Below, in pieces: positions 1 through 30,012 of a stretch of DNA of 30,012 bases. The DNA comes from Candidatus Brocadiia bacterium (GTDB lineage Bacteria; Planctomycetota; Brocadiia; CAIUPP01), in the NCBI GenBank assembly GCA_050015075.1, contig JBEKCB010000040.1, forward strand, positions 1 through 30,012, written 5' to 3'. A model generated the notes under the pieces. The model saw only the letters and a list, made by a program, of their open reading frames with translations. It was not told the origin of the DNA and searched no databases. Made by a program: the position numbers and the translations under genes. How positions within the stretch are numbered: position 1 is the first letter of the stretch; each line of letters begins with the position of its first letter.

Positions 1-765
1 GGTCGGCATGGTCATGGACATGAATTCGAGGATCTTGTCGTAGGCCGCTTTCGAGTCCACGAAGATGGTCTCGATCTCGCTGGAGAACACGTCGCGGACG
101 ACGCGGATGACCAGGTCGCTCTCCTCATACAGCACCGCCGGCGCGGAGGCGGTCTTGGCCTGGTTCTGGATGCCGATCCAGAGGCGGAGCAGGTAGTTCA
201 TGTCGCGGTGGAGGTCGCGGCGGCTGCGATGGGCCGCGGCGGTGCGGACGATGATGCCCATGTTCTTCGGCGGGTTGAGCGCGGCGAGGACGTTGTGGAG
301 TTCCTCGCGCTCTTCCTCGTCGGCGATCTTCTTGGAGATGCCGTGGCGCTTGATGTACGGCATGAGCACCAGGTAGCGCCCGGGAATGCTCAGGTACGTC
401 GTCACCGCCGGCGCTTTGTGGCGGATGCCCTCTTTCGTGACCTGCACCAGGATTTCCTGCCCGCGCTTGAGCGCGCTGGCGATGGGCACGTCCTGCTTGT
501 CCGCGCGCCGCGCCGCTTCCGGATCGTGGTACCACACCGGCGCGATGTCGCTGACGTGCAGGAATCCCTGCCGTTCGCCGCCGAAGGCCACGAACGCCGA
601 CTGCAGGCTCTGCTCGACGGCGACCACCCGGGCCTTGTAGATGTTCCCGACGATCTGCTCCTGCCCGGCGCGCTCGATGAACAGGTTGTCCAGCGAGCCC
701 TCGTCGAGAATGGCAATGCGGCTCTCCTCCGCTTCGATCACGTTCACGAGCATGATCTTGCTCAT
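1..765 (-). CDS. Ribonuclease E/G family (Rne/Rng), N-terminal part; runs off the window edge
   Basis: Not in the ORF track. Manual translation from ATG 765 gives MSKIMLVNVIEAEESRIAIL...IVGNIYKARV...AFVAFGGERQGFLHVSDI...GQEILVQVTKEGIRHKAPAVTTYLSIPGRYLVLMP, i.e. S1 plus RNase E/G motifs. Confidence 0.95.
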   Translation of the reverse strand, partial: MSKIMLVNVIEAEESRIAILDEGSLDNLFIERAGQEQIVGNIYKARVVAVEQSLQSAFVAFGGERQGFLHVSDIAPVWYHDPEAARRADKQDVPIASALKRGQEILVQVTKEGIRHKAPAVTTYLSIPGRYLVLMPYIKRHGISKKIADEEEREELHNVLAALNPPKNMGIIVRTAAAHRSRRDLHRDMNYLLRLWIGIQNQAKTASAPAVLYEESDLVIRVVRDVFSSEIETIFVDSKAAYDKILEFMSMTMPT

Positions 766-786
766 CGGCTTCCCTTCAACTTTTTG

Positions 787-870
787 ACCGCGAATACTCG
801 AAAGCGCGATAGACAGCGGCCGTAACTGTTTCCGCCTTCTTCACCTTTCGCGTTTTCGCGCTTTCGCGGT
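787..870. repeat. Palindromic element with 9-mer-periodic arms (CGCGAAA type)
   Basis: ACCGCGAATACTCGAAAGCGCGA ... TTTCGCGTTTTCGCGCTTTCGCGGT; terminal ACCGCGAA/TTCGCGGT inverted repeat. Confidence 0.8.
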
Positions 871-875
871 TCAAT

Positions 876-1520
876 TTAATTCGCCAGGAGCACCTGCGTT
901 CGGACGATCCGGAACCCGCCGCGGCGCGTCTCCGGATCGAAACCCAGCGCGCCGAGGATTTCCTCCGGATGCGCGCTGCCCTCCGGCCCGGCCTTGAACC
1001 GGGCCACGATGTCCTCGCCCTGCCGATCCAGCGAGAAGATCAGCGGGCGCAGGTTGACCCTCTTGTGCTTGGCTTTGCGGAGGCGCTCGACGGAAATCTC
1101 CGCGCGCGCGATGAGTTCGGCCAGCGCCGGCGCAGCGATCCGCGCATCGCCCTTCAGGTTCGGCCGTGGCGTGATGCGGTACGTGACTTCCCTGGCCAGC
1201 GCCGCCTGGTGCGGCTCGGCGAGTGCGACCGAGAGCAGGCTCAGCCCCGCCGGCAACTGCGCGCGGAGCCGCCGTTCGATTTCCGCCGGCGCCGCCCAGT
1301 CGGCCAGGTCGAACTCCATCACTTCGTCAAGCCCTTCGATGCCCACGCCCAGGGCCGCAGGGAACGACATGCGCGGCCGCGGATTGAACCCTTCCGTCAT
1401 CCGCAGCGGCAATTCAGCCCTCCGGAGCGCCCGTTCGAATGCGCGCATGAGGTCCAGATGGGAAATCGCCGCCAGGTCGCCGCGTTTCTGAAATCGTATT
1501 CTGATTCGCTGTATGAACAT
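876..1520 (-). CDS. Radical SAM-linked protein (TIGR03936/DUF2344 family)
   Basis: RIRFQKRG...ISHLDLMRAFERALRRAELP...GFNPRPRMSFPAALGVG motif; usual position upstream of rne/rng. Confidence 0.92.
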   Translation of the reverse strand: MFIQRIRIRFQKRGDLAAISHLDLMRAFERALRRAELPLRMTEGFNPRPRMSFPAALGVGIEGLDEVMEFDLADWAAPAEIERRLRAQLPAGLSLLSVALAEPHQAALAREVTYRITPRPNLKGDARIAAPALAELIARAEISVERLRKAKHKRVNLRPLIFSLDRQGEDIVARFKAGPEGSAHPEEILGALGFDPETRRGGFRIVRTQVLLAN

Positions 1521-1543
1521 GCGATTCTTTGGGTCGCCCGGAT

Positions 1544-2482
1544 TTACTCCGGCGCAGTTTTCTCCGCAGCGTCAGGCGCGGTGCCGGCCTCGGCGGGCGC
1601 GGTCGTCGCCGGCGCGGCGGCTGTAGCCTCCGGCGTTGAGGCGGTCGTGGCCGGCATCGAAGCGGTCGTCGCCGGCGCAGAGAGGGTGATCGTCGGCGCA
1701 AAACCGGTGGTCGCGGGCGCGCCCTGCTCTCCCGCTTCCTTCGAAGCGGGACGAAGCGGAACGGAGGGCGCGGCGCTCATCGGCGGCGTCGGGCCGCGCT
1801 CGAGGGTTTCGACGCGGAAGCGGGCCAGTTCCGTCCACTTGCTTTCGCCGCCCGACTCGATGGCCTTCCGGTAGAAAGTCTTCGCGTTCTCCGGGTCTTT
1901 GAGAATCTCGTAGCAGCGTCCGATGTCCCAGTCCGCTTCGACGGCTTCCTGGGGCGTGCTCGCGTCGGCCAGCGCCTTGTACTCCACGATCGCCTTCTCC
2001 ACGTCGCCGCTCTGCTCGAGCGCGGCCGCCCAGCCGCGCCGCGCCAGCATCTTCATCCCTTCCGGCGCACCGGCCATCTCCACCAGGCGCTGGTAGTACC
2101 CGGCCGCCTTCGCCGGTTGCCCGGTGGCGTTCAGCAGCTCCGCAGCCCGAACGAGCGCCTGCGGCGCCACGTCCGAGTCGGGATACGCCTTGACGAGGCC
2201 GTCGAAATGGCTGAGCGCATCCTTGATCGCTTCGGTCCGCGCTTCGTCCTTCAAGCCCAGCGCGCGGTCCGCGCTCGCCTGGTATTCGGTGAACTGCGTC
2301 TCCGCATCCTGCTGCGCCTGCATCCGCGCGTGGAGGGTCCACGCGACGGCCGCGCCGACGATCACGAGGACCGCGACGATGGCGATCACCTTCGACTGGT
2401 GCACCTTGGCCCAGTGCAGGCCCGACATGACGGTCTCGGCGTACTGGTCGTGCTTCAGTTTGTGGCGTTCGGCTGCCTTCAC
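1544..2482 (-). CDS. Membrane-anchored tetratricopeptide-repeat protein (YfgM-like) with Ala/Thr/Pro-rich tail
   Basis: MKAAERHKLKHD N-terminus, one TM helix (VIAIVAVLVIVGAAVAW), TPR-like helices (A...Y...P.S), low-complexity C-terminus. Confidence 0.85.
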   Translation of the reverse strand: MKAAERHKLKHDQYAETVMSGLHWAKVHQSKVIAIVAVLVIVGAAVAWTLHARMQAQQDAETQFTEYQASADRALGLKDEARTEAIKDALSHFDGLVKAYPDSDVAPQALVRAAELLNATGQPAKAAGYYQRLVEMAGAPEGMKMLARRGWAAALEQSGDVEKAIVEYKALADASTPQEAVEADWDIGRCYEILKDPENAKTFYRKAIESGGESKWTELARFRVETLERGPTPPMSAAPSVPLRPASKEAGEQGAPATTGFAPTITLSAPATTASMPATTASTPEATAAAPATTAPAEAGTAPDAAEKTAPE

Positions 2483-2534
2483 GAATCCGTCCTTTCGGCT
2501 TTATTATATCCGTCAGAAAAGCAACGCCAGACCT

Positions 2535-2625
2535 CACCACGAAGTACACGAAGTTCACGAAGGGATACCGTGAGTATCAATGCAAGTCAAGTCCGTCCTT
2601 CGTGCCTTTCGTGTCCTTCGTGGTG
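2535..2625. repeat. Palindromic element with 9-mer-periodic arms (CACGAAG type)
   Basis: CACCACGAAGTACACGAAGTTCACGAAGG ... CCTTCGTGCCTTTCGTGTCCTTCGTGGTG. Confidence 0.85.
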
Positions 2626-2662
2626 TCGCAGTGCGTATTCCCTGCTCAATAGCGCCGCGCCG

Positions 2663-3364
2663 TCAGGTCTCCCGCGGACGCGGGAATCCCTTTCGGCCGG
2701 CGGCGCGGAAGATCCCTTCCGCGTTGATGAAAAGCTGGTCCACTTCCTCGGCCGTCATTCCGGCGCCGAAGGCGATGCACTCGGCCTGCCGGCGGTCCGG
2801 CAAATCTCCGTCGGCGTGCCCGTCGCTGTCGAAGACGAGCTTTGCGCCCGTCAGCCGCGCGACCTTCAGCACATGACCGTTGGTGAAGCTGTGGCCCTTC
2901 CGCCCTGAGATCTCGAGCGCCACACCGCGCCGCGCCGCGAGCGCCGCGTCCGCCTTGTCAATCAGGCCCGGATGCGCCAGGATGTCCACGCCCGCCTCGA
3001 TCAACGCCCGGTTCGTGCCGGCGGCCACCGGCTCGACGATGGTCTCGCCGTGGCCGACGACGATCGCGGCGCCGGACGCGCGCGCCAGCGAGACGGCCCG
3101 GCGGATGAGGTCCGGCCGGACGTGCGTCACCTCCGCGCCCGGCAGCACCGCAATCGCGCCTTTGCCGCGCAACGACCGGCACATCCGCACGAGTTGCGGC
3201 ACCACCGTCTCGATCGTGCTGAACCCGACGTGGTCGCTGATCGCCAGCATCCGGTATCCGCGCACCTCGCAGCGCCGGACCAGCTCCTCGGGCAGCAGCT
3301 CGCCGTCCGAGAGCAGCGAATGCGTGTGCAGGTCAATCATCGCGTCCGGTTCCAGCTTCGCCAT
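2663..3364 (-). CDS. PHP-domain hydrolase (histidinol-phosphatase-like)
   Basis: IDLHTHSLLSDG, ISDH, VGHGETIVEPV, ILAHPG, DSDGH metal-binding motifs. Start is ATG 3364 or 3340; the longer ORF runs into a repeat. Confidence 0.9.
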   Translation of the reverse strand: MAKLEPDAMIDLHTHSLLSDGELLPEELVRRCEVRGYRMLAISDHVGFSTIETVVPQLVRMCRSLRGKGAIAVLPGAEVTHVRPDLIRRAVSLARASGAAIVVGHGETIVEPVAAGTNRALIEAGVDILAHPGLIDKADAALAARRGVALEISGRKGHSFTNGHVLKVARLTGAKLVFDSDGHADGDLPDRRQAECIAFGAGMTAEEVDQLFINAEGIFRAAGRKGFPRPRET

Positions 3365-3416
3365 AACTTGGCCCTGGTGTAGTGTCCCGAAAATAACGCG
3401 CACAAGTCCGGCCCGC

Positions 3417-3502
3417 GTCATGCTGAGCGCAGCGAAGCATCTCATACCCTAAACCGTTGCCGCCGCGCTGCGTATGAGATTCCTCGCTCCGCTCGGAATG
3501 AC
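3417..3502. repeat. REP-like inverted-repeat pair
   Basis: GTCATGCTGAGCGCAGCGAAGCATCTCATAC ... GTATGAGATTCCTCGCTCCGCTCGGAATGAC; a related arm occurs at 24920-24976. Confidence 0.85.
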
Positions 3503-3550
3503 CGGACATTCTGCAACTTATTCGCGCAACGCCACACTAGTCCTTCAGCC

Positions 3551-4807
3551 TTATCTCAGCAGCTTGCCGACGAGCGGCGTTGCGTACTGCACGAACGCCG
3601 GCGTCACGCCGTTGCCTTCCGCGTTGATGAATTCGTCGGGCAGCAGGCGCTCCTTGCCGGCGACCGCTTCGAGCGGGATCAGTTCCGTCCGCGCGCGATA
3701 GTTCCCGCCGGACCGCTCGGCGCGAAGCGCCACGGAGCCGCTCGCGCTCTTCTTGACGGCATAGAGGACGGCCTTGCGGCCGACCATCTCCGCCTCTTTC
3801 GCGTCCGCCGACGAAGGCTCGCTCGCGTGGCAGCGCTGGAGGTAGCCGAAGGTGTCCGCGCGGCAGCGCGCCGCCTTGCCGAACGCCTTGAACGCCGCGA
3901 TCTTGACGGCCGCGGCGAGGACATCGGCCATCGTTCCGGTGCCGGAGAGCTGGACATGGCCGAAGGAGTCCTTCTTCGCGCCGCCGCAGGCTTCCTCGAT
4001 CGGGCCGAGGGCGTTGAGCATCGCCATGATCGGCGCGTAAGGCGCCTGGGAAAGCTCGGCGCGGACGGATTTCGAGGCGATGAATTCCGCGCCGTCCGGC
4101 CCGCGCAGCCCTTCCGAAACGGCCACCACCGCGCGGCCATGCTTCTGATAGACCGCGAGCACCTCGGCGACGATCTGCGCCAGGCTCCTGGGGCGCTCCG
4201 GGAAATAGATCAGGTGCGGGCCGTCTTCCTCGGCGCGCTTGCACAGCGCCGCCGCCGCGGCCAGCCAGCCGGCCTTCCGGCCCATGACGATGTCAATCTT
4301 GATCCCCGGCAGCGAAAGCACGTCGAGGTCGTCGCCGAGCAGCGCGTGCGCCACGAACCGCGCCGCCGAGCCGTAGCCCGGGCTGTGATCGTTCTCCACC
4401 AGGTCGTTGTCAATCGTCTTCGGCACGTGGAAGCAGCGCAACTCGTGCGCGGCCGACTGCGCCGCGCGGCTCACGATCGAGGTCGCTTCGGCCGTATCGT
4501 TGCCGCCGATGTAGAAGAAGTAGCTCGCTTCGCGCTTCTTGAAAATCTCGAACGCCTTCGCGCAGTCCTCGGCCGTGGGCTTGTAGCGAGTGGAGAAAAT
4601 CGCCGCGCCGGGAAGGCTCCGGTGCGTCGAGACCGGCGGCCGGGTCGTCGAGAGCGGGCGGAACTCTTCCTTCAGGACGCCCTGGATTCCGTGGAACGCC
4701 CCGAGGACGCCGATGCCGTGTTTGGACGCCTCGTCCACGATGCCGTAAAGGGACCGGTTGATCACGCGGGTAGGTCCGCCGCCCATCGCAACGATAGCCC
4801 GTTTCAC
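3551..4807 (-). CDS. pfp: Pyrophosphate-dependent 6-phosphofructokinase (PfkA family)
   Basis: GGGPT, IGGNDT (Asp typical of PPi use), PKTIDND, MGRKAGW, FGYLQR. GTG start at 4807 preceded by GAGGAGG. Confidence 0.9.
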   Translation of the reverse strand: MKRAIVAMGGGPTRVINRSLYGIVDEASKHGIGVLGAFHGIQGVLKEEFRPLSTTRPPVSTHRSLPGAAIFSTRYKPTAEDCAKAFEIFKKREASYFFYIGGNDTAEATSIVSRAAQSAAHELRCFHVPKTIDNDLVENDHSPGYGSAARFVAHALLGDDLDVLSLPGIKIDIVMGRKAGWLAAAAALCKRAEEDGPHLIYFPERPRSLAQIVAEVLAVYQKHGRAVVAVSEGLRGPDGAEFIASKSVRAELSQAPYAPIMAMLNALGPIEEACGGAKKDSFGHVQLSGTGTMADVLAAAVKIAAFKAFGKAARCRADTFGYLQRCHASEPSSADAKEAEMVGRKAVLYAVKKSASGSVALRAERSGGNYRARTELIPLEAVAGKERLLPDEFINAEGNGVTPAFVQYATPLVGKLLR

Positions 4808-4862
4808 GAACAACCTCCTCACCAAACCAGGATCAGCCGAATTGACACTGCTGGAATGTTAC

Positions 4863-4892
4863 AAAATACCGGGAAAACAGGCGGTTTGTCAA
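4863..4892 (-). promoter_or_regulatory. Sigma70-type promoter for pfp
   Basis: TTGACA-18 nt-TATTTT on the minus strand. Confidence 0.55.
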
Positions 4893-4957
4893 ACGGCCGG
4901 GCAGACCCTGGGCGCCGGCTGAGCGGCGGGATTCCCGCCGGGCCCTCTCGAAACGCA

Positions 4958-4996
4958 GCTTGTAGTGGCGCCGTCAGGCGCTAGTTCGTATGCCCT
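4958..4996. repeat. GTAG-type REP-like element, truncated copy
   Basis: CTTGTAGTGGCGCCGTCAGGCGCTAGTTCGTATGCCCT; matches the copies at 5082 and 24984 but lacks the right arm. Confidence 0.8.
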
Positions 4997-5081
4997 TCCT
5001 GCTTGGCGCACCGAACAGCGGAGCTGCCAAGAGCGAGAGTAGCCCGGGGCTGTGAAGAATGGGGCGCGCACCGCGAGCACG

Positions 5082-5142
5082 TCGCTCGTAGTGGCGCCGT
5101 CAGGCGCTAGTCCGTATGCCCTTACGGGCACACTACGAGCGA
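5082..5142. repeat. GTAG-type REP-like element, full copy, just downstream of recA
   Basis: TCGCTCGTAGTG GCGCCGTCAGGCGC TAGTCCGTA TGCCCTTACGGGCA CACTACGAGCGA; terminal IR enclosing two small hairpins. Confidence 0.85.
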
Positions 5143-5150
5143 GCAGGCCG

Positions 5151-6254
<1,104 letters not shown>

Positions 6255-6280
6255 CGCACCTTCTCCTGTCTGTCCTGGAT

Positions 6281-6868
6281 TCAACCCGCCAACCGCACGC
6301 GCTCGACCGGCGAATAGATCGGGCCCGCAGGCGTCAGCCGGCTCTCCATGAGCGTCAGCTCCGCCGCCTGCATCGAGCCGAAACTTTTCCCCTGCAGCGA
6401 CTCCAGCCGCTGCGTCAACTGCGCCAGGTGCCTGGGCTCACGAACGCGCCCAAGCGTAATGTGATTCTGATACGGCCGGTCGTCGCGCTCGGCGCCGATC
6501 TCCGCCATCTGCTCGTTCAACCGCCGCGCCAGTTCCGCCGCCACCGGCGGCTGGTCCGCCGCGCAGACGAAAATCACCCGCGGCCGCTTCAGGTCCGGGA
6601 ACCCGCCCGCGCCGGCGATCTCCAGCGAGAACGGCCCCATGCCATCGGCGCACTCCCGCAGAATTTCCACCGCCCGCGCCACGGACGCATCCGGCACGGA
6701 CCCGAGGAACTTCAGCGTCAGGTGGATGTTCTGCGCCTCCACCCACTTCACCGGCGCATCCAGCCGCCGCAGGTCGCCGATCAGCGCCGAGAGCGCCTCG
6801 CGGATCGGCTCCGCCATCTCCACCGCCACAAACGCGCGCATCGGCGCAGCCTCGCGATCATCTATCAT
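6281..6868 (-). CDS. thpR: RNA 2',3'-cyclic phosphodiesterase (2'-5' RNA ligase family)
   Basis: MRAFVAVE start region and two HxT motifs ([14 protein letters not shown]). Start at 6868 (overlapping the REase stop, TAATG) or 6841. Confidence 0.93.
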
Positions 6869-7983
6869 TAAACAGATTTCAAGAGCAACGCCCACGCCTG
6901 CCGGTGAACAATTGAGGAATTGGCCGAGTCGAGCTCGCGTCCGACGTGGCCTAGAAAAACGACTCTGCCTCGCTCGCCGAGCAAAATCAAAATTCCCGTC
7001 GCGAAGTCGAGAAAGTTGGAGACGTATATATTCTGTCCGCTGGCGAACTCGCGCTGAATCCTTTCCTCCGCCTCCGTCTCTTCGCCCTTCTCGACTCCCC
7101 GCTCTGCCAGGAAGAGAATCTCCGATATCTTCTTGGCCCGCGCCACATCCAGCTTGGCGTCGAGTTGGGTCAAGGTCAAACTTCGGTCCTTCACTTCTAC
7201 CAGGAGCACCAGCTTGCTCTTGGACCAACATTCAACATCGGCGCCCATGCCGGATGCGACATCCGCCGCATTGACTTTCTGTCGGCGGATTTCGTCGAAA
7301 AGGCCGAATTCCGAAGCGATAGTCCTGAACAACGCTGCGCACACCACCTCGGTTCGATCACCGCCCGATTTCACTGCCGTGAAGCGACGCACGAGGCCAA
7401 TGGTCTGTTTCAGACTGACCCGGTTCGGCGTTGGATAAACGACGTGCGCCGCAGCTAGAAGGCGGTAGATTTCCACGAGAATCTGATCGAACACTTTTTT
7501 TGCAAAAGCTTCTGAGCCAGATGCCTCCACCACATCAAGCACAGCGCCCAGCTTGTCCCAGTCGTCCTTGTTCTTCTGCTGAGCGCGATATCGACGGATA
7601 ACCGCAGGGCATCTCAACGGATTGTTGACGTATGGCTCCGAAGACCCGCCCAATACCCTGTGATTGTGCTGGTCAAAAGGAACGACGACGTCATGGGCGA
7701 TCGTGCGCGCGTCGAACGCTCCCGGCTTCTTATACGCGGCTTGCAGTGAACGGCAGTCGAGCTCGGGCGAGACGCATTTGCAAAGCACCTGTGTCGGCAA
7801 AACGTAGTGATAGGACTTCGTAGCGCTGCGCAGACACGAAACGATGCGCTCTCGCAACAAGGAATGGTCTGAAGCCAGTGGATCGCTGAACTTGCCTGAC
7901 TCTGCGGAGGTGCTGATCTGCTTCCATCTCGTGTCGAGAAACTCCCGACAGCGCTCCACAAACCCCTTCTCTTGGTTTTTCAT
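6868..7983 (-). CDS. Type II restriction endonuclease, SacI-like family
   Basis: Y.LPTQVL.K, GAFDARTIAHDVVVPF, LGGSSEPYVNNPLR, and a PD-(D/E)xK-like ADVE...EVKD core; adjacent to an MTase; visibly lower GC. Confidence 0.75.
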   Translation of the reverse strand: MKNQEKGFVERCREFLDTRWKQISTSAESGKFSDPLASDHSLLRERIVSCLRSATKSYHYVLPTQVLCKCVSPELDCRSLQAAYKKPGAFDARTIAHDVVVPFDQHNHRVLGGSSEPYVNNPLRCPAVIRRYRAQQKNKDDWDKLGAVLDVVEASGSEAFAKKVFDQILVEIYRLLAAAHVVYPTPNRVSLKQTIGLVRRFTAVKSGGDRTEVVCAALFRTIASEFGLFDEIRRQKVNAADVASGMGADVECWSKSKLVLLVEVKDRSLTLTQLDAKLDVARAKKISEILFLAERGVEKGEETEAEERIQREFASGQNIYVSNFLDFATGILILLGERGRVVFLGHVGRELDSANSSIVHRQAWALLLKSV

Positions 7984-7986
7984 CGC

Positions 7987-8883
7987 TCAGTAATTCGTCC
8001 AGAGGAATTCTTGACGTTCTTTCTTGACGGACATGGCCTTCTTCGGTTTCTCGCGATGAATGCGCCAATCCTTGTAAGACTCGCGCATCAGATCACAGTC
8101 GTAACCGGAGATAGCGACCTTTCCCTTGACGACGTGAAGAACCTGGCTCAATTCAGCGTGGTCTTTGTCGGTCATCTCGTAAGAATAAGCTTTAGAGTCT
8201 CCACGGGACTCGTGCGGATAAGGCGGATCGCAGTAAAAGAGGGTCTCAGCGCTGTCATAACGTTTGATGACCTTACAGGCGGAATCGTTTTCAATCTGGA
8301 CGCGCAAAAACCGCGCGGCGATCAGTTCGAGGCCAGCGACACTGCCCAGCCATCGGGACACAGCGCCGGACATTCCGGCGCGGCTGGTGTTGAGACAATT
8401 TGCCCATCTGCCTACCGAGGCAGTCTGCGCCAGGCCTGTTCGTACCTGTCGCGCTCTGATGAAGAATCGCCGGGCCCGCTCGATATCCGACAGATGTTTC
8501 CCGTTCCCATTCGTTCGGATTGCCGCTAGAAACTCCTCACGTGAAAAGGGCGTCATACCTATCTGGTAGAGCAGGTCGTCTTTCTTCTCCCTCAGCACTC
8601 TGAAAAAATTCACAACTTCCCCATCCGTGTCGTTGTAAGTCTCCACCGGCGATGGCGGTCTGTTGATGAGAACGGCTGCCGAACCTCCAAATGGCTCGCA
8701 GTAGTGATTGCACTTCGGCAGCAGCGGAAGAAGCCAATCGAGGTGACTGTACTTTCCGCCGTACCACCCGAAGGCGATCATCTTGCGCAGTCGAAGGCGG
8801 CTTTCGGCGAGAGATTGGAGCGTGGGACCGACGAAATAGTCGGCCTCAACCGTCTTTTCACGGACCATGCTCTTTCGCTTCAT
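7987..8883 (-). CDS. DNA adenine methyltransferase, D12/Dam family
   Basis: WYGGK, EPFGGSAAV (motif I), YND, YCDPPY (motif IV), E.LWTNY C-terminus. Start uncertain (8883-8916). Confidence 0.93.
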   Translation of the reverse strand: MKRKSMVREKTVEADYFVGPTLQSLAESRLRLRKMIAFGWYGGKYSHLDWLLPLLPKCNHYCEPFGGSAAVLINRPPSPVETYNDTDGEVVNFFRVLREKKDDLLYQIGMTPFSREEFLAAIRTNGNGKHLSDIERARRFFIRARQVRTGLAQTASVGRWANCLNTSRAGMSGAVSRWLGSVAGLELIAARFLRVQIENDSACKVIKRYDSAETLFYCDPPYPHESRGDSKAYSYEMTDKDHAELSQVLHVVKGKVAISGYDCDLMRESYKDWRIHREKPKKAMSVKKERQEFLWTNY

Positions 8884-8947
8884 CGTAATTCCCTTGTTCG
8901 CCATACGACCTAACATAACATAAACCTCTGACAGAAGCCAGTCAGAG

Positions 8948-9847
8948 TCAGAATTTCAGCATCTTCCGGAACTCCCGCAGCCGCGCCTCGACTTTGGGCA
9001 GCGTCAGCGAGGCCACGCGGCGGACGCCGAAGTCCTCGACATTGAACGAGGCCAGCACGGTCCCGTACGCGATGCCGCGCCGCAGCGTGGCGCTGGTCAC
9101 CCGGCCGCGCCGCGCCAGGTAACCCATCATGCCGCCGGCGAACGTGTCGCCCGCACCGGTCGGGTCGCGCACCTCGCCGGTCGGGAACGCGGGGATCACG
9201 AACGTCCCGTCCTGGCCGACCATCACCGCGCCATGCTCGCCTTTTTTCACGATCACGTACTTCGGCCCCATCCGGAGAATTTTTTCGGCCGCGCGCAGGA
9301 AGAACTCCTCGCCCGAGAGCAGCCGCGCCTCGCTGTCGTTGACCACCACCGCCTGCACCCGCTTGAAGAGGGCCGCGAGCACCGGCCGGCTCGAATGGAT
9401 CCAGTGGTCCATCGTGTCCACCACCGCGAAGCGCGGGCCGCGCATCTGGTCGAGCACCTGCATCTGGTGCTCGGGCGAGCCATTGGCCAGGAACACGAAC
9501 CGGCTCTTCCGGAACGCCGGCGGGATTTCCGGCGCGTACTGGCCGAACACGTTGAGTTCCACGGAGACCGTCTCGCGCTGGTTCATGTCGCTCGAGTAGC
9601 GGCCGGACCAGCGGAAGGTTTTGCCGTCCTTGCGTTGCAGCCCGCGCAGGTCCACGCCGCGGCGGCGGAGCGGCTCGAGCGCGCGCTCCGGCAGGTCGCG
9701 CCCGATCTGGCCGACCAGCCGCACCGGCGCGAGCATCGAGGCGGCCAGCGCGAAATGCACCGCCGATCCGCCCAGCGCGTCGGAGACCCGCCCATGCGGC
9801 GTTTCGATGGTGTCGAGCGCGACCGATCCGACGACGATCAGGGACAT
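8948..9847 (-). CDS. PfkB-family carbohydrate kinase
   Basis: VGSVALD, GGSA, VKKGEHG, DPTGAGDTFAGG signature; ATG 9847 follows GAGGGAG. Confidence 0.93.
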   Translation of the reverse strand: MSLIVVGSVALDTIETPHGRVSDALGGSAVHFALAASMLAPVRLVGQIGRDLPERALEPLRRRGVDLRGLQRKDGKTFRWSGRYSSDMNQRETVSVELNVFGQYAPEIPPAFRKSRFVFLANGSPEHQMQVLDQMRGPRFAVVDTMDHWIHSSRPVLAALFKRVQAVVVNDSEARLLSGEEFFLRAAEKILRMGPKYVIVKKGEHGAVMVGQDGTFVIPAFPTGEVRDPTGAGDTFAGGMMGYLARRGRVTSATLRRGIAYGTVLASFNVEDFGVRRVASLTLPKVEARLREFRKMLKF

Positions 9848-9896
9848 AATTCTCCCTCGATTCCGTGCCACGCGGATGCAGCCGAACGCGCCGCCG

Positions 9897-9925
9897 AAAA
9901 TACTTCACCCGGCCCGCGCTGTCAA
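9897..9925 (-). promoter_or_regulatory. Sigma70-type promoter upstream of the pfkB-MTase-REase-thpR-recA run
   Basis: TTGACA-17 nt-TATTTT on the minus strand. Confidence 0.6.
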
Positions 9926-9935
9926 GGGCTGAGAG

Positions 9936-10024
9936 AGTGCGGATTGCAGAGTGCGGAGTGCGGAATGGGAATAAGGAGCGCCGTTCGTCCCGTTCGTCGT
10001 GCACGTCGTGTCGTCGTGGTGAGG
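9936..10024. repeat. Heptamer tandem repeat (AGTGCGG) followed by a lone arm of a 9-mer element
   Basis: AGTGCGG ATTGCAG AGTGCGG AGTGCGG AATGGGA, then ...CGTCGTGTCGTCGTGGTGAGG resembling the right arm of 2535-2625. Confidence 0.7.
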
Positions 10025-10090
10025 ATTTCGTGGACGCCGGCGTAGCCGCCGAGGTTGCATTTTGCCGCGCGAGTTGATATTCACACCTGC

Positions 10091-10861
10091 ATGAACGCCA
10101 CGCGCCGACAGCTTGCGATGCTGCGCTCGCTGCGGACCCGAAAGGGCCGTCGCGAGAGCGGGCTGTTCCTGGTCGAAGGCGCGCGGCTCTGCTCGGAATT
10201 GATCCCGGCGAAGGCGCGCGTCGAGATCGTGCTCGTGGCCGAAGGCCGCGACCCGGCCGGCGCGCTTGGAAAGCAGGCGGCTCAGCTCGCCGCGGCCGGC
10301 GCGGAGGTCCTCCAGGCGCCGCTGCGCGACTTCGAGCGGATCAGCGACACCGTCAACAGCCAGGGCATCCTCGCCGCCGCGCAGTGGGAAGACCTCGCGC
10401 CCGAAGCGCTGCGGTTCGACGAACGAGCGACCGTGCTGACGCTCGACGGCGTCTCCGATCCGGGCAACGTCGGCACGGTCATCCGCACCGCCGCGTGGTT
10501 CGGCGTCTCGGCGGTCCTTCTGGGTGAAGGCTGCGCCGACCTCCTCAATCCCAAGACCGTCCGCGCGACGATGGGCGGGATTTTCCAGCTCCCGATCTGC
10601 CGCGACGTCAAATTGGAAGATGAGTCGGCCCGACTCAAGCGGTTGGGGTTCCGCATCACCGCGGCCACGATGGATGGAAGTCCCGACTGGTCCGGCTGGG
10701 CGAAAGATCCGCGTTCCGCGCTGATCCTGGGCAGCGAAGCGCGCGGCGTCAGCGAAGAACTCCTCCGCCTGGCCGACCAGCGAATCACCATCCCCCGGCG
10801 CGGCGCAGGCGAATCCCTCAACGTCGCCGTCAGCGCGGGGATTCTCCTCTCGGCGTTGTGA
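10091..10861 (+). CDS. TrmH/SpoU-family RNA 2'-O-methyltransferase
   Basis: FLVEG, DPGNVGTVIRTA, RATMG, LGSEARG, ESLNVAVSAGI SPOUT motifs. Confidence 0.95.
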   Translation: MNATRRQLAMLRSLRTRKGRRESGLFLVEGARLCSELIPAKARVEIVLVAEGRDPAGALGKQAAQLAAAGAEVLQAPLRDFERISDTVNSQGILAAAQWEDLAPEALRFDERATVLTLDGVSDPGNVGTVIRTAAWFGVSAVLLGEGCADLLNPKTVRATMGGIFQLPICRDVKLEDESARLKRLGFRITAATMDGSPDWSGWAKDPRSALILGSEARGVSEELLRLADQRITIPRRGAGESLNVAVSAGILLSAL

Positions 10862-10875
10862 CGCCGAAGCGCCCC

Positions 10876-10904
10876 TTGCTTGCCTGCCATGGATTTGGTA
10901 CTTT
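10876..10904 (+). promoter_or_regulatory. Putative promoter for the MNT gene
   Basis: TTGCTT-17 nt-TACTTT. Confidence 0.45.
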
Positions 10905-10942
10905 CGCGCGGAATGCTTTTCCCGGTAACGGAAGTTCGGACC

Positions 10943-11251
10943 ATGGACAAATCAGACTTCGATTTTGCCGCCGAGCCCATTCGCGCGCTTTGTGAGGAGT
11001 ACCACGTGCGCGAGCTCGCCCTCTTCGGATCGGCGCGCACCGAGCGCTTCCGGCCGGATAGCGACATTGATCTCCTCGTCGAATTCGAACCCGATGCTGA
11101 AATCGGCTTCCTTGAATTCGCGGCATTGCAACGACGGCTTGCGGCCATAGTGGGACGCCAGGTCGACCTGGTCCCGAAAGAGGGAATGAAACCCACGATC
11201 AGGGACGAGGTTCTCGCCAGCGCGGAAGTCGTCTATTCCGAAAAACATTGA
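10943..11251 (+). CDS. Minimal nucleotidyltransferase (MNT/MntA-like)
   Basis: LFGSAR...DSDIDLLVEF (GSX10DXD) and GRQVDLV; about 100 aa. Confidence 0.92.
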   Translation: MDKSDFDFAAEPIRALCEEYHVRELALFGSARTERFRPDSDIDLLVEFEPDAEIGFLEFAALQRRLAAIVGRQVDLVPKEGMKPTIRDEVLASAEVVYSEKH

Positions 11252-11300
11252 AGCTGGCATTCAGAAAATAACTGTATCCTCATGATTTTTCGAGGCCGCC

Positions 11301-12431
11301 GTGGATCGCAGGGAACTTCTTCGAGGCGTGCGGAAGCTCGTCGTCAAGATCGGGACGGCGGCGCTGTCGAGCGCCGACGGCGGGCTCGACGAGGCGAAGG
11401 TCGCACGGCTTGCGGAGCAGATTCACCTGCTCCGCAAGCGCGGGATGCTCGTCGCGGTCGTCAGCTCCGGCGCGATCGGCGCGGGGATGAACGCGCTGGG
11501 CATCCGCCGCCGGCCCGCGCACCTGCCCGAGCTCCAGGCCTGCGCCGCGGTCGGACAGGGGCGGCTCACCGCCGTCTATGACCAGTGCTTCCGGCGTCAC
11601 GGTTACCACGCCGCGCAGATCCTGCTGACCCGCGACGATTTCAACGACCGCAGCCGCTACCTGAACGCCTCGAACACGATCCACGCGATCCTCGATTACG
11701 GCGCGGTGCCCGTCATCAATGAGAACGACACGATCTCGGTGGAGGAGATCGGCTTCGGCGAGAACGACGGGCTGGCGGCGCTGGTGGCGAACCTGGTCTC
11801 GGCGGATATGCTGATCCTGCTCACCGTCGTGGACGGCCTCTATGAGAACCCGGACGCGCCGGCGGAGTCGCGGCAGGTGATCGGGATCGTGCCGAAGGTG
11901 ACCGACGAGATTCGCGGGCTGGCCAACGGCTCCAGGTCGCGCGGCGGACGCGGCGGCATGGTGAGCAAGATCGAGGCGGCTCGCGTGGCGACCGATGCCG
12001 GCGGGCTGGCGCTGATCGCGAACGCGCTGCAGCCTCGCGTGCTCGAGCGGATCTTCGACGGCGAGGAACTCGGCACGCTCTTCCTGCCCGCGAAAGGTCG
12101 GCGACTGACGCGCCGCAAGAGCTGGATTCGGTTCGGGTCACGCCCGAAGGGAACGCTCGTCGTGGACGCCGGCGCGCGCGGCGCGCTCGTCGAGGCCGGC
12201 CGGAGCCTGCTGCCCTCGGGCATCGTCCGCGTGGAGGGCGAGTTCGACGCGGGCGGGCTGGTCGCCGTCTGCGACGAGAGCGGCGCCGAGTTCGCGCGCG
12301 GCCTGGCCAACTACGGCGCCGAGGACATGCGCAAAATCATGGGGCTCAAAACCGCCGCCATCCACGCCCTCTTCGGCGACCACGCGTACGACGAGGCGAT
12401 CCATCGCGATCACCTGGTGCTGAGCGAGTAG
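11301..12431 (+). CDS. proB: Glutamate 5-kinase
   Basis: VVKIGT, VSSGAI, AAVGQG, INENDT, GGMVSKIEAA, C-terminal PUA domain. Confidence 0.97.
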   Translation: MDRRELLRGVRKLVVKIGTAALSSADGGLDEAKVARLAEQIHLLRKRGMLVAVVSSGAIGAGMNALGIRRRPAHLPELQACAAVGQGRLTAVYDQCFRRHGYHAAQILLTRDDFNDRSRYLNASNTIHAILDYGAVPVINENDTISVEEIGFGENDGLAALVANLVSADMLILLTVVDGLYENPDAPAESRQVIGIVPKVTDEIRGLANGSRSRGGRGGMVSKIEAARVATDAGGLALIANALQPRVLERIFDGEELGTLFLPAKGRRLTRRKSWIRFGSRPKGTLVVDAGARGALVEAGRSLLPSGIVRVEGEFDAGGLVAVCDESGAEFARGLANYGAEDMRKIMGLKTAAIHALFGDHAYDEAIHRDHLVLSE

Positions 12432-12504
12432 CAAACCATAGCGCACTCCGCAATCTTGAAATTCCCGTCCTCGGGTGCCAGAATACGCTTGAAAGGATAG
12501 CGTG

Positions 12505-15156
12505 ATGGAAGGCGTGCGCCTGGGCAAGGAAGAACTGGTCCGCGCTTACGGCGTCAGCCAGCGGCTGGCGGTGCGCGTCGGCGCGCTGCTGGCCAAGGGG
12601 TTCGAGGTCAGCGGCACGCTGCTCGAGATTGCGGGGCCCGGTTCCGCGATCGAGAAACTGCTGCTGCATCCGGAGATGCTGGCCTCGGCGGAGCGGCCGA
12701 CGGTGGAGGCGATCCGCAGGCTCGCGCGCGAGACCGGCGCGGCGTCGGAAGGAGAGCTGGCGCTGGCGGAATCTCCGAGCGGCGGGCGCGTCCTGGCGCT
12801 GGAGGAGGAACTGCTCGCGCAGGAGGGCTGGCGCGGGCAGGCCGCGAAGGAGCCGACGGCGCTGGCCCCGCAGCCGAGCGCTCCGCCGCACCCGGCGGCT
12901 CAGACGGGCTTCGGCGGCTTGCCGGTGCTGGACCGGAAGGAGGCGAGCGGGCTCTTCAGCGCGGAGGAGATCGCGCGGCTGAAGCTCGACGCGCTGGCCG
13001 GGCGCGACGCCGACGAGCGCGTCTCGGCGCTCCGCAAGCTCGTCTACGCCCCGATCAGCGCGCACGAAAAAGGCGGCATCTACCTGCGCGCGTTGCTCGA
13101 TTCGGCCGGGCCGGTCCGCAGCGAGGCGATGAAAGCCATCGTGTCGCTCGGCTTCAACCGCGACATGGCCGACGCGATCCAGGCGCTCTTCGCCGGCCGC
13201 GGCCGCGCCCGCGGCGCCGCGCTCCGGCGCATCGGCGACCTCATGGGCCGGCTCAACCCCGGCGAGCGGAAAATCGCGCTCGCCGTCCTCCTCGAGACGT
13301 TCCGCGAGTCGCAGCTCAAAGGGCCGACCGACCCGATGCTCGAGCTGCTCGACGAGGCGGACGCGATCCTCGCCGAGTCGCCCGAGATCGTGCCGGAGAT
13401 GGCGCGCGTTTACATTCAGCATCTGCTCGCGCAGCCGGCGTCGCTGGGCGAGACGCTGCGCGACCGGCTGGCGCGGCTGGCCGCGGCGGCGCCGGAGGCG
13501 GTGCTCGGCCAGGTCTGGGAGGAGATCGGCTCGGTCAGCGAGCCGGGCTCGCGCGCGCTGCTGCTGGGGCTGTTGATCGAGGCCGAGCCGGATGAGCAAC
13601 GCCGTGTCCGCCTGTGCGGCATCGTGGCGGAGGAACTCGTGCGGGGCGAGCAGGCCGAGCTGATGCGGCAGAAACTCGGCCACGCCCTGGTCAGGCTGGG
13701 ACCGCCGGCGGCGGAGGCGCTGCTGGGCCGGTTCGCCGCCGCCTCGAACCCCGAACGCGCCGCGCTCGTCCAGTTCCTCGACGCGGTGAGCGTGGACCAG
13801 CCCCTGCCGCCGGCAACGCTCAACCGCATCGCGGCCCTGCTGCTCGAATCGCTGAAACTGGCCGACCTCCGGCTGCGCGCGGAGATCCTGAACACGCGCG
13901 TCTTCGCGCATCCGCAGCTTTCGCCGGAGTTCCGCCGGTCCGCGGCGGAGGCGCTGCTGCCGCTGCTCCGGAACGCGGACCGGCCGGAGAGCGCGGACCG
14001 CGCGGCGGCGCTGCTGGAGATGCTCGGCGAGGTCGCGGCGGAAGGGCTGCTCGACCTCGCGCGCAAGCATCCGGCCGCGCCGGAGGCGGAGGTGGCGCTG
14101 CGCGCGCTCGGGCGGATTCTCGCGGCGCATCCGATCGAGCGCCTCGCGCAGCCGGCGTACGAATTCCTCTCGCGCCGAGTCGCCGCGCCGGCGACCGCGC
14201 AGGGCGGCGCGGCCGCGGCGCTCGGCCTGCTCGCCTCGTCGCCGGCGGTAAGTCCCCAGGAGGCGCGCAAGGCGCTCGACCTGCTCATGAGCCGGCTGGG
14301 CCGCGTCCGCTGGCACGGCGACCTGGTCGAGGCGATCGGGCGCGTCTGCGCGGGCGCCGGCATCCCCGCCGAGCAGCGCATCCAGGTCAGCCATCTCCTC
14401 GGCCAGATCATCGAGCGGCCGTCGTCGAAGGAAGACGCGCGGCTGCGCGAAGTGCAGACCTCGCGCGGCAAGGTCTACGAGATCACCGGCCGGGTCGAGT
14501 TCGACAGCGAGACGCTCCCGGCGGCGGTGCGCGGGCTCGAAGCGATCGCGCTCTCGCCGGAAACGACGCCCGCGCTGCGGCGGCAGGTGGCCGAGCAGTT
14601 GCTGCGCGTGTGGGAAGGCGTTGGGAAATGGACGGTGATCTGGGGCCCGCGCGCGGCGGAGACGCTGGTGCAGGCGCTCGGACACATCGGCGCCAGCGAA
14701 CTCAGCGACGGGCCGACCCGCGCGCGGATCGCGCAGGGACTGCTGCTCGGCATCGAGCGCCTGTCGGTGGTGCGCGCGCTGGAGGCGATCTTCAACCTGG
14801 GCCCCGCCACGCCCGAACTGGGCGGACTCGCGGCGTCCGCCGGAGCGAAGCTGCTCGATTACTGGATTCTGCCGGAGATCACGCCGGAGGAATTGCAGGC
14901 GGTCCTCTCGGCCGCGGCGGGCGCGGCATGCCGGCCCGAAATCCCGGCGCGAAGCCCGCAGGCGCGCAAGCTCCGCGAGCGCGCGAGCGAGTTGCTCCTC
15001 GACGCGCTCTGCACCGGCCATCCGTGGGCGCGCCCGACGCTGCAGAAAATGCGCGACAGCGCCGCGATCCCCGCGCGGATGAGAAAGGAGATCGCCGGCC
15101 GGCTCGATCAGGCGATCTCCGTACTCCGCATGAATCGCCGAACAACAAAGGCATGA
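12505..15156 (+). CDS. Large alpha-helical (HEAT/ARM-like) repeat protein, function unknown
   Basis: About 880 aa Leu/Ala/Glu/Arg-rich ORF with host-like codon usage and HEAT-like motifs (VRSEAMKAIVSLG, ALVRLG, ALRALG); AAAGGA RBS. Confidence 0.75.
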   Translation: MEGVRLGKEELVRAYGVSQRLAVRVGALLAKGFEVSGTLLEIAGPGSAIEKLLLHPEMLASAERPTVEAIRRLARETGAASEGELALAESPSGGRVLALEEELLAQEGWRGQAAKEPTALAPQPSAPPHPAAQTGFGGLPVLDRKEASGLFSAEEIARLKLDALAGRDADERVSALRKLVYAPISAHEKGGIYLRALLDSAGPVRSEAMKAIVSLGFNRDMADAIQALFAGRGRARGAALRRIGDLMGRLNPGERKIALAVLLETFRESQLKGPTDPMLELLDEADAILAESPEIVPEMARVYIQHLLAQPASLGETLRDRLARLAAAAPEAVLGQVWEEIGSVSEPGSRALLLGLLIEAEPDEQRRVRLCGIVAEELVRGEQAELMRQKLGHALVRLGPPAAEALLGRFAAASNPERAALVQFLDAVSVDQPLPPATLNRIAALLLESLKLADLRLRAEILNTRVFAHPQLSPEFRRSAAEALLPLLRNADRPESADRAAALLEMLGEVAAEGLLDLARKHPAAPEAEVALRALGRILAAHPIERLAQPAYEFLSRRVAAPATAQGGAAAALGLLASSPAVSPQEARKALDLLMSRLGRVRWHGDLVEAIGRVCAGAGIPAEQRIQVSHLLGQIIERPSSKEDARLREVQTSRGKVYEITGRVEFDSETLPAAVRGLEAIALSPETTPALRRQVAEQLLRVWEGVGKWTVIWGPRAAETLVQALGHIGASELSDGPTRARIAQGLLLGIERLSVVRALEAIFNLGPATPELGGLAASAGAKLLDYWILPEITPEELQAVLSAAAGAACRPEIPARSPQARKLRERASELLLDALCTGHPWARPTLQKMRDSAAIPARMRKEIAGRLDQAISVLRMNRRTTKA

Positions 15157-15435
15157 AACCACAGATACGAGGAGATAAGTGGAACGACAAAGGCTTGGAA
15201 CCGCCGATGAACGCCGATGGACGCCGATAGAAAAAAAACGGATTGATCCGTATCGGCGTTCATCGGCGTCCATCGGCGGTTTCAATCGGTTTTTATGAAT
15301 CGCCGAACAACAAAGGCTTGAAACCACAGAGCGACAGCGCGAGCGGGCGAGCGCTGCCTGTCGCCACAGATATGCACAGATACGGATTGCTTTTTTTCCT
15401 TCTCATCTGTGTTTATCTGTGTTCATCTGTGGTTC
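15130..15435. repeat. Compound repeat cluster: 36-bp direct repeat plus two 9-mer-arm palindromes
   Basis: ATGAATCGCCGAACAACAAAGGC[A/T]TGAAACCACAGA at 15130-15165 and 15295-15330; (CGCCGATG) IR at 15199-15281; (CACAGAT/ATCTGTG) IR at about 15322-15434. Confidence 0.9.
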
Positions 15436-15457
15436 CAATTTTTAAATCGGAGCGGCG

Positions 15458-16348
15458 ATGAGCGGCGAGTTCAGGAAGAAGCTGGAGAGCGGCGGGATCA
15501 TCGTTTTCGACGGCGCGATGGGCACGCAACTCGCCGCGCGCGGCATCGAGCCCGGCTTGGCCGCCAACGTGATTGCGCCGGAGAGCGTCCTGGCCGTTCA
15601 CCGCGCTTACCGCGAGGCCGGCGCGGACGTGCTCATCACCAACACGTTCGGCGTCAACGGTCAAATGCGCGCGGACGCAGAAACCCGAAAAGCGCTTTCC
15701 AATCAGTGCCGGGCCGCGTACGACCGCGCGCGCGAAGCGGCGGCCGGCGGAGGCTTCGTCGCGGGCGATATGGGGCCGACGGGAGTCCTCCTCGTGCCTT
15801 ACGGGACCGCCAAATTATCGGAGATGGATACTGTTTTTAAGAGCGCCGCTGACCTCCTGGCCAAATACGGCGTGGACCTTTTTATTGTCGAGACGATGTC
15901 TGACACCAGCGAGATGATGCTGGCGGTCAACGCCTGCCGCGAGGCCGCGAGCAAAGCGCACAGGGACATTCCGGTCGCCGCCTCGATGGCCTTCGATCCG
16001 AGCAAGCAGGGCGGGTTCCGGACGAACATGGGCGTTTCTCCTGCGGTGGCCGCCAAGGCGATGGTGGAGGCCGGCGCGGACATCATCGGCGCGAACTGCG
16101 GGTCGGTCACGCCCGAGCAGATGGCGGAAATCGTCCGCGAGTTCCGGAGTGTGACGCAGCAGCATCCCATCCTCGCGCAGCCGAATGCCGGCGTGCCGGA
16201 GTTGCAGGCCGGGCAGACAGTCTTCCGCCTCTCGGCCGAGGCGTTCGCTGAAGGAATGAAGCACGTCCTCAAAGCAGGCGCGCAACTGGTCGGCGGCTGC
16301 TGCGGGACGACGCCGGAGCATATCCGCTGCTTGCGACAGGTGTTATGA
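15458..16348 (+). CDS. Stand-alone homocysteine S-methyltransferase domain protein
   Basis: FDGAMGTQL, AGADVLITNTFG, GDMGPTG, ETMSD, GANCG, PNAG.P, GGCCGTTPEHI (Zn-binding Cys residues). Confidence 0.93.
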   Translation: MSGEFRKKLESGGIIVFDGAMGTQLAARGIEPGLAANVIAPESVLAVHRAYREAGADVLITNTFGVNGQMRADAETRKALSNQCRAAYDRAREAAAGGGFVAGDMGPTGVLLVPYGTAKLSEMDTVFKSAADLLAKYGVDLFIVETMSDTSEMMLAVNACREAASKAHRDIPVAASMAFDPSKQGGFRTNMGVSPAVAAKAMVEAGADIIGANCGSVTPEQMAEIVREFRSVTQQHPILAQPNAGVPELQAGQTVFRLSAEAFAEGMKHVLKAGAQLVGGCCGTTPEHIRCLRQVL

Positions 16349-16391
16349 CTGCTGAGCGGACAGTGCAAGATGCAAAGCGCAAAGCGGCAGG

Positions 16392-16420
16392 TTGACATGT
16401 TTTCCGTATGCAGGTATCCT
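16392..16420 (+). promoter_or_regulatory. Sigma70-type promoter for the metallophosphoesterase gene
   Basis: TTGACA-17 nt-TATCCT. Confidence 0.65.
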
Positions 16421-16466
16421 TGAACTTACGGACCCGCCCGATACCGCAGTGCCTTCGGGATGAGAA

Positions 16467-17870
16467 ATGAAACTCGCCGACGCCGTCAACGATCTGCTCG
16501 GACGCACCACCGAACTCCTCGAAGAGAGCGATTACAGCGACTACATGCTCGAGCGAGTCTACCGCATGAAAGAGGAACTCGTGACGCCGTCGGTCCGCGC
16601 GCTCAAAGCCAAGCCGCGGTTCGCAGCCTCCGCCGACACGCTGGCCGCGCTCTTCAGCGCGGTCGAGGAATACGTCGTCTGCTATCCGCGCGAGCCGGAG
16701 CGCCGCGAGGAGCGCCGCCTGCGCGTCGAAGGGCTCAAGTCGCGCGTGCGGCGCGAGCTGCTCCCGAAGAGCGACCGCGAAGCCGAGGTCGAGCACCTCG
16801 TGGACGAAATCCGCAAGTGGCAGGTGAAGACCACCCTCGACGCGAGCGGCCGCCTGGTCTATGCGACCGCCGGCGGCGCGGTGGTGCCGCCGCGCGACCT
16901 GATCGGCACGCAGGTCGGCATCAGCGTCATCGAGCAGGCCGTCAAGGCCCAGCGTCCGTATGCGGACAAGGTCCGCCCGCGCGACAGCCGCGGCGAACCC
17001 GGCGGGCTGATCCTCGTCGCCGGCGGCCGGCAGGCCATCGTCGTCGGCGATCTCCACGGGCGATACGACAACCTCGAATCCATTCTCAAGGACCGCAACA
17101 ATCTCCAGGACATCGTCTCCGGCAAGACGCACCTGATTTTCTGCGGCGACGCGGTGCACCCGCGCTCGAGCAAGACGGAGAGCCCGGAGGCATACGAGGA
17201 TTCGTTCTGCGTGATGCTCCTGATCATGACGCTCAAGGCGGAAAACCCGTTCAACGTCCACTACCTCATCGGCAACCACGACAACGCGCACGTCGGCGGG
17301 CCGCCGGCCACTCGCGGGCAGGTGCAGCAGGACGACATGTTCAAGAAATTCGTCTCGGAGAAATTCGGCGCCTCGGTCTTCGAGCATTACTGCGAGTTCG
17401 TGGCGAACTCGCCGGTCGCCGCCAAGGTGAAGACGCCCAACGGCAGCGTGCTGCTCGTGCACGCCTGCCTGACGCCGCGCGCGCCGGACGTGCAGGCGCT
17501 GATCAATATCTTCTCGGAGGGCCGCACCGGCGAGGCGCTGCAGGACCTGCTCTGGAGCCGCAACTTCGACCGCGGGATGATCGAGAAAGCCCTCGCCGGC
17601 GTCGGGGCGAAGTTCGCGATCTCCGGCCATACCTCGCCGAAAGCCAGCCGCGCCGAGCGCTACGGGTTCAACATCCTGGCGAACAACGTCGTCGCGCACG
17701 TCCACGAACTGCAGATCATCCTGAGCGCGCAGGGCAACAGCTTCGGCTACGCGGTGATAGACATGACGCATCCGCTGCCGGACAAGATCACCGACATGAC
17801 CACTCCTGACGGCCGGCCCGCCTTCAGGGTGTTTCAGCAGAAAGCGGCCGGCATCAAGAAAAAAGTATGA
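16467..17870 (+). CDS. Calcineurin-like metallophosphoesterase (PPP-like) with N-terminal extension
   Basis: VGDLHG, CGDAVH, IGNHD, VHA, LLWSR, SGHT motifs after a roughly 180-aa helical N-terminal region. Confidence 0.85.
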   Translation: MKLADAVNDLLGRTTELLEESDYSDYMLERVYRMKEELVTPSVRALKAKPRFAASADTLAALFSAVEEYVVCYPREPERREERRLRVEGLKSRVRRELLPKSDREAEVEHLVDEIRKWQVKTTLDASGRLVYATAGGAVVPPRDLIGTQVGISVIEQAVKAQRPYADKVRPRDSRGEPGGLILVAGGRQAIVVGDLHGRYDNLESILKDRNNLQDIVSGKTHLIFCGDAVHPRSSKTESPEAYEDSFCVMLLIMTLKAENPFNVHYLIGNHDNAHVGGPPATRGQVQQDDMFKKFVSEKFGASVFEHYCEFVANSPVAAKVKTPNGSVLLVHACLTPRAPDVQALINIFSEGRTGEALQDLLWSRNFDRGMIEKALAGVGAKFAISGHTSPKASRAERYGFNILANNVVAHVHELQIILSAQGNSFGYAVIDMTHPLPDKITDMTTPDGRPAFRVFQQKAAGIKKKV

Positions 17871-17927
17871 AGGATGAACGATGAACGAAGCGAGCCTTCG
17901 AGGTTCCGTCTTCATCCTTCATCCTTC
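17867..17927. repeat. Heptamer-arm palindrome (ATGAAGG / CCTTCAT)
   Basis: ATGAAGGATGAACGATGAACG ... CTTCATCCTTCATCCTTC; the first unit contains the upstream TGA stop. Confidence 0.8.
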
Positions 17928-17963
17928 CGTTTTTGCCCTAACCTTAAAAAGGAGATTGCGCAG

Positions 17964-19565
17964 ATGAAGAGCACAAAGTTGGCCGCGGTCCTGGGCGCGT
18001 TGCTGCTGGCGGCGGCGCCGGTCTGCTGGGGCGCCGAGGCGGCCGCGGCGCCGACGGAGAAAGAGCGCCAGGCGCTGGCGAAGGAAGTGGAACAACTGCG
18101 CGGGCAGGCGCGGCCGTTCACGGACCTTTTCGTCAAGACGATCGAGCTGGCCCTGCCTTCGGTGGTCAGCATCACCACCACGCGCACGGTCCGCGTCCAG
18201 ACGCCCGAATGGCCGATGCCGTTCCCCTTCGAGAACCCGAACGAGCCGAACGCGCCCCGGCGCCCGCGGCAGCGCGAGCGGCCCGAATCGGTCACCGGCC
18301 TCGGCTCCGGCTTCGTGGTGGACGCCGTGAAGGGCTTCGTGGTGACGAATGCCCACGTCGTGCGCGACGTGAAGCCCGAGCACATCAAGCTCACCTTCCA
18401 GGACGGGCATGAAGTGACCGCCGAAAAGGTCCTCGTGGACCCGCGCACGGACGTGGCGGTGATCCAGATTCCGCCGGACCACCTGGTGGCGCTGCAATGG
18501 GCGGGGCCGGAGGAGATCAAGCGCGGGGAATGGGTGATCGCCGCCGGCAGCCCGATGGGATTCGGCGGCAGCGTGACGGCCGGCATCATCAGCGCGCCGA
18601 GCACGCGGAACCGCTTCTTCGGCAGCGGGCAGCCCGGCGCGTTCACCGCGAACCCCAACGATCCCTACGCGGTCGAGGACTACATCCAGACCGACGCGGC
18701 GATCAATCCGGGCAACAGCGGCGGACCGCTGCTCTCCCTCGACGGCAAAGTGATCGGCATCAACACGCTCATCGTCAGCTCCACGTTCTCCTCGGCGGGC
18801 CTGGGCTTCGCCGTGCCGCAGCGGCTGGCCCAGCCGGTGGTCGAGGCGCTCATCCAGGGTGGCCGCGTCGTGCGCGGACACCTGGGCATCGCCATCATCG
18901 AGCCCTCGAAGATTGACGACGAGGCCGCGTGGGACCATTTCCGGATGCGCAACGCCGACGAGGTTTTCAACAAGTTCCATCTCCGCAAGGACGACAAGGG
19001 CTGCGTCGTCGAGGATGTCATGCCCGGCGGGCCGGCGGACAAGGCGGGCCTGGAGGAAGGCGACCTGATCCGCGCCATCGGCGGGACCCCGACGCCCAAC
19101 GTGGACAAACTGCGCGAGGTCGTCGCCGGGACCGCCCCCGGAACACAGGTGGAAATCTCCATTGTCCGCGCCGGCCGCGACCAGAAGATCAAGGTCACCG
19201 TCGGCGAGCAGCCCTCCGGCGAGAAGACCGTGGCTGAAGAGGGCGCCGAAAGCTCGACCAGCGAGGACCTCGGCCTCTCCATCCAGGAACTCACGCCGGA
19301 ACTGGCCGACGCCCTCGGTTATGCCGAGGACCTCAAGGGCCTGATCGTCGCCGACGTCACCGCCGACGGCCCGGCGGCGAAAGCCAAGCCGCCCGTGCAG
19401 CGCAACGACGTGATTCTCGAGGTCAACGGCACGCCCGTCAAGAGCATCCCGGACTTCGACGCGGCCATCCAGAAAGCCCGGAGCGAGAAGAAGGAGAACA
19501 TCGCCTTCTCCGTGCAGCGCGGCGAGAAGAAGCAGCTCATGATCGCCCTGAAGCTGCCGAAATAA
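17964..19565 (+). CDS. HtrA/DegP-family serine protease with two PDZ domains
   Basis: Signal peptide, GLGSG, TNAHV, TDVAV, IQTDAAINPGNSGGPL, PDZ repeats; ATG 17964 follows AAGGAG. Confidence 0.96.
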   Translation: MKSTKLAAVLGALLLAAAPVCWGAEAAAAPTEKERQALAKEVEQLRGQARPFTDLFVKTIELALPSVVSITTTRTVRVQTPEWPMPFPFENPNEPNAPRRPRQRERPESVTGLGSGFVVDAVKGFVVTNAHVVRDVKPEHIKLTFQDGHEVTAEKVLVDPRTDVAVIQIPPDHLVALQWAGPEEIKRGEWVIAAGSPMGFGGSVTAGIISAPSTRNRFFGSGQPGAFTANPNDPYAVEDYIQTDAAINPGNSGGPLLSLDGKVIGINTLIVSSTFSSAGLGFAVPQRLAQPVVEALIQGGRVVRGHLGIAIIEPSKIDDEAAWDHFRMRNADEVFNKFHLRKDDKGCVVEDVMPGGPADKAGLEEGDLIRAIGGTPTPNVDKLREVVAGTAPGTQVEISIVRAGRDQKIKVTVGEQPSGEKTVAEEGAESSTSEDLGLSIQELTPELADALGYAEDLKGLIVADVTADGPAAKAKPPVQRNDVILEVNGTPVKSIPDFDAAIQKARSEKKENIAFSVQRGEKKQLMIALKLPK

Positions 19566-19700
19566 TCGAGCCGGCTGCCGGCGGCTTTCAGGCTTGCGCC
19601 GGCCGGGCGACCGTGGTAGATTTCTGACGTTGCCTGAGTGGAGGACGCATCGTCTGCGCCCGGGCGCAACCTTTCGGTTCCATGGAACGAGGACTGAGCG

Positions 19701-20540
19701 GTGGCCGATGGACTGATGGACGCGGCGGACCCGCTCGCTGAATTCGAAGCGGCGCTGGGCCACCGGTTCCGCGACCGCACGCTGCTGACGCACGCGCTGA
19801 CGCACTCGTCGCGCAAGCCCGAGCTGCGCTGCAGCAACGAGCGGCTGGAGTTCCTGGGCGATTCCGTCCTCGGCGCGGCCGTCTCGGATTATCTCTACCG
19901 CAGATTCCCGGATTACACCGAGGGCGACCTGACGCGCGTCAAGTCCGTCGTGGTCAGCCGCGTCGTGCTGGCGCGCATGGCGCGCGAGATGAACCTGGCG
20001 AAATATCTCCTGGTCGCCAAAGGCGTGGCCAACGCTCCGCCGGAGGAGCCCGACGGCGCGTCCTCCGCGGAGGCGCCGCCGCATCGCGCGCTGCCGCCGT
20101 CCATCCTCGCCGACGCGTTCGAGGCGCTCATCGCGGCGGTCTACCTCGACGCCGGTGTCGCGGCCGCGTACGAATTCGTCCTGCGGCACATCGAAAAGCA
20201 GATCGAGCGGACCCGCCAGGAGATCGCCCAGCACAACGCCAAGTCGCTCCTGCAGGAATGGGTCCAGCGCGAGATGAACTCCACGCCGGTCTACCGCGTC
20301 ACCGCCGAGACCGGGCCGGACCACGTGAAGTCGTTCGAGGTCGTCACGCTCATCGCCGGCAAGCCGTACGGGGCCGGCCAGGGCGCCACGAAGAAAGCCG
20401 CCGAACAGATGGCCGCCGAGCTGACCCTGGAGATGCTGGGGCAGAGAGCGGCGAAGGACCAACCCCCGAGTGCGGAATGCCCTTCGACAGGCTCAGGGCC
20501 GGCAGCCACGTCGAACGGCGAAATGAGGAGCGCGGAATGA
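19701..20540 (+). CDS. rnc: Ribonuclease III
   Basis: [12 protein letters not shown] signature, [14 protein letters not shown], dsRBD (KSLLQE...GPDH...KKAAEQ). Confidence 0.97.
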
Positions 20541-21445
20541 ACAACCGAAACGTGCGCGCCAGGGAATTGTATGCGCTGCTGGGTGACCTGCCCAATCGCG
20601 ACCGGCCGATCTCCTGCGAGACGATGGCCGAGGAGGAGCATCCGGCGTATCGGCTCGAGAAGCTGATGCTCGACCTGAACGGCCTCGAACGCGTGCCGGC
20701 GTACTTCGCCAAGCCGAAATCTCCCGGGCCGTGGCCGGCGATGCTCTACCACCACGCGCACGGCGGCAACTACCCTCTCGGCAAGGACGAGCTGACCCAG
20801 GGCCGCAGCCACCTGCAGCAGCCGCCCTACGCCGAGGAACTCGCCCGCCGCGGCGTCTGCTCGCTCTGCATTGACACCTGGTGCTTCGGCGAGCGCGGCG
20901 GCCGGACCGAGAGCGAGACGTTCAAGGAGATGCTCTGGCGCGGCCGCGTGCTGTGGGGAATGATGATGTACGATTCGCTCCGCTCGCTGGATTACCTCGT
21001 CTCGCGCGCGGACGTGGACGCGGGCCGCATCGGCACGATGGGCATCTCGATGGGCAGCACGCTCGCCTGGTGGACCGCCGCGCTCGACGAGCGCATCCGC
21101 GCGTGCGTGGACATCTGCTGCTTGACCGATTATGACGCGCTGATCGAGACGCGCAACCTCGACGGGCACGGCATCTACTACTACGTGCCCGGCTTGCTGA
21201 AGCATTTCTCTACCGCCGACATCAACTCGCTGACCGTCCCGCGCGCGCACCTTTCGCTGGCCGGGAACTACGACCGCCTCACGCCGCCCGCCGGCCTCGA
21301 CCGCATAGACACCGCCCTCCGCAAGGCGTACCGCAAAGCCGGCGCGCCCGGCGCGTGGAAGCTCCTGCGCTACGACGTCGGACACCAGGAAACCGCCGCC
21401 ATGCGCGCGCAGATCCTCCAGTTCCTCGATGCGCACCTGATCTGA
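20537..21445 (+). CDS. Alpha/beta hydrolase (dienelactone hydrolase / YtaP-like)
   Basis: HAHGG, GISMG nucleophile elbow, C-terminal GH; the ATG overlaps the rnc stop (ATGA). Confidence 0.88.
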
Positions 21446-21476
21446 TTAAGGACGCGGGCGGAGAAGGAGAAACTAA

Positions 21477-21560
21477 TCGTCCTCGTCCTCGTCGTCGTCC
21501 TCGTCCTCGAATTGAAGTGATTAACGGCCGAGGACGAGGACGACGACGAGGACGAAACGG
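21477..21560. repeat. Hexamer-arm palindrome (GTCCTC)n/(GAGGAC)n, copy 1
   Basis: TCGTCCTCGTCCTCGTCGTCGTCCTCGTCCTCG-loop-CGAGGACGAGGACGACGACGAGGACGAAACGG. Confidence 0.9.
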
Positions 21561-21583
21561 GTGAGCTTCGTGGGGGCTTGCGC

Positions 21584-22387
21584 ATGAAAGCGTGCGAGCG
21601 TGCGCTGACGCGGGCTGATGCTCTGGTCCTCCTGGTCCTTTTCTTTTTCGCACTGTTTTTGTTCCTTTGCTTGGACACGGGTCCAGGGCCCAGGGCTATT
21701 GAAGAAGCGCGAAAAGCCAACTGCGCGGAAAACCTTAGTCAAATTGGGAAAGGAATGGCTGCTTACCGGGAAGACAACGGCGGCTACTTTCCGTTTTCCT
21801 GGCAAAGGGCCGGCGAGCCGGAGCCTGCGGGAGACGGCGCGGCCAATGCCGCCATGGCGGCGACGAGCCTCGGCGACTTGTACCCGCGTTATGTGAGCAA
21901 CCCCAGGATATTCCGCTGTCCCGGTGCCGAAGATCAGCCGTCCTTCGTCTTGAACCTGCCTTTGGAATACCGCGTTGCCGGTCGGGCGGCAGCTTCCTTT
22001 GGCACGCATCCGCAAGGGAGCAACTGGACGCTGACAAGCAACCTTCCCGTCTCGGCTTCCATATCGGCCATAAGAGCTTCGAGCTACGGCTACGACCCGC
22101 GTATCTCGCCGCGCGCGCCGGACGGCGACGTGGTCATGGCCGACTGGGATGGCTCGTGGCAGGTCAACCACGATACTTCGATGCAGAACCACGATGGCGG
22201 TCAAAATGTCCTGTTCGTGGACGGGGACGTAAGCTGGAAAGTAACCAACTTCTGTTCGAATGACCTCAACGACAACATCTTCGTTGAGAACAACTGGGAC
22301 GCCGACACGGATTCGTATCTCGTTGACATGGACGCGGGATTGGGCGTTTCCTTCGACGGCTACAAGCATCTTCACTATCCGCGATAG
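21584..22387 (+). CDS. DUF1559 / prepilin-type H-X9-DG domain protein
   Basis: Hydrophobic N-terminal helix, EEARKANCAENLSQIG, FRCP, NHDGGQNVLFVDG (H-X9-DG). Confidence 0.85.
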   Translation: MKACERALTRADALVLLVLFFFALFLFLCLDTGPGPRAIEEARKANCAENLSQIGKGMAAYREDNGGYFPFSWQRAGEPEPAGDGAANAAMAATSLGDLYPRYVSNPRIFRCPGAEDQPSFVLNLPLEYRVAGRAAASFGTHPQGSNWTLTSNLPVSASISAIRASSYGYDPRISPRAPDGDVVMADWDGSWQVNHDTSMQNHDGGQNVLFVDGDVSWKVTNFCSNDLNDNIFVENNWDADTDSYLVDMDAGLGVSFDGYKHLHYPR

Positions 22388-22414
22388 ATCGACGAGCAGA
22401 GACGGCGAAGCTGA

Positions 22415-22504
22415 TCGTACTCGTCCTCGTCCTCGTCCTCGTCGTCGGCCGTTACGAACGGCGATTCGAGGACGAGGACGACGACGAGGACGAGGACGAA
22501 ACGG
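22415..22504. repeat. Hexamer-arm palindrome (GTCCTC)n/(GAGGAC)n, copy 2
   Basis: TCGTACTCGTCCTCGTCCTCGTCCTCGTCGTCG-loop-CGAGGACGAGGACGACGACGAGGACGAGGACGAAACGG. Confidence 0.9.
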
Positions 22505-22575
22505 CACGCACGCATCTGCTACCCTTCATAGACCAGCGCGCAAGCCCGCAGAATCGGAAGCCGCAGCGGTGGCAC

Positions 22576-22603
22576 TTGCCAAAACGCCGCAGAAAGGTAG
22601 AAT
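22576..22603 (+). promoter_or_regulatory. Putative guaB promoter
   Basis: TTGCCA-16 nt-TAGAAT. Confidence 0.55.
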
Positions 22604-22635
22604 AGACGGACACACGGTCAGCGGAGATAACGATA

Positions 22636-24141
22636 ATGATCAGCAGCGGCGACGGGATTGACGGGAAGGCGCTCTTCGAGTTGCAGAGCGGCTTGACCTA
22701 CGACGACTTCATCCTTCTGCCCGACCACATCTCCTTCGGCGTGAACGAGGTCAATCTGGCGACGAACTTCACGCGCGACATCCGCCTCAGCCTGCCCTTC
22801 GTCAGCTCGCCGATGGACACGGTGACCGAGTCCGAGATGGCCATCTACATGGCGCTGCTCGGCGGCATCGGGATCGTGCATTACAACAATTCCATCGAGG
22901 AGCAGGTCCGCCACGTCGAGCGCGCCAAACGGTTCGAGAACGGCTTCATCACCGAGCCGGTCGTCCTCGGCCCGGAGCACCGCGTCCGCGACGTGGACGA
23001 GATCAAGGCGAAGTACGGCTTCAGCAGCATCCCGATCACCGAGGACGGCACCCGCGCCACGAAGCTGATCGGCATCGTCACCGGCCGCGATACGGACTTC
23101 GAGTCGAACCGCGAGCTGCCGCTGCGCGACCTGATGACCCGGAACCCGGTCACCGCGCCGAAGGGCATCTCGCTCCACGAGGCGAACGAGGTCCTCCGCC
23201 GCACCAAGAAAGGCAAGCTGCCGATCGTGGACGAGGCCGGCCGCATCGTGGCGCTGGTCTGCCGCCGCGACCTGGTCACCAACGAGGAGTACCCGCTCGC
23301 CTCGAAGGACAAGCTCAAGCGCCTGCGCGTCGGCGCCGCACTCTCGACCCACGACGAGGACCGCGACCGCCTCGCCGAGCTGGTCCGCGTCGGCGTGGAC
23401 GCGGTGGTGATTGACTCCTCGCAGGGCGACAGCATCTACCAGGCGGACATGATCAAGTACATTAAGCACCGCCACCCGGAGTTGCAGGTGATCGCGGGGA
23501 ACGTCGTCGCCGAGCGCCAGTGCCGCAACCTGATCGCGGCGGGCGCGGACGCGCTGCGCGTGGGAATGGGCCCCGGCTCGATCTGCATCACGCAGGACAC
23601 GGTGGCCGTCGGGCGGCCGCAGGCGTCGGCGGTCTATTACTGCGCCAAGGCGGGGCGCGAGGCGGGCGTGCCGATCATCGCCGACGGCGGAATCGCCTCG
23701 GCCGCGCACGTCGCCAAGGCGCTGGCGCTCGGCGCGAGCACGGTGATGATGGGCTCGCTCCTGGCCGGCACGGAGGAATCGCCGGGCGAATACTTCTACG
23801 ACAACGGGCGCCGGTTCAAGCGGTATCGCGGCATGGCCTCGGCCGCGGCGATGCGCGCCGGCGGCGCCAAGCGCTACTTCTCCGAGAAGGACCCGATCAA
23901 AGTCGTCCAGGGAGTCGAAGGCTACGTGCCGGACAAGGGCTCGCTGCGGACGTTCCTGCCGTACATGGCGCAGTGCCTGCGGCATGGCATGCAGGAAGTG
24001 GGCTGCCGGACGGTGGCGGAGCTGCACGACGCGCTCGCGAGCGCGCGGCTGCGCTTCGAGCGCCGCAGCGCCTCAGCCCAGCGCGAGGGCGGCGTCCACA
24101 GCCTGAGCGGCTACAGCAAGCCGCAGGTCCCGGGCGTGTGA
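22636..24141 (+). CDS. guaB: IMP dehydrogenase with CBS pair, eukaryote-type sequence
   Basis: [20 protein letters not shown] (catalytic Cys), IADGG, YRGM, CBS domains. Confidence 0.97.
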
Positions 24142-24168
24142 CCGGCGTCGGAAAAAGTCTGAGGCAGC

Positions 24169-24197
24169 TTGACATATAAGAACTTTTATGTTATAAC
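24169..24197 (+). promoter_or_regulatory. Strong sigma70 promoter for hsp20(-lon) with a palindromic operator in the spacer
   Basis: TTGACA-17 nt-TATAAC with extended TG; ACATATAAG-AA-CTTTTATGT inverted repeat. Confidence 0.75.
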
Positions 24198-24386
24198 TCT
24201 CAAGGTCGAGCGCGGAAGGCGGACGTAAGTCACAAGATGCTGAAGGGCAGGAAGATAACGCGCAAAAGGTGATTTGAAAAAACGAATCCAATTTGTCGCA
24301 ACGTGCTGCACCACAGCATATTACGTAACATGGCGCGGCACAGCATCTTATGATGCCGAAGCCGAAGTTTACGCAGGAGGCCGATC

Positions 24387-24848
24387 ATGTGCGCTCAGTG
24401 GCGGTTGGAGCGACGCACTATTCGAGTGACGGCGATGGGCCGGATGTACGAAGAACTGCCCATGGGCCGCAAGATCATGCTCTCCTCCGTGAACGGCGTC
24501 TGGCGCCCGCCGACCGACGTGTTCGAGTCCGACCATGCCTACGTGATCCGCGTCGAGATCAGCGGCCTGCGGCAGACGGCCGCCGGCGAGATCGAGAACG
24601 CCGCGCTCCTCGTCGAGGAGGACCTGATCGTCCTCCGCGGCGAGCGCTCGGATGACTGCCCGCACCTGAAGTGCAACTATCACCAGATGGAAATCCAGTA
24701 TGGCCCGTTCGAGGTGGCCATCCGGATCCCAGCGCCGTTCGATCACGACGCGGTCACGACGAAGTATCGCCAGGGGTTCCTCGAAATCGTCGCGCCGAAG
24801 GGCCACGCCGCTCAGCGCGGGTCCAAGCGGACGAAGAAAGGGTCCTGA
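24387..24848 (+). CDS. Small heat-shock protein (Hsp20/alpha-crystallin)
   Basis: WRPPTDVFE, LRGER, YHQMEIQYGPF, YRQGFLEIVAPK; AGGAGG RBS; upstream of lon. Confidence 0.93.
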   Translation: MCAQWRLERRTIRVTAMGRMYEELPMGRKIMLSSVNGVWRPPTDVFESDHAYVIRVEISGLRQTAAGEIENAALLVEEDLIVLRGERSDDCPHLKCNYHQMEIQYGPFEVAIRIPAPFDHDAVTTKYRQGFLEIVAPKGHAAQRGSKRTKKGS

Positions 24849-24919
24849 GCCGCTGCGCGACCCGACGAAGGCCGAGTACGATTGGTGTGGCGTCCCGGAA
24901 ATAACTTGCATAATGCGCG

Positions 24920-25040
24920 GTCATTCCGAGCGCAGACCTTCGGCCGTGAGCTCAGGGCCGAATGGCGAGGAATCTCATGCGCGGCTTGTAGTGGCGCCGT
25001 CAGGCGCTACTTCGTATGCCCTGACGGGCACACTACGAGC
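24920..25040. repeat. Compound repeat: interrupted REP arm plus GTAG-type REP copy
   Basis: GTCATTCCGAGCGCAG[30-nt hairpin insert]CGAGGAATCTC at 24920-24976; GCTTGTAGTG...CACTACGAGC at 24984-25040. Confidence 0.85.
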
Positions 25041-25152
25041 AGGCAGAGCGCGCAGCGTACTGCGCGCGACATGACGCCGGTTGAATTCGACGATGACGTT
25101 TGTGTGTCAATTCTTTCGTGGGTGATGAACTAGGCTCCAGGGAGCAGGCCTG

Positions 25153-27660
<2,508 letters not shown>

Positions 27661-27688
27661 GCGGACGTCGGCGGCCGGCCGCGCCGGT

Positions 27689-27717
27689 TTGAACACGGGA
27701 GCGCGTTGCCGTAGAAT
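27689..27717 (+). promoter_or_regulatory. tRNA promoter
   Basis: TTGAAC-17 nt-TAGAAT, 10 nt before the tRNA. Confidence 0.6.
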
Positions 27718-27727
27718 CACCTGAACT

Positions 27728-27805
27728 CGGGGCGTAGCTCAGCTTGGCTAGAGCGCCTGGTTTGGGACCAGGAGGCCGGCGGTTCAAATCCGCCCGCCCC
27801 GACCA
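27728..27805 (+). tRNA. tRNA-Pro(TGG)
   Basis: CGGGGCG/CGCCCCG acceptor stem, CCTGG-TTTGGGA-CCAGG anticodon arm, GGTTCAAATCC T-loop, encoded CCA. Confidence 0.97.
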
Positions 27806-29529
27806 ACCCGACAGGTAGCTGCTGCAACGGCGGCTACCTGTTTGAATTTAATGACGCCCCGCTCGAAGACGTAGCTCCGAGGCCCTTCCTCTGCAGGGGC
27901 GAAGTAGAGGTCGATGGATTCAATCAACGTCTGATAGACCCGCTGCTTCAACTCCGCGCTGCCGCTGCGGATCATCTCGGACAGCTTCCGGACTTCCGCC
28001 ACGACCTTCTGAATCTGCCCCTCAACATCAGCGGCCTTCGGCACTTCCGCTGGCTGCGCCTGCCCCCTGAGGGCGTGGGCCTTCTGCGTCAGCCTGTCCA
28101 GCGTTGCCTTCGCGGCGGTGGCGGCGTGCTCGTCGGTGATGGTCAGGTAGCGCTCCGTGGCCATCTTGATCTGCCGCTCAAGTATCTCAAGCTCGCGTTT
28201 CTGGTCCGCAGCCTTGTCCGTCAGCCTGCCCAGCTGTCGCGCGGCGGTCTGGCCGATCCTGGCCGGCGGTGTCACCAAGATGCGGCGCCTGATGACTGAC
28301 TCAACATAGCGCTCAAGCGGCCGGTTCGGCATGGTCAGGGGCTTACACCCGGTCCGCCCGTAACTCTCGTACTTCCCACAGCGATAGTACACGTTGCTGA
28401 AGACTTTGCCGTCGTGCTTGCTGGTCGTGGTCTTCCCCCACATCGTCCCACCACAGTGACCGCAACGGACCAGGCCACTGAGGGCGTACCTGCTGCGGTG
28501 GCTGCTGCCGGACCGTCGGGTGACGTTCCGGGAGTTCAGCCGCGCCTGCACCTTGTCCCACACCTCCGGCTCGATGATACCGGGATGGGCACCCTCATAA
28601 ACCACCCACTTCTCCTCCGGGTTGCGCGTGATCCTGACCTCATAAGGCTCCATCTTGCCGGTCTTGCGGCTGAGGCGGGACCCCGGCTTGGGAGTTCCGT
28701 CGCCGCCGTTGACCCGGTGAAACTTCCCGCTTGAGCGCCGCCCATAGGCGATGCGGCCGACGTAGGCAGGGTTCTCAAGCATCGCCTAGATAGTGGTCGG
28801 TCCCCAGGGGTTGCCGTTGCGCGTACGAACTCCCCTATCGTTCAGTTCATAGGCCAGGGACTTGTAACCCCTGCGGGTGCTGGCGTACTCCGAAAAGAGC
28901 CACTGGACCGTCGGGACTTCCGTAGGCTGGGGCCGGAGTTCAACGTGCCCGCCCTGCCTGCGCGCCAGCGTGGCACCGCCTTCAAGCTCCCCCAGGATGT
29001 TCCGCTGCGCGTCGCATATCACGCGCTTGAACCCGAATGGCGCGTCGCCGCCTCCCCAGTGCCCATCGCTTGCGGTCTTCTTCATCCCGCCCAGCACGTC
29101 GGCGGACACCTTCTTCAGATAGGCGCGGTGCTGGATTTGCTCGATGGGCCTGAGGATTTCAGCGGTGTCGGGGTTGGCGTAGCGGTCCGATTCCATGACG
29201 GTGATAACCTCGACGCCGGCCATGCGCAGCTTGTGGCGATAGTAACCGACCTCGTCGTTGTCCATGCGGCCGAAGCGCGACACGTCGTAGCAGATGATGC
29301 AGTCGAAGTCCTTGCCATTCTCTGCCTTGGCGATCATCTCCTGGAAGCCGGGCCGGTGCGCCCCGCTGGCGCCGGAGATGCCGTCGTCCGTGTAGTAGCG
29401 CAGGATGGAGTAGCCGAGTTGTGCGGCGTGCTGCTCGATCACCTCGCGCTGCTTGTCGAGGGAAGCCTCCTGCTTGGTCGTCGAGCGCCGCAGGTAACCC
29501 ACTGCGACCTTACTCTTCGTGTTCTTCAT
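27784..29529 (-). pseudogene. Large serine recombinase (integrase), 581 codons, with one in-frame TAG at 28786-28788 (pseudogene or readthrough)
   Basis: GYLRRST catalytic Ser, DDGISGAS..RPGF, DVSRFGR, W..TTI*AMLENPAYVG recombinase domain, LSGLVRCGHCG...YYRC zinc ribbon, coiled coil. The two ORFs are in the same frame. Confidence 0.88.
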
Positions 29530-29765
29530 TGCGCCGTCCTCCCAGCACTCGGTGTAACCGCTTCCTCGACTGAAAATTCAAACATGCCGGATATATCTGA
29601 CGCAATATTTCCAGGGGCGCCGGGCAGTTCCCCACGCTGCCGCAGCGACTCGATGGCCAGTGCAACCAGTGCCTCAACCGCGTCCTGGGGCAGTTCCTCA
29701 TCAGCGCCGCCACCGACGACCTCCCATCGCTCAGGTTCAAGAACCCGCCCATCTCCGTCTGCCAT
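29526..29765 (-). CDS. Small acidic hypothetical protein coupled to the integrase
   Basis: GAGGTG RBS before ATG 29765; its TGA overlaps the integrase ATG (ATGA). Confidence 0.55.
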   Translation of the reverse strand: MADGDGRVLEPERWEVVGGGADEELPQDAVEALVALAIESLRQRGELPGAPGNIASDISGMFEFSVEEAVTPSAGRTAQ

Positions 29766-30012
29766 AGCACACCTCGGAGTCTGCGCCTTGATACTCGCTA
29801 CCCCCGGCTTTGCACTTCAGTGAAGCCCGGAGGCAGGTCGTTTTCAGGGTAGTTTCGGTCTGTCCGAGGAGGGGCCGACTATAAAGGCCGGGTGAAAACA
29901 CTCCGGGGCGTCGCGTAGATTTTTCATGTTCACGCCAGCAGGCGCGCCGAAAACCGTTCTGAAGCGCGGGGAAAACGCTACGCCGGTGACCCCCGTTGCG
30001 GGGGGGGGGGGG

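Follow-up and report, generated by a model that had tools for sequence, protein, structure and literature searches.

An amber codon in the large serine integrase of a tRNA-Pro(UGG) island, probably a recent nonsense mutation in a decaying element

A large serine integrase in a peat planctomycete-like metagenome-assembled genome (MAG) is interrupted by one in-frame TAG codon, and this codon lies within predicted RNA structure. The question raised by the locus is whether the stop has a function or is simply damage. A reading made earlier from the DNA letters alone (the sequence-only reading) offered three answers: a structure-dependent switch that limits the output of integrase, a deliberate split into two polypeptides, or a mutation templated by an imperfect palindrome that created the stop and grounded the element. 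The stretch analysed here, referred to as the window, is the entire contig C40 (30,012 nt) of a genome of 66 contigs (4.64 Mb, 64.7% GC). We conclude that the stop is very probably a recent and ordinary AAG>TAG nonsense mutation (Lys-248 to amber) which broke the integrase of a decaying island of ~9.5 kb at tRNA-Pro(UGG).

The interrupted integrase gene and the reality of its stop

The minus-strand mRNA reads ...ACT ATC TAG GCG ATG CTT GAG AAC..., as first described, and exactly one stop, the TAG at codon 248 (window 28788..28786), breaks a reading frame of 581 codons; the earlier observation that the gene has no further lesion also holds. Pfam searches with the read-through frame identified a Resolvase domain (PF00239, residues 9-158, E 8.3e-25), a Recombinase domain (PF07508, residues 202-334, E 4.1e-26) and a zinc ribbon (Zn_ribbon_recom, PF13408, residues 350-414, E 1.2e-13), with the single Recombinase match spanning the stop. 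In an alignment of the integrase with 17 distant homologues (25-35% identity to it), the catalytic motif Y12, R14 and S16 (Ser-16 being the nucleophile) is invariant in all 18 sequences, as are the zinc-ribbon residues C356, C359, C384 and C395. An AlphaFold model made for the intact allele (mean pLDDT 79.5) has long helices at residues 402-535, which correspond to the coiled-coil insertion of large serine recombinases.

Judged by its sequence, the gene would encode all of the parts that define a large serine recombinase: a catalytic serine domain, a Recombinase domain, a four-Cys zinc ribbon and a coiled coil. The domain order (Resolvase, Recombinase, zinc ribbon with coiled coil) is that of the integrases of phiC31, Bxb1, A118/LI, SPbeta and TP901-1 and of TnpX. 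In the PDB, the integrase matches TnpX, the SPbeta integrase, TP901-1 and phiC31 in sequence over their catalytic domains, and identity to any solved protein is confined to this domain. Unlike the phiC31/Bxb1-type integrases, the window gene overlaps a tRNA gene at its 3' end and has an interrupted frame. Large serine recombinases are single uninterrupted polypeptides, and the window copy, with TAG at codon 248, is not; it is a pseudogene of the family, of which a close relative at a metagenome locus (L012) has an intact allele. The nearest database relatives apart from L012 are 33-37% identical. Because an ATG lies two codons past the TAG, a mechanical list of open reading frames splits the integrase into pieces of 247 and 332 residues (Table 1). 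There is no sign that the 332-residue frame is translated separately, and the gene caller made only a 259-residue piece of it (P0094).

Table 1. Features of the integrase locus in the window (contig C40).
Feature	Position	Strand	Remarks
tRNA-Pro (UGG)	27728..27805	plus	last 22 nt overlap the integrase 3' end
GCCCCGACCA, tRNA 3' acceptor end	27796..27805	plus	likely recombination core (inferred)
Low-GC island, left part	27806..30012		continues over the poly-G tract into contig C35, from 53226 down to about 45898
Large serine recombinase (integrase) gene	29529..27784	minus	581 codons if read through; from Pfam and the reading frame
C-terminal ORF, 332 aa, from ATG codon 250	28782..27784	minus	second half of recombinase domain, zinc ribbon, coiled coil
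N-terminal ORF, 247 aa	29529..28786	minus	catalytic domain, long helix, first half of recombinase domain
Competing stem-loop (hairpin 2)	28729..28780	minus	7-bp outer stem GCUUGAG/CUCAAGC and inner CUGCCUA/UGGGCGG
10-bp inverted repeat, partner arm	28745..28754		mRNA GCAUCGCCUA; codes for part of R-I-A-Y
10-bp inverted repeat, arm holding TAG and next ATG	28779..28788		mRNA UAGGCGAUGC; 9 bp in L012
79-aa ORF	29526..29765	minus	overlaps the integrase start by 4 nt; region poorly conserved in L012
Poly-G run at contig end	30000..30012	plus	assembly break; C35 ends in complementary poly-C

A sequencing or assembly error that hides a sense codon would be another account of the TAG, since the source is a MAG and 480 nt separate the gene from a contig end broken in a homopolymer. 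This account can practically be dismissed. A scan of metagenome contigs for relatives of the integrase returned three loci, and two of these, on independent JGI contigs (L011, 3521 nt; L013, 30256 nt), have the same TAG and encode an identical protein. Words of the integrase stretch were found in 24 public peat or wetland runs, none of them RNA. For the four of these 24 that were compared (X4, X9, X11 and X13, peat runs from four studies), one Logan contig each (records 23, 26, 6 and 14, respectively) spans positions 28717-28817, TAG included, and shows 0 differences. Among the variants listed, the four runs have no second assembled allele in this interval, as the depth in the 28717-28817 bin is that of the single matching contig; assembled contigs drop rare variants and so leave room for a minority AAG allele within the same population. 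The known AAG allele assembles separately, with about 80 other differences. The possibility of an assembly error named by the sequence-only reading is therefore not borne out: two independent metagenome contigs and the contigs of the four runs carry TAG.

The TAG allele occurs in many peat samples from 2017 to 2025. A fixed neutral lesion would account for this wide occurrence, as would a stop that is tolerated or useful. In run X4, which may be the source sample, the island contig has a depth of 10.6 against 11.3-11.6 for the host flank. Contig depth is a crude measure, but these values agree with an integrated element carried by practically every cell of the strain.

The polarity of the change comes from L012, the third metagenome locus, where the same gene occupies the same tRNA-Pro(UGG) site, with a nucleotide identity of 95.4% (1666 of 1746 aligned positions, plus one 3-nt indel) and a protein identity of 97%. 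The gene runs uninterrupted there for 582 codons and has AAG (Lys) as codon 248. The corresponding column holds a sense residue in all 17 distant homologues (nine Arg, two His, two Asp and one each of Lys, Phe, Met and Ser). The AAG in L012 together with the sense residues in 17/17 homologues makes TAG the derived state, reached by one A>T transversion. The two alleles differ by 59.5 synonymous and 19.5 non-synonymous changes (Nei-Gojobori), giving a dN/dS of 0.093 overall, 0.078 for codons 1-247 and 0.113 from codon 249 to the end. Both halves, as the sequence-only reading had asked to see, have been under purifying selection, and this for almost all of the period that separates the alleles, which makes the stop recent. 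L012 is the sole close relative, and the conservation of the stop is thus judged from one comparison: a search limited to one genome per species gave 60 pattern matches and no relative, the best match among 41 related genomes was 35-37% identical, and close relatives turned up only in the metagenome scan.

The hairpins and the case for a functional stop

According to the sequence-only reading, a perfect 10-bp inverted repeat covers the TAG together with the ATG that follows it, and a stem-loop with an inner stem competes with this repeat. Both were recovered by a repeat search and by RNA folding. The 10-nt repeat (28745-28754/28779-28788; hairpin 1) is perfect with a spacer of 24 nt, and a perfect 7-nt repeat, GCTTGAG/CTCAAGC (28729-28735/28774-28780), starts 5 nt after the TAG. 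The hairpins compete, with a 53-nt piece of the RNA folding into hairpin 1 and a 68-nt piece into hairpin 2.

Neither structure is out of the ordinary in stability. The 131-nt region has a folding z of +1.17, with 180 of 200 dinucleotide-shuffled sequences folding at least as well, and the isolated hairpins have fold z values of -1.56, -0.09 and -1.32. The intact L012 allele forms both hairpins (hairpin 1, -18.0 kcal/mol compared with -18.8 kcal/mol in the window allele; hairpin 2, -23.9 kcal/mol in both, with an identical stem-loop), and the hairpins are therefore older than the stop. Six distant homologues were also compared, of which two are paralogues within this genome and four are loci of related genomes. 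In their matching 72 nt, perfect repeats reach a length of 4-7 bp at most, with z from -1.65 to +0.39, and none of the six has comparable hairpins at the equivalent place. Across the genome (4.64 Mb), perfect inverted repeats with loops of 3-40 nt number 923 with arms of at least 10 nt (0.2 per kb) and 2239 with arms of at least 9 nt. At this density about 0.35 perfect repeats of at least 10 nt are expected in a gene of 1.75 kb, and the presence of one is unremarkable. We found no sign of a regulatory signal, and both hairpins are incidental to the coding sequence, without a demonstrable role.

Programmed readthrough of UAG can be stimulated by downstream structure, as by the retroviral gag-pol pseudoknot. 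A switch of this kind, in which the hairpins tune termination at UAG or restart at AUG-250 such that a little full-length or C-terminal product is made, is suggested by the layout of the locus: the stop is inside one hairpin, the second hairpin follows within a few nucleotides as in the retroviral case, the AUG is two codons on, the gene has no other lesion and the TAG allele is widespread in peat samples. We nevertheless consider it to be very unlikely. The stop of a readthrough site is expected to be conserved, but the single close relative has a sense codon within the same hairpins and none of the 17 distant homologues has a stop. The structure, unlike that of gag-pol, is neither conserved (comparable structure is absent in 6/6 distant homologues) nor unusually stable (z of +1.17 to -1.56, no better than shuffled sequence, with the same folds in the AAG allele). 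A ribosome with UAG in its A site must moreover have melted hairpin 1 already, which also counts against programmed readthrough. No means of decoding the codon was found: none of the 47 tRNA genes called by ARAGORN in the whole genome (alongside two tmRNA calls) has a CUA anticodon, C35 holds no tRNA gene, and the PylS profile (TIGR02367) has 0 matches in the genome, which is 93.6% complete. The search for pylTS or a suppressor tRNA that had been proposed with the switch thus came back empty. TAG also serves commonly as an ordinary stop here: the 2519 ORFs with a length of at least 250 residues and a GC3 of at least 0.75 end in TGA (1439), TAG (658) or TAA (422), which agrees with the earlier view that genome-wide amber recoding is unlikely. 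The literature abstracts consulted had nothing specific on programmed stops in integrases. Natural readthrough of UAG or reinitiation at AUG-250 may still occur at a low level, as far as the sequence can tell.

A deliberate split into cooperating catalytic and DNA-binding polypeptides, the second of the earlier proposals, is extremely unlikely for reasons that partly overlap. It draws on the fact that both halves are open, separated by one codon before the ATG, and that both have a low dN/dS relative to L012; however, such a low ratio is expected from the long intact history that the two alleles share. The 17 aligned homologues (17/17) and L012 are all single chains. The cut also falls within one folded domain, residue 248 being in the middle of helix 244-252, the third helix of a three-helix unit in the recombinase domain (pLDDT 94-96 for this block in the AlphaFold model). 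A search for shorter proteins (E <= 1e-10) gave six matches, namely the window's own 259-residue C-terminal gene call, an 86%-identical C-terminal fragment on a contig of 1091 nt and four N-terminal fragments of other recombinases that end elsewhere; among these six, no family member is split at the position of codon 248. Neither the switch nor the split is supported, and an ordinary recent nonsense mutation is left as the preferred reading. It is essentially the outcome that the sequence-only reading had said would follow if homologues had a sense codon and no conserved structure.

Origin of the mutation at an imperfect palindrome

In L012 the inverted repeat is 9 bp long (AGGCGATGC/GCATCGCCT), with an A-A mismatch at the next position outward. 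The A>T change that makes the TAG also extends this repeat to 10 bp, the new base being complementary to the partner arm. There are 193 possible single-base nonsense changes in the L012 gene, and AAG>TAG is the only one that yields a perfect repeat of at least 9 or at least 10 bp (three of the 193 reach at least 8 bp). Out of 40000 random substitutions placed genome-wide, 101 created a perfect repeat of at least 10 bp or lengthened one to that size. Purely random mutation does not explain why the mutated base falls exactly at the edge of the repeat (1 of 193).

In the available text of PMC7202029, PMC13100816 and PMC8794818, template switching at imperfect inverted repeats is an established mutational mechanism that can homogenize and expand the arms. 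The stop could accordingly have been written by the sequence itself, if the nascent strand folded on the 9-bp quasipalindrome and copied one base from the partner arm, turning AAG into TAG. This proposal concerns how the mutation arose and is compatible with the preferred reading of an ordinary nonsense lesion. The imperfect repeat was present in the intact allele before the mutation, as it was in the E. coli reporters of quasipalindrome mutation in PMC7202029 (as far as that text was available), where the arms likewise became more complementary; the change is a transversion, and the new base is the one that the partner arm would template. Set against this, the statistic is post hoc, the repeat having been noticed first, and describes a single event. 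The change is confined to one base at the outermost position of the arm, with no multi-base signature, in a case known by comparison alone, whereas the classic quasipalindrome cases are interior corrections and multi-base changes. A mismatch inside the arm would be corrected more readily than a base at its edge: further copying of the partner flank would add changes that are not seen, as the next templated bases mismatch the flank, and the polymerase would have had to return to its normal template after one base, presumably with a terminal mismatch. By our own estimate, the prior for templated events among all substitutions is also low. We therefore regard a templated origin as possible but doubtful. 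Of the third proposal of the sequence-only reading, the part that stands is a stop-creating mutation, derived as AAG>TAG, that takes the repeat from 9 to 10 bp; a templated origin is a possibility, and the grounding of the element is probable.

The island and the meaning of the lesion

The 22-nt overlap with the tRNA-Pro gene encodes, on the other strand, the last residues and the stop codon of the integrase. GCCCCGACCA is the only block that is invariant across the left junction, the putative right junction on C35 and a remnant of the integrase 3' end on C35 (170-250), and it is the same in L012; its sole invariance among the junctions makes it the likely recombination core. L012 bridges the ends of C40 (30008) and C35 (53212), and the complementary poly-G and poly-C ends of the two contigs indicate that the assembly broke in the homopolymer. 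The 79-residue ORF upstream of the integrase has no family match.

On C35, the GC content is 0.54-0.62 from 53226 down to about 45850 and 0.64-0.69 beyond. A tRNA-3'-like sequence, GGTTCAAAC...GCCCCGACCA, is present at about 45862-45897, past a host GH1 gene, at the GC boundary and in the orientation of a right junction. This junction was located by eye and alignment; a BLAST search of this genome with a 30-letter loose-end consensus from a related strain gave no match above 17 nt, and a 25-nt pattern of the tRNA 3' end with up to three mismatches had no match in C35 40001-53226. A 37-nt partial copy of tRNA-Pro on C13 (100848-100884) and scraps resembling the integrase 3' end on C45 and at the start of C35 were rejected as junctions by position and composition, and are unexplained remnants. 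The 38 crude ORFs of C35 that were searched against Pfam represent mostly ordinary host metabolism outside the island. With an integrase at a tRNA gene, a partial copy of the tRNA 3' end at the far end and a deviant composition, the region has the features of a tRNA-inserted island, and its size looks to be ~9.5 kb.

The part of the island on C35 encodes a 767-residue Cas3, Cas5d and a scrap of Cas8c/Csd1 (profile positions 12-74 of 559), and these genes are a truncated type I-C cas operon. With cas3 and cas5d kept and cas8c/Csd1 reduced to a scrap, the island appears from its sequence to be decaying, and it looks degraded in more than one gene. Identity to L012 is 94.6% for the host lon gene next to the tRNA, 95.4% for the integrase and 95.4% for cas3. 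This equal divergence indicates that the island was already present in the common ancestor of both strains and has come down to them by vertical descent. Contigs of a ~93% related strain diverge from the window at 27806, whereas L012, at ~95%, carries the island. The same-genus genome G001 (91% complete) has lon and tRNA-Pro and no match to the integrase; it has two tandem tRNA-Pro genes, and the DNA downstream of them has no useful match to the window genome.

We propose that in this lineage a single A>T transversion converted Lys-248 (AAG) of the large serine integrase, at the 3' end of tRNA-Pro(UGG), to an amber TAG. The chain would break off midway along a helix of the DNA-binding recombinase domain, and a 247-residue fragment, missing the zinc ribbon, the coiled coil and half of the recombinase domain, would be the sole product expected in quantity. 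The integrase has most likely lost its activity and the island its mobility, a state that we infer, as integrases work at low copy number and slight readthrough is possible. Cryptic (grounded) prophages and genomic islands can carry pseudogenized integrases. The window copy resembles these in being next to a tRNA gene and most likely inactivated by a point lesion, in an island that stays while its cargo decays (here, cas8c). It differs from such integrases in that the lesion is a single, very recent nonsense codon in a constrained gene, and in that the enzyme is a serine rather than a tyrosine recombinase.

Three large serine recombinase genes are present in this genome, all ending inside tRNA genes. 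Integration at tRNA genes is usually linked to tyrosine integrases, and the abstracts consulted gave nothing specific on serine integrases at tRNA sites. The intact relatives may therefore interest collectors of serine integrases with new attachment sites.

For annotation, the gene is to be described as a large serine integrase pseudogene and the island as a fixed, decaying remnant, neither an active element nor a case of recoding. Beyond annotation the finding has little importance, apart from one neat mutational footnote. The AAG allele of L012 and the TAG allele of the window form a clean, polarized natural candidate for mutation by quasipalindrome extension. If a templated origin is true, Lys-248 would be a built-in hotspot at which a one-base extension of a 9-bp quasipalindrome, within the conserved helix of the recombinase domain, gives TAG. 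The integrase would then carry a sequence-encoded route to its own inactivation, and the pair would show, in nature and with known polarity, a mobile element grounded when a quasipalindrome was extended by a single base.

Cas genes, a dispersed repeat and the contig ends

The island carries a truncated type I-C cas operon with cas3 (767 aa) and cas5d (236 aa). Of cas8c/Csd1 only an N-terminal scrap is left, and other cas genes were not recognised. The reading frame of cas3 is uninterrupted both in G000, the Candidatus Brocadiia genome studied here, and in L012, a metagenome locus that holds a ~95%-identical relative of the island at the same tRNA-Pro site. Positions 4978-5181 of the metagenome contig L013, which lie within the contig of the window, correspond to a short dispersed repeat (~60-200 nt), and copies with 78-95% identity were found on at least 20 contigs.

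The window ends in a G13 run, and contig C35, which continues the island, ends in the complementary homopolymer C23. The Logan contig end is at most 7 letters from this homopolymer, and L012 has a C/G-rich but interrupted stretch at the matching place, with no such homopolymer. The run may be an artefact of sequencing or a homopolymer that has truly expanded.

Coordinates of the features discussed (C numbers are contigs of G000; L016 is a stretch of C35)
Feature	Location	Overlap with tRNA
Serine recombinase 1 (int)	window 27784-29529 (overlap 27784-27805)	22 nt, tRNA-Pro
Serine recombinase 2	C2:224919-226760	41 nt, tRNA-Met
Serine recombinase 3	C14:73755-75326	13 nt, tRNA-Ala
Putative right junction	C35 ~45862-45897 (= L016 5862-5897)	
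Truncated type I-C cas operon	C35:49585-52844 (= L016 9585-12844)	
Remnant	C35:147-225	
Remnant	C45:3558-3602	
Remnant	C13:100848-100884	
Dispersed repeat	window ~5084-5146	
79-aa ORF	window 29526-29765	
G13	window 30000-30012	
C23	C35:53204-53226	

Divergence from L012 around and within int

The region upstream of int (the large serine recombinase gene with an in-frame TAG at codon 248; window 29530-30012) aligns to L012 2980-3599 with 83% identity and 163 gap columns, while the genes that flank this region are ~95% identical to L012. A 79-aa ORF located here has no family match, and its conservation in L012 is not obvious. Within int itself, dS against L012 is 0.24 for codons 1-247 and 0.10-0.11 for codons 249 to the end, and is about twofold higher in the N-terminal half. 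Past recombination between alleles is one possible source of this contrast.

Recombinase genes, tRNA 3' ends and scattered remnants

G000 has three genes for large serine recombinases, and each terminates inside the 3' end of an opposite-strand tRNA gene. At four loci from relatives (27-44% identical), no tRNA was found within ~1.5 kb. The C-terminal tail of int, GRGGRI-stop, is encoded by the sequence of the tRNA-Pro 3' end, and in the homologue alignment the same tail is present in two distant int homologues (P0003 and P0006). The crossover may lie in GCCCCGACCA, a block at the tRNA 3' acceptor end that is shared by the int overlap with tRNA-Pro and the putative right junction on C35. If so, the host tRNA side would supply the final codons of int and its stop in the integrated state, and the excised form would encode a different, longer C-terminal tail.

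G000 has a single tRNA-Pro gene and the island, whereas G001, a genome of the same genus, has two tRNA-Pro(UGG) genes in tandem, ~310 nt apart and downstream of lon (contig C133, loci L017/L020). Three remnants are scattered in G000: two, on C35 and C45, are copies of the int 3' end fused to the acceptor end of the tRNA, with identities of 81% and 96%, and one, on C13, is a partial, 37-nt copy of the tRNA-Pro 3' end followed by a terminator-like hairpin. These remnants may be scars left by earlier integrations of elements of the same family.
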